Shown one piece after another: positions 1 through 64,000 of a DNA stretch of 64,000 nucleotides. A program made the translations under genes and the position numbers. Source of the stretch: Mobula hypostoma (taxonomy: Eukaryota); contig NC_086097.1 of NCBI RefSeq assembly GCF_963921235.1, positions 108,564,001-108,628,000 on the forward strand, written 5' to 3'. Position 1 is the first letter of the stretch. Every line of letters begins with the position of its first letter. The notes below the pieces were generated by a model. That model did no database searches. It was not told the DNA's origin and saw only the letters and a list, made by a program, of their open reading frames with translations.

Positions 1-445
1 GCAGAAGAGGATGCTTCCTGGATTAAAGAGTATGAGCTATATGGAACATTTGGACAAACTTGGGCTCTTTTCCCTAGTGTGTCGGATGCTGAAGGGAGAC
101 CTGATAAAGGTTTGTACAATTATGAGAGGTATATTAGGGTAGATGGTCCGAATCTTCTCCCCAGGGTAGAAATGTCAAGTACCTGAGGGCGTGCCTTTAA
201 TGCTGGAGGGAGAGGAACTTAAGACAATGTGAGGGGCAATTTTTTCATGTAGAGAGTGGTCAGAGCCTGGAATGGGTTACCAGGGATAGTCATGGAAGCA
301 GGCAGTTTGGTAGAGTCTAAGTGGTTTAAACACAAAGGGAATGGAGGGATATGGATAACACACAGGAGGATATTTAGTGTAAATTGGCATCAACATCAGC
401 ATTGCCTGTATGGCCTGTCCAGTACTGCACCCTTCTATGTTGTAT
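1..445 (+). mobile_element. CR1 LINE 3' fragment
   Basis: Degenerate RMLPGL...LGLFSL...LKGDLIKV CR1 ORF2 C-terminus plus a CR1-type 3' tail. Confidence 0.8.
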
Positions 446-877
446 GAAAATATCTCTCTTGTGAAGGATGAGCCATAGAAAAGTACAGCACAGAAACAGG
501 CCTTTTGGGTCATCTAGTCCATGCTGAACCATTTAAACTGCCTACTCCCATCAACCTGCACCGAGACCATAGCCCTCCATAACCCTACCATCCATGTACC
601 CATCCAAACTTCTCTTACTGAGTGATGGAATAGTTACAAGGGACTAAGTAATCCACTCCTACTCCTGTTCTGATTAAAGAAATCATTCTTTGTATCTGCT
701 GTCTTCCCATATCCTTAGATCTTCTCCAAGCTGAGGCCTGGTCTCTTGTTTCCCCCCTACCCCTCACCTCACAGTCTCTCCTATGACTTCACCCTTTCCT
801 CTGCACCTTAATGCACTCCCTTACTGCAAACCTTGAGTGACAAAAAACAGCATTTCAGCTTTCCAGCAATTATTGGG

Positions 878-1135
878 TGCCATGGTAGCTCTGTGGTCAG
901 TGCGTTGTTACGCCTCGGGGCATTGGAGTTCAGAGTTCATTTCCAGCAGGATTCTGTAAGGAAGTTTGTGTGTTCTTCCCATGTGCACATCTGGGTGCTC
1001 CAGTTTCCTCCCACAGTCCAAAGACATAACAATAGGTTAATTGGTCATTGTAAATTGTCCTAGGGTTAAATCGGTGGATTACTGGGTGGCATAGCTCGGT
1101 GGGCCAGAAGGCCCTGTTTCTCTAAATAAAATAAA
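878..1135 (+). mobile_element. tRNA-derived V-SINE/HE1-like SINE
   Basis: Core GGTGCTCCAGTTTCCTCCCACAGTCCAAAGAC and a (TAAA)n tail. Confidence 0.7.
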
Positions 1136-2519
1136 AGATTCACCATCACCATCCCTCCCCATCTCCGCTCTATATATTGTGGTGTTTGTGATGTGTTGTT
1201 ACTGTGAACATCGCGTTTCTTTGCAAATGGCACAAAGTATTGGTGAAAGATGAAATGTTTGCAGTTTGAAACGAGATTAACTGTTAGTTGCTGGTTGTCT
1301 TTGCTCTTTGGGGGATGTATAATGGGTACCATTTCATTTGGGTTGTTGATAGTAATGGACTTGATGTTTTGCCAGTTGAATTCTGAGATATGTCAGTATT
1401 AAATTGGAGAACTGCCAACCGTAAATCCCAAAAATCAGTGTTGGAATCCATTCTAGAAAATCACTGAAATAGCTCTAATACGTGGCAGAGCTATTCTTCA
1501 TGTATGACATCCCAAAAGTTCAGTTTCTTGCAGAAACACTATTTTTAAAAATTATTTCTATGTGTGTGTCATTGGATATTTGGGAGCCCAATTACGAATG
1601 TGTATGAAAAAATTATAAGTAAGTTATATAAATATAAGAAATGGCAATCAGGTAAAGAATTGGTACATTGAATCTTCGTAATCGCTGGAGCATCATGACC
1701 AGACATCTGCCCAACTATTTCTTGGTGGCATTACTCTGTTGGTGGTGGCAAGCAAAGGAAGTTGTAATACATAGGCAAAAACAAATTGGACCGTGCTTTA
1801 GCCCGTTTAGGCAATCAAACCAGAATCTCATAGACTGGATGTTACCCAGATAACTACATGATAAAATCTCTTTCCACATCAAGAACAAATAAAGGTCCTC
1901 TATTCCAAAGGCTCAGGGCCGTCTGGGAGAAGAAGAACTAACTGTCCAACATCAAGTATTCCCTTATTCTGGTACAATTTAAATTTGAGCAAGACTATTA
2001 ATGGAGATAGTCTGTCAGTAGGCACATAATCCAGCCCTCCTTGTATAATTTTATTTTATAATTTGACCTCTTATAACTTAACAGTTTTAGGTTCAATATC
2101 ATTTTCATGAATCTAAGTACAACTTCTTTGCTGATATAGAATATTCTGAATGGGTCAAAGCAAATCTTTTTATAATCACAAGCTTCTATTCCTTTCTGTT
2201 TTAGCCTCCTAAGGTAAAGACCAACATTTCAGTAATATCACAATTAGATCTTTTCCTGGATTACTCACTTTAGTTTTTAAATCTCTCTGCTCGTCCACTA
2301 TTGCCAACATGGAGAAAATCCTCTTATTGATCTGAATTTGCCTTATATTTCCTTGTATTTCCAGTGAAAGTTTCTGTGTTAATCTTACAACTGATAAACT
2401 GACCACTTTGGGCCACTGTTTTCCTTGCAAATCAATGTATGCTGATTTCCAGCTTGTTACTGCCCCCGCTCTGCCTGTTTCCATATTTGTAAGCATAACG
2501 ATTTCATAATCATTTTAGG

Positions 2520-2784
2520 ATGCCACCGTAGCGTAAGATTAACGCGACACTATTACAGCTTGGGGCGTCAGAGTTCAATTCCCATGCTGTCCGTAAGAAG
2601 TTTGTAATTCCTTCCTGTGAGCACATAGGTTTCCTCTGGGTGCTCCAGTATCCTCCCACATTCCAAAGATGTACCAGTTAGTAGGTTAATTAGTTGTTGT
2701 AAATTGTCCTGTCATTAAGCTAGGGTTAAATAGTGGGTTGCTGGACAGTGCCGGACGGGCCTGTTTCCCGTAGTATCTCTAAAT
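2520..2784 (+). mobile_element. V-SINE/HE1-like SINE
   Basis: Same core as 878-1135 (GGGTGCTCCAGTATCCTCCCACATTCCAAAGA). Confidence 0.7.
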
Positions 2785-2864
2785 CAGGGATTCCCAACAT
2801 TTTTTTATGCCATGGACCCCACCTTTAACTGGAGACTCACTGGTCCCCAGATTGGAACCCCCTG
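2785..2864. mobile_element. hAT-family MITE (80 bp)
   Basis: TIRs CAGGGATTCCCAAC ... ATTGGAACCCCCTG; perfect 8-bp TSD CTCTAAAT at 2777-2784 and 2865-2872. Confidence 0.85.
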
Positions 2865-3210
2865 CTCTAAATAAATAATCATAAGAATATGATTGATCTC
2901 AAATGGTGGAAACTAATAAAGTTTTTCTCTTGCGCCTACTCCTACCTGTTGGTAATGAGGCTGAAACAGGCCTTCAGGGGAAGACCTTATAATATTTCAT
3001 AGCCTGTAATCTCTGTGTTATCTTTGAGCCTGTTATGGTTAGTGATCTACTCCAGAAGCATTTGTATCATTTGGGGACCCTTGAGAGGAATTCCTTCTGG
3101 AGTCTTCTCAAAGGAGATAACAGCAAAATATTTAGAGTTGTTACTGGTATGTTTTGTAACTCCAGAAATTAATTGAAAGAAAAACACGTCTGGGAATAAC
3201 ACGTCTACTT

Positions 3211-3483
3211 AGTGGGAGGGGGAGGGGGAGATCCAAAATGATAAGAGAAGATCCTCTCGTATCCCTTTTGCCAATCACCTGTCTAGCTCTTGGCTCCATC
3301 CCTCCCCCTCCTGTCTTCTCCTATCATTTTGGATCTCCCCCTCCCCCTCCCACTTTCAAATCTCTTACTAACTCTTCCTTCAGTTAGTCCTGACGAAGGG
3401 TCTTGGCCTGAAACGTCGACTGTACCTCTTCCTAGAGATGCTGCCTGGCCTGCTGCGTTCACCAGCAACTTTGATGTGTGTTG
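3211..3483 (+). mobile_element. Penelope-like element 3' end (pseudo-LTR) with a short 5' inverted segment and a hammerhead motif
   Basis: Near-identical to the reverse complement of the Penelope terminus at 34275-34500. 3211-3253 is an inverted copy of about 3314-3354. Confidence 0.85.
3381..3422 (+). ncRNA. Minimal type-I hammerhead ribozyme motif (Penelope-associated)
   Basis: AGTC-CTGACGA-AGG(gtcttgg)CCT-GAAAC-GTC-GACT: conserved CUGANGA and GAAA cores, stem I AGTC/GACT, stem II AGG/CCT, GUC cleavage triplet at 3415-3417. Confidence 0.75.
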
Positions 3484-6479
3484 TTTCTAAATTCTTGTCA
3501 TTTTGCATTCAAAGTCCATTAGTTACCCAGCTTGACTTTTCTGTGTATCTTTGACCATTGTCTGTTACATGGTATTAACTTCATAACTGGTTGTTGGTAA
3601 GCTGGAGGTATCCGGGGAACATGACCAGATGGCCTCAGAGGAGAATTTCAGATTGCTTTGGCTCAAGTGGCTGTGGACTCTTTCACCTCAGTATGAGTAT
3701 CAGTGCTGTGGGATTGTTGGCTAGCAGTAAACATCAATGACACTGGTTGGAGCGACAGGGTCTGAGAGAGGACTACAGAACTGATGCTCATTAGAGCCAC
3801 CTGGTAGTGACTCAGTGAGCCCTTTTTGCAAACTATAATCTATCGAATGAAAGCTCCGACATTTTATTTTCTGACCTTTCACTAGGCAACAGGTGAATGG
3901 CCACTATTACTGCAATTAATGCTATGATACGCACGTCAAAATCAAATGCTATGCTGTTCATCCTGTCCAGGTGAGAAAAGAAAGAGCCAGCCAACCTAAT
4001 CTCATCATCCAGCACTTGCAAGTTCATGTCCAAGTATTTATGCGAGGTATTGGGAATCTTTAACACAAAAAAACAGTAGGAGGAGCCCTCTCAGCCCCCC
4101 CGATGTTTGCAAAGTGAGTACGTCATATTTCCTCATGATGTACAAGTAGGCCATTTGTTTAAAGTCTGTGCCAGTTCTTGCAGCAGTCCTGTTACCCCAC
4201 TAATTTTTCCTATCATCTCTTCTCTCACTTGTGTCCATTAAAGCACCCCCCCCCTTATTTTCCAATTGCACAGCTGCACCATAGATAATTTATTGGGGAC
4301 TACTAACCTAACAATACACGCCTTTTGGATGTGGGAGGAAAGCAGAGAGCCCACAACCATGTAATACTCTCACAACCATGGGGAGGACGTACAAGCTCCA
4401 CCAATGAAGCATCAGACCTGCAGGGCTCTGGGACAGTTGCACCATGAACAATACTACTCTGCTGCCCAAAAATCTTTTGATCTCTGTGACGAAGTATTTA
4501 ATCTATACTAACTTTTCAAGCGGTGAGTTCCAGCCCTCTTTCACCTGACGAGTGAAAATAGTTTTCCTTATCTCCTCTCCGTTCCTATCAGTTATTTAAA
4601 AAATTTCCCATGGTTTTTGATCACTCTGTTAAAGGAAACAGCTTCTTCCTACTTACTATATCTTGGCCCCTGGTAATTTTACCTTCTCTTTCTCAGGCAG
4701 TTCCTTGGGGCCCAGGATGACTTGCTGCCATTCCAGTTCTGTGAGTTCTGAGGTGGCTGATGAGGCCTATTTGAGATCCGCAGACTCTGCCACAAGTGCT
4801 TGACAGGCGGGTAGGTGGATAGAGTGGGAGGTGGTACACTTCTTTTGCTATTTTCACTTTGCACCCGCATGCTCTGAATGAAAGAACTCAAGTTCCCAGT
4901 GCTATCCTGGATGCTGCTTCTCCATTTGGAGAGGTCACGGGTCAGAGATGCCCACGTTGATGAATTCAGGAAGGACTTGAAAACACCAGGGAAATGTTTA
5001 CTCTGTCTTTCTGGTCATCTCTCATAATGACAGAACTTGTAGGAGGGTACAATGAATGTCTTTGGACTCTGGCTTTAGAGGTGACTGTGTAATGAGAGTC
5101 TTGTTGGTTGGAATAATGGACAGTGACATGGTTCACTTACCTTTCAAATGGATTTTGATGATTTTGGAGATCAGCTTTGGCAGCAACTGTAGTAATTTGA
5201 GTTCCCTCTTTGAACTCTCATTTCTCAGCCAACCAAAGGATATGCTAAACTTCTACTTTCTTAAAGAGGTGACTCTTAATATATGGGAAATGAGCTATGT
5301 TTCCTAGGGTTTTCCAGTGTTGTACAACGAGGTTGGCTGCTAGCGGACTGTTGTTCTGCTGACATTGAGTGTAAGGCTCATCCCCTCAGCAAACACGTCA
5401 AGGACGACCCAGAGCTGTGGCCGTTTATGTGCTAGCAATGCTCTTTGTTCTCGAGTGGAGGCAACAACGATTCAGCAGTTTACAATTTGTCCTATAGATT
5501 GGCTCACTCCAATAGAAAAACTGTTGGATTTGAAATGCATTACTGAAGTGAAAAAGATTGAATGTTGGAATAATTATTGCTTTGGTTGATTCTGGTTTGT
5601 ATTGGGATTGATTTGGAGGTAGGCTGTTGGTTGGAATTATAGGTTGGATGTCATCACATAACAGATATAGAGTAGAGCCAAATTTAAGAACAGTGATCTA
5701 CAATCCTTTATTTAGATAAGTTGATATTTTATTTGTAAAACTGCTGCATTTTTAGAGGGCTGTCACATGGTAATACTCTCGTCTTTTGCACCTCTAATGG
5801 AAACAATCTGCACTGGCCTTTGGGGAGAGGCTGCTTGGCCAATTACAATGACTTTTTCGGTATTTGCAATTGAATTGTCTTCTTTTGAAGATTCTAAAGG
5901 TGATAGCACCTTCAACATTCCTACATAAGGGAGATGAGGTAATGAATTAATTAATATCACAAGTTCCTCTCTCTAAAGTTTTACAACTGTGGGAGGGATA
6001 ATATCTCTTCCTGAGCTAGTGGCAGTATGCTCCTTTGTGGAATGGAGTTGAGATAAGGCCACTTGCATGTAGAACAGAGTCTTGAATTTGAAATTGTTCC
6101 AACAACCTTTCCATTGGACTTTGACTGTTTACATAAGATCTCCAGTCTTGATAGTCAACAGGCTTGGCCTTTGGGCATTTAAGATTTAGTTGAAGAATTT
6201 GCACATATGGTGGTATCAATGATTGCTGCATCTCCTGTGCTCTTTCCACCTATTATCTGTTCTTTAGATTTTTTTTGTTAAACCATAGTTTTGGTGTTTA
6301 TTTTTTCCTTGAAATTTGATAGCATTTCCAATCCAAAAATGTCGGATTTGCACTTATTTTCGCTTCAAGATCTCCTAGTGATTCTTATTCAGTTCATCCC
6401 TCTTTCGTGCTGGTGGAGAAACCAACAGCATCATCATTTGTGTTATTTCTGTTATTCTTGTTCGTTGGGAGTCACGAGG

Positions 6480-7335
6480 TTGTCAGGGTAATAAATTGAT
6501 AAGGAATTTGCACATGGCACAGAGATTGGCAGAGTTGATGATGTAGAAGGCAGTCTGAGGCTGCAGAGATATCTACATGTTGGTGAAATGGGCTGAAAAA
6601 AAATGGCAGATGGAGTTTAATCATTCTAGACAAATGTGAGGTGATCTATTCTGGAAATATCGATGAGGCTAGGTCATACACCATGAATGATAGGATCTTG
6701 GGGAGTACTGAGGAACAGAAAGACCTTGCAGTATGAGACCAAAGATCCTTAAAGATGGCAACATGGGTAGATGATGTGATTTGGGAGGCATAAGGGATAC
6801 AGGCGTTCCTTTGTTTATTGAATACAGAAGTAGGGAGGCAGTGCTTCAACTTCGTAAGACATCAGCTGAAGTACTATGTACAATTCTCTAGGAAGGATGT
6901 GATAGCACTGAAGTAGCGCAGAGGAGGTTCAGAGGATATTGTCTGGATGGAGCAGTTCAGTTGGAGGTGAGACGAGGGACTCTACGTCTGTTTTCCCTAG
7001 AGTGGACATTAACAAGAGACATATTTGTGTTATGAGGGGTATAAAGAGAACAGACTGCAGGAATCTTTTTTCCATATGAGAGATGGATAAAACATATATG
7101 CTAATGGGGAAGAGATTTAGAGGTAATATGAGGGATCCCTTTTCTACGAAAATGTCCTGGAATGCAGCGCCAAAGAGAGTGGATGAAGCTGGGTCAGTGA
7201 TGATCACGAAGAAGTGTCTAGGCATAGAAGGTTATTGAGTCTGTGCTGGGAGATGGGATTAATGTGAAGGGGTGCCTACTGGTAGGCAAAAGCAAGTTCA
7301 TATTGAACCAAGTTCCATGCTGACTGTATCTATGA
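6480..7335 (+). mobile_element. Old CR1 LINE fragment
   Basis: Degenerate KWQMEFN...LGSTEEQKDL...LRRRFRG CR1 ORF2 motifs. Confidence 0.75.
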
Positions 7336-7704
7336 CTTTGACTTATTTTGTGGAATTCTCAAGACCCTGGACATGAATTTTCTTTCTGTTGTTGCGATTG
7401 TTTTGGAGCCAGGCTGATGGTAATGATGGAGCAAATTAGTTACTGTAAAGTTATAGACAGTTCTGGCATCACCACCTGCTCCTATATTTCATATCTTGAC
7501 TCACGGACTAAAACAACCAAAAAGCATCAACAGGAGTTGTGTTAGATCAAAATGGGAATTGATTGTAATGTTGTCAAGAAAGCAGGAAGCTTGAGGACTT
7601 AGTAAATTTTAGGATTCATTGAAGGGGTGTGGCAGAGAACTTAATTTTTTTTTATATCTGCCTTCATGGTAATATGCACTGGAAAGCTTTGGAGAAAGAT
7701 TGGG

Positions 7705-7915
7705 AAGTGTCATCCCCAAAGGCACTACACAATAGTTTTAAACAATTAGGGCTACACAGTAATATCTATGTAAATCTTCAGAAAACTACAGTACTAATTA
7801 CCACTAGAATAATCCAGAAATTCCTAGCAATTGACAAATGATTGTGCTTGGCAATGTCTGTGCCTCAGGTTTTACCAGCTTGAGCTGAGAAAAAAATGAA
7901 AATAATAATAATAAA
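7705..7915 (+). mobile_element. R4/Dong-clade non-LTR retrotransposon 3' end
   Basis: PKALHNSFKQLGLHSNIYVNLQKTTVLITTRIIQKFL* resembles the R4/Dong C-terminus and is followed by a (TAA)n tail. Confidence 0.6.
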
Positions 7916-8255
7916 TGAGCAATAAATATCGAGAAAATGAGATGAAGAGTCCTTGAAAATAAGTACTTTGGTTGTGGGAACATTTCAGTGATGGGGCAAA
8001 TGAAGTTGAGTGAAGTATCCCCTTTGGTTTAAGCACCTGATGGTTGAGAGGTAGTAATTCTTCCTGAACCTGGTGGTGTGAGTCCTGAGGCTCCTGTACT
8101 TTCTTCCTGATGGCAGCAGTGAGAAGAGAGCATGACCTGGGTGGTGGGGGTCCCTGATGGTGGGGGTTTCCTGTGATAGCATTTCACGTAGATGTGCTCA
8201 TTAGTTGGGAGGGCTTTGTTACTCGTGATAGACTGGGCCCTATCCACTACTTTTT
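7916..8255 (-). mobile_element. Rex1/Babar LINE 3' fragment
   Basis: IRDPHHPGHALFSLLPSGRKYRSLRTHTTRF motif. Confidence 0.8.
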
Positions 8256-9567
8256 ACCCAACTATTTCATAAAAACAGATAGAGCAAAGCAACAGATCAA
8301 TGAGCCTGATGCAATAGAAACAGCAGAAGCTGGAAATCTGGATTGACACACGCACACAACGCTGGAGAATGCTGGTCAGGCAGCATCCATGGAAGAACAT
8401 GAACAGTTTACATTTTGGGCTGAGACCCTGCATGGATGCTACCTGACCTGCTGAGTTTATCCAGCGTTTTTTGTGTTGCAACTATTAGCATAAGATCAGT
8501 TGTAAGAAGATGCTAGAATCTATTATTGAGAAGGTACTAACAGGGATTTAAAAAGAAAGTAGACAAGAACACTAGTCAAGTCAAGTCACTTTTTATTGTC
8601 ATCTCAACCATAACTGCTGGTACTTTGTCAAGCCCCCTTAGGATTTTATACAGTATGTTTGAATAACATCGCACAGTTACTGTTCTAAACTCCATGGAAT
8701 ACAGGCCAAAACCTTTTGGTCTCTCGCATTACGACAAAGTTCTTATCTCAGGAATTAACCTGGTTAATCTGCTTCTTCCTGGCTGTGCTGCCCTTGGTAA
8801 GGGGACCAAAACTGTGTTTGATATTCCAGGTGAAACCTCAGCGACTACCTGTACAATTGCAACAAAACCTCACCATTTTTAAACCTTGACTCATTTTGCA
8901 GTGAGGGACAAAATGCCATTTGCTGGCTTCACTACTTGTAGTGGGCTAGGGATGTGGCGTGACACTGAACTGAACTAAACTGAATACCACTGGGCTGCTG
9001 GTTGGATGTCTGACATTCTATGTGTTGTTCGCTTGCGTTTTGCCATTTGCACAATTTGTTCTTTTTCTCACATGCTGAGTGGTTTGATGTTTTCTTGAAA
9101 AGGTTCCATGGTGTTTCTTTGAGTTTCAATCTCCCGCAGGCAGTCACGGAACAGAGTTATATTCTGTATACATACCTTGAGAATAAATGTATATTGAATC
9201 TTCATTGGTCTTGCCCGCTAATTCATACACCACAACACTTTGACCCTCTGGTATTTCACTCATAGGCAGTGAAGGGCTTAGCTGAATCAGCGTTGATTAA
9301 GAAAGGAAAGCCAAGTCTGATAAGTCTGTTGGAGTTCTTTGACTAACTGAATAGAAAAAGATCAAACAGTGATAAATAAATCTGAATCAGAGGTGGCTGT
9401 GGTTAGCAATGCAACAAAGATCAGTACTGGCACCCCAAATGTTCACTATTTATGTCAGCGATTTAGATGAGGGGACCAAATGTCACATATTCAGCTTTGC
9501 TTGATGTAAAAAGTTGGTGGCACTGTGGTACGAGGATGATTGGGGGTTTCTGGAGCTGCAAACTGGC

Positions 9568-10918
9568 TAACATCGAAACCTACAGCACAATACAGGCCCT
9601 TCGACCCACAAAGCTGTGCCGAACATGTCCTTACCTTAGAAATTACCTAGGGTTATCCATAGCCCTCTATTTTTACTAAGTTCCATGTACCTGTCCAGGA
9701 GTCTCTTAAAAGACCCTACCGTATCCGCCTCTACCACCGTCACCAGCAGCCCATTCCACTCACACACCACTCTCTGCGTAAAAAACTTACCCCTGACATC
9801 TCCATTGCACCTACTTCCAAGCACCTTAAAACTGTGCCCTCTCATGCTAGCCATTTCAACCCTGGGAAAAAGCCTCTGACTATCCACACAATCAATGCCT
9901 CTCATCATCTTATACACCTCTATCAGGTCACCTCTCATCCTCCGTCGCTCCAAGGAAAAAAGGCCAAGTTCACTCAACCTGTTCTCATAAGGCATGCTCC
10001 CCATTCCAAGCAACATCCTTGTAAATCACCTCTGCTTCCTTTCTGTGGTTTCCACATCCTTCCTATAGTGAGGCGACCAGAATTGAGCACAGTACTCCAA
10101 GTGGGGTCTGACCAGGGTCCTATATAGCTGCAACATTACCTCTCGGCTCCTAAACTCAATCCCACAGTTGATGAAGGCCAATGCACCATATGCCTTCTTA
10201 ACCACAGAGTCAACCTGCGCTGCAGCCTTGAGTGTCCTATGGACTCAGACCCCAAGATCCCTCTGATCCTCCACACTGCCAAGTGTCTTACCATTAATAC
10301 TATATTCTGCCAACATATTTGACCTACCACAATGAACCACCTCACACTCATCTGGGCTGAACTCCATCTGCCACTTCTCAGCCCAGTTTTGCATCCTATC
10401 AATGTCCCGCTGTAACCTCTGACAGCCCTCCGCACTATTCACAACACCCCCAACCTTTGTGTCATTAGCAAATTTACTAACCCATCCCTCCACTTCCTCA
10501 TCCAGGTCATTTATAAAAATCACAAAAGAGTAGGGGTCCCAGAACAGATCCCTGAGGCACACCACTGGTCACCGACTTCCATGCAGAATATGACCCATCT
10601 TTGCCTTGTGTGGGCAAGCCAGTTCTGGATCCACAAAGCAATGTCCCCTTGCATCCCATGCCCTCTTATTTTCTCATTAAGCCTTGCATGGGGTACCTTG
10701 TCAAATGCCTTGCTGAAATCCAGATACACTACATCTACTGCTCTTCCTTCATCAATGTGTTTAGTCGCATCCTCAAAAAATTCAATCAGGCTCGTAAGGC
10801 ACGACCTGCTTTTCACAAAGCCATGCCGACTATTCCTAATCATATGATGTTTCTCCAAATGTTCATAAATCCTGCCTCTCAGGATCTTCTCCAACAACTT
10901 ACTAACCACTGAAGTAAG
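9568..10918 (-). mobile_element. Relatively young 5'-truncated CR1 LINE nested in an older CR1
   Basis: RT motifs ([40 protein letters not shown]) with frameshifts; 3' tail at about 9570. Confidence 0.92.
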
Positions 10919-12594
10919 AAAACGGGGAAGAGCATGACAGATAGAAAATAATAATTAAAAATGTGAGGTTAGCACTTTAGTAGAAAAAGTGGAAAGGAGG
11001 GATATTTGGTAAGCTTGAAATGTGTCGGTGTTTAAAAGTTCTGGGTCTCCTTGTACACAAATCACTGGAAATCATGAAGTTACTAAGCTTTAATATAGCA
11101 ACCAGTTACCATCTATTGCAAAAGGAGACATCTTATTGCTGTTATATGAGGTCCATCTGCAATTCTGTGTATATTTCTTAACTAAAAATGGATAGACATG
11201 AGTTAGAGAGAGTGCAATAGAGGGTCTCCAGAGTAATTCGTGGATTTTGTCTGGTGTGGAGAATTAACATGGGATTGTGCCAGATACTGCACTGCTTCGG
11301 GCAACATAATTCTTTGCTAATAACAATTGCAGCAAACCACTAGAATGAAGCATTAGTATTAGTGTTACCAAAGACTGGGACAAGTAAACTTTCTGATTGA
11401 GGTGATGGAACTGAGATTGTGAAAGATGAAAGTGGGGGTGATAGAGATCGAGAATCTAGGGTAAAGATTGAGGCATTTCTAGCAGTTCCATTTTAAATAG
11501 GTGACTGAAAGGCTAATCTTGTTAGCATTAGACGGGTCATTGAGAGAGGCGGCTTGCAGGAACAGGATGTTTGCTAAGGGGGTGGCCTTTAAAAATGAGA
11601 AAAAGAGAGTTCAGAGTCAGCATGCTCCTGTTGGAGTGAAGGGCAGGGCTGGCAGAATTACAGAACCCTAGTTAACTAAGGATATTCAGGGTCTGGTCAG
11701 CAGAAAGAAGCAGGCATATTTGAAAGACTACAAGGAATGTAGAGGTACACTTACTATGGAAATCAGGAGGACATAAAGAGGGCAGTGAGATGGTCTCATA
11801 GATAAGATGAGGGAGGCTCCGAAGAGTTTCTGTAATCATTTTAAGCAAAAGGTTAACAAGGAAGAGAATAGGTCCCTTAAGGATCATTGTATCAATATCC
11901 TAAACAATTCCTTTCGTGAGTGAAGACAAGTATTGTAAAAAGAAACACTGTCCTCATTCCAGTATTCTCACTGACTGTTGATGCATCTGTACCGAATCCG
12001 GTCTCTTCCATTTCCTCCAAGCTGTCACTTTGCTCACAGTTGCATACGGTTCCCTGAGCAGAAAGGTCTCCTGCTTCTCCCATTTGCCAGAATTCTGCAC
12101 TGTGACAATATATTTTAAATGTTATCTTTCCAACAGGAGCATACTGACCATTTGCTAACTTCCTTAGATGATACTGCCACAGAGGTGATTTTATCTCATC
12201 TCCAATTTCATTTTCTCTGCACTCCGGGGGATTAATTGCTGTGGGTGGTGCAGTATTTGGACCAGGTTGTTCTGTCCTCTCTTTATTCAGAGAGCTTGAT
12301 TCCACCTCACAATAGATACCTGCTGCAGTTGGTCTTTTTCAGCAGTTCAAGTTTTCCAAGATGATGGATAGCCCCACAAGTCATCATCAACATAAACCAA
12401 TTTTACAATATAACTATCTTGGTTTATAATACTCAGAAGTGGTATCACTGTGTCTGAGTACAGAACCGAAGCCCTTGCTATTATATATTAGATGGGCATC
12501 AATTTCATTGTGTGATGACATTTCACATCAGCAATGGTTCAGGCTTCTGTACAGGTGGACTAGTTCTTGTGGATAGGGTAGAAGGTTGTTGTTG

Positions 12595-13395
12595 GTTACA
12601 ATGGGACATTGATCCGATGCAGAGCTGGCAGATGGAGTTCAGTCTGGGAAAATGTAAGGTGAAATTTGTAAGGTGAAATTTGAAGGCAGAATGCAGGGTT
12701 CTTAGCAGTGTGGAGGAACAGAGGGATCTTGGGGTCCATATTCATTAATCCCTCAAATTTGCTGCACAAGTTGATAGCGTAGTTAAAAAGGCTTATGGCC
12801 TTCATTAGTCGGGGGACTGAGTTCAAGAGCCGTGAGGTAATGTTGTAGCATTATAAATCTCTGGTTAGACCACACTTGGCATATTGTGTTCATGTCTGGT
12901 TGTCTTATCATAGGAAGGATGTGGAAACTTTAGAGGATGCAGAAGATTTACCAGGATTGAAGAACATCACTTGTAGATAGGTTGAGCGTGCTGGGGCTTT
13001 CCCCTTTGGAGAGAAGGAGGATGAGGGGTGACTTGACAGAGATGTACGAGATGATAAGAAGCATAGATAGAGTAGAGAGCAAGCACCTTTTGCCCAGGGT
13101 GGAAATAGCTAATATGAGGGGCATAATTTTAAGGTGATTCAAGTACGGTGGGGGGGGATGTCAGAGGTAATTTTTTTTTACACAGAGAGTGCTAAGTGTG
13201 TGGAACTTTCTGCCAAGGATAGTGGTAGAGGCAGATACATTTGAGACATTTAAGAGACTCTTTGATATGTACATGGATGAAAGAAAAATAGAGGGCTATG
13301 CGAGAGGAAAGAGTTAGATTGATCTTAGAGTAGGTTAAAAGTTCAGCACAACAATGTGGGCCGAAGGGCCTGTACTGTGTTGTAACATTCTATTT
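12595..13395 (+). mobile_element. CR1 LINE 3' fragment
   Basis: WQMEF...SVEEQRDLG...ERRRMRGDL motifs and a CR1 3' tail. Confidence 0.82.
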
Positions 13396-13863
13396 TCTGT
13401 GGAAAAATGGAGATGGGTGAGATCTTAAATGAATATTTCTCATTTGTGTGTATCATGAAAAGCCTCCTGGGTGGAAATTCAGGGAGAATAAATCTCTGTT
13501 GCCTGACCAAGCATACCTGGGGGAACCCACGCAAGGAATTGCTGGAGCCATGGCAGGTCCAATCAGGAATATTAACATTGCTATGCGTATGGGAAATCAT
13601 GCATCTCGTATTTGAGTCCTTCTGAAGAACTGACTGATTGGATTGTCGAGCAGGGCAGTAGACATTGTCTATGTGAATGGTAGGTTGATCCAGAAGGTTA
13701 GAGCACGTGGGATCCAGACGTGAACTAGTCAACTGGTTTGGTAGTAGGAGTCAGAGGGTAGTGGAGATTTGTTTTTCAGACTGGAGGCCTGTGACCAATG
13801 GTGTGCTACAGGAATCAGAGTTATTTATTGCAACTGCTAATGATTTGGATAAGAATGTAGTGG

Positions 13864-14056
13864 ATTTAAAAACGCAATCACAAGAAAACCTGCAGATGCT
13901 GGAAATTCAAGCAACACACACAAAATGCATCTATAGGAAGAGATACAGTCGACGTTTCGGGCCTGATGAAGGGTCTTGACCTGAAACATCAACTGTACCT
14001 CTTCCTATAGATGCTGCCTGGCCTGCTGTGTTCTACCAGCATTTTGTGTGTGTTGC
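13864..14056 (-). mobile_element. Palindromic Penelope-derived mini-element
   Basis: Two head-to-head Penelope termini. TSD AAGAATGTAG(T/C)GG at 13851-13863 and 14057-14069. Inserted in a CR1 fragment. Confidence 0.8.
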
Positions 14057-15734
14057 AAGAATGTAGCGGTATGGTTAGTACATTAACATACCAGCCTTAA
14101 CATTCAACAAGCAGAAAGCACCACAACTGCTCTCTTTTACTGTGTGCTAAAGCAACCGACAACTCAAATGAAGATCAGGTACATCCAACCTTGCTGTTTT
14201 ATTTCACATTTTTGAATCCAAATTCTCTTTACAGAGTATTTTGTACCTTTAAAGGATAATGAAATACTGTTCTCCCATAATTGCAATGATTTGCAGATGG
14301 TATTGACTCTACCTGTTGTTAATTTAAGGAATATTTAATGGACAGCAAAAGCAATTTAGAAAAAAAGGTTTTCATAAACTGGAATGGAAATACAGATTGT
14401 TAAGATTACAGTTTATGCTCACATCACATAGATTTGTAGAAGCAGGTGAGGGTATTTCACCATTGTACTAGTTGAATAGTTCTTTGAAAGAGATAGTAAA
14501 TTATTTCACCCTCCACAATTGGATCAGCTTCCATTAGCCTTTAATTCCATAATTGGTATTTAAAATCATTTTCCTATTCCTTTGCTTTTTGTTAGTTTTT
14601 CTAAATTTGTGTTTTGATTATCATAACTCAGTGATAGAAAATAATTGAAAAGCAAAATGCTGCAGATGTTGGAAATCCAAAATCAAACCTGATGTGGCTT
14701 GAATTACTAAGCAGAGTAATTGAAGCATGTTTAGCTTCTCATTTAACCAGTAATCAGTTTTAACCTCTTTAATCATTATCTTTCCTGTAGTATGGTAACC
14801 ACAACTGCACAAAATACTCAAAGTGAGGTCCAACCACTGTTTTGTACATTATGAAGCAAGTTCCTGTATTATTTAACAAAAGGCAGAAGATAATTCAAAC
14901 ATGCATGACCATTCACAAGAAACCAAGATGTTGAGCCCACAACTCATAAGGTCTTTAGTTTAATGTCAATCCAGCACAGCTCTTTATGGTCATCAGAATT
15001 TCATTGCAGTGCTGGATGAACCTCACGCTTTCCTAGAATGTCATTGCAAAGAATGGAAGTTGGCGTAAAATTCTGTTTCTGTCCATAAGAACTAGAACTG
15101 TATATTTGGACTTGACTTTTTGCAAAGGTCTTGCAGCTCCTTATCAGCGTTGCTCTCCATTCCTTTCTTCTTTATATGTGTATCTTTGCACTCCTTTCAT
15201 ATATCGGTATTGTTTACCTCACCTCTCCCTGTAGTTCCATATACTCAAGAGTAAATACATTTCTTGTATTGAACATGTCTAATTTTAATCTTCCCCAACC
15301 CTCCACCAGCTTAGAAAAGAAAATATTTGTTAGCCTACAAGTTGATAAGAGCTGTAGTCAAAGGGCATGGAACTGAAGGCTTGGTGGATATGTAAGTACA
15401 GGATTGGGAAAGTGGCAGAAATCAGAGAAAGCAAAGGCTGTCAGATCTATTGGGATTTGTTTATGGATGAGTGCTCTGGGGATTGGGATTGGAGACCAGG
15501 AACTTTTCCATGCCAGTGAAGGATACACGTGATATAATTTCAACTTTTAAAGATGGAATGAAATTTAGAAATGTAGTCAATGAAAGTTAAAGTCATCAGT
15601 TGCAACACCAGTGAAAACGACGGAAACTTAGATCTCAAAATTGCTTACTGTGTTTTTCTTTGATTTTTGGATAACTTTGAAGGTTAACTTTTGTGTTGCA
15701 CAAACAGCCAGAACTTCCAGCTGCAGGATATCCC

Positions 15735-16325
15735 AGAACAGTACAGCACAGTACAGGCCCTTCAGCCCACAATGCTGTGCTGACCTTTTAACCTACTCCA
15801 AAGTCAAATTATAACCCTTCCCTCCCACACAGCTCTCCATTTTTCTTTCATCCATGTGCCTAGGATTATCGGAAATGTCCCTAATGTATCTGCCTTTTCC
15901 ACCATCCCTGGCAGTGTGTTCCATGCAGTCACCATTCTGTTGAAAGGAAAATCTACCCCTGACATCCAGAACGCCTGCTGTGTTCTACCAGCATTTTGTG
16001 TGTGTTGCCTGACATTCCCCCCTACACTTTCCTCCAATCACCTTAAAATTATGCCCTCACATATTAACCACTGCGACCCCAGGACAATGTCTGTGGCTAT
16101 CCATTCTATGCCTCTTACTGTCTTTCCATCTTCCTTTTTTCCAAAGAGAAAAACCCTAGCAAATGCAACTTTTCCTCGGAAGACATGCTGTCTAATCCAG
16201 GCCTCTCAAAAGCTTTAACATGCTTTCTGTATCGAGAATCCTGCCATTAATCTCGTACTCTGCCTTCAAGTTTGACCTTCCAAAATGCATCACTTCACAC
16301 TTCTCCGGGTTGAATTCCATCTGTG
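15735..16325 (-). mobile_element. CR1 LINE 3' fragment containing a short Penelope terminus (about 15972-16008)
   Basis: Reverse complement of the CR1 tail and of WNTLPGMVEKADTLGTF. Confidence 0.7.
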
Positions 16326-16687
16326 TTGTGTTTTCCTATATAAAACTGTGCTGAAGCTGTCTTTATTAGATTTGGATCACAGTTCCGATAGATTGGTTGC
16401 AAATTCTCTCAACTGTCAGCATGCAGTGCAGCAGGTGGAATCTTGGTACCCAGTGCCTTTGCTGACATAATACAGCGGTGGTTTTCCAATTAAGGAACAT
16501 TACGATGGAGTAAATGGATGCTACAATGATTGATATTGGGCTGGTGGTTGGGCTTTTGAGGTGAAAGGTGCTGCAAGTAGTCTATAGGGTGAGGATTGCC
16601 TACAGAGAGTATACTTTTTTGTGCGGCAGAGCATTGGAGAACCTTTGTGAAAATGGGGCAGGGAATTTCCATCAAAGTTGCTTTTAT

Positions 16688-18780
16688 CAGAATCAGGTTT
16701 AATATCACTCATATATGTTGTGAAATGTCTTGCTTTGCAACGACAATACAGTGCAAGACAAAAATTACTATAAGTTACAAAAATAAACAACAATTTGACA
16801 AATAGTGAGGTCATGTTCACGGGTTCGTGGACATTCAGAAATCTGATGACAGAGGGGAAGAAACTGTTCCTGAAACATTGAGTGTCATAAACCTCCTCCC
16901 GAATAGTAGTAACGTAAAGAGGGCATGTCCTGGATGGTGAGGGTCCTTAATGTTGAATACTTCCTTCTTAAGGCAGCGCATCTTCATGATGTCCTCAAAG
17001 GTTGTGCTGTGATGGAGCTGGCTGTCTACACCCTCTGCAGCCTTATTTGATCCTGCACTTTGGAGCTTCCATACCAGGCTGCGAGCAAACCTGCAGAACG
17101 CTCTCCACTGTACATCTGTAGAAATTTGCAAGAATCTTTGGAGTCATACCAAATCCCTTCAAACTTCTAATGAAGTAGATCCACTAGTGTGCCTTTTTTG
17201 TGATTGCATCAATGTGTTGGGCTGAAGATAGATCCTTTGTGATGTGCTGCCCAGGAACTTGAAGCTGCTCAGTCTTTCCACCACAGACCCGCTCAATGAA
17301 GACTGGTGTGTGTGCACCCAACTTTCCCTTCCTGAAGGCCACAATCAGTTCCTTGGCCTTGCTGGCGTTGAGTGTGAGATTGATATTGCAACACCACTCC
17401 ATCAGCCAATTTAACGCACTTCTGTCGGCCACTTCGTCACCATCTGAGATTCTGACAACAGTGGTGTCATCCCTAATTTATAGATGGCATTTAAACTGTC
17501 CCAGGCACACAGTCATAGGTGTCGAGAGTAAAGCAGTGGGCTTAGCATGCATCCTTGAGGTACACCTGTGTTAATTGTCAGCAAGAAGGAGATGTTAATA
17601 TCAATCCACACTGACGGTGGTTGCCCGATAAGGAGGTCGCGGATCCAGTTGCAAAGGGAGGTACAGAGCCCCAGACTTTGAAGCTTGTTGATTTGTACGG
17701 AGGGGATGATGGCGCTGAACACCAAAATGTAATCGATAAACTGCAGCATATCGTTATGTGCCTATCATTCCCTCTTACAATTTAAAGTGGTTCGTAGAGC
17801 TCACGTGTCTAAAGATAAGCTATCTCGTTTTTATTCTGATATATCTCCATTCTGTGATAGGTGTAATAATGGAGATGCTTCATTAATTCACATGTTTTGG
17901 ACATGTCCGAGCCTTGAAAGATACTGGAAGGAAGTATTCCAAACTTTCTCGGTACTTTTCAAGGTAAATTTTAAGCTGAACCCTTTGACTGCATTATTTG
18001 GTATTGTTGGAGGAAAAGACTTTATTTTGGAGACACCTGATTTGCATATTTTGGCTTTTATATCTCTTATAGCTAGGAGGGTGCTCTTGCTTAAATGGAA
18101 GGATGTCATTCTGCCTACTTATGCTCAATGGTTACGTGATGTTATGTCATGCTTAAATTTAGAGAAGATCTGTTGTTCAGTTTTTGAATCTAGCCAAGAC
18201 TTTTATACATTTTGGGGACCAATTTGAGTTAATTTCAAAACCTTTGATTTGTTGTAAAAGTACAGATGGTGGCTTATAATATATTTTATTATATGATAAG
18301 GGCTTTTCCCCCTTTTTTCTTGCTTTTCCTAACAGCTCTGACTTTGGTAGTGGGATTGGATTTTTTTTCTGTATGGCAAAATTATTATATTTCAATATTA
18401 CGATTTAATTTAATTTTTATGACTCCAAGGTTTTGTGATTGTAACTATTTTTAATACAATGTATCTGGTACTATTTTATCTTTTTTCTTTTGACTTATAA
18501 TTTATATCTTCTAGTACTCTGCATTCTTCTATGCAGAAACTAATAAAAATATTGAAAGAGATGAACTGCAGCATGATATTTGCTTTGCTGTTGCTAGGTG
18601 CTGCAAAGCTGAGTGTAGAGCCAGTGAGATTGCATCTGCTGTAGGACTGTTGTGGCAGAAGGCAAATTGCAGCTTGTCCTGGTCCTTGCTCAGACACAAG
18701 CTAATTCTAGAATTCTAGCCATGACAGATCTCTTAAAACATTTCATCGCAGTAGATAAAGAGTGCTGGCATGCACCCGTA
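16688..18780 (-). mobile_element. Rex1/Babar LINE fragment interrupted by an L1
   Basis: INTGVPQGCMLSPLLYS, WCCNINLTLNASKAKEL and KDPHHPGHALF motifs. Confidence 0.85.
17750..18563 (+). mobile_element. 5'-truncated L1/Tx1 LINE 3' end
   Basis: CDRC...SLIHMFWTC zinc-knuckle, AATAAA and an A-rich tail. TSD AACTGCAGCAT at 17739-17749 and 18564-18574. Confidence 0.88.
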
Positions 18781-20689
18781 CATTGGTGTTGTCTTCGCCC
18801 CAACAAATTCACCCTAATTCACCTCCCATCAGAGCCAATCGCACTCGGATTTTCTTTCAGTTATCTATGAAGTTGGCCCATCTAGAGCTATGAGGGATAT
18901 TTGAGAGTACTTGAGGAGAGAGGGAATAGACTTCCACCAGCCACATAAGGCAAGATTGTAAAATGTGAAAGGCATTTAAAGATGTCATATAGAAATAAAT
19001 GTCACAATCTTCAATTTGTGTACGATTTCTTTATGTGTTGTAAGTGTTTCTCAGTGCAATCTGTTAGCTTTTGAGTCGTTCTCATTTCAGTGTGCTGTCT
19101 TAAAGTCACAATGGTGTAGCAGATTCTGTGATGCTATTTCTGGAAAGGTTGTTGATGTGTTGCAGTGATATGAATGTGTGTGATGAACCCTTGACTGTCC
19201 AGGATTATGAAGTATTGGTAGCTGCTATGTTATCTGAAAATGATAGCTTATGACCTGCACTGTGAAATTGATTTTTTTTTAAAATCTTGCAATTATATTC
19301 CTGTGCTTCCTCTGCTCATAGAATCCTTCTCAATGTAACCTGTTGGTGTTGGGGGGCGGGGGTGGGGGAGGAGCTCCCAGAAAGATCTGAGAAATTTGTT
19401 AGAAGTAGAATGGTGAAATAAAAAATCATGCTGATTTTCTCGGAGGGGAATTCAAAGCTGTAGAAATAGATGAGAGGTTAGTCAAAGGTAATAGAATATG
19501 CAGAAAAGTATATACAGCATCAATCATCTCCAGTAGTCTGAGATGGGTGCGGTGTCATACTTCAATATTGTTACTTTCAGTTCTGTCATACTGTGTACTT
19601 CAAATGGTCAAATGAACCTTGCTTGGAGTTCTCTATGGGATTTCTAATTGTCCCATGAGTTTGGACTTCATTGGCTGATAAGTCAGTGCATCACTCTACT
19701 CACTGCATGCCAGCTTGCATACACAGAATTTTTCATTGCATAATACGACATAGCCATTACGCTAAATAGGATGTACTCAGAACGGATTTGGCACCTCAAG
19801 AGTTGAACATCTACAAATATTCAGGATTGTATTCCACCACAACACAAGGGGTATGTTCCCCGTGTGGAAATATACATGTAACCCTGAAGTCTTTATGAAT
19901 TATAACTTTTGTGGAATGTAATGTGACAAAATGGAACCTGTGTGATCTCAGAGCGTTTTGCTGATGTGGTTGGATGGGAAGCTTGCAAGGTTATGTGATT
20001 TATGGCCAGGGGTATTTTTTATTTGTTGCTTGGTATGCTTCATCCTGTGTTGCTGGATGACGGGGGAGAAGCCTCAAAGACAGATGCAAGATAAGACAGC
20101 AATGCAATTAAAGAATGGAACAACTTCAGAGACATGAAGTTGATAAATTATTGGACTCTGCAAACATATAAAAGTGATCTGTTTTGAACTGTAAATTTGA
20201 AGCTACCTATTGATGACTTGATGTATGGAGGTAGTCTTCCCTTGTAAGTAATAAACGTACTTGTAATTTGATCCACTCTGAGTTTGGTGTAGTCTATTCC
20301 TGTATACTTAGAAGACCTAGCTGGACGGTACACAACAACCTGTATCAATTACAAATTCACCAGCAGATCAGCCATGATTCAATAAGCATACCAAAAATAG
20401 GCGCCTAACCTAGCAGACCAGCAACATAGGATTAAGCAATATGAGCACCAAATAAAACACATAATACACAGAGCTAAGTATTTCCACTACAAATGACTCA
20501 AAATTTCTACAGATCTGTTACATTTTGACTGTTGTCTTCTGCCTTCTGTATCAAATGTTAGCCAAGTATTAAAGGAATTATCAATAGTGCAAGCAACTTG
20601 CTCATAATCACTTGTGCACAGATGCATAGTTTGGTTTCATCAGGAAAACATCTGGAGGAACTCAGCAGGTCAGGCAGCATCTATGGAGG

Positions 20690-21530
20690 ATACAGGAGCC
20701 CCTCAGGGCTGTGTACTAAGTCCCCTCCTTTACTCCCTGTATACCCATGACTGTGTTGCCACCCACAGCTCTAATCTACTGATTAAATTTGCCGATGACA
20801 CTACATTGATTGGCCTTATCTCAGACAATAACGAGGTGGCCTACAGGGAAGAAGTCATCTCTCTGACACAGTGGTGTCAAGAAAACAACCTCTCCCTCAA
20901 TGTCGCAGAAACAAAGGAGCTGGTTGTGGATTACAGGAGGAATGGAGATGGGCTATTGATATTAATGGATCTGGGGCTGACAGGGTAAACAGCTTGAAGT
21001 TCCTTGGCATCCACATCACCGAGGACCTCACATGTTCTGTATACACCAGCTCCTCTTTACGTTACATGCAATCATAGTAATTTATAATAAATAGAACAGT
21101 CAATGTAACATAGAAATACACTCAAATCAGTGTGAGTTCATCAGTCTGATGGCCTGGTGGAAGAAGCTGTCCTGGAGCCTGTTGGTCCTGGCTTTTATGC
21201 TGCAGTATCGCTTCCCAGATGGTGGCAGCTGGAATAGATTGAGGTTGGGATGACTCGGGTCCCCAATGATCCTTTGGGTCCTTTTCTCACACCTGTCCTT
21301 GTAAATGTCCTGAACCACGGGAAGTTCACATCTACAGATGCGCTTAGCTGTCCGCACCACTCTCTGCAGAGTCCTGCGATTAAGGGAGCTACAGTTCCCA
21401 TACCGGGCAGTGATGCAGCCAGTCAGGATGCTCTCAATTGGAAACAGCACCTCTTTCACCTCAGACGGTTGAGGAAGTTTGGGATGCGCCCCCAAATCCT
21501 AAGAGCTTTCTATAGGGGCACAATTGAGAT
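20690..21530. mobile_element. Rearranged Rex1/Babar LINE (plus / inverted / plus segments)
   Basis: + RT segment TGAPQGCVLSPLLYSLYTHDC...KFADDTT (20690-21050); 3' segment on - (21060-21439); middle segment on + LFHLRRLRKFG...YRGTIE (21440-21530). Confidence 0.85.
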
Positions 21531-23029
21531 TGTGGTGGTTGGAAGTCAATCATCCCACCCACAGAGAGGTTCTCAGCAGGGTGCCTTCACCTGCTCCTTC
21601 ACATTGTAAAATAGGGAATAAGGATCTTTTCCAATGCACAGACAATATTCAGTCCCGTTTTCAACTCTGAAACCAAAGCTGTGTGCATTTCTATGTCTGG
21701 ACAACATTCTTACAGAGGTGATAAATGGCAAGTAATATTTGTATTGGGTGTGTTCATTTTCAATAACATCTGTTTCAGGTAAAATCATTTTTGATCACCA
21801 AATGATTTAAACAAAACAGCTGTATACAATCCATAGGATCACAGAATGGTTACAGCAGGGAAGGAGGCTACCCACACTAGCTCAGTGCTAGAGCAAACCA
21901 GATAGTCCCACTCCTCTTCTTTTTCCCCAATATTCCTGCAAATTATATGCCTCGTGTTTTGGTTCATTTAACAAGCATCCTCTTCGATGTTCTCTACTTG
22001 TTGAATATTGTGCTAGTAGGAAGGATTTATCTCATTAACACATGGAAACAGGAGAGGGTGTGGGACACCAGGGCCCCACCACTCAGTACGATCATGGCTG
22101 ATATGTGCTGACCTCAACTCCTCTTCTGTGCATGTTCCCTGTAACCCTCAGTTCCTTGTTTTTTTTTTAAATATTTATCTATCTCCACCTTAAATCTATC
22201 TCAGAATCTGGTCTCCACTATCCTCAGTGACTAAGATTTCCAGCAATTTATTCTGCCTATCCCCTGTACAATTTTAAAACCTCAATCAGATTCCCTTCAA
22301 AGTAGAACAACTTCGGCATTCTAATCTGTATATCAAGGCACCTTATCTCTGGACCCAATTTAGTAAACCTCCTCAGTATCTTGTCTAAAGCTTTTGCATC
22401 TTTCCTACGTTATGGTGCACAGAACTGGTCTAAATACTACAATTATTGCCCAACTAATTATTTTATAAACTTCAATCAAGACTGACTTGTTTTTTTTAAA
22501 TTCAGTGTGCCTATTTATAAAGCACAGAATCCCACATGCTTATCTGAATCACGTTCTCAGTCCATTAGAGTCATATACGATTATAGTACCGAAACAGGCC
22601 CTTCAGGCATCCGGTCTATACCAACCCAATCTTCTGCCTCGTTCCTTCTATATGAACCCAGACCATATCCCTCCCAACCTCGCTCATCCATTTACCATTT
22701 CTACTGGCAGCTCACACTTGCACCACTCTCTGACTGAAGAAATTTCCCCTCTGATTCCCCTTGAATATTTCGCCTTTCACCAGAAAACTATGACCTCTAC
22801 AAATTGGATGACTTGTAGCCTCACCCAATCTGTGAGGAATTAGCCTTTATCTATAGCCCTCATAATTTTGTATACCTAGCTGCTATTCTTAAAGTACTGT
22901 GTAGATATAACCCCAGTTCTTTACTGTAAATGGTAGTTAATTTTCCTCCTCCTTGTTGCTGTTACCATAGTGAATAATGACTCCTGGCAAACTTCATTTA
23001 CCTCTAGTCCAAACACACCTTTCAATACA

Positions 23030-23285
23030 ATGCAACACATAAAATGCTGGAGGAGCTCGGCAGTTCAGGCAGCATCTATGGAAATGACTAGATAGTCAAC
23101 GTTTCAAGCCAAGACCCTTCTTCAGGACTGGGAAGGAAGGGGGAAGCTGCCAGAATAAAATAAAGGTGGAGGGAGGGGAAGGGGTCTAGCTGGAAGGTTA
23201 TGGGTGAAGACAAGTGGGTGGGAAAGGTCAAGGGTTGGAGAAGAAGGAATCTAATAGGAGAGGAGAGTGGACCATAGGAGAAATG
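23030..23285 (-). mobile_element. Penelope-like 3' terminus with hammerhead motif (23094-23130, minus strand)
   Basis: The reverse complement reads CAGTC-CTGAAGA-AGGGTCTTGGCTT-GAAAC-GTT-GACT, followed by the usual Penelope terminal sequence. Confidence 0.75.
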
Positions 23286-23499
23286 TACTATTACTGCTTC
23301 CTGTATCTTGGACTAATTTTTTAAAATTCACGAGGCATTCCCTTTTATTCCATGGGCTTCAATCTGATTAATCCTTTTACTAGGCTGGCCGCTATTACCT
23401 TGTGCACTGTGTGACAAAACGTAATCCCTCGAACCCATCAATCAAAGACATCAGGGTTGGCATTTCAGTCTCCCTGCCCTGATCCAAAGGCGATGAAAA

Positions 23500-24070
23500 A
23501 AGCTCAGGAGGGCGAGGATGCTGATTGGAGGGGTTGCCTGCTAATCCTCGGATGGTGAATGGTCGGAGCCGCTGTCCATCAGGGACAGCGGGCCCGCCCA
23601 CTGTAACTGCCGACGGGCTTGAGTCGGGCGGTCTGTAGCAGTTTGCGGTGTGCGTCTGGGGCTATGGCTATTGTGTGTGACGATGGAACGGTAACGATGG
23701 GTGGCGGGTAATGCTGCTGTGCTGAGAGAACGGCTGGAAATTATGTCCCGATTCGTGGTCGGCAAGATGAAGACCCCAGTAACTGGACGCAAGGACCCGC
23801 GCGTTGGATACAAATACTCAATGGCAAGTAGGGAGGGGGCAGCCGCAGGGCTGGGCCCGGTTTCGCATGGGGGATGCAGCCGACCCTCTTCCCAATTTAC
23901 ACCCGCGGTGAGCTGTCACTCCGGCGTTGAGCTGGAGCCAGCCGCCTCTTCCGTTCTTCCTTGCTTAGCTTGTGCTGGTCACCTACGCCCTTAGCCCAAA
24001 GGACGTCTTTCCCCGAATCTCTCGCTCTCAAAAGTACTATTTACTTTATCAACCACCTTTCCGGGAAACA
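23500..24070 (+). promoter_or_regulatory. CpG island / internal promoter of OXR1
   Basis: The only non-repeat stretch in the window that is GC-rich and CpG-dense. It contains GC-box-like GGGCGG/CCGCCC motifs (about 23594-23599, 23625-23630) and surrounds the candidate first exon. Confidence 0.75.
23743..23823 (+). CDS. OXR1: Probable alternative first coding exon of the short (TLDc-only) OXR1 isoform: MSRFVVGKMKTPVTGRKDPRVGYKYSM
   Basis: ATG at 23743 inside a CpG island. The 27 codons end at ATG|GCAAGT (GC-type donor, phase 0), in frame with the phase-0 exons at 40123 and 41324. The peptide resembles my recollection of the mammalian short-isoform N-terminus (MSRLWYGKK...HKYTL) and occupies the expected intron. 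Confidence 0.7.
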
Positions 24071-27000
24071 CAAATTCACCTTCAATTTAAAATTAACCTC
24101 GGTATGTTTTTAAAACACAGATTATCTTCACTTTTTGTACTTAAAGTGCAATTATGTATATAGAGGCAGGCACAATCTATCTTATCCTCTGAAGGCAAAC
24201 CTATTGCCGACCTTCAGACTAAATGTCCCCTGTCTGCCAAGCCTGTGCAAATTAACCTAGAGTTTGGATATTGTTTTATTTTAAAAATGTTAAAATAGAT
24301 GCCAGAGTAAGTTCTTGGTTGTGTTTTGTCTAGTTTTCAAATGTTTTTGGGTGTGTTTACGACTGGATATGTCTGTTAATATTTGTCTCCTGGAATCGAT
24401 TGAAGCATCATAAATATTTAAATAAAATATGATGGCGTTTAAAACCAGCACGCTGGAGAATGAAACAACAGACAGAAGTTGTTGCATGATGAGGCCCTAT
24501 TTGAAGGAATGTAGGCTCATGGAACAAAAGGTCTCAAAGGCTGAAACAGTAGAGAACTGTAAGTTGTGGATTTGCTCAGAGGACAGTTCAGACACCTCAT
24601 GATTTCAGGATGGATGTGCAGGCTAAAACTCAAGATTTGTGGATGACACCAACCTAGGGGTATGATAAATAGCGGGATCGGTAGAAATAGCTTACAAGAA
24701 GATGAAGGCTGGCAAGATGGGCAGGTGAGTCACAACTTAAACTTAATAGCAAAATGTGATTGATGCATTTGGCTAGAAAGAGCAAGGCAGAAGAATACAG
24801 TCCTCACAGCAGACTGCGAACAGAGACCTAGTGTACAGGTCCTTGGAATTGGCAGGGCATGTTAAAACAGTGATGGCTGAAGTATACCGAATCTTGGGCT
24901 TCTTAAATAGTGGCTTAGAACCTAAGAACAGGGAGGAAATTGTGCTTAATCTAGTAACTATATTTTTAAAAAGATGTGATATTCCTAGAGAAGGTGGTAA
25001 AAACATACTAGAGTGGTTTTTGGGATGACAGATCTTGGTCTCCCAGTTGTCTGAGTTTTTGGAACATGAAATTGGAAATCAAAAGAACAGTGGATGCTGG
25101 AAATATTGAATAATCGGAAATGTAAGAAGCAAGTTAATTGGAACCTGTACCTTATCCCTTTTTGTGGAGGTAGGTGGCAAAGGAAGGAAAGGGCAGTTTT
25201 TGGAGGGATGGAGGGAGGGATTTACTTACAGGGGACTAAGTAGAGGTGAGATTGATGTGGGGGGCAGCACTAACTGAATGGCTGCCTCCTGTAGTCTGAT
25301 GAATAACTATTTGGCAGGGCAGGGAATCACAGTTAACATTTAGGATTGGTGGCCTGAAAGCACATTTGATTGTAGTTTATTTAATTGTGACTAGTCCCTT
25401 TCTGGCATGTGGAGAGAATCTGTTGTATTTACAGATGGTTGTGGGGCCAGGAAATACATTCAGAAGGGAGTGTGGGGGGGGGGAGCTTTGTTAGTGGCAA
25501 AAGTAGTCAATTGGGCTTTTAAAATGGTTAGGTATTTAAGATAAAATAATGTTTTGGGCTATGGGGAAGAGCAGGCAAATGTGACTGAGTGGTTGTAGGG
25601 AACTGGCAAGGAGTCATTAGGGTGGATGGCCTTATTCTCTGTCTTCAAGAAATTCTGTTCTCCACAATGGTAATATTGGGCACATAACTACCAAAAAAAA
25701 AAGGCCAAATATCTCCAGCAATGATTTACCTTTGCTTTCTCCCAATAAAGAAAGCCTCAGAGAGCCCAGGCTAAGGCCCATACCTGAGCCAAAAACATTG
25801 CAAGTTTCTCTTTGATGGTGACCCTTTGTATTGATGGTGCAGGATTTACTGAGTTCATTCCACAATCTTTACTGTCACAGAGGTCAGACTTCAGGCAGTG
25901 TGATTCACTCCACTTGTTGCATCCTGAAGGACATGTGTCAGATTTAGCTTTGCTTCTACCCAAATTGTACCAGAATATTTACAGCAGCAATCGTCACCCA
26001 GCAATGCTGAAAACTGCCCAAGTTTGTGATGTCCATGAAACATAAATATAGTCCAATCTGACCAAACAGTGTTAACTGACTAACTTGTTTTATCTCTTTC
26101 CTACTTGGGTGTCCAGCCTGAAGCATCAACTCTGTAACTCTTTCCACAGATGCTGCCTGAACTACTGAGTGTGCCCAGCATTTTCTGTTTTTAATTTCAG
26201 CTTTCCAGTTCTGCAGCTTTTGAGTTTCTTGTCAGCAGTGTGCTCTGGTGTGCGGTTTGCTCATCAGTAAAACAAAACCAGAAAATGCTGGCAATACTCT
26301 AAGTTGAGCAGCATTTGTGGAGTAGTAAGCAGAGTTCAACTTTTAGGTCAATGAGCTTTCATCAGAGTTCTTGTTGTTAGAGACATCCTTGCCTCTGGAA
26401 CTTTGCTGCGGTCATTCCTTGATCCATTGATGGAAAAGCTTCTCTTCATTATAAGTTCAGAGATGTTTATTAATAATCAGTGTTTGCAACAGATACTGAA
26501 GTGGTCCATGCTCATGAGATCTAACCAAGCTCATGCTTGGGCTGATAAGAAGGAAATAATATTCATGTTGCAAAGGCCAGACAATGACCAACTTCAACAA
26601 GATAGCATGCAACCACTTTCTCTTGATGCTCAGCAATTACTTTATTGTTGGAATTTTCCATCTTGGACCATTGATTCTGCTGTGGAGCTAGACTTGCTGG
26701 TCACACTGCATCCAATTTCTCATCTGCCCTTTTATTCACATATTTATGGGGCTGCTTCAGTTGAAGTTCTGGCCAGTGGCAGTCCTTTGATTTTGATTAA
26801 CTGTTGGGCTTTCACTGATGCTACTGCCGTTGATTGCCAGTGGGATGTGGTTCTGCTCAGTCTGTTAGAGAGTGTCACAATTCTAATACAAACAAAGGAA
26901 GTTACCAAACTTAGTTGGATTCAATACTGGGTCATAGTCTGCAGAGTGCTTAGTTGAAAACTGAGGTGCTTCTTCAAGCTTGCTTTGGGCCTCAGTAAAA

Positions 27001-27999
27001 TAGTGCAGGAAGCTACCAATAGGCCAGGGTGACCTTGCCACTTTAATTTGTCATTCCGCTCCCACTATCAAGTTCAGACAATTGTGCTTTCTCTGTCTGT
27101 ATCAGCTTTAGCTGGTTGTGTTGCAAATTATTATCAGTTTTGTCTCCTTTAGCAAGGGTTAGCATGCCAGGCCCTTGCGTAATAACCTTTATATTCTTTG
27201 TGTTTTGCTTTCTCCTTCTAACTGCCTTCATTAAACCATCAACAGCTTATCACCATGGCAACCAAGACCACGCCCTACCAAAGAGGATTTCTTTTGTACC
27301 ATGGCATCCCTCTCTCCTCTGTCCTTTCTGCAACTTGAAACTAACTTGTTTTCTTGTTCCCAGTTTCCATGAAGGGCCCTCAACTAGAAGAATTAACATT
27401 GTTTATCTTTCCATTGATGTAGCCAGCATTTCTGTTCTTATTTCAGATTTCCAGTAACCTGCAGTGCTTTTTAACATTTCACCACCTTTTGTGTCTTTAT
27501 TAAATTTTGCTTCAGCGTTTCCCATCTTTTGCTGTAATTTTTTTTACATATGCTCTGTGACTTAGAAGTTTCTTTGTACCAGTGCTCCTAATCTCTTTCT
27601 TGAAAAAGGCATTAGAATTGACTCTCTCCCCACAGAATGATCATCATCTGATCTAATGTTATAGCCTGTGTCTGGTCCAGTTGAATTTCAGGCCAGTAAT
27701 GAATCCCCACCCTCCAGATGTTGATAATAAATTAGGCAATGATAATACCTTTGAATGTGCTTAGAGGATTCCTAGTGTTACTTAATACCACCTTTGCCAC
27801 TGTATCATATCCTGTCCTACTGGCAAGGACATACCGAGAGATTATGGAAGAGGAGATGTGCTGTCTGCAAGCATTACAATGCAAGGGACAACCTTTCCAA
27901 TTTCAACACCAGCCTGGACTTGTTTGTTGGAAACCTTTACAAAGTTGACTGAGCTGAGGTTGAGTTTGCCAATCAGAATTTGGTTCCTACGTGGATGCT

Positions 28000-28660
28000 A
28001 AAAGTTCAAAGTAAATTTTATTATCAAAGTTCATATATGTTACTATATACAATCCTGGGATTCATTTTCCTGTGGGCATACACAGCAAATCTATAGAATA
28101 GTAACTATAACAGGATCAATGAAAGATCAACCAGAGAAAAACACTGCAAATGCAAATATAAATAAATGGCAATAATAACAAGAGCATGAGATAACAAGAT
28201 AAAGAATCCTTAAACTGAGATCATTGGTTGTCATTGTAGTTCAGGAGCCTGATTATTGTGGAGTAGTAACTGTTCTTGAACTTGGTGGTGCAAGTCCTGA
28301 GGCTCTTGCACCTTCTACCTGATGGCAGCAGCGAGAAAAGAGCATGGCCTGGGTGGTGAGGATCTCTGATGAATGCTGCTTTCCTACGACAGCATTTCAT
28401 GTAGATGTGCTCAATGGTTGGGAGGACTTTACCCATAATGTACTGGACCAAATCCACTACTTTTTGGATGATTTTCCATTCAAGAACATTGGTGTTTCCA
28501 TGCCAGGCCATGATGCAGCCAGTTAATACACTCTCCAGTACACATCTGTAGAAATTTGTCAAAGTTTTAGATGTCATGCCAAATCTCTGAAGACTCTTAA
28601 CGAAGTAGGGTTGCTACTGTTCTTTCTTCACAATTGCACTTACATGCTGGGTCCAGGACA
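28000..28660 (-). mobile_element. Rex1/Babar LINE 3' fragment
   Basis: LTNFYRCVLESVLTGCIMAWHG...RDPHHPGHALFSLLPSGRR. Confidence 0.85.
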
Positions 28661-30221
28661 GAAAATAATGAGGTGAATGCATTTAATTCTTTCCATGCTT
28701 GAATGTAACATTATTGGTGCAGTCAGGGTCTTTTCAGAGGACTTTTAAGAGTCATTATGATACATAATCACTGGACCATAAAATTTGAGGCAGACATTTA
28801 TAATGCTGTTTTCTGTCAGTCTTTAAATTGTTCCCCATCTTTTACGATGGGTCCTGATGACATCACCGAGCTTTGACCTGATCTAATGTTTGTGGAATTC
28901 CTGAGCTTCCTCATCTCACCTCGGCTTTATAAAGTTGTCCTGCATTCAGATGGCACTTCAGTTTTACTGTCATTAGTGCTGTCGTGGCACAGTTTTCTAC
29001 ACTCCATGAAAGAGGGCTCATCTCCTGATCTAAAGGATCTATTCTAGTGAGGAATGTGGTGGCCCATGATTTGACATTATAATGGCATACATTTCCCCTA
29101 CTGCTGATATCCCATAATGTCTCATGAATGTTCGACCCAGATACTGCAAATTTCATAAACACATCAGAATAAGTGTCTACATATAAGCCAGCAAAGATTC
29201 TGAGCAGTTAGCCGTACAGTGAATAGCAGCCGAATCCATAATCCAGACCATTACCTATCTGGTCCTTTTCAGAGTGCTATTTGAGGGACTTTGCTGGGTG
29301 CAGATTAGTTTTCTCATCATGCTGAGAATGACTGCTCTTACAATATTATTTCATTGGGCATAAAATGCTGGAAGTCCCCTGGGGACAAAGAAATCAGTAT
29401 AGGAAATATTATTCTTACACCATGTTAGAAGTTTGTTCAACAAAATGCAATGTTGTCGATATTGACTATGTATTAGTTGGAGAGAGCAGTCACAGCCAAT
29501 TTTGAACTTATCCATATACAATCAAGATATGTGGCTATTCATGTTCACAGCAAAAGATTTGTTTATAGAAAATGAGGTACAGTAAAGATGAGAATTTCTC
29601 TTTTGCCTCAGGATTTCTCATTAGCTGCTTGTCTTTATGCACTTGCAGTTGAGGGGGAATGTTTAATCCAAATTACCCAGTTTGTCCACACCAAATTGTC
29701 CTTTTCTGTCACATTGGCGTTTACAGGAAAAATGGAGTTGGGTTAAATATAGATTTCTACTAGAGCTGGGTAATTTACAACAAACTGCACCATCCATAAT
29801 GTTTGTCCCATGAAGAATTCCAGAGCGGAGGGGACAGGGATAATATAGGAGTCTGGTAGCCTTAAGGTTATTCTGAATGCCAAGAAATTAAGAATTAAAA
29901 TAATCATGTTTAAATGTATATGGTGTGTGATATGGCAACAGATTACTTGTTATGGATATATAAAACCTTTCAGTATAGAAATGGGTCCTTCCGCATGCTG
30001 ACCAAATGCCTATCCCATTTGGCTGTGTTCTTCATATCCCCCTAACCTTTCCTATCCAAGTACCTGTCAAATGTACCCACTTTTACCATTTCCTCTGGCC
30101 ACCCATTCCATTTACTTAAAGAGAATGAGGAGCAACTGTATCGTGCTTAAAATGATGAAAGATATAAATAGGGCAGATGGTAACAGACATCCCCAGGGTA
30201 GAGTAGAGGAGGGGTGAAGCA

Positions 30222-31140
30222 GGTACATAGAACAGTACAGGCCCTCCGGCCTACAATTCTGTGCCAACTTTTTAAACTACTCTAAGATTAATTCTAACCC
30301 TTCCCTCCCACATAGAATTGATATGCCTATGCAAGAGTTTCATATATATATATATCTGCCTCACAAGTACCCCTGGCAGTTAAACACACCTGTCACTCTA
30401 CCTCCTAATCTTCTATACATAACACCTATACTTTCCTCCCAACACCTTAAAGTTATGCTCGCTCGTATTAACCATTTCTGCCCTGAGGAAAAAGTCTCTG
30501 GCTATCCACTCTATCTACGCCTCTTGTACACATCTATCAAGTCACCTCTCAACTTCCTTCACTCCAGAGAGAAAAGCCCTAGCTCACTCAACCTATCCTC
30601 ATAAGGCATGCTGTAATCCAGGCACCATCTGGTAAATTTCTCCACCCTTTCTAAAGCTTCTACATCCTCCCTAAAATGAGGTGACAGAACTGAATGCAAT
30701 ACTCTGCGTGGTCTAACTAGAGTTTTTTAGAGCCGCAGCATTACCTCACAGCTCTGAACTGAATCCCCTGACTAATGAAGGCCAGCTTTGTTAGGGTGGT
30801 TACACCTTCTTAACCACCCTATCAGCTTGCATGGTAACTTTGAGGGATCTATGGACCTAGACCTCTGTTCTTCCACACTGCTAAGAATCTTGCCATCAAC
30901 CTTGTAGTTTGCTTTCAAGTTCGACTTTCCAGAGTATATCATTTCACGCTTTCCGTATTGAACTCTATTTGCCACTTCTCAGTCCATCCCTGCACCTATC
31001 TATGTCCCATTGTAACCTATGATCCACAACATCACCAATCTTCGTGTCATCTGCAGACTTACTAACTCACCCTTGCATTTCCAAGTCATTTATAATAATC
31101 ACACAGCAACGGTCTCAGAACAGTTTCCTGCAGAACTTTG
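30222..31140 (-). mobile_element. Older CR1 LINE (continues at about 32757-36590), host to several nested insertions
   Basis: Reverse-complement CR1 tail and ORF2 motifs; upstream CR1 sequence resumes after the nested elements. Confidence 0.7.
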
Positions 31141-31142
31141 GT

Positions 31143-32755
31143 GGTCACCACCTTTCTGGAGCATGTTGATATTAAGGGAGAGGAGGTGTTGGAGTTATTA
31201 AAATACATTAGGATGGATAAGTTCCCAGGGCCTGATGGAATATTCCCCAGGCTGCTCCACGAGGCGAGGGAAGAGATTGCTGAGCCTCTGGCTGAGATCT
31301 TTATGTCCTCGTTGTCTACGGGAATGGTACCGGAGGATTGGAGGGAGGCGAATGTTGTCTCCTTGTGCAAAAAAGGTAGTAGGGATAGTCCGAGTAATTA
31401 TTAGACCAATGAGCCTTGCGTCTGTGGTGGGAAAGCTGTTGGAAAAGGTTCTTAGAGATAGGATCTGTGGGCATTTAGAGAATCATGGTCTGATCAGGGA
31501 CAGTCAGCATGGCTTTGTGAAGGGCAGATCATGTCTAACAAGCCTGATAGAGTTCTTTGAGGAGGTGACCAGGCATATAGATAAGAGTAGTGAAGTAGAT
31601 ATGATCTATATGGATTTTAGTAAGGCATTTGACAAGGCTCCACATGGTAGGTTTATTCAGAAAGTCAGAAGGCATGGAATCCAGGGAAGTTTGGCCAGGT
31701 GGATTCAGAATTTGGCTTGCCTGCAGAAGGCAGAGTGTGGTGGTGGAGGGAGTACATTCGGATTGGAGGGTTGTGACTGGTGGTGTCCCACAAGGATCAA
31801 CTCTGGGACCTCTACTTTTCGTGATTTTTATTAACAACCTGGATGTGGGGGGTAGAAGGGTGGGTTGGCAAGTTTGCAGACGACAGAAAGGTTGGCGGTG
31901 ATGTAGATAGTGTAGAGGATTGTTGAAGATTGCAGAGAGATATTGATAGGTTGCAGAAGTGGGCTGAGAAGTGGCAGATGGAGTTCAACCCGGAGAAGTG
32001 TGAGGTACACTTTGGAAGGACAAACTCCAAGGCAGAGTACAAAGTAAATGGTAGGATATTTGGTAGTGTGGAGGAGCAGAGGGATCTGGGGCTACATGTC
32101 CACAGATCCCTGAAAGTTGCCTCACAGGTAGATTGGGTAGTTAAGAAAGTTTATGAGGTGTTAGTTGTCATAAGTCAAGGGATAGGGTTTAAGAGCCGCG
32201 AGGTAATGATGCAGCTCTATAAAACTGTGGTTAGGCCGCACTTGGAGTATTGTGTCCAGTTCTGGTCGCCTCACTATAGGAAGGATGTGGAAGCATTGGA
32301 AAGGGTACAGAGGAGATTTACCAGGATGCTGCCTGGTTTAGAAAGTATGCATTATGATCAGAGATTAAGGGAGCTAGGGCTTTACTCTTTGGAGAGGAGG
32401 AGGATGAGAGGAGACATAATAGAGGTATACAAGATATTAAGAGGAATAGATGGAGTGGATAGCCAGCGCCTCTTCCCCAGGGCAGCACTGCTCAATACAA
32501 GAGGACATGGCTTTAAGGTAAGGGATGGGAAGTTCAAGGGGGATATTAGAGGATGGTTTTTTACTCAGAGTGGTTGGTGTGTGGAATGCACTGCCTGAGT
32601 CAGTGGTGGAGGCAGGTACACTAGTGAAATTTAAGAGACTACTAGACATGTATATGGAGGAATTTAAGGTGGGGGGTTATATGGGAGGCAGGGTTTGAGG
32701 GTCGGCATAACAATGTGGGCAAAGGGCCTGTACTGTGCTGTACTATTCTATGTTC
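31143..32755 (+). mobile_element. Young 5'-truncated CR1 LINE
   Basis: [52 protein letters not shown] and a CR1 tail, with few frameshifts. Confidence 0.93.
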
Positions 32756-33072
32756 GGCACAGCCAAGTATCCCTGGATCCCATGCCTCCTGACTTTCTGA
32801 ATGAGTCCACCAGGGGAACGTTATTAAATGCCTTTATAAAATCCATGTACACCACTGCCTTCAAAAATATGTTTTATCACTTCCTCAAATAATTCATATC
32901 AGATGCATGAGGTACCACTGATGTAAGACTCTAATCCCAAGATTATCGCCATTACCTTTCTTGAAATAAAGGATAACATTTACCACCCTCCAATTTCTGG
33001 TGCTGCTCCTGTGGCCAGTGAGGACTCAAAGATCGTCACAGCAATCTATTCCCTCACTTCCCGTAGTAACTT

Positions 33073-33505
33073 AGACAATAGACAGAAGGTGCAGGAGTAG
33101 GCCATTCGGCCTTTCAAGCCAGCACCGCCATTCACTGTGATCATGGCTGATCATCCACAGTCAATATCCAGCTCCTGCCTTATCCCCGTAACCTTTGATT
33201 CCGCTATCTTTAAGAGCTCTATCCATCTCTTTCTTGAAAGCATCCAGAGACTTGGCCTCCACAGCCTTCTAGGACAGAGCATTCCATATATCCACCACTC
33301 TCTGGGTGAAAAAGTTTTTCCGCAACTCCGTTCTAAATTGCCTACCCCTTGTTCTTAAACTGTGGCCTCTGCTTCTGGACTCACCCATCAGCGGGAACAT
33401 GCTTCCTGCCTCCAGCGTGTCCAATCCCTTAATAATCTTAAATGTTTCAATAAGATCCCCTCTCAGCCTTCTAAATTCCAGAGTATACAAGTCCAGTTGC
33501 TCCAA
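33073..33505 (-). mobile_element. CR1 LINE 3' fragment
   Basis: LEFRRLRGDLIETFKIIKGLD...RGHSL...NFFTQRVV. Confidence 0.88.
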
Positions 33506-33686
33506 TCTTGGAGTATATCCTGACCAGTCCTGAAGTCTTATCTATTCCAATGTTTTTCAAAAGTTCCAGCACATCCTCTTTCTTAACGTCAACATGAAGA
33601 AAGCTCTCCAAAGTCCATATCAGCCTGTTTTATGCTGTTTTCACAAATGTCAAGAAGCCTCTCATTGAGAATACTGAAGCAAAGTA

Positions 33687-35878
33687 CAGTGGATTCTGGT
33701 TAATTGGCGCACATTGGGACCAGTACAGTTCAGCTCAATTAAGTGGCTGCCCCAATTAGCTGAAGTATCATAGAAATAGTTAAAAATGTATTTGAAAAAA
33801 AAGACAAACTACAGTTTTATAAAATACAGAACAAATTAGAACACTAACAATACTACAACAGAACTATAAAACCGTATCAAAGTTCTAATAGCTGTCAGTG
33901 AAGGAATTCATTCAGAGTACATAATGCATTATACTGCAAGACATATTTCACGCTGTATGCCAGTGGTATTAAACTTGATTCAGATTCTTTTGACTGTAAA
34001 TGAACAAAGTCAGCACAGACACCTACTGTAGGTAATGGGCTGCTTTCATACAATGCTGTCAATGATTGCATCCTCCAAATGTTCAATTTCATACCTTCAA
34101 ATTCTTTGTAGGTCCTAACTTGTTGAAGGAGGAAATAATTTCATTTTAACTCCCAGCCATTTCTGGCATCTCCAAGCCTGAAATCACTGTTTTCTGAACA
34201 CAAGCATACATAGCCGGCACTATTTTAAAGCATGGTATGGTGTATTAACGGCCATAGGAGTACATGCATCTGACAACACACATAAAAGTTGCTGGTGAAC
34301 GCGGCAGGCCAGGCAGCATCTCTAGGAAGAGGTGCAGTCGATGTTTCAGGCCGAGACCCTTCGTCAGGACTAACTGAAGGAAGAGTGAGTAAGGGATTTG
34401 AAAGTTGGAGGGGGAGATCCAAAATGATAGGAGAAGACAGGAGGGGGGAGGGATGGAGCCAAGAACTGGACAGGTGATAGGCAAAAGGGATACGAGAGGA
34501 TCATAGGACAGGAGGTCCGGGAAGAAAGACAAGGAGGGGTGGGGGGTGGACCCAGAGGATGGGCAAGGGGTATATTCAGAGGGACAGAGGGAGAAAAGGG
34601 AGAGTGAGAGAAAGAATGTGTGTATAAAAATAAGTAACAGATGGGGTATGAGGGGGAGGTGGGGGCATTAGCGGAAGTTAGAGAAGTTGATGTTCATGCC
34701 ATCAGGTTGGAGGCTACCCAGACGTTGGGTAGCCTCCAACCTGATAAGGTGTTGTTCCTCCAACCTGAGTGTGGCTTCATCTTTACAGTAGAGGAGGCCG
34801 TGGATAAACATGTCAGAATGGGAATGGGATGTGGAATTAAAATGTGTGGCCGCTGGGAGATCCTGCTTTCTCTGGCGGACAGAGCGTAGGTGTTCAGCAA
34901 AGTGGTCTCCCAGTCTGCGTTGGGTCTCGCCAATATATAAAAGGCCACATCGGGAGCACCGGACGCAGTATATCACCCCAGCCGACTCACAGGTGAAGTG
35001 TTGCCTCACCTGGAAGGACTGTTTGGGGCCCTGAGTGGTGGTAAGGGAGGAAGTGTAAGGGCATGTGTAGCACTTGTTCCGCTTACACGGATAAGTGCCA
35101 GGAGGGAGATCAGTGGGGAGGGATGGGGGGGACGAATGGACAAGGGAGTTGCGTAGGGAGCGATCTCTGCGGAATGCAGTGGGGGGGAGGGAAAGATGTG
35201 CTTAGTGGTGGGATCCCGTTGGAGGTGGCGGAAGTTACGGAGAATAATATGTTGGACCTGGAGGCTGGTGGGGTGGTAGGTGAGGACCAGGGGAACCCTA
35301 TTCCTAGTGGGATGGCGGGAGGATGGAGTGAGAGCAGATGTACATGAAATGGGGGAGATGCGTTTAAGAGCAGAGTTGATAGTGGAGGAAGGGAAACCCC
35401 TTTCTTTAAAAAAGGAAGACATCTCCCTCGTCCTAGAATGAAAAGCCTCATCTTGAGAGCAGATGCGGCGGAGACGGAGGAATTGCAAGAAGGGGATGGC
35501 GTTTTTGCAGGAGACAGGGTGAGAAGAGGAATAGTCCAGATAGCTGTGAGAGTCAGTAGGCTTATAGTAGACGTCAGTGGATAAGCTGTCGACAGAGACA
35601 AGAGACAGAAAGATCTAGAAAGGGGAGGGAGGTGTCGGAAATGGACCAGGTAAACTTGAGGGCAGAGTGAAAGTTGGAGGCAAAGTTAATAAAGTCAACA
35701 TGCATCTGACGCTAGTTAGAAACTTTGGCAATAGTGTTTTGCCCCAGTTAAATGACATTGTGTCCTAAATAAATTAAGGGAATCCTGGTTATTCTCTTGA
35801 ATAGTTTTTTCTTTAAGAGTTGTCCTAAATAAGTGGCTGTCCCAATTAACAGATAACCTAATTAACCAGATTCAACTG
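33687..35878. mobile_element. Tigger/pogo-like non-autonomous DNA transposon interrupted by a Penelope
   Basis: TA|CAGTGGATTCTGGTTAATT ... AATTAACCAGATTCAACTG|TA: TIRs with TA TSDs. Confidence 0.85.
34275..35697 (-). mobile_element. 5'-truncated Penelope-like retroelement (RT C-terminus, GIY-YIG endonuclease, hammerhead at 34335-34376)
   Basis: FTCESAGVIYCVRCSRCGLLYIGETQRRLGDHFAEH and QFLRLRRICSQDEAF. 13-bp TSD ACATGCATCTGAC at 34262-34274 and 35698-35710. Confidence 0.93.
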
Positions 35879-36589
35879 TATCCTCTCCTACCTCTTTTGA
35901 CTCCAAGCACATGTTCTGTCTTTTATACCTGATCGGTCCTACCCTCACTCTATCATGTTCTTGCTCTTCACATGCGTGTAGAAAGCCTTGGGGTTTTCCT
36001 AAACCTTACTTGCCAAGACCTTCTCATGTCCCCTTCTAGCTCTCCAAAGTCTATTCTTGTGCTCCTTCCTGGCTACACTGCAGCTCTCATGAGCCCTGTT
36101 TGATCCTTGCTTCCTCAACCTTAAATGTGCTGCTTTCTTCCCCTTGACTAAATGTTCCACATCTCATGTTAACCATGCTTTCTTTATCCTACTATCCTTT
36201 CCCTGCCTCAATGGGGAAACCCTTGCAAAACCCCATGCAAGAGCTTCCCGAGCAACCTCCACATTTCTCTTGCTTTCCCCCAAGTATATCCATTCCCTAT
36301 TTACCCTCCCAAGTTCTTGCCTAATAGCAATCATAATTTGCCTCTTCTCTCTCCCCCTCCCCAAATACTTTTACATACCATCTATGCCTATCCCTGTCCT
36401 GGGCTTTGGTAAAGGTCAGGGAGTTGTGGTCACTGTCTCTGAAATGCTCATCCACTAAAGAGATCTGACACCTGCCTGGTTCATTACCGAGCAGCAGATC
36501 CAGTGTGGCCTCTCCTCTCATCTGTCTGTCTACATATAATGACAAGAATCCTTCTTGGACTTGCCTAACAAATTTTGCCCCATCTAATT

Positions 36590-37410
36590 TTGGGACATTG
36601 ATAGGATGCAGAACTGGGCTGAGAAGTGGCAGATGGAGTTCAACCCAGATAAGTGTGAGGTGGTACATTTTGGTAGGTCAAATATGATGGCAGAATATAG
36701 TATTAATGGTAAGACTCTTGGCAGTGTGGAGGGTCAGAGGTATCTTGAGGTCCGAGTCCATAGGACACTCAAAGCTGCTATGTAGGTTGACTCTGTGGTT
36801 AAGTAGGCATACGGGGCATTGGCCTTCATCAATCGTGGGATTGAGTTTAAGAGCTAAGAGGTAATGTTGCAGCTATATAGGACCCTGGTCAGACCCCCCT
36901 TGGAGTACTGTGCTCAATTCTGGTCGCCTCACTACAGGAAGAATGTGGAAATCATAGAAAGGGTGCAGAGGAGATTTACAAGGATGTTGCCTGGATTGGG
37001 GAGCATGCCTTATGGGAATAGGTTGAGTGAACTATCGGGAGGATGAGAGGTGACCTGATAGAGATGTACAAGATAATGAGCGGCATTGATAGTGTGGATA
37101 GTCAGAGGCTTTTTCCCAAGGCTGAAATGGCTAGCATGAGAGAGCATAGTTTTAAGGTGCTTGAAAGTAGGTACAGAGGAGATGTCGGGGGTAATTTTTT
37201 TTTTAAGCAGAGAGTGGTGAGTGCGTGGAGTGGACTGCTGGCGGCGGTGGTGGAGGCAGAAACGATAGGGTCCTTTAAGAGACTCCTGGGTGGATACATG
37301 GAGCTTAGAAAAATAGAGGGCTATGGGTAAGCCTAGGTAGTTCTAAGATAAGGACGTGTTCGGCACGGCTTTGTGGGCTGAAGGGCCTGTATTGTGCTGT
37401 ATGTTTTCTA
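36590..37410 (+). mobile_element. CR1 LINE 3' fragment (same subfamily as 9568-10918)
   Basis: DIDRMQNWAEKWQMEF...LEYCAQFWSPHYRK; the 3' tail closely resembles the reverse complement of 9570-9700. Confidence 0.9.
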
Positions 37411-40122
37411 TGTTTCTTCTGTCTAAACTTTTGCCTGAAGAAGGTGCCAGTCAATATTGAAGAAGTTGAAGGCAGCCATGATACCATGGTTGTTATATTT
37501 GCACTTTTCTAAAATCTGTCTCCTGGTTTGATCCTCATTGTCACTGTTGCCGTTGGGGGTCTAAAGAATACTTCTCATGGAGTGATTGCTCCTTTCCTGT
37601 TTCTGACTTGCATCTGCACTATGTAGTAGCTGATCCCCTTCTGACATCCTCTCTTTCTGCAGGTGTGATACCATCCCTGATTAGCAATCAGCTGCTCCCC
37701 CACCTCTTTTACCTCCCTCTCTGTCCCTTTTGAAACATCTAAACCCTGGAACATCCAGTAGCCCAGTAGCTATTTCTGCCCTTGTGACAACCCAGTCTCT
37801 GATATGGCCAAAAAGGTGTAGTTCCATGTACTGCTCCATGCTATAAGTTCATCACCCTTGTTCCCGATATCTTGCATTAAAGTAGATACTTTTCAACCCA
37901 TCCAATTGACTGTAATTATGCACTGTCCAATGCCTGTCGTTCCTTACAGTCTCCCTATGTATTGCATCTACCTTTACACCAACTGCTCCATCGTTTGACC
38001 TATTGCTCTGGTTCCCTTCCCCCTGTCAAACTGGTTTTAAAGCCTCCCCAGCAGCTCTGGCAAGCCTGTCTACAAGGATATTGGTCTCCCTAAAGTCTGC
38101 ATGTAACCCGTCCCTTCTTTACTGATCTTGCATTCACTAGAAGAGGTCCCAATGATCCAGAAATCTGGAACTATTATATCCCTATCACCACTGCACTCCT
38201 CTTTTTTTCCCCCCCTTCCCATCTGAGCAAGAGCCATGCTCAGTCCCTGGTGTGTCATCGTTCCCAAGAGTCCAAAGTGGCATATTTGTTATTGAGGGGA
38301 AAGGGTTCTCTGCACTGCCTGCCTGTTGCTTTTCTCTCTCATGAGGCACCCAGCTACCTGGCTCCTCCAACTTTGGGGGTGACTACCTCCCTGTAGCTCC
38401 TTTCACTTCCTCATTCAACTGAATGAGCTGTAGGTCAGCTCCAGCTCCAGTTCTCTAACACAGTCTGTAACAAGCTGCATCCAGATGCAGTTCTCACTGA
38501 TATAGCAATCAGGGAGAGTGGAGGTCTCTCAGATCTTCCACATCTTGCAACAGGAGCACACAACTGACCTAGATCCATTCACACTGTTCTAGCTAGGCAC
38601 TAATTTTTTTAAAAATGGAGGAACTTAACAGAAGTTTCAATCTGGCTTCCATCTTGCCAAAGCCTCAGTTCCCCAATCTAACTCTGTCCACTTCTGCTAC
38701 GTCTGCTTTACTTAAACCTCACTATTAGTTTTATTGGCCCTTGCCAATTGCCTAATAGCCCAAGTATCTCAACCTCTGCAAAAAATCCTAACAGACCTGG
38801 TTTGTTCTTTCAGTCTGGTGCTGGAGATATGAGGTAGAATAGAAGCACTTGGACAGGTACGTGAAAGGGCTTGGAGTGATATGGGTTCAATGCAGGAAAT
38901 TGGTACTAATTAGGTAACATGGTCACCATAGACTGGTTGGACCAAACATCTTATATCCATGCTGTGTTCCTCTGTGACCTCTTGTGGAAAAACTTGCCCC
39001 TCACCATCTATGGCCTCTAGTTTTACACTCCACTATGCTGTGGAAAAGACAATAGCAATCTACCTTAAAATATGACCCCATATTTCTGTAAATCTCTTTA
39101 AGTTTACTCCTCAGGCTTCATCACTTCAAGGAAAGTAGTCCTAGACAGTCCAATCTCCTCATATAACTCAAGCCCTCCAGTGTATTCCTGTGTAACTCCT
39201 CTGCCCCCTCCCTAGCTTAATCACATCCTTCCTGTTCATTAAATAAATTCTGATGTAAGCATAACTACTGTTGAAAATTGGTCTGCCTGCCACTTCTCAT
39301 TGTTGTTACACTTGAGTGACAGATGCTTGAAATGCAACAATATTCAGGTTTATGTTAAGAAATTGTGATCACATTATTTGGGCTTAGAAAGATATGCATA
39401 GAATGTAGTTCCAATTGTTTTTAGATGAATACAGTTGTCTCTGCTGGTTTGAAAAGGCAACGTGAATAATGATTCTGGATTCACAATCCACAATTGTACA
39501 CAAATTTAATCCACAATTGTACACTGTTTTAATCTTGGTTGTTATGAGTTGTTTGGGGTAAATGAAATGAAGAATGTAAGCTATGAGAATTGATCTTGGT
39601 ACCAAAATTCTGTTTCATATTATTTCAGAATGTCTTACATTTCCAGCATTATCATTTCATTTTAAGTGCAGCAATTTAAAAAAAAGGTTTTAGGATTTCC
39701 CTTTCCAGGTATTAATTGCAGAAAAAATCTTTATGATCAGTGTATTATAATATTTGAAAGAAACTTATTTGTGTAAGTTATCTGGACAGCTCTTTGTGAA
39801 TAATATTTTTCAAACAGTGTTGCATGAAAATTAATGACCTTTTTATGATAGATTATGATAGACTTCCAGTATTTCACTATTTAAAAGCATTTCAACATAT
39901 TATCTAACGATTTTCAGGTACCATATGGGTTTTTAACAGCCTAACTTAACCTTAGTTTTTGCTGATTTCCTTCCTCCACAAGTCCCACAAAACTGCCTTT
40001 ATTTCTTTAAAGCTCCATTCCAGACTTAATATTCCTGTTTTTCTGTCCATAATCTTCATCTATATATTTATTCCTTTTTTAAAATGTTAGTGGAATTGTT
40101 TTCTTCCTGTCTCTGTATTTAG

Positions 40123-40203
40123 GTAGTATCAGTGACTGAGTACCATCGCAGGATCGATGCTCTTAACACTGAAGAACTGTGCAAGCTCTGCAGACGTCTC
40201 AAG
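40123..40203 (+). CDS. OXR1: OXR1 81-nt cassette exon VVSVTEYHRRIDALNTEELCKLCRRLK
   Basis: Pyrimidine tract plus AG at 40121-40122; donor AAG|GTGCCC. The peptide closely matches the vertebrate OXR1 segment VVSVAEYHRRIDALNTEELRTLCRRLQ. Confidence 0.93.
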
Positions 40204-41323
40204 GTGCCCATCTGTAGTTAAACCTATTATTTATTTGCCCAAAAGCTAGAGCAGATGTGCTGTATGCATCTTTAAGTTTTACAAGTGGCAAATATACCTG
40301 CATCATATTTGCCTCAGCAGCAGCAGTTTATCAAAGCTGTAGAAGTTTTTTTTTTGGTTTTGGTTTTAACCAACACACCACTGGATAATAAAAGCACATT
40401 GCATGAAGGGGAGTTAATTATGGAACAGAGGGAAAAGTGGCAATATTCTGTCCTCTGTATGATGGGTTCCTCAAACTGTGCTCTTATTATCACATAACCA
40501 TTGTGATACTAAGCAGCTTCTCTATGTTACTGCTGAACTTAATGTGTGCAATTTGATGTGGAGCGGAATTATAGTGTTCAGAATGTGAAAAGTTGAATAG
40601 AGATTTTGAGTGCCTCATTTTAAGGTAGTGTATTGTCAATATATTATCTTATTGCTTCCATTCTTTTCAAATTTCATTGTAGATTGTAGAAGTAACACTG
40701 TATCGTCCAATTAATGTGCATCCCAGTTTGCCAGTGGCACCACCGAACGAACCTGCACTATATACTAGAGCCAACATTAATTCTGCAATGTGTATTGATG
40801 TTGGTAACAACATTGTCCTTCACAGCCTCTGCTCCTGAGCACTTCCAATTCAAAATCAAAGTTTCAATGCATATTTCAGCTATGATGTCAGATTAATGCA
40901 CTAATGATAATTAAGGGGAATTGACCGTTCTTGGTTTGTTATTGTTTGGCACCTTTGGTGCTAAATTTTGAGTTTTCAAATTAATACTGTTGGAAGCTAA
41001 TTTTCTTTCACCTATGAATTTATGCATTTCTTCCTTGCATATAGCTTACTGCTCAAACAGTATGGAATTTGTCTTTAACATTATCAGAAGCCAAATTTTT
41101 CAATCGTGCACATTTTTCTTGCGTATTCTTGGGAGCTTTGCTTCTGAGCTTATTTTATTTCAAAAAGGCAGTGAAATATTTGAGAGGTAAGCCTGAAACA
41201 TTCTGGGATTGCTAGTTAATTTTAAGTTGGACTTACTTTGCTTGGGACCTTGCATCAATTCATCGAACTTGCTTCAAGTGACTGACTAAGTAGCATTGTG
41301 GTTAATATTATCCCTGCTTTTAG

Positions 41324-41449
41324 ATAACGACACGGGAAGAAACCAGTCTAAGGCAAAATGCAACTTCAAAGCCTGACTTGGAACCTGAAACGTTTCGGCC
41401 AAACCTGAGTGAAAAGAGTGAACTGCTCCAAACAGATCAGATTGAAAAG
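41324..41449 (+). CDS. OXR1: OXR1 exon ITTREETSLRQNATSKPDLEPETFRPNLSEKSELLQTDQIEK
   Basis: Acceptor ctgcttttag|ATA; donor AAG|GTAAGG; 126 nt, phase 0/0. Matches OXR1 ITTRED...FRPNLSDPSELL..DQIEK at the start of TLDc. Confidence 0.96.
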
Positions 41450-42206
41450 GTAAGGTAATTGTAGTTCAGAATATATGCTAAAAATATTGCTGAATACCTG
41501 ATTGTTTTGCTACTTTACATGCACTTTTTATTGATACAAAAAAAGGTTGTGCTTAATTCAATAATTAAAGGATGGACTCGATTTTTACACTACAATGACT
41601 ATATTAAGTTGGTATTGTGTGTGTGAGATCTTAACAGGGAATTAAATATTCTTACATTGGAGAGTGGTAATCACCTTTTATTTTATTTTCGTGTTTAAAA
41701 ATTATTTGCAATTTTGACAGCTTTAAATAAAAACTCAATTTCAGAACTTTATAGTTTCAGACTTAATAGGAAGTTATTGGTGAGTCAATAGAACAAATGT
41801 ATATTAGTGATATAAAAATTATTTGTGGCAAAGAAACTGAGGCAACATTGCAAGTTGTTCTAAACTGTTGGATGATTCATACTAAAGAGACAAGCTTGCC
41901 GGAACCATTCCATGAATTCCCACAAACTTCTTCCAGTGTGTACTATTAAGATGATATAGCTGTGAAAGTTGAGGCCAGTTTCACGTAACATTCTGTGAAA
42001 TCATGTTAGCATCTCTTTAATAAAGAAAGACTTTAATTGGTTCCATCTAAAAGTAATTTGGATTACTTTTCAAGTGCAGTCACTGTGATGGAGAATGGTA
42101 TAATTCTTGCTACAGTGCTTGTAAAAAGTATTCACCCTCCCTGAAGTTTTTTCTATAATTCAAATTTTTATTATTTATTATTTTACAGAGCAGCACAGCA
42201 CATCGT

Positions 42207-42265
42207 AGTATAGTCATAGTCATACTTTATTGATCCCGAGGGAAATTGATTTTCATTACAGTTGC
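42207..42265 (-). mobile_element. Tiny Rex1 3' terminus in the L1 3'UTR
   Basis: Reverse complement of the 45200-45253 terminus (GATCAATAAAGTATGACTATGA). Confidence 0.75.
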
Positions 42266-42796
42266 CCCAACCAAGAATCAAGAGCAGATACAGTACAGCA
42301 TATTTACACAGCCATCCCATGACAGGAAAACAAATAAAACTTAGAGACAGAAAGAAGTTCTAATTTAAGTTTAAATTAACATACAACCAAAATTGATCCC
42401 ACGCGTCTTGGACTTTTCCCTCACTGTTAATTCTTCCCAACGTGTGTTCGTATGATGAAATCTTAATTATTTCCTCAGTCCGTTCCTTCACAGTGGGACA
42501 TCTGGGTTTTTTTCCAGTTTCGCAATATAATTCTTGCAACTGTGATGAGACCCACCTTTAAAATAGTGAACTTGTCATTGTTTACATTAGGTACCATTGT
42601 CCTATCACCCGGGAGACAAAGGCGTGGGCACAAGGGCAGTGTGGAACCCAACCAACTCCCCAACAAATCAAGAACTTTACACCAAAATGGATGAACCATG
42701 GAGCACTCCCAAATCATGTGAAAATATGTGCCCACCTCATTTTCACATTTCCAGCATAAATTATTATCAACAATCCCCACTTTGTAGAGTTTAGTT

Positions 42797-42837
42797 ACTA
42801 CTACTACTTCGACGCAGGCCTAGGGGGCCGGCGTCGG
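42797..42837 (-). mobile_element. 41-bp retro-insertion (hairpin plus (TAG)n tail) in L1 ORF2
   Basis: Flanked by GAGT(T/C)TAGTT TSD at 42787-42796 and 42838-42847. Removing it restores WTPTRLYKVG. Confidence 0.8.
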
Positions 42838-44379
42838 GAGTCTAGTTGGTGTCCAATAATATCCGTGTACTATCTTATACTGAATAAATTTCCCTCTCAC
42901 TTCCCTAATATGACTACCCACATTTGATAAAATATTTGACCACTCATTATCTTCAATATCGCTTCCAAGATCCTTCTGCCACACTGCTTTGAGATTGTTA
43001 CACAATTCACCCACAGAGTGCTTGAACGTTTTATAAAACACTGATGCTTTATGAACCTCCTGTGGTAATGTAAAGTATAAAGTTAGAGTTACTTTGTGGG
43101 TCACCGTTCTTAAATATGCTACTAATGCAATGTCTTATTTATAAATACTTCCAAAAATTCCCTTTATCTACAAAGTTATATTTCCTCTGCAAATCCACGT
43201 GACATAAAAATCCCATTCTCATAGAGATCACATACTGTATTTACAACTTTAATCTTTGATTCTTTCCAGTACACCATTCTTTTTCCAATGCATATCTCAG
43301 GGTTATTCCAGAGCGAGGAGTATAACTGGTTTAAATGTGACATTCTGCAGGTTTTATGAATTGTACTCTACACACTCCTTGAGTGAAATAGTATAGGATT
43401 TAGATTAGTCTTATTTTCCACATGTTGTGAGAGGATGTTAAGGGGAGAATGTGGTGCAGCCAGGGTCCTTTCTATAATTACCCAATCTAAATCAACATCG
43501 GCCCTGTCCCAATGTTTAGCTAACTTGGTCGTTCCAAAGGATACTGAGCCCACCCATGTCCTTGGACATACACATCTTACTCATTTTAATTCCGGGCTGC
43601 TTCTTATCCCATAGAAAATCACTGATAATTTTGTTGTATTGCTTGTAGATCAACGCTGATATATTTAAAGGAAGCGTCATAGAAAGATAGTTAAACTGAG
43701 GTGCTATTTTAACTACATTGACTTTACCCCAGAGTGACAGTCTCAGTGCCCCCCACTTGTCCAGATTATTTTTTTTATCCTACTCAATAATGGATCATAA
43801 TTTAAAGTAATTATTTCGTCCAAATTCTGACTGAGTTTGACCCTTAGATACTTCATTCCAACTGGCACCCATCTAAAATTAAACTGAAATACTGAATTTG
43901 AATAACACAATTTTGACATTGGCATAGCCTCAGATTTATTGCAGTTGATTTTATAACCAGGTACCTCAGGATATAACTGAATTGTTTTCATTAGTGAGGG
44001 TAAGGAATTAGGAGGGTCACTAATCAGTAATAAAATATTGTCAGCATATAACATCAGCTTATGGTCCTTTCCGCCTCCTTCACCCCTCTGATATTTGGAT
44101 CTGCTCTAATCATGATTGCCAATGGTTCCAAAAAAATCGTAAATAACAGTGGGGAGAATGGGCGGCGTTGGCGCGTACCCCTTAAAATGTTGAAAAATGG
44201 GGATATGATACTATTTGTAATAACTGCAGCCTTAGGGTTTTTATACAAAATTCTAATCCATGATTTAAAGATAGAGCCAAACCCAAAGAATGACAAGGCT
44301 GTGGTTAAAAACCTCCACTCAACCTGTCAAAGGTCTTTTCGGCGTCCAGGGAGATGGCAGTAACTGGGACACTACTTGT

Positions 44380-45253
44380 GTTTTCAGAAGTTTTCGGATG
44401 ACTCTGCCATAGTTGGATGCATCAGCAAGGGAGATGAGGTTGAGTACAGGGCTACGGTAGGAAACTTTGTCACATGGTGTGAGCAGAATTATCTGCAGCT
44501 TAATGTGAAAAAGGCTAAGGAGCTGGTGGTAGACCTGAGGAGAGCTAAGGTACCAGTGACCCCTGTTTCCATCCAGCTGGTCGGTGTGGACATGGTGGAG
44601 GATTACAGATACCTGGGGATACGAATTGACAATAAACTGGACTGGTCTAAGAACAATGAGGCTGTCTACAAGAAGGGTCAGAGCTGTCTCTATTTCCTGA
44701 GGAGACTGAAGTCCTTTAACATCTGCTGGACGATGCTGAGGATGTTCTACGAGTCTGTGGTGGCCAGTGCTATCATGTTTGCTGTTGTGTGCTGGGGCAG
44801 CAGGCTGAGGATAGCAGACACCAACAGAATCAACAAACTCATTTGTAAGGCCAGTGATGTTGTGGGGATGGAACTTGACTCTCTCACGGTGGTGTCTGAA
44901 AAGAGGATGTTGTCCAAGTTGCATGCCATCTTGGTCAGTGTCTCCCATCCTCTACATAATGTACTGGGTGGGCACAGGAGTACATTCAGCCAGAGACTCA
45001 TTCCTCCGAGATGTAGCTCAGAGCATCATAGGAAGTCATTCCTGCCTGTGGCCATCAAACTCTACATACAACTCCATCCCTTGGAAGGTCAGACACCCTG
45101 AGCCAATAGGCTGGCCCTGGACTTATTTCATAATTTACTGGCATAATTTACATATTACAATTTAACTATTTATGGTTCTATTACTATTTATTATCTATGG
45201 TGCAACTGTAACGAAAACCAATTTCCCCCGGGATCAATAAAGTATGACTATGA
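44380..45253 (+). mobile_element. 5'-truncated Rex1/Babar LINE inserted in L1 ORF2
   Basis: QKFSDDSAIVG...WCEQNYLQLNVKKAKEL...YESVVAS with a near-intact frame and a (CTATGA)n-like tail. Confidence 0.92.
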
Positions 45254-48200
45254 GGAGTTCAGCCACGTTAAGTGCAGTAATCTCCTTAAATTGTCAGTTG
45301 GGGATCTGCCTTTAATGAAGCCAACCTGGTTGGTATTAATTATAGATGGCAATACTTTCTCTAATTGAGAAGCCAGTATTCTAGTCAGTATCTTACAGTT
45401 CACATTAATTAAGCTTATAGGCCTAGAATTAAAAGGATCTATTGCATCCCTGTCTTTTTTTGGGATCAACAATATTAATGCTTCATTAAATGTATTATGT
45501 AAAGATTCCAAATTAGATGTTTCTGAATAGATCTTTGTTAGAATAGGAACCAGTATGTCCAGAAATTTCTTATAATATTCAACCGAGAAGTCATCCATAC
45601 CTGGAGATTTCACAATTTTCATAGCTGCAATAGCCCGTCTGGCCTCATCCTTAGTAATTGGGGCATCCAAGGACTCGGCCTTTTGTGGGGATAATGCAGG
45701 CAATTTTACGTTAGCAAAAAACTGATTCAGCTCCTCCTGGTTATGGTTAAATGGTGATGCATATAAATGTTCATAGAACTGTTGAAAGACTTCATTTATT
45801 TCTTTCGATGATGACACTAATGTATCCCCTTTCTTAATTACAGGTATAACACTATTCATATCCTGCTTTAAATATCGTGCCAGCAGCTTACCAGCTTTGT
45901 CACCACCTTCGTAGAAACTTGTTTTTAATCTTAAATAATACATATTCTGCTTTGTTATATATATTATTTAGCTGGAATTTTAAATTACACAGATCTTTGT
46001 ATAAGTCATCGGTATTGTCTTGATTAGACCTTTTCCAATGTAGTTATTTCTGCTTCCAGATTTTTTATTTGCTTCATACTTTCTTCCTTCCTTTTAGATG
46101 TTTGTGCTATTAATTTTCCTCTTATATTTGCCTTGGATGCCTCCCATACCGAGGACAGCTTTACTGTGGTCCCTACGTTCAATTCAAAAAATGAAGTCAG
46201 ATCCTTAGGCAACTTAACACTAAAATCCTCATCTTTTAACAGCATAGCATTCACTCGCCATCTACCCCTCCTTCCCCTTTCAGTATTTAAATCAATTTGA
46301 ATTTCAACTGGTGCATGGTCTGATATCGCTATTGGGCCAATTTTACAGTCTATCACCTGTTCAACAATAGAGTTGGATATTAGAACAAAATCTATTCTAG
46401 AGTAGAATTTATGTCGATGAGAGAAAAATGTATATTCTTTTCCGAATGGATTCCCCAATGCCATATATCCACCAGACCGATATCCTCAATAGATTGATGT
46501 AAGGCAGCCCTGTCCCTAGGTACTGGTGATGTCTGAAATTTGCTTTTATCAATAACTGGGTCCATTACTTGGTTAAAATCTCCTGCTAAAATTATTTTTC
46601 CTTCCTTGGTACTTAAAATTTCATTCACCTTGTTAAGAAAGTCTGGGTCTTCCTTATTAGGTGCGTATATGTTACAAAGTACTACTTTCAGTGCATCTAT
46701 ACAAATTATCCTGCCTTCCTTGTCTTTAAATTCCCCAAGCAATGCAAAAGTAAGTTTTTTTGTTAACTAAAATCATTGTCCTATTTTGTTTGCTATTAAA
46801 TGATGAATAGAATACCTGGCCCACCCAATCTCTTCTAAATTTCAGTGCTTCAGCATTTTTAAAGTGTGTTTCCTGGACAAATTCAACATCAATTTGTTTA
46901 CCTTTAAGGTATGATAAAATCTTTTTCCTCTTGATTAGGTTTCCACACCCATTAATGTTCCATGATATGAAACTAACCATTTTCGTGTCCCAAACTTCAT
47001 GCACACCTGTGCAAAAATATACATTTACCTGAATGGCTGAGTCTGGAATGCAATAAAATGAAAACTCCAAAAAAAACCTGTACTCTAACCCCATGCTCAA
47101 TTATTACCAACGAACACTGCAAATGCTGCGCTCTCAAACAGCAAGTAAACAACCAACATAACCCAAAAACATAGAAATAATATATTCCTGCCAGATTAGC
47201 TAACAAATAAAAACAAACAGGCAGGATGAACTCCACAAAGAAACAGAAAAGAAAAAGAAAAAGACACACGATATGGTCCATGAAGTTCTGTGCCAGCTAG
47301 TAAGCCTAGCCCTAATCAGATGCTTTAACCAGCTCCCCACCCACCTTGTTATACCTAAAAGGTTATCTCTACCTATTACTGTAATCATATCCTGTCTCTG
47401 TCAGTGCCAGTGCCGCAGTTTTCCTGAATGAATTTCTCAGCTTCTGCAGCAGTAGTAAAGAACTTGTTTTTTCCTTTCCACGTGAAGCGTAGAACTGCTG
47501 GATAAGCAAGTGTATACCTCACGTTGACTTTTTGCAGCATTTTCTGAGCCATAGTAAATGCCCTCCATTTTTCAGACAATTCTCTGGACATATCTGGAAA
47601 AAAGGAAACTTTGCATCCCTCCCACTCAACTCCTCTCTTTGCTTTGGCTGCTTGCAGCACTTTCTGTCTGACTGAAGAGCGCAAGAATCGTAGTAGGACC
47701 AGCCTGGGAGGGCGATTCTCGCCCGCCTAGGAGCCGAGGCCCGATGTGCCCTCTCAATCTCAAACTCTGCGTTCAGCTTGATACCAAAACCTTCGGACGT
47801 GATTCTTTGCACATACTTAATCAGAACGGCCGTTTCTGAACCCTCCTTTAGACCGATCAGCCTGACGTTGTTGCATCTGCTCCTGTTCTCAAGCTCCTCG
47901 CCACGGTTCCACAGCAGGTCCAAGCATTTATTGTTCTGCTCACTAGCACCCTCCAGTTGCACAGTGGTGTCCTCCACACTAGAGAGGTGGCCCTCGGCTT
48001 CTGTCAGCCTCTCTTGAATGACATTGATGGAGTTCTTCAGCTCCGTTGTCATTTCCTTAATCGTAGATACATCAGCAGCCACCACGAGTAGAGTGGAACT
48101 CATACGACTAACCTCAGCCAGTAAATTCTCCATGTTGGAGCCTTGGTCCATCTGTGTCGTTAGTGTGGCTTGAACTTCGGATTGTGGGCTCTGTCTTACA

Positions 48201-50219
48201 GCCACGCGGCTCGTGGTAGCGTTCTTAGAAGGTCTTGACATTGTACAGAGTTGTCTCAGAAAGTTGTTATTAGCACTTTAGTGAAGAAAACAAGCCATTT
48301 CTAACTGGGACAGCTGTATCCAGACAAGGCGAGATAAATATGCTCTAATTAATAGAATTTCATGGTGGGTTGTTGGAGCTTCACTAACGTGTGGCCATCT
48401 TGCTCGGCACCCACGTGACTCCCCAACCCCCCGCCCCGGAAGTTTTCATGTTTTATTGTTTTACAACATTGAATCACAGTGCTTTTGATTTGGCTTTTTT
48501 GCCACTGATCAACAGAGAAAGACTTTTTCATGTCAAAGTGAAAACAGATCTCTGCAAAGTGATCTAAATTAATTACTAATATAAATCACAAAACGCTTGA
48601 TTGCATATGTATTCCACCCCCTTTAACATGACACACCAAATCATTACTAGTACAACCAATTGATTTTAGAAGTCACATAATTAGTTAAATAGAGATCTGC
48701 TTTTGGAGACCTGTGTGCAGTCAAGGTGTTCCAGTTGATTACAGTAAAAATACACCCGTATCTGGAAGATCCACCTGTTGGTGAGTCAGTATCCTGGCAG
48801 AAACTACACCAGGAAGACAAACGAACACTCCGTGAAAACTTGCAGTGTAATGGTTATTGAAAAGTGCAAGTCAGGAGATGAATACAAAAAAATTTCCAAA
48901 TCATTGAATATTCTTTGGAGTACTGTTAAGTCAATCATCAAGAAATGGAGAGAATATGGCACAGCTGTAAATCTGCCTAAAGCAGGCTGTGCTCAAAAAC
49001 TGAGTGACCGTATAAGAAGGGGACTTTTGAGGGAGGCCACCAAGAGACCTATGACAACTCTGCGGGAGTTACAAGCTTCAGTGGCTGAGATGGGAGAAGA
49101 CTGCACATACAACAGCTGTTGCCTGGGTGCTTCGCCAGTCGCAGCTTTATGGGAGAGTGGCAAAGAGAAAGCCACTTTTGGGGGAAAAAAAACTCATGAA
49201 ATCTCAGCTGGAGTTTGCCAGAAGCATGTGGGAGACTCTGAAGCCAAGTGGAAGGAGGTTCTATGGTCTGATGAAACCAACATTGAGCTTTTTGGCCATC
49301 GGACTAAACACTGTGTTTGCGTAAACCAAACACTGCACATCATTAAAAACAGACCATCCCTACCATGAAGTTTGGTGGTAGTTGCATCATGCTGTGGGGA
49401 TGCTTCACTGCAGCAGACCCTGGAAGGCTTGTCAAGGTAGAGGGTAAAAGTGAATGCAGAAAAATATAGGGGAATCCTGGAGGAAAGCCTGTTGCAGTCT
49501 GCAAGTGAACTGCAACTTGGAAGAAGATATGTTTTCTAGCAAGACAATGACCCCAAGTATAAAGCCAAAGCAATGTAGGAATGGCTTAAAAACAACAAAG
49601 TTATTGGCCTGGAATGGCCAGGTCAGAGCCAAGACCTCAATCCAATTGAGAATTGGTGGCTGGACATGAAAAGGGCTATTCACTCATGATCCCCATGCAA
49701 CCTGACAGAGTTTAAGCAGTTTTGTAAAGAAGAATGGGGGAAAATTGCAGTATCCAGATTTGAAAAGCTGTTAGAGACTTATCCAAACAGGCTCAAGGCT
49801 ATAATTGCTGCCAAAGATGCTTAATACTGACTTGAAGGGGGTGAATACTTTTGCAATCAATTATTGTGTGTTTTATAATTCTAATTTATTTAGATCACTT
49901 TGTAGAGATCTGTTTTCATGACACGAAGAGTCTTTTTCTGTTGATCAGTGTCAAAAAAAAGCCCAGTGGATCATAGTGGATTTAATTGTTGTAAAACAAT
50001 AGAACATGAAAACATCCAAGGGGCGTGAATACTTTTTATAGGCACTGAATGTTGTTCAGCCTTTCCCAGCATATCTTCGGAAAGTTAATTGGAAAAAGAA
50101 CACTGGCAGGAACGACGGCAGAGCAGCAGTGGCTGGAATGGATGACCCATTGAAGCCTACATTTGCAATTTGTGCCACTCAACTCATTTGAAGAAGACTG
50201 CATCTTCTATATATGCACA

Positions 50220-50750
50220 TTGGAGAGAACCCTAACTGGTTGCCTCATGGCCTGATATTAAAACACCAATGCCCACAAAAAGTGGAAGATATAGCCCAGT
50301 CCATCCAGGAAAAGCCTCCCCATCATTCAGCATAACTACAAGGAATGCTGCCACAAGAAAGGAATATCCATCATCAAGGACCCCTACCATCGAGGCCACA
50401 CTTTCTTCTTGCTGCCATCACGATGGAGATACAGGAGTTTTAGGTTCTATGCCACCAGTTCAGTAATAGTTCAAACATCAGGTCCTGCACTAGTGTGGAT
50501 AACTTCATTCACCTCAACACTGAACTGATTCCACAACCTATGGATTCACTTTCAATGACACTACAACACATGTTCTCAGAAATCATTATTTATTTATTTG
50601 TTTGTTTGTTTATTGCATTTGCAAAACTTGTCTTCTGCACATTGGTTGTCTTTGTGTGTAGCTTTTATTGTTTCTGTTGTGTGTCTTTGTTCTACTGTGA
50701 ATGTCTGCAAGAAAATGAATCTCATGGGTGTATATGGTAACATTTACTTT
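50220..50750 (+). mobile_element. Old Rex1/Babar 3' fragment
   Basis: Degenerate SIIKDPYH.GH motif and a Rex-type 3' UTR. Confidence 0.7.
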
Positions 50751-52440
50751 CAACTTAAAATCAGGGTTATTAAGTCCAATCTGCAAGGTGGTCAATTCAA
50801 GGGTTCCTGGTTTTATTAGACAACCTTGCTAATTGTATCTAGATTTTAACAACAGAAATTCTCAGAAGATTATAAAGATAAAACGTAGAATGTCATTATA
50901 CAACCCATTTTATCAGTGTTGGCTTTTCCAGAGATGCAGTTAGTAACAAGTTACTGGCATCCTGGCAAAGATTTTGAAACACTCCCACTACATAACACCA
51001 TGTCCATTTGTAAAATCACAACTTCAGCATAATTCAGCTGTGCACCAGCATCTACCCACTCAAGCATTCTGTGAATGTTGCGTCGGTTTTGATGCATGCA
51101 GACATGGGCTTCTTTTAAAAAGGTGCTGTAAATGAAAATGAATATTGCGCATCAAAAAGGGAAAAACCCCGCTTTTGATCTTATTCGAAGACAATTACTG
51201 ATGAAGTCACTAAATGGTGCAAAAGGACTCTGCCCTGAGAAGATTTTGCAGTGATAGTAGATAGTAGAAGTCTAGGTGGCTCAGTTTCCGAATATAATGA
51301 TGTCCCTTTAGAACATGGATGAGGAGAAATTTCTTTAACTGGGGTTGGTGAATTTGTGAAATTCATTGCAACAGGCAGCTGTGGGGACCAAGTCATTCAG
51401 TATATTTAAAGTGGAAGTTGGTAGGTTCTTGATTTGTAAGGGCATCAAAAGGATACAGGAAGAAGGCAGGAGAATGAGCTAAGAGGGAAAATGAATCAGT
51501 CATGATCAAATGATGGAGCAGACACCATAGGGTTAAATGGCCTCGTTCTGCTCCTATTGCTTATGAACCTCCTGATGGAGAGAGTTTTCCCATAATTCCC
51601 ATTGATTTCAGTTTTATCAGAACCGTAAGACTAAAAGACCCAGGCCATTCAGCCATTCAAGTCTACACCGCCATTCCATCATGGCTGATCCCGAATCCCA
51701 CTCAACCCCAGACCCTGCCTTTTTGCCACATCCTTTGATGCCCTGACCGATCAGGAAACTATCAACTTCCGCTTTAAATATACCCACAGACTTGGCCTCC
51801 ACCGCAGTCTGTTATGTACCCTGTAACAGGTTAAAAAAAACAGCAGAAATGGAACACACCTGGAGTCTGGTTTTGCTGTTAACTAATGCTATTTTATTAG
51901 TAACTACATAATAAAGTAATATGAAACCAGGTACATCAAACAGGTTAGCAGAGATTATGCATATATATAGGTGTGGAAATATAAAACCCAAACTTCTTCA
52001 AGCTTAGGTGGTAAGGGATACAGTCTTACAATGGAATGTGAGATAGTTCAGTTCAATGCTCAGGTTAATTAATGAGAGATATTTGTAATCCAAAAGGCGA
52101 ATGTTGTGAGAAGGCAATTACGTCGATATTCCACACATTCCACGACAGCAATACAAAACAATAGTAGTAGGTTTTACATTCGAAGTTGTTCCACTTCACA
52201 CACGAGGTATCACCGACAGTGATTTTCAATGAATATCCTTTCAACACAAGTAGTACCGCACCTGAATTCAGCTACGGGTCATCCTAATGTGGTGGCCACA
52301 GGATACTCAAACAGAATCCACGTATGGATTATCACCAACAGTAGTCTTGTCAATGAAGTACCGTCTTCAAGTGGTAAAACTATCAACCCAGGCAAGGATT
52401 ATCACACACAGGTAGTTTCCACAGAAGGTTACCCCAAACA

Positions 52441-52910
52441 CTGTGTTCGTCCATTGTTGACGTCGATGAGGACCTCGACACCATTGTGATGGTGTCAAGA
52501 CTAGCGCGTGATTTGGATTTAAGTGAAGGAGAGTTGCGCAGCGTCAGCCTCATTCACTCTTCCCAATTCCCATCTGGATCCAGTGGCAAGACAGAGTCGA
52601 GACAGCTGGAGATGGGACTAGGCGCAGTGGATGACCAGAACGTCTTCTGTGTCTTGTCCTGCTCTACATGTTCCACAATGCTTGCAGAGACCGCCTTCTT
52701 GACCGTTGGACCTTCCATTGGTTTCGTCCGCTCAATCCGCCGGAGTCTGTCTTCACATGCTGGGATAGACAACTCCCTATCTCACCGAGGGTTTGAGACC
52801 CATTGGCTACCCTCACCTGGTTTAGCCGGCTTGTCAAAGCCATTGCCCGGGGTGTGGCCCCTGTCGCATGCAAACAGCTACGGGGAGCCACAGGTGAGAG
52901 CTGAGTATGA
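52441..52910 (-). mobile_element. RTE-clade-derived non-autonomous element
   Basis: GGATTTAAGTGA...CAGCCTCA...CCATCTGGATCCAGTGGCAAGAC...CTGGAGATGG resembles RTE-derived SINE sequence as I recall it; CpG-rich, so relatively young. Confidence 0.5.
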
Positions 52911-52911
52911 G

Positions 52912-53377
52912 GATGATTCCTGGAATGCAGGGGCTAACATATGAGGAGCATTTGTCAGCTCTTGGACTGTATTCTTTAGGGTATAGAAGAATGAGAGGGG
53001 ATCTCATAGAAACATTTTGAATGTTGAAAGGGTTGGACAGAGTAGATGTGGAAAGGCTGTTCCCCTTGGTGGGTGAGTCCAGGACAAGAGGCCACAGTCC
53101 TAGAATTAGAGGGTACCCATTTAAAACACAGATGAGGAGAAATTTTTTTAGCCAGAGGGTTGTGGATTTATGGAATTCGTTGTCACATGCATTTGTGGAG
53201 GTTGGATCATTGAGAGTGTTTGAGGAGGAGATTGATAGGTATCTAATTAGTCAGGGTATCAAGGGATATGGGGAAAAAGCTGGAAATTGAAACTAGATGG
53301 GAGAATAGTTTAGCTCGTGGTGGAGTGGCGGAGCAGACTGGATGGGCCAAATGACCTACTTCTGCTCCTTTGTCTTG
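52912..53377 (+). mobile_element. CR1 LINE 3' fragment
   Basis: RRMRGDLIETF..LKGLDRVDVERLFPLVGESRTRGHS. Confidence 0.88.
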
Positions 53378-55139
53378 TGAGTGCCAGGTAGGGACCAAAG
53401 GTGGACTAACCGCCTTGAAAAGGACGCGACATGTTCCCCAACCAGAGGTGCTGCCCCTCCCTGACACTTCATGTACCCCAAACACACAACTGTGATTGCC
53501 ACTTATCCAGTTCCAGAACATACGAAATAACTCCCAACAGTGATTTGCCATGGGGGGCCTTTCTTCAGTAAACTACCACACCCAAACAAGGGTAACGCAC
53601 AAGTGATAGTCACAAAGATACTACACTCACCAGAGAACCCACTGTTGTGGATTAACTACGTGACAGTCACACCTTCGTATTCGAATGGAACTCAAACTCA
53701 CCCTTACAGGCTACTTAGGAAGAGTCCAAACAGTGACCTCTTTGTCACTAGGTTTCTTCTGTTTCAAATCTTCCTCTGCCCTCTGCAAATTTCTTCTAGT
53801 TGCAGTACTTGTGACAGTCGTTTATCAATACCCTGGATCGTTCAAAGAGCAAAATTACTTTTAACTGTACATTACAGAATATATAAAGCAATACATATGT
53901 GATTATCATGTAGCACATTACAGAAGTGTATACAAATACTAGTTTCTATTTCACTTTTAAACTTAACATTCAGTCAACCTACCATGATATTGTCTTTATC
54001 TTTCACATGCTTTGTTACAAAAAAGTCAGATTCCTGCAAAACCAGATCCTGTTATATTCAAAATCTCATTTGGTCACCCATTTTCCCTTTTTCCACCCTT
54101 CACCACAGAACACTTAACCATCACGTGATCAGTTTGCTTACTAGCTCAAATAGATGCTTGCACAGGTGCCAACTTACTACTCCTGTTTTCTAAACTAAAC
54201 ACATTCGTAGAACTGCCAAACAAGTCATTAATTCCAAACAACTCATTAATTTTATTTCCACGATCGTTAGTTCTATATACTTCCATAATAATACCTGCAG
54301 ATGGTCCCTCTTGGTCAAAGCAACACTTCCAAGTTCTGTCTCTCCACACCACAAACTTGGTAAACAACCCCATGTTTATTTTGATATTCCAAAACAAACT
54401 GTAACAGACTAGCAGGCACCTTGTTACCAAACCACTGTCCCTTCAGCAAAGTCAACGGTCCTGAATCCAATCCAGACTTCAAATTTACCTTATTCAAAGG
54501 TTCAGAATCAACACCTTTTCCAATACCGTCATAATTTCAATATTTTCAAGCTTGCTATACTTCTCAAAGTAATCTCTTAAGGCTGATTTATACTTGTGTG
54601 TGCTAGCTTGTGCCGTAGCCTATGCAAGTGGGCTACGCCATTGTGAACATTTATACTTGTGCATTGATGTGTCTGCATTGCTCTGCAATTCACTGCCAAA
54701 ATACTAGTTGGCAGTGGGGTTTCTATGCCACTGTGTTGAGTTTCTTCGTGTTGAAACTCAGCACGAAGAAACTCAAACTTCAAACAATGGCGACTGAAAC
54801 TGAAGGAGGGTGAATTTTCTGTATGTGCAGTGTAGTGTCACTTAACAGAATCAGGAATTTTGAGCCAAAATTGATTTGTCGAAAAAAATCAGTACGTACA
54901 CGCATGCACACACACCTGCCCATGCAAGGCTTCATGGTCATGGTAGTCTTTCTCGGGGTAAACCAAGTTTAAAGCGAGCGTCTTTTTCCGTAAAAGCAAA
55001 AATCCTCTTTCAGTTAACCAAAACAGGTACTAATGTAGGTCTTTCGTAAAAGCAAAATGTATCCTCCATAATTTCGGATGGATGTACCTGTTCCAACTTA
55101 CTAAGTCAGAGAACTTCTGTTTTTTTTGATCCTGATCCT

Positions 55140-55360
55140 CCCGTATACTTTAAATCATCTCTAGATTACTTATAATACCTAATATAATGCAAATGCTATG
55201 TAAAATAGTTGTTATACTGCATTGTTTAGGGAGTAATGACAAGAAAAAAAATCTTTTACATACTCGAACAACAAGTGCTGGAAGAGCACTTCCAGGTTTT
55301 CTCGATTTGCGATTGGTTGAATTTGCGCATGCGGAACTGGCGGATAAGGAGGGCCGACTG
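55140..55360. mobile_element. Tigger-like MITE fragment (one TIR)
   Basis: Terminus ...GGATAAGGAGGGCCGACTG|TA and internal TCATCTCTAGATTACTTATAATACCTAAT, typical of Tigger3/MER8-like elements. Confidence 0.7.
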
Positions 55361-55480
55361 TACTTCTGATACACTGGAATAGGTCACAAACCCAAATTCC
55401 CTTGAACGTTTTGATACCGCTTCCCTCATCACCACACAATCTGTTAGTTGTCCCCATTGCTCGAAGTGCTTCCTTATCGC
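55361..55480 (-). pseudogene. Processed pseudogene fragment of an hnRNP A/B family gene (RRM1)
   Basis: [38 protein letters not shown] matches hnRNP A1/A2B1/A3 RRM1, including RNP1 (RGFGFVTY). Confidence 0.85.
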
Positions 55481-55482
55481 CT

Positions 55483-58210
55483 CTGACTCTGACCCTGACC
55501 GCGACTGGAACCATGGCCTCTCGGACATGGGCACTAGCCCCCAGCGGGTCGTGGACTCACTGGTCTCCGACTCAAACCTCAGTTCTGGCGCCCTGCAGGC
55601 TACAGGCTCCGCCACCCCCAGCTCCAGATCCAGCCCGGACCGAGGTCCTGACCCTCTCCAGACTGGGACTGCTCTTACTGCCACTGGGTCCTCCTGCTCG
55701 TCTTATTCCTCCACTACCCTCTTTCCTCCCTGCGACTCCCAACCTTCCCCCGACACCTCATCACCCTTCCATTCCTCTGATCCCTCATCCTCCCCTAACC
55801 CTGCTCTCCCTGAATAACCCCACCCCCCCGCTCCTGAGACCTCCCACTCTTCACCCTCCCCTGACCCCAGCCCCAATCCTTGCCGTGTCTTCACCATCCT
55901 CTCTGACCTTCCCCTCTCTGAGGCAGAATGTTCTGTCCTTAGCAAGGACTTCACTTTTGTCCCCCTCGGTCCACATCTCAGTGAGTTCTGTGCCCGCCAT
56001 GACACTGAACTATTCTTCAGTCGCCTAAGTCTCCAAGCCTACTTCTTTGGCAAGGATTCCCCTCCCCTTACTGATGACCCCTTCTCCTGTCTTCAGCCCT
56101 CCTCCTCCTCCTGGACACCTCGCCCGGGCCTTCTACCTGCACTCGATCTTTTCATCTCCAACTGTCGCTGAGATATCAACTGTCTCAACTTCACCACTCC
56201 TCTCTCCTGTTCCAACCTCACTCCCTCTGAATACACTGCCCTCCACTCTCTCCACACTAATCCTAACCTCACCATCAAACCCGCAGACAAAGGTGTTGCC
56301 GTAGTAGTCTGGCGGACGGACCTCTACCTCACTGAGGCTAAACGGCAGCTCTCTACACCTCCTCTTACTTACCCCTGGAACAGGACCCCACCAAAAAACA
56401 TCAAAAACCATTGTCTCCTGTACCATCGCCACCCTTATCAACTCCGGAGGCCTTCCATCCTCAGCCACTAAACTCATAATTCCCACACCCCGTACTGCTC
56501 GGTTTTACCTCCTTCCCAAGATCCACAAGCCTGACTGTCCCAGTAGACCCATAGTTTCTGCCTGCTCCTGCCCCACCGAACTTGTATCTGCATACCAGAC
56601 TCCATTTTGTCACCCACAGTTCAGTCCCTCCCCACCTACATCTGGGATACATCCCATGCCCTCCACCTCTTCAATAACTTTCAGTTCTCCAGTCCCGACT
56701 GCTTCATTTTCACTATGGATGTCCAATCCTTATACACCTCCATTCCCCATCAAGAAGGCCTCAAAGCCCTCCGCTACTTTCTAGACAATAGACCTCACCA
56801 GTTCCCCACCACCACTACCCTCCTCCGGTTGGCGGAACTGGTACTCACACTTAATAACTTCTGTTTTGGGTCTTCCCACTTTCTTCAGACCAAGGGTGTA
56901 GCTATGGGCACTCACATGGGCCCCAGCTATGCCTGCCTCTTCGTTTGTTATGTGGAACAGTCTGTACTCCAAACCTATACTGGTACTGCTCCCCAACTTT
57001 TCCTTCGCTACATTGACGACTACATTGGTGCTGCTTCCTGCACCCATGCTGAGCTCGTCAATTTCATCGACTTTACTTCAAACTTCCACCCAGCCCTCAA
57101 ATTCACTTGGTCTATCTCGAGCACTTCTCTCCCCTTTCTCAATCTCTCGGTCTCCATCTCTGGAGACAGACTGTCCACTGACATCTTCTACAAGCCCACT
57201 GACTCTCATAACTACCTGGACTATACCTCTTCCCCACCCCACCACATGCAAAAATGCCATTCCCTATTCCCAGTTCCTCCGTCTCTGCTGCATCTGCTCC
57301 CAGGATGAGGCTTTCCGTTCCAGGACATCTCAAATGTCCTCTTTCTTTAAGGATTGTGGTTTCCCTTCTGCTATCATCAATGGTGCCCTCACCCGCATCT
57401 CCTCCATTTCCCGCACTTCGGCTCTCACCCCATCCTCCCACCACCACAACAGGGACAGAGTTCCTCTTGTCCTCACCTACCACCCACCAGCCTCCGGATC
57501 CAGCACATTATCCTCTGCAACTTCAGCCACCTTCAACAGGACCCCATCACCAAGCACACCTTTCCCTCTCTGCTTTCCGCAGGGATCGTTCCCTCTGCAA
57601 CTCCCTGGTCCACACATCCCTTCCCACGGATCTCCCTCCCGGCACTTATCCCTGTAAGCGTAAGTGCTACGTCTGTCCCTACACCTCTTCTCTTGCCACC
57701 ATTCCAGGTGAGGCAACACTTCACTTGTGAGTTTGTTGGGATCATCTATTGCATCCGGTGCTCTTGGTGTGGCCTCCTCTACATCAGTGAAACCTGACGC
57801 AGATTGGGGGACTGCTTTGTCGAGCACCTCCACTCCGTCCACTACAATAGACAGGATCTCCCGGTTGCCACCCAGTTCAACTCTGCTTCACATTCCCATT
57901 CGGATATGTCCATACATGGCCTCCTCTACTGCCATGATGAGGCTAAACTCAGGTTGGAGAAGCAACACCTCATATACCGTCTAGGTAGTCTCCAGCCCCT
58001 TGGTATGAACATTGAATTCTCCAACTTTCGATAATTCCCTCCCCCTCCTTTCCCCTGTCCCAATTTCATTCTGCCCCCTCCCCCAGCTGCCTACTACCTC
58101 CCTCATGGTTCTGCCTCCTTCTACTGCCCATTGTGTTTTCCCCTATTCCTTCTTCACCTTTCCTGCCTATCACCTCCCTGCTTCCCCTCCCCCACCCCTT
58201 TATCTTTGCC
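55483..58210 (+). mobile_element. Penelope-like retroelement, long decayed copy (RT plus GIY-YIG)
   Basis: IKPADKG, FYLLPKIHKP..P.RPIVS, FTMDVQSLYTSIPH, QTKGVAMGT.MGPSYA, RYIDD, FTCEFVGIIYCIRC..CGLLYISET. Confidence 0.95.
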
Positions 58211-59289
58211 TTCTTTATCACAGACTTGACCTGACAGTAAACTTTTTGGAAGTCTTGCCTGAAGACTCCTTAGTCCCTCTGCACCTCTGATGTTTGAATA
58301 TTCTCCCCATTAAAATAATAGCCTGCACTATTGTTCCTTTTACCAAAATGCATTGTTATACATTTCCCAACATTCTTCCAATTTATCTAAGTCCTTACAC
58401 TAAGTAGTCTAAAGGCTATTTGGTGTCAGTCAAATGTTGTCTTTTCAGGAACAACTACCCATGACTCTTGGGTAATGTTGGCTGTTTTGTTCATTTGTGG
58501 AATACCAGGTTGTACCGAGCCTGGAGCCACCTTGTCAAATTAAAAGTATTGTTTTATTTTGTTATGTCATAGAAGGAGGCCATTCTGCCCATCAAATCTA
58601 TGCTAGATCTCACAGCAATCGTATCATAACCTATTCTGTCACACTTTCCCCTCTTCCCACCCCTCTTCTGCTCCAATTTTTCCCATCGGCTACTAGCCCT
58701 GGGGAAAATCATGATGGCCAATTAACTTAATAACCAGCAAGTCTTTGGGATGCTGAGGAAAGTGGAGCATCCTTGAGGAACCCACAGAATCATAGGGGGA
58801 ACACTCAAACTCCAATCGGATGGCACCAGTCAGAATCGAACCCCAGTAATTAGAGATGTGAGAGTTAGCATCAGAGAGAATGTTACTGGTGAGAAAGCGT
58901 TGCTTAATAGCTCTATCAGCAATATCTTTTCATTCAGAGTAGTATTTGGTGATGTATATGTACTTTGATAATGTACTTTAAACTTTTTAAAACGCTCACT
59001 GTGTTTTTCTCTTTCCCAGCTAATGAATTGGACCATTGAGCGTGATTCAAACTGCAGCATTAATGCTGCATCTCTCCAATACAACTGAAGCACAGTTAAC
59101 AATTAGTTAAACTTGCCCATGCATGTTTAGATTTTTCAGACTTTTTTTTGCATGGGAGGTTGATGAGAATGCAAGTTTATATGGCAGAACAAGTGAAATC
59201 AGATACTTGAGAAAACAAGTCAAGCAAATGTTATCTCCTGAGAGAATCTGACTGAAGAATTGTGGAACTTACGGAATTGATAAATAAAT

Positions 59290-59665
59290 TAAGTTCAAAG
59301 TAAATTGATTATCAAAGTACATGTATGTTACCACATACTATCTTGAGATTCATTTTCTTGCAAGCCTTTACAGGAAAATAGAAACACAATAACATTCTAC
59401 ATAAATATACGCCATTATGCAAAAGAAGACAAACTGTTCAAATAAAAAAATAATACTGAGAACATGAGTTGTAAAGAGTCCTTGAAAGTGAGTCTGTAAG
59501 ATGTGGAATCAGTTCAGTGTTGAGGTGAGTGAAGTTATCCATGCCGTTTCTGGAGTCTGATGGTTGTAGGGTAACAACTGTTCCCAGACCTGGTGGGTGT
59601 GGGACCGAAGGCTCCTGTACCTCTTTCCAATGGTAGTAGCGAGAAGAGAGCATAGCCTGAATGGT
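59290..59665 (-). mobile_element. Rex1/Babar 3' fragment
   Basis: Same 3' sequence family as 7916-8255 and 28000-28660. Confidence 0.7.
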
Positions 59666-62105
59666 CATCTACTTGCGTTGCAAGCACATAGAAATGGAGA
59701 TGAAGTGAAAGTTTGGATTAAGAGATAGACAAAGATAAAAATATTTCAAGAGTTTTGAAAATTGTCCCTTATCAATTAATTTCTGAAAGAATGAGAATCT
59801 ATACTTGTGATTGTTTGAAGAGCCATCCAGATTGATAAGCACATACATAAATGACCATGATTCAGGATATGGACTTGGAAATAATGGGTCAGATTTATTT
59901 ATTTTCTTTGTATCTGCCTTGCTAGTAATGTAATTTCATACTGGTTAGTGGTGAGGCAGACAACAACATGCTTCCATCTTTCTAAAACTAATAACAGAGC
60001 AACAAAAATTAATCAGTAAGTTTGAACGTCTGTGCTTAAACTTACATCTTCCACTTTACTGAATTTGCTGGGCCATTTGTGCCATGAGCACAAAATCATG
60101 TCTTTAAAAACAAATTCCAGCTCACTAAAAGTTCACATTACAAAAATTTACAGTATGAAAATAGTATGAAAGTAGAAAATCCAATTATCCAATGTTTAAA
60201 ACTGTATTCCTTTGAGACCTGATAGGAAAAAATGATTCATCCACAGATGACAAGAGAAGTTAAACATAGTGTTAAATCAAAGGAAGAGATTTATGAAATT
60301 ACCAGAAATAGCAGTAGGCCTGAGGATTGGGAGCACTTTAGATCTCTTCAATTTCTTAGTTCACCTCTGCTAAGGAAAGGGTAATATGCAGTGTTGGAGT
60401 AGATTGGTGAGAAAGTTAAACCTGGATTATATGAACTTTAGTCGGTATGCAGTTGTGTGTATAAAAAAAGTTGCCCGAAACATCAAAGGCATAGAAAGAG
60501 GGAGGAACTAAGGAATAAGTAATTCGAGAGTTTATTGTTGAACTTGTTGGCTGATAAAGTTCAAGGAGCAGATGATCAATGTCCCAATATTTTCTGCTTT
60601 AGTTTTGTAAGTTTTGTCATGACCTGTTAGAAACAATAAAGATTGTGAGTAGGGCTGACAAAAATGTATTGAATACCTTCCTCTCCATGAAATGCTAATT
60701 ATGCTGCTTTTATTTTGATTCAAGCTGTCCATTGGATTTTGTTGCGAAGAAACATCAATCTTTTAGAAAATTTATTTAGTAAAACCATAAGTTATGTTCC
60801 ACTTTTCATCATTTGATTTGGAAGAATCCTTTATTTATCAAAAATTTAATTTGAAAGATACAGCAAATTTAAGTTAGTAAAACAAATATTATAATGCTCA
60901 GCCCCATGCCAATAATTTCCACTCTGTCATATGTTAATTTTATTGAGCATTGTGTATTCTATGTAATAAATCTGTTGACTCGTCTTTGGATGGAAGCAGT
61001 GGCCACACCAGCTCCAACCAATGGTGAAATTTTTTGTCCTGTTCATCTTTTCTGTGACCCTAAAACACTGCTGAACATTAAGAACACTAAAATCTGCAAG
61101 TTTACCTTGCTAGTGAGAGGAATATGAAGGTGCTGCGCAATTATGAACTAACACGGGGAGTGGGCTCTCATTCTATGCTGCGGTCTACTACAGCTACTCG
61201 AGAAAGTGGTGTGCTTGAATGCAGAAGTGTGGTAAGGGCAGTGGTATTAAAGCAAGACTTGAAACAGATCCCTGCCGGCTTGATTCTACTCGCTAACTTC
61301 TGAAAATAAACTGGATTGTCTGCCTGAACCAGCGGGGGGCCATTGCATACTCACCTTGACAGAGTAGTCATATCTTAAAGACTGCATTCCAGACTCAGGA
61401 TCATTGGGGTCTCCCTCTCCCCCCCCCCCCATTTGTGATATTTACTAGAAGCATTGCAGATGAAGGGCCCAAAGCATTGTTGTCGATCCCTACCATCCAT
61501 CCCACTATCTCTTTGACCCACTACTGTCAGGACTAGGACTGGCAGACTGGGTAACAGCAGCAGCTTCTTCCCTCTGGCTGTAAGACTAAGGAATACCCTG
61601 CCACCACTGAGGTCTCATCACTGGGACAGTGAGCTGTTTATTTGTGTTATCTTTTACTACACACATTTGGATTTGTATTTTATTAACTTAGAGTATAAAT
61701 ATTGTGGTTTATGTGCTGTGTTTGATGTGTTGTCTGAGTACATTGTGGTCCGGGGGAACATTGTTTCATTTGGTTGTATATGTGCCCAGTCAGATGACAT
61801 TAAACTTGAACTTGATATATAATTTTATTGAACATAGTGTATTCATGAAGTAAACATGTTGACAGAGCTTTGGAGTTAGTCTTTTTGGTAAAAGTATAAG
61901 CAATTATTTTGCAGAAATTAGTTTCTGTTTATATTACAGAATTCTACTATTTTTTTGGCTTGGCAAGTGCTTTTTTTGCATTATTCAATGATGGCAATTA
62001 AAATGGACTCCCGTGCTAACTAAGAATATATACTAATGGTAAAACTGTATTTTAATTCTGTGTCAGTCAATTCATTATTGATGACTTCTTTTGTCTGAAT
62101 TTCAG

Positions 62106-62258
62106 CTTGCTAAAAATCTGCCTCCTCGAACTGTTGGCTACCCGTGGACTCTAATTTACAGCACTTCAAAGCATGGCATGAGTCTGAAGACACTGTACCG
62201 TAGTATGACAGGTGTCGATACACCAATGCTGCTAGTTATTAAAGACAGCGATGGCCAG
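62106..62258 (+). CDS. OXR1: OXR1 TLDc exon LAKNLPPRTVGYPWTLIYSTSKHGMSLKTLYRSMTGVDTPMLLVIKDSDGQ
   Basis: Acceptor tttcag|CTT; donor CAG|GTACAG; 153 nt. Classic TLDc motif LPPRT.GYPW.L.Y.T..HG.SLKTLYR. Confidence 0.97.
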
Positions 62259-62285
62259 GTACAGCAAAGACATTTAAAAGACAGA

Positions 62286-62522
62286 GGTAACACACATCAA
62301 AGTTGCTGGTGAACGTAGCAGGCCAGGCAGCATCTCTCGGAAGAGGTACAATCGACGTTTCAGGCCGAGACCCTTCGTCAGGACAGTCCTGACGAAGGGT
62401 CTTGGCCTGAAACGTCGATTGTACCTCTTCCGAGAGATGCTGCCTGGCCTGCTACGTTCACCAGCAACTTTGATGTGTGTTGCTTGAATTTCCAGCACCT
62501 GCAGAATTCCTGTTGTTTGCGT
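62286..62522 (+). mobile_element. Palindromic Penelope-derived mini-element with two inverted hammerhead motifs
   Basis: 96-bp arms (62289-62384 and 62386-62481) with one mismatch and a 1-nt centre. TSD TTTAAAAGACAGA at 62273-62285 and 62523-62535. Confidence 0.92.
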
Positions 62523-62994
62523 TTTAAAAGACAGACGTGTTACTTTTATGTCATACATGAAAAAATATACTGTTAACTTTTCACAAAGGTAGTATTTCAA
62601 AACAGTAAAATATACACATTCCTATAGTATTTCACTCTGCCTTGCTGATTTTCAGAATTTTGACATTTTTTTAGTTTCAGTTGGGTGGTGCTATGAGTGT
62701 TGTCACTTGATAGGTTGTATGATATTTCAAGCCATGACGGCTGGCTTTGTTCCCCATTGCTGTACAGACCCTTCCATCTACTCCACCTCAACAACTTGCA
62801 TTCAGTTGTGGAACATAAAACTGCTGGAGGAACTCAGTCTGTTGTGTTTCCACTCAGTTTTGGGCTTGTGAATTACTGTACTGGGAGTCTCAGAAGTTAA
62901 TAGCATCAGCAGCCTATGAGTATAACTTGTTTACAATTTTGGTAGTTTAAGAAATGTTCAGATTAATTTCTATTATCCTGTTCTATGCCCACAG

Positions 62995-63090
62995 CTATTT
63001 GGTGCACTAGCATCAGAGCCATTTAAAGTTAGCGATTGTTTTTATGGCACAGGGGAGACGTTCCTTTTCACATTTTATCCAGAATTTAAG
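62995..63090 (+). CDS. OXR1: OXR1 TLDc exon LFGALASEPFKVSDCFYGTGETFLFTFYPEFK
   Basis: Acceptor cccacag|CTA; donor AAG|GTAAGA; 96 nt. TLDc motif FGA....P......FYGTGETF.F. Confidence 0.97.
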
Positions 63091-64000
63091 GTAAGAAAAC
63101 AAATTGATCAGATCCACTTCCCAGTTTTAAATGTTGTTACTTAATAAACAATATAAACAGTGCAGCCAAATTTTTGAAGTACTGGAATATTTGTATTTAA
63201 CAAACAGTTGAAATTAAGTGATTTGAACAAAAAGAGTTGACTGTAGTAAGTGATTAGAACAATTGTAATGGTATTGACATTTTGATTAAGAAAAATAAAT
63301 TCAATTGAATCTTTTACAAATAATTTTAATGTCAATCACATGTAGCACTCAATATTGATCAAGGGTATAAAATTTGATTGCATTGAAATTTCAGACAAGT
63401 GATTTGAAAGAACGAGCTTTGTTTTCCAACCATTTTCTTATTGAAACCTTTTTACAACTCTAACAATAATGCAGTTGTTATACGTACATGTCATAAATAT
63501 GTATTGATATATATCAATGGTCTTTAAATTTCAAATGAACGGATTCTGTTTTGATATTTGTGGCTGATCCAGTTGAGTTTCTGGTCAATGTGACTCTTAG
63601 GATCGCTGGGGAATTAACATACATGAGCATAGACCAGAAATTGTGCCTTAATGCAACATCACATGTGAACAAGTACTACCTAGATGTTGAGGCCATTTAA
63701 GAGTTAACCACATGGAGTGGCTCATTGAGTAGACACGTGCTGTTTAAGTGGCAGTATATTAGCTACCCTGCCAATTTAGGGGTGAGGGGGTGGGTTATAT
63801 ATTTTATGCCAACAAACATTTGCCCAGTTAATGGCTATTTTGCTGCATATAGTTTCTGAATGTATACTGGCAGCATATATGCAGAAAGGAAAGCCCTTTG
63901 CATCCTCTACTGTTGGCACCAGTGATCTGGCTGTATGTCCAAAAGAGGGCAGCACAGTTGCATAGTGGTTAGCAGAATGCTTTCCAGTAAAGATGACCAT

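Follow-up and report, generated by a model that had tools for sequence, protein, structure and literature searches.

How does a short and almost symmetrical sequence, with a ribozyme motif on each strand, come to lie just inside an intron of an OXR1-type gene? The locus is found near the end of the window, by which we mean the whole 64,000-nucleotide stretch of Mobula hypostoma DNA that was analysed, and the original prediction saw in it a possible member of a fold-back 'ribozyme MITE' family. Our analysis points to another origin. Two ribozyme-bearing ends of a Penelope-like element (PLE) are joined here head to head within one 13-bp target site duplication (TSD), probably by a single insertion in which both nicks were primed on the same RNA.

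The insert and its parent element

Positions along the element are counted from B1 (window 62385), where hammerhead helix I starts, with negative values upstream in the element. The 237-bp insert begins at intron base 28 past the donor (the last exon base is 62258) and is enclosed by perfect copies of the TSD TTTAAAAGACAGA (62273–62285 and 62523–62535, plus strand, 13/13 identical), the left one being marked also by an empty site in organism C. From left to right, a 3-nt filler (62286–62288) is followed by an inverted, tail-less arm on the minus strand (62289–62384, element bases B2–B97) and a sense arm on the plus strand (62385–62481, B1–B97), whose 5' end falls, by the arm-end counts below, at the truncation hot spot of the family. 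The PLE 'tail' of 41 nt (62482–62522, plus strand) belongs to one arm only and runs on into the ORF leader in full-length copies. The 96-bp inverted arms (62289–62384 and 62386–62481) turn around base 62385 and differ only at 62367/62403, a CpG-type change. The anatomy first proposed for the insert was thereby reproduced at every coordinate, with the qualification that it is lopsided rather than a pure palindrome, the right arm being extended by the tail and the left side by the short filler only.

The RNA hairpin of the insert has a predicted fold of -223.6 kcal/mol with z = -28, so the palindrome is not a product of chance. An assembly artefact is also unlikely; a contig of organism C has the empty site. 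The three variants noticed earlier (62419, 62432 and 62454) are indeed found in both arms. In a genome-wide search the exact 43-nt haplotype that carries them occurred in these two arms alone, and allowing one mismatch brought in five more copies, each with just two of the three variants. The single-copy tail of the insert also has a private variant.

Each arm contains the predicted hammerhead core CTGACGA..GAAACGTC. In the sense arm, a candidate minimal type I hammerhead (62385–62420, plus strand) is composed of helix I (62385–88/62417–20, with one G-U pair here), the core (62389–95), helix II (62397–408, also seen in the fold) and GAAAC (62409–13), with a predicted cut after the GUC at 62414–62416; the motif of the inverted arm occupies 62350–62384 on the minus strand. 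The T/C variation at B24 among the copies compared preserves a hammerhead pair. The conserved core and helices I and II are all present in the arm sequence, which fits the min-HHR descriptor of Cervera and De la Pena (2014, PMC4209133), and the earlier claim of minimal hammerheads in the arms is supported to that extent. An Rfam scan of the window gave no hammerhead match at E <= 1. Its sub-threshold matches were to miRNA precursors only, at a hairpin at 3197–3367, and are spurious, being caused by another fold-back of the same family (3207–3486) that is centred further upstream and has a short inverted arm without the 3' end.

The claim of a ribozyme on each strand holds for the motif, which is a trivial outcome of the inversion. 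A transcript of either strand contains one sense copy only, so that the tandem dimer which these ribozymes probably need is not possible; minimal hammerheads are described as inactive when monomeric and weak when dimeric (PMC4209133). In the pre-mRNA the sense hammerhead is predicted to be locked inside a 96-bp hairpin, and the full hairpin obtained by folding is in line with the proposal of a long double-stranded RNA that would mask the sense ribozyme.

Both arms match the end of a longer, 5'-truncated and frameshifted PLE copy at 34275–35700 (minus strand), which served as reference copy and retains an RT thumb, a CX4CX2C linker, a GIY-YIG domain and the pLTR. Three of the 12 long-ORF loci fetched (L278, L279 and L280) have a pLTR-ORF-pLTR arrangement with a 3,517-nt unit, and L279 has an inverted pLTR copy in addition. 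The ORF of L278 starts at B171 and encodes 1,016 amino acids with RT, CX4CX2C linker and C-terminal GIY-YIG; its Pfam matches (RVT_1, 5.4e-05; GIY-YIG, 1.1e-03) both lie below the gathering scores, and the motifs DKG, YIDD and GVIY-CxxC-LYIG are visible. Its linker motif CKRNKCYTC corresponds to the CX2-5CxxC between RT and EN that marks Neptune and also Nematis (PMC8557442), and the parent would by this motif, common to both clades, be a Neptune- or Nematis-type element. The family combines a single RT and GIY-YIG ORF, partial-tandem pLTRs, a one-sided tail and a variable TSD, as expected of EN+ PLEs. The Penelope origin suggested for the insert is thus backed by an RT/GIY-YIG parent with a matching end. 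Exact copies of one 23-nt stretch of the element end number 98,729, so at least 98,729 end copies are present. By eye, a 16-codon upstream ORF was noticed in the 170-nt leader of the element (window 62436–62485, B52–B101), where it overlaps the first of the two zones in which reverse transcription starts.

How the two arms relate

Further palindromic copies, whose existence had been anticipated, are abundant. By a wide-gap pattern, head-to-head pairs within 250 nt number 15,805 genome-wide, with 0 for the control, and a pattern search of the genome gave 168 loci with the same centre as the OXR1 insert. A sample of 55 pairs not picked for their centre was drawn from 50 listed pairs and random stretches, leaving out pairs with a failed anchor; most sampled pairs lie in the first megabases of contig C1, and the searches favour short or same-centre pairs. 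TSDs were found in 61 of 66 pairs, are 11–20 bp long (mostly 13–15 bp) and are all different. The two 5' ends were equal in 3/55 pairs, an end at B0–2 was seen in 7/55 tailed and 7/55 tail-less arms, and the junction filler did not exceed 3 nt in 40/55. Because arm lengths, centres and TSDs differ in this way, the palindrome appears to be remade at each insertion and not to be a MITE, and we consider it very likely that it was made anew here rather than copied as a unit.

The 3' ends of the arms cluster at B87–107 and B127–138. In 128 of 131 distinct pairs a tailed arm is joined to a tail-less one, two tail-less arms are never combined, and the other three pairs are borderline, with a shorter arm that ends at B114–120. 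An independent choice of start would mismatch about half of the pairs. The arms also agree in their subfamily: 260 of 272 diagnostic comparisons (66 pairs) were concordant, against 35% disagreement when arms were shuffled (1,000 shuffles; lowest 21%). Non-CpG divergence between arms (81/3,019, 2.7%) is not below that between TSDs (16/747, 2.1%, a value that is biased low), and the agreement therefore stems from a shared template and not from later conversion. Derivation of both arms from one template is thereby upheld, and the hairpin gene conversion offered earlier is not general.

At the OXR1 locus itself, it is quite possible, if somewhat short of an even chance, that the three shared variants arose after insertion and spread between the arms by local gene conversion. 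No third copy has all three within one mismatch, and this locus holds three of the four rare shared variants in the 66 pairs. Against this stand the lack of homogenisation across the family, the private variant of the single-copy tail, and the single arm-arm mismatch, which fits the age bracket of the insert (~1.5% divergence for organism B, ~2.8% for organism C). The variants could alternatively derive from a template that came from an old source copy which has since disappeared or changed further.

The arms are not nested in any regular manner. At its 5' end the tailed arm falls short of the tail-less arm by 10 nt or more in 24/55 pairs, is longer in 15/55 and ends within 10 nt of it in 16/55; the longer arm is the tailed one in 22/55, the tail-less one in 30/55, and neither in 3/55. 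A leading/trailing rule, in which the tail-less arm would always be the longer, failed on these counts (22 versus 30) and is weak at most in the very unequal pairs, where the tail-less arm is longer in 9/12, by 100–950 nt. Junctions contain filler in 24/55 pairs, and 17 of the 31 filler-free junctions have an overlap of at least 2 nt, against 16% expected. Another head-to-head insertion of this family lies elsewhere in the window (13872–14062), with the tailed arm on the left, a centre at B20/B4 and, by eye, a flanking TSD of ~13 bp.

The 5'-end hot spot and the insertion mechanism

Why is the centre of the OXR1 palindrome at the front edge of the hammerhead? Arms holding B7–27 number 55,746 in the genome, 15,950 without and 39,796 with C at B-7. 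Ends within B-6..B7 were found in 26/30 and 1/30 of the fetched loci of these two types, or 27% when weighted (two alignment over-extensions were corrected by eye), and in ~81 and ~13 of 100 + 100 listed rows examined by eye, or 32%; in an independent arm set 9/30 end in B-8..B11. These 14 nt thus collect ~2.5% of ends per base and ~30% of arms, against ~0.5% per base for B30–40, which holds the predicted cut site, and ~0.12% per base beyond B-50 (18 ends, 21 arms). The stopping of ~30% of arms at this edge accounts for the position of the centre. Ribozyme cleavage as the main source of 5' ends was rejected, B30–40 taking only ~5–6% of them, and no sharp excess was seen at the predicted cut site itself (by eye, ~10/100 rows at B33 versus 4–6 at its neighbours). 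Copies without a partner end in this zone as well, mostly next to their TSD; in most hot-spot loci the TSD is adjacent or a short filler away, and several have no credible TSD within 40 nt. In the literature searched, most of it open-access, a hot spot of 5' ends at PLE hammerheads was not described.

We give even chances to the hot spot being the start of the RNA, a cause that is slightly preferred over a block to reverse transcription. The zone has a sequence that we take to be initiator-like. The candidate signature of a cap, an extra G before B1, was present in 8/13 rows at first and then in 23/100, and is not enriched; the pattern used is blind to a T two bases upstream. In D. virilis the promoter is internal. 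The hot spot may be common to several PLE subfamilies.

It is a serious possibility, well short of even, that the RNA continues upstream and that reverse transcription is blocked at the front edge, most plausibly by splicing factors that occupy a 3' splice site at this position, or else by RNA structure. The stretch B-20..B3 of L278 resembles a 3' splice site, in that a motif like a branch point, a pyrimidine tract and two AGs lead up to the hammerhead; the two subfamilies differ at a tolerant branch-point position (CTAAC versus CTCAC), an intron of D. virilis ends at helix I (PMC4209133), and about two thirds of arms read through. Splicing itself left no trace in the copies: a donor joined in sense was seen at 0/130 hot-spot arms, and a genome-wide search with the two strongest donors gave a single match, a microhomology deletion and not a splice. 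A 7-bp local hairpin is broken in the CTCAC subfamily, yet the hot spot occurs with both downstream types (71 and 59 arms, the linkage to the branch-point variant being incomplete), and a stall on the ribozyme fold would be expected on its 3' side. Spliced RNA or a host exon as template was rejected, since hot-spot copies share no upstream sequence and donor joins were not seen. For RNA-like runs compared with the parent copy, the 15 matches listed (649 more exist) contain no GT..AG joint that reaches the hammerhead edge. A palindrome of a diverged PLE subfamily with the same centre was observed at locus L002 (G000:C1:19674212).

For the insertion as a whole, we lean towards two primings on one RNA. 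The GIY-YIG endonuclease would make a staggered cut ~13–15 bp apart, as published biochemistry leads one to expect, and two RT subunits would start at internal sites near B97 and B135, which would leave one arm with a tail and one without. The front edge of the hammerhead is where both cDNAs ended, most likely because many template RNAs would begin there, and their ends would then be joined by microhomology-type repair. The near-perfect symmetry at the OXR1 locus is the ~1% case in which both arms stop at the hot spot. A PLE protein has been found to nick and extend both strands and to start reverse transcription at two internal sites that bound the tail; the protein is predicted to dimerise and works on RNA that has not been cleaved (PMC11167929).

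Several observations limit this reading of two primings. The mechanism has to be deduced from finished insertions; off-centre trimming of a perfect hairpin at a later time could also give non-nested arms and microhomology, and the arms could derive from two pLTR copies within a single tandem transcript instead of one shared RNA segment. No clear leading/trailing rule emerged among the 55 pairs. The cap-derived G that an RNA start might leave is not enriched, and the hot spot also coincides with a sequence like a 3' splice site.

Self-priming, in which an antisense RNA (PMC3846280) or the first cDNA snaps back and is copied, followed by an off-centre deletion in the unstable palindrome, appears unlikely. 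It would explain arms of the same template and microhomology at the junction; some junctions lie on natural mini-palindromes such as GTCGAC, and the three shared private variants at the OXR1 locus fit the copying of one arm from the other. An arm made by copying has to fall within its template, so that the tailed arm would always extend furthest 5' in such a process, and this is contradicted by the 24/55 pairs in which it is shorter by at least 10 nt and by the 9/12 very unequal pairs in which it is shorter by 100–950 nt. Non-nested arms make a simple snap-back insufficient without the later deletion, and the hot spot is shared by unpaired copies.

Returning to two primings on one RNA, we tentatively extend the scheme: the palindromes could be fossil snapshots of the Penelope integration complex, a dimer that would prime both strands on one RNA from two internal start sites, with both RTs copying one short stretch and running off the RNA 5' end exactly at the front edge of an uncut hammerhead. 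Were this extension true, it would account at once for the tail, the inverted pLTR and the ~135-nt stubs, and would replace the antisense self-priming model. On a related point, the element reads TTTAAA just past the tail (window 62520–62530; L120, L140), and several TSDs begin alike. This match of TSDs and tail start suggests a short pairing between target and template, unlike what was described in vitro.

Known systems, the host gene and other repeats

Inverted ends, a one-sided tail and hammerheads on opposite strands are already published. In EN+ PLEs a 5'-truncated copy can be present in inverted orientation, together with a tail of 30–40 bp on one side and a TSD (PMC8557442), complex PLE insertions have head-to-head palindromes at the junction (PMC3846280), and metazoan PLEs have hammerhead pairs 100–700 bp apart on opposite strands (PMC4209133). 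The insert resembles the complex insertions of EN+ PLEs in its head-to-head layout, its tail on one arm, its TSD and a parent with RT and C-terminal GIY-YIG. It differs from those described in these papers in that each arm retains only the tip of the pLTR and no ORF separates the two, and its hammerheads are contiguous. The published self-priming account fits the non-nested arms poorly, and the origin of tandem and inverted PLE structures has been called undefined (PMC8557442). With the minimal hammerheads of PMC4209133 the insert shares the CUGAnGA and GAAAC-GUC core, the short helix I, the palindromic helix III stub and the extra base before helix II.

Poseidon of Anolis (PAc), as studied in vitro by Frangieh et al. 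(2024, PMC11167929), belongs to another clade, without the linker Zn motif. As appears to be the case here, its tail is bounded by two internal RT start sites, both strands are cut and extended, targets are AT-rich and ribozyme cleavage is not required; the paper is silent on how inverted pairs form and on where cDNAs end. Non-LTR retrozymes (bioRxiv 10.64898/2026.07.22.740005) share the small size, the lack of coding capacity and a PLE-derived hammerhead, but are head-to-tail tandem repeats. Membership in this class was rejected, the insert being head to head and lacking tandem hammerhead units. The locus is of value as a sample of a family with ~16,000 head-to-head insertions. Sharp predictions for the existing in vitro PLE system follow from the strict pairing of tailed with tail-less arms, from their common template and lack of nesting, and from the stop zone at the front edge of the hammerhead.

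In L1 twin priming, both target strands prime on one RNA and an inversion results inside one TSD. That process inverts without duplicating, whereas the same RNA stretch was copied twice here, and it is occasional in L1 where the head-to-head form is very common in this PLE family.

The host exon (62106–62258, plus strand, donor GT at 62259) encodes part of an OXR1-type TLDc domain (Pfam TLD, 3.9e-10), with a best PDB match to 4ACJ (1.4e-22), which we take to be OXR1, ahead of NCOA7. RNA evidence is composed of contigs assembled from RNA-like runs, and one from run X9 joins this exon to the next (62995–63090, plus strand) at GT..AG with the intron removed. Despite its weak +4..+6, the donor (62259–62264) is in use according to this contig. 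In organism C, one contig passes directly from 62284 to 62537, with flanks of 382 and 124 letters, and so represents the empty site (252 nt missing versus 250 expected). Contigs of organism B, and possible source-sample contigs likewise, enter both junctions by 18–29 letters, under a bridging rule of 31 letters. Divergence is ~1.5% for organism B, the carrier, and ~2.8% for organism C, which is empty. The presence/absence difference between relatives is thus confirmed for the empty state and very likely for the presence of the insert in organism B, and the insert is a usable marker between related organisms.

A regulatory use of the insert by OXR1, through editing, small RNA or splicing, is very improbable. 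The predicted 96-bp double-stranded RNA lies 31 nt from a donor with weak +4..+6, and the insert was probably kept in two organisms. No effect on splicing, which had been envisaged, was seen: in the dominant RNA-like contig the intron has been removed at GT..AG (cover of the X9 contig is absent over 62558–62792 and was not counted against intron retention). A>G differences within the insert occur in DNA runs too and reflect other copies, not editing. The insert is missing from organism C, and equivalent hairpins exist in thousands, so the locus is not special. It appears to be an ordinary dead, neutral head-to-head PLE stub, and the family may be a large source of predicted intronic double-stranded RNA in the genome.

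This leaves the fold-back family that was first proposed. MITEs are small non-coding elements with inverted repeats, a description that suits the insert, which has no fixed termini and is not copied as a unit. Fifteen of the 168 same-centre loci were read, and each has one tailed and one shorter arm, the tail-less arm ending anywhere from ~B49 to B107, with varying spacers, flanks and subfamily types; independent arm ends would predict ~190 such loci (a rough estimate, as pattern stringencies differ). A search for uniform length and fixed inverted termini failed, arm ends and centres being variable, and none of these fifteen proved to be a sibling of this palindrome at another site. A non-autonomous 'ribozyme MITE' copied as a palindromic unit is the least credible explanation of all, for although the insert is small and TSD-flanked and shares its centre with many loci, their number fits independent ends, the termini are asymmetric, the TSDs of 11–20 bp are retrotransposon-like and the haplotype is unique genome-wide.

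Other repeats were observed in the window. An older PLE subfamily copy at 57070–58048 is ~74% identical to the reference copy, and further older PLE fragments are found at 23035–23139 and 26116–26159. Another interspersed repeat is present in several copies (9761–10408, 12621–13391, 31415–32742 and 36592–37401), which presumably resemble CR1-type LINE 3' ends.
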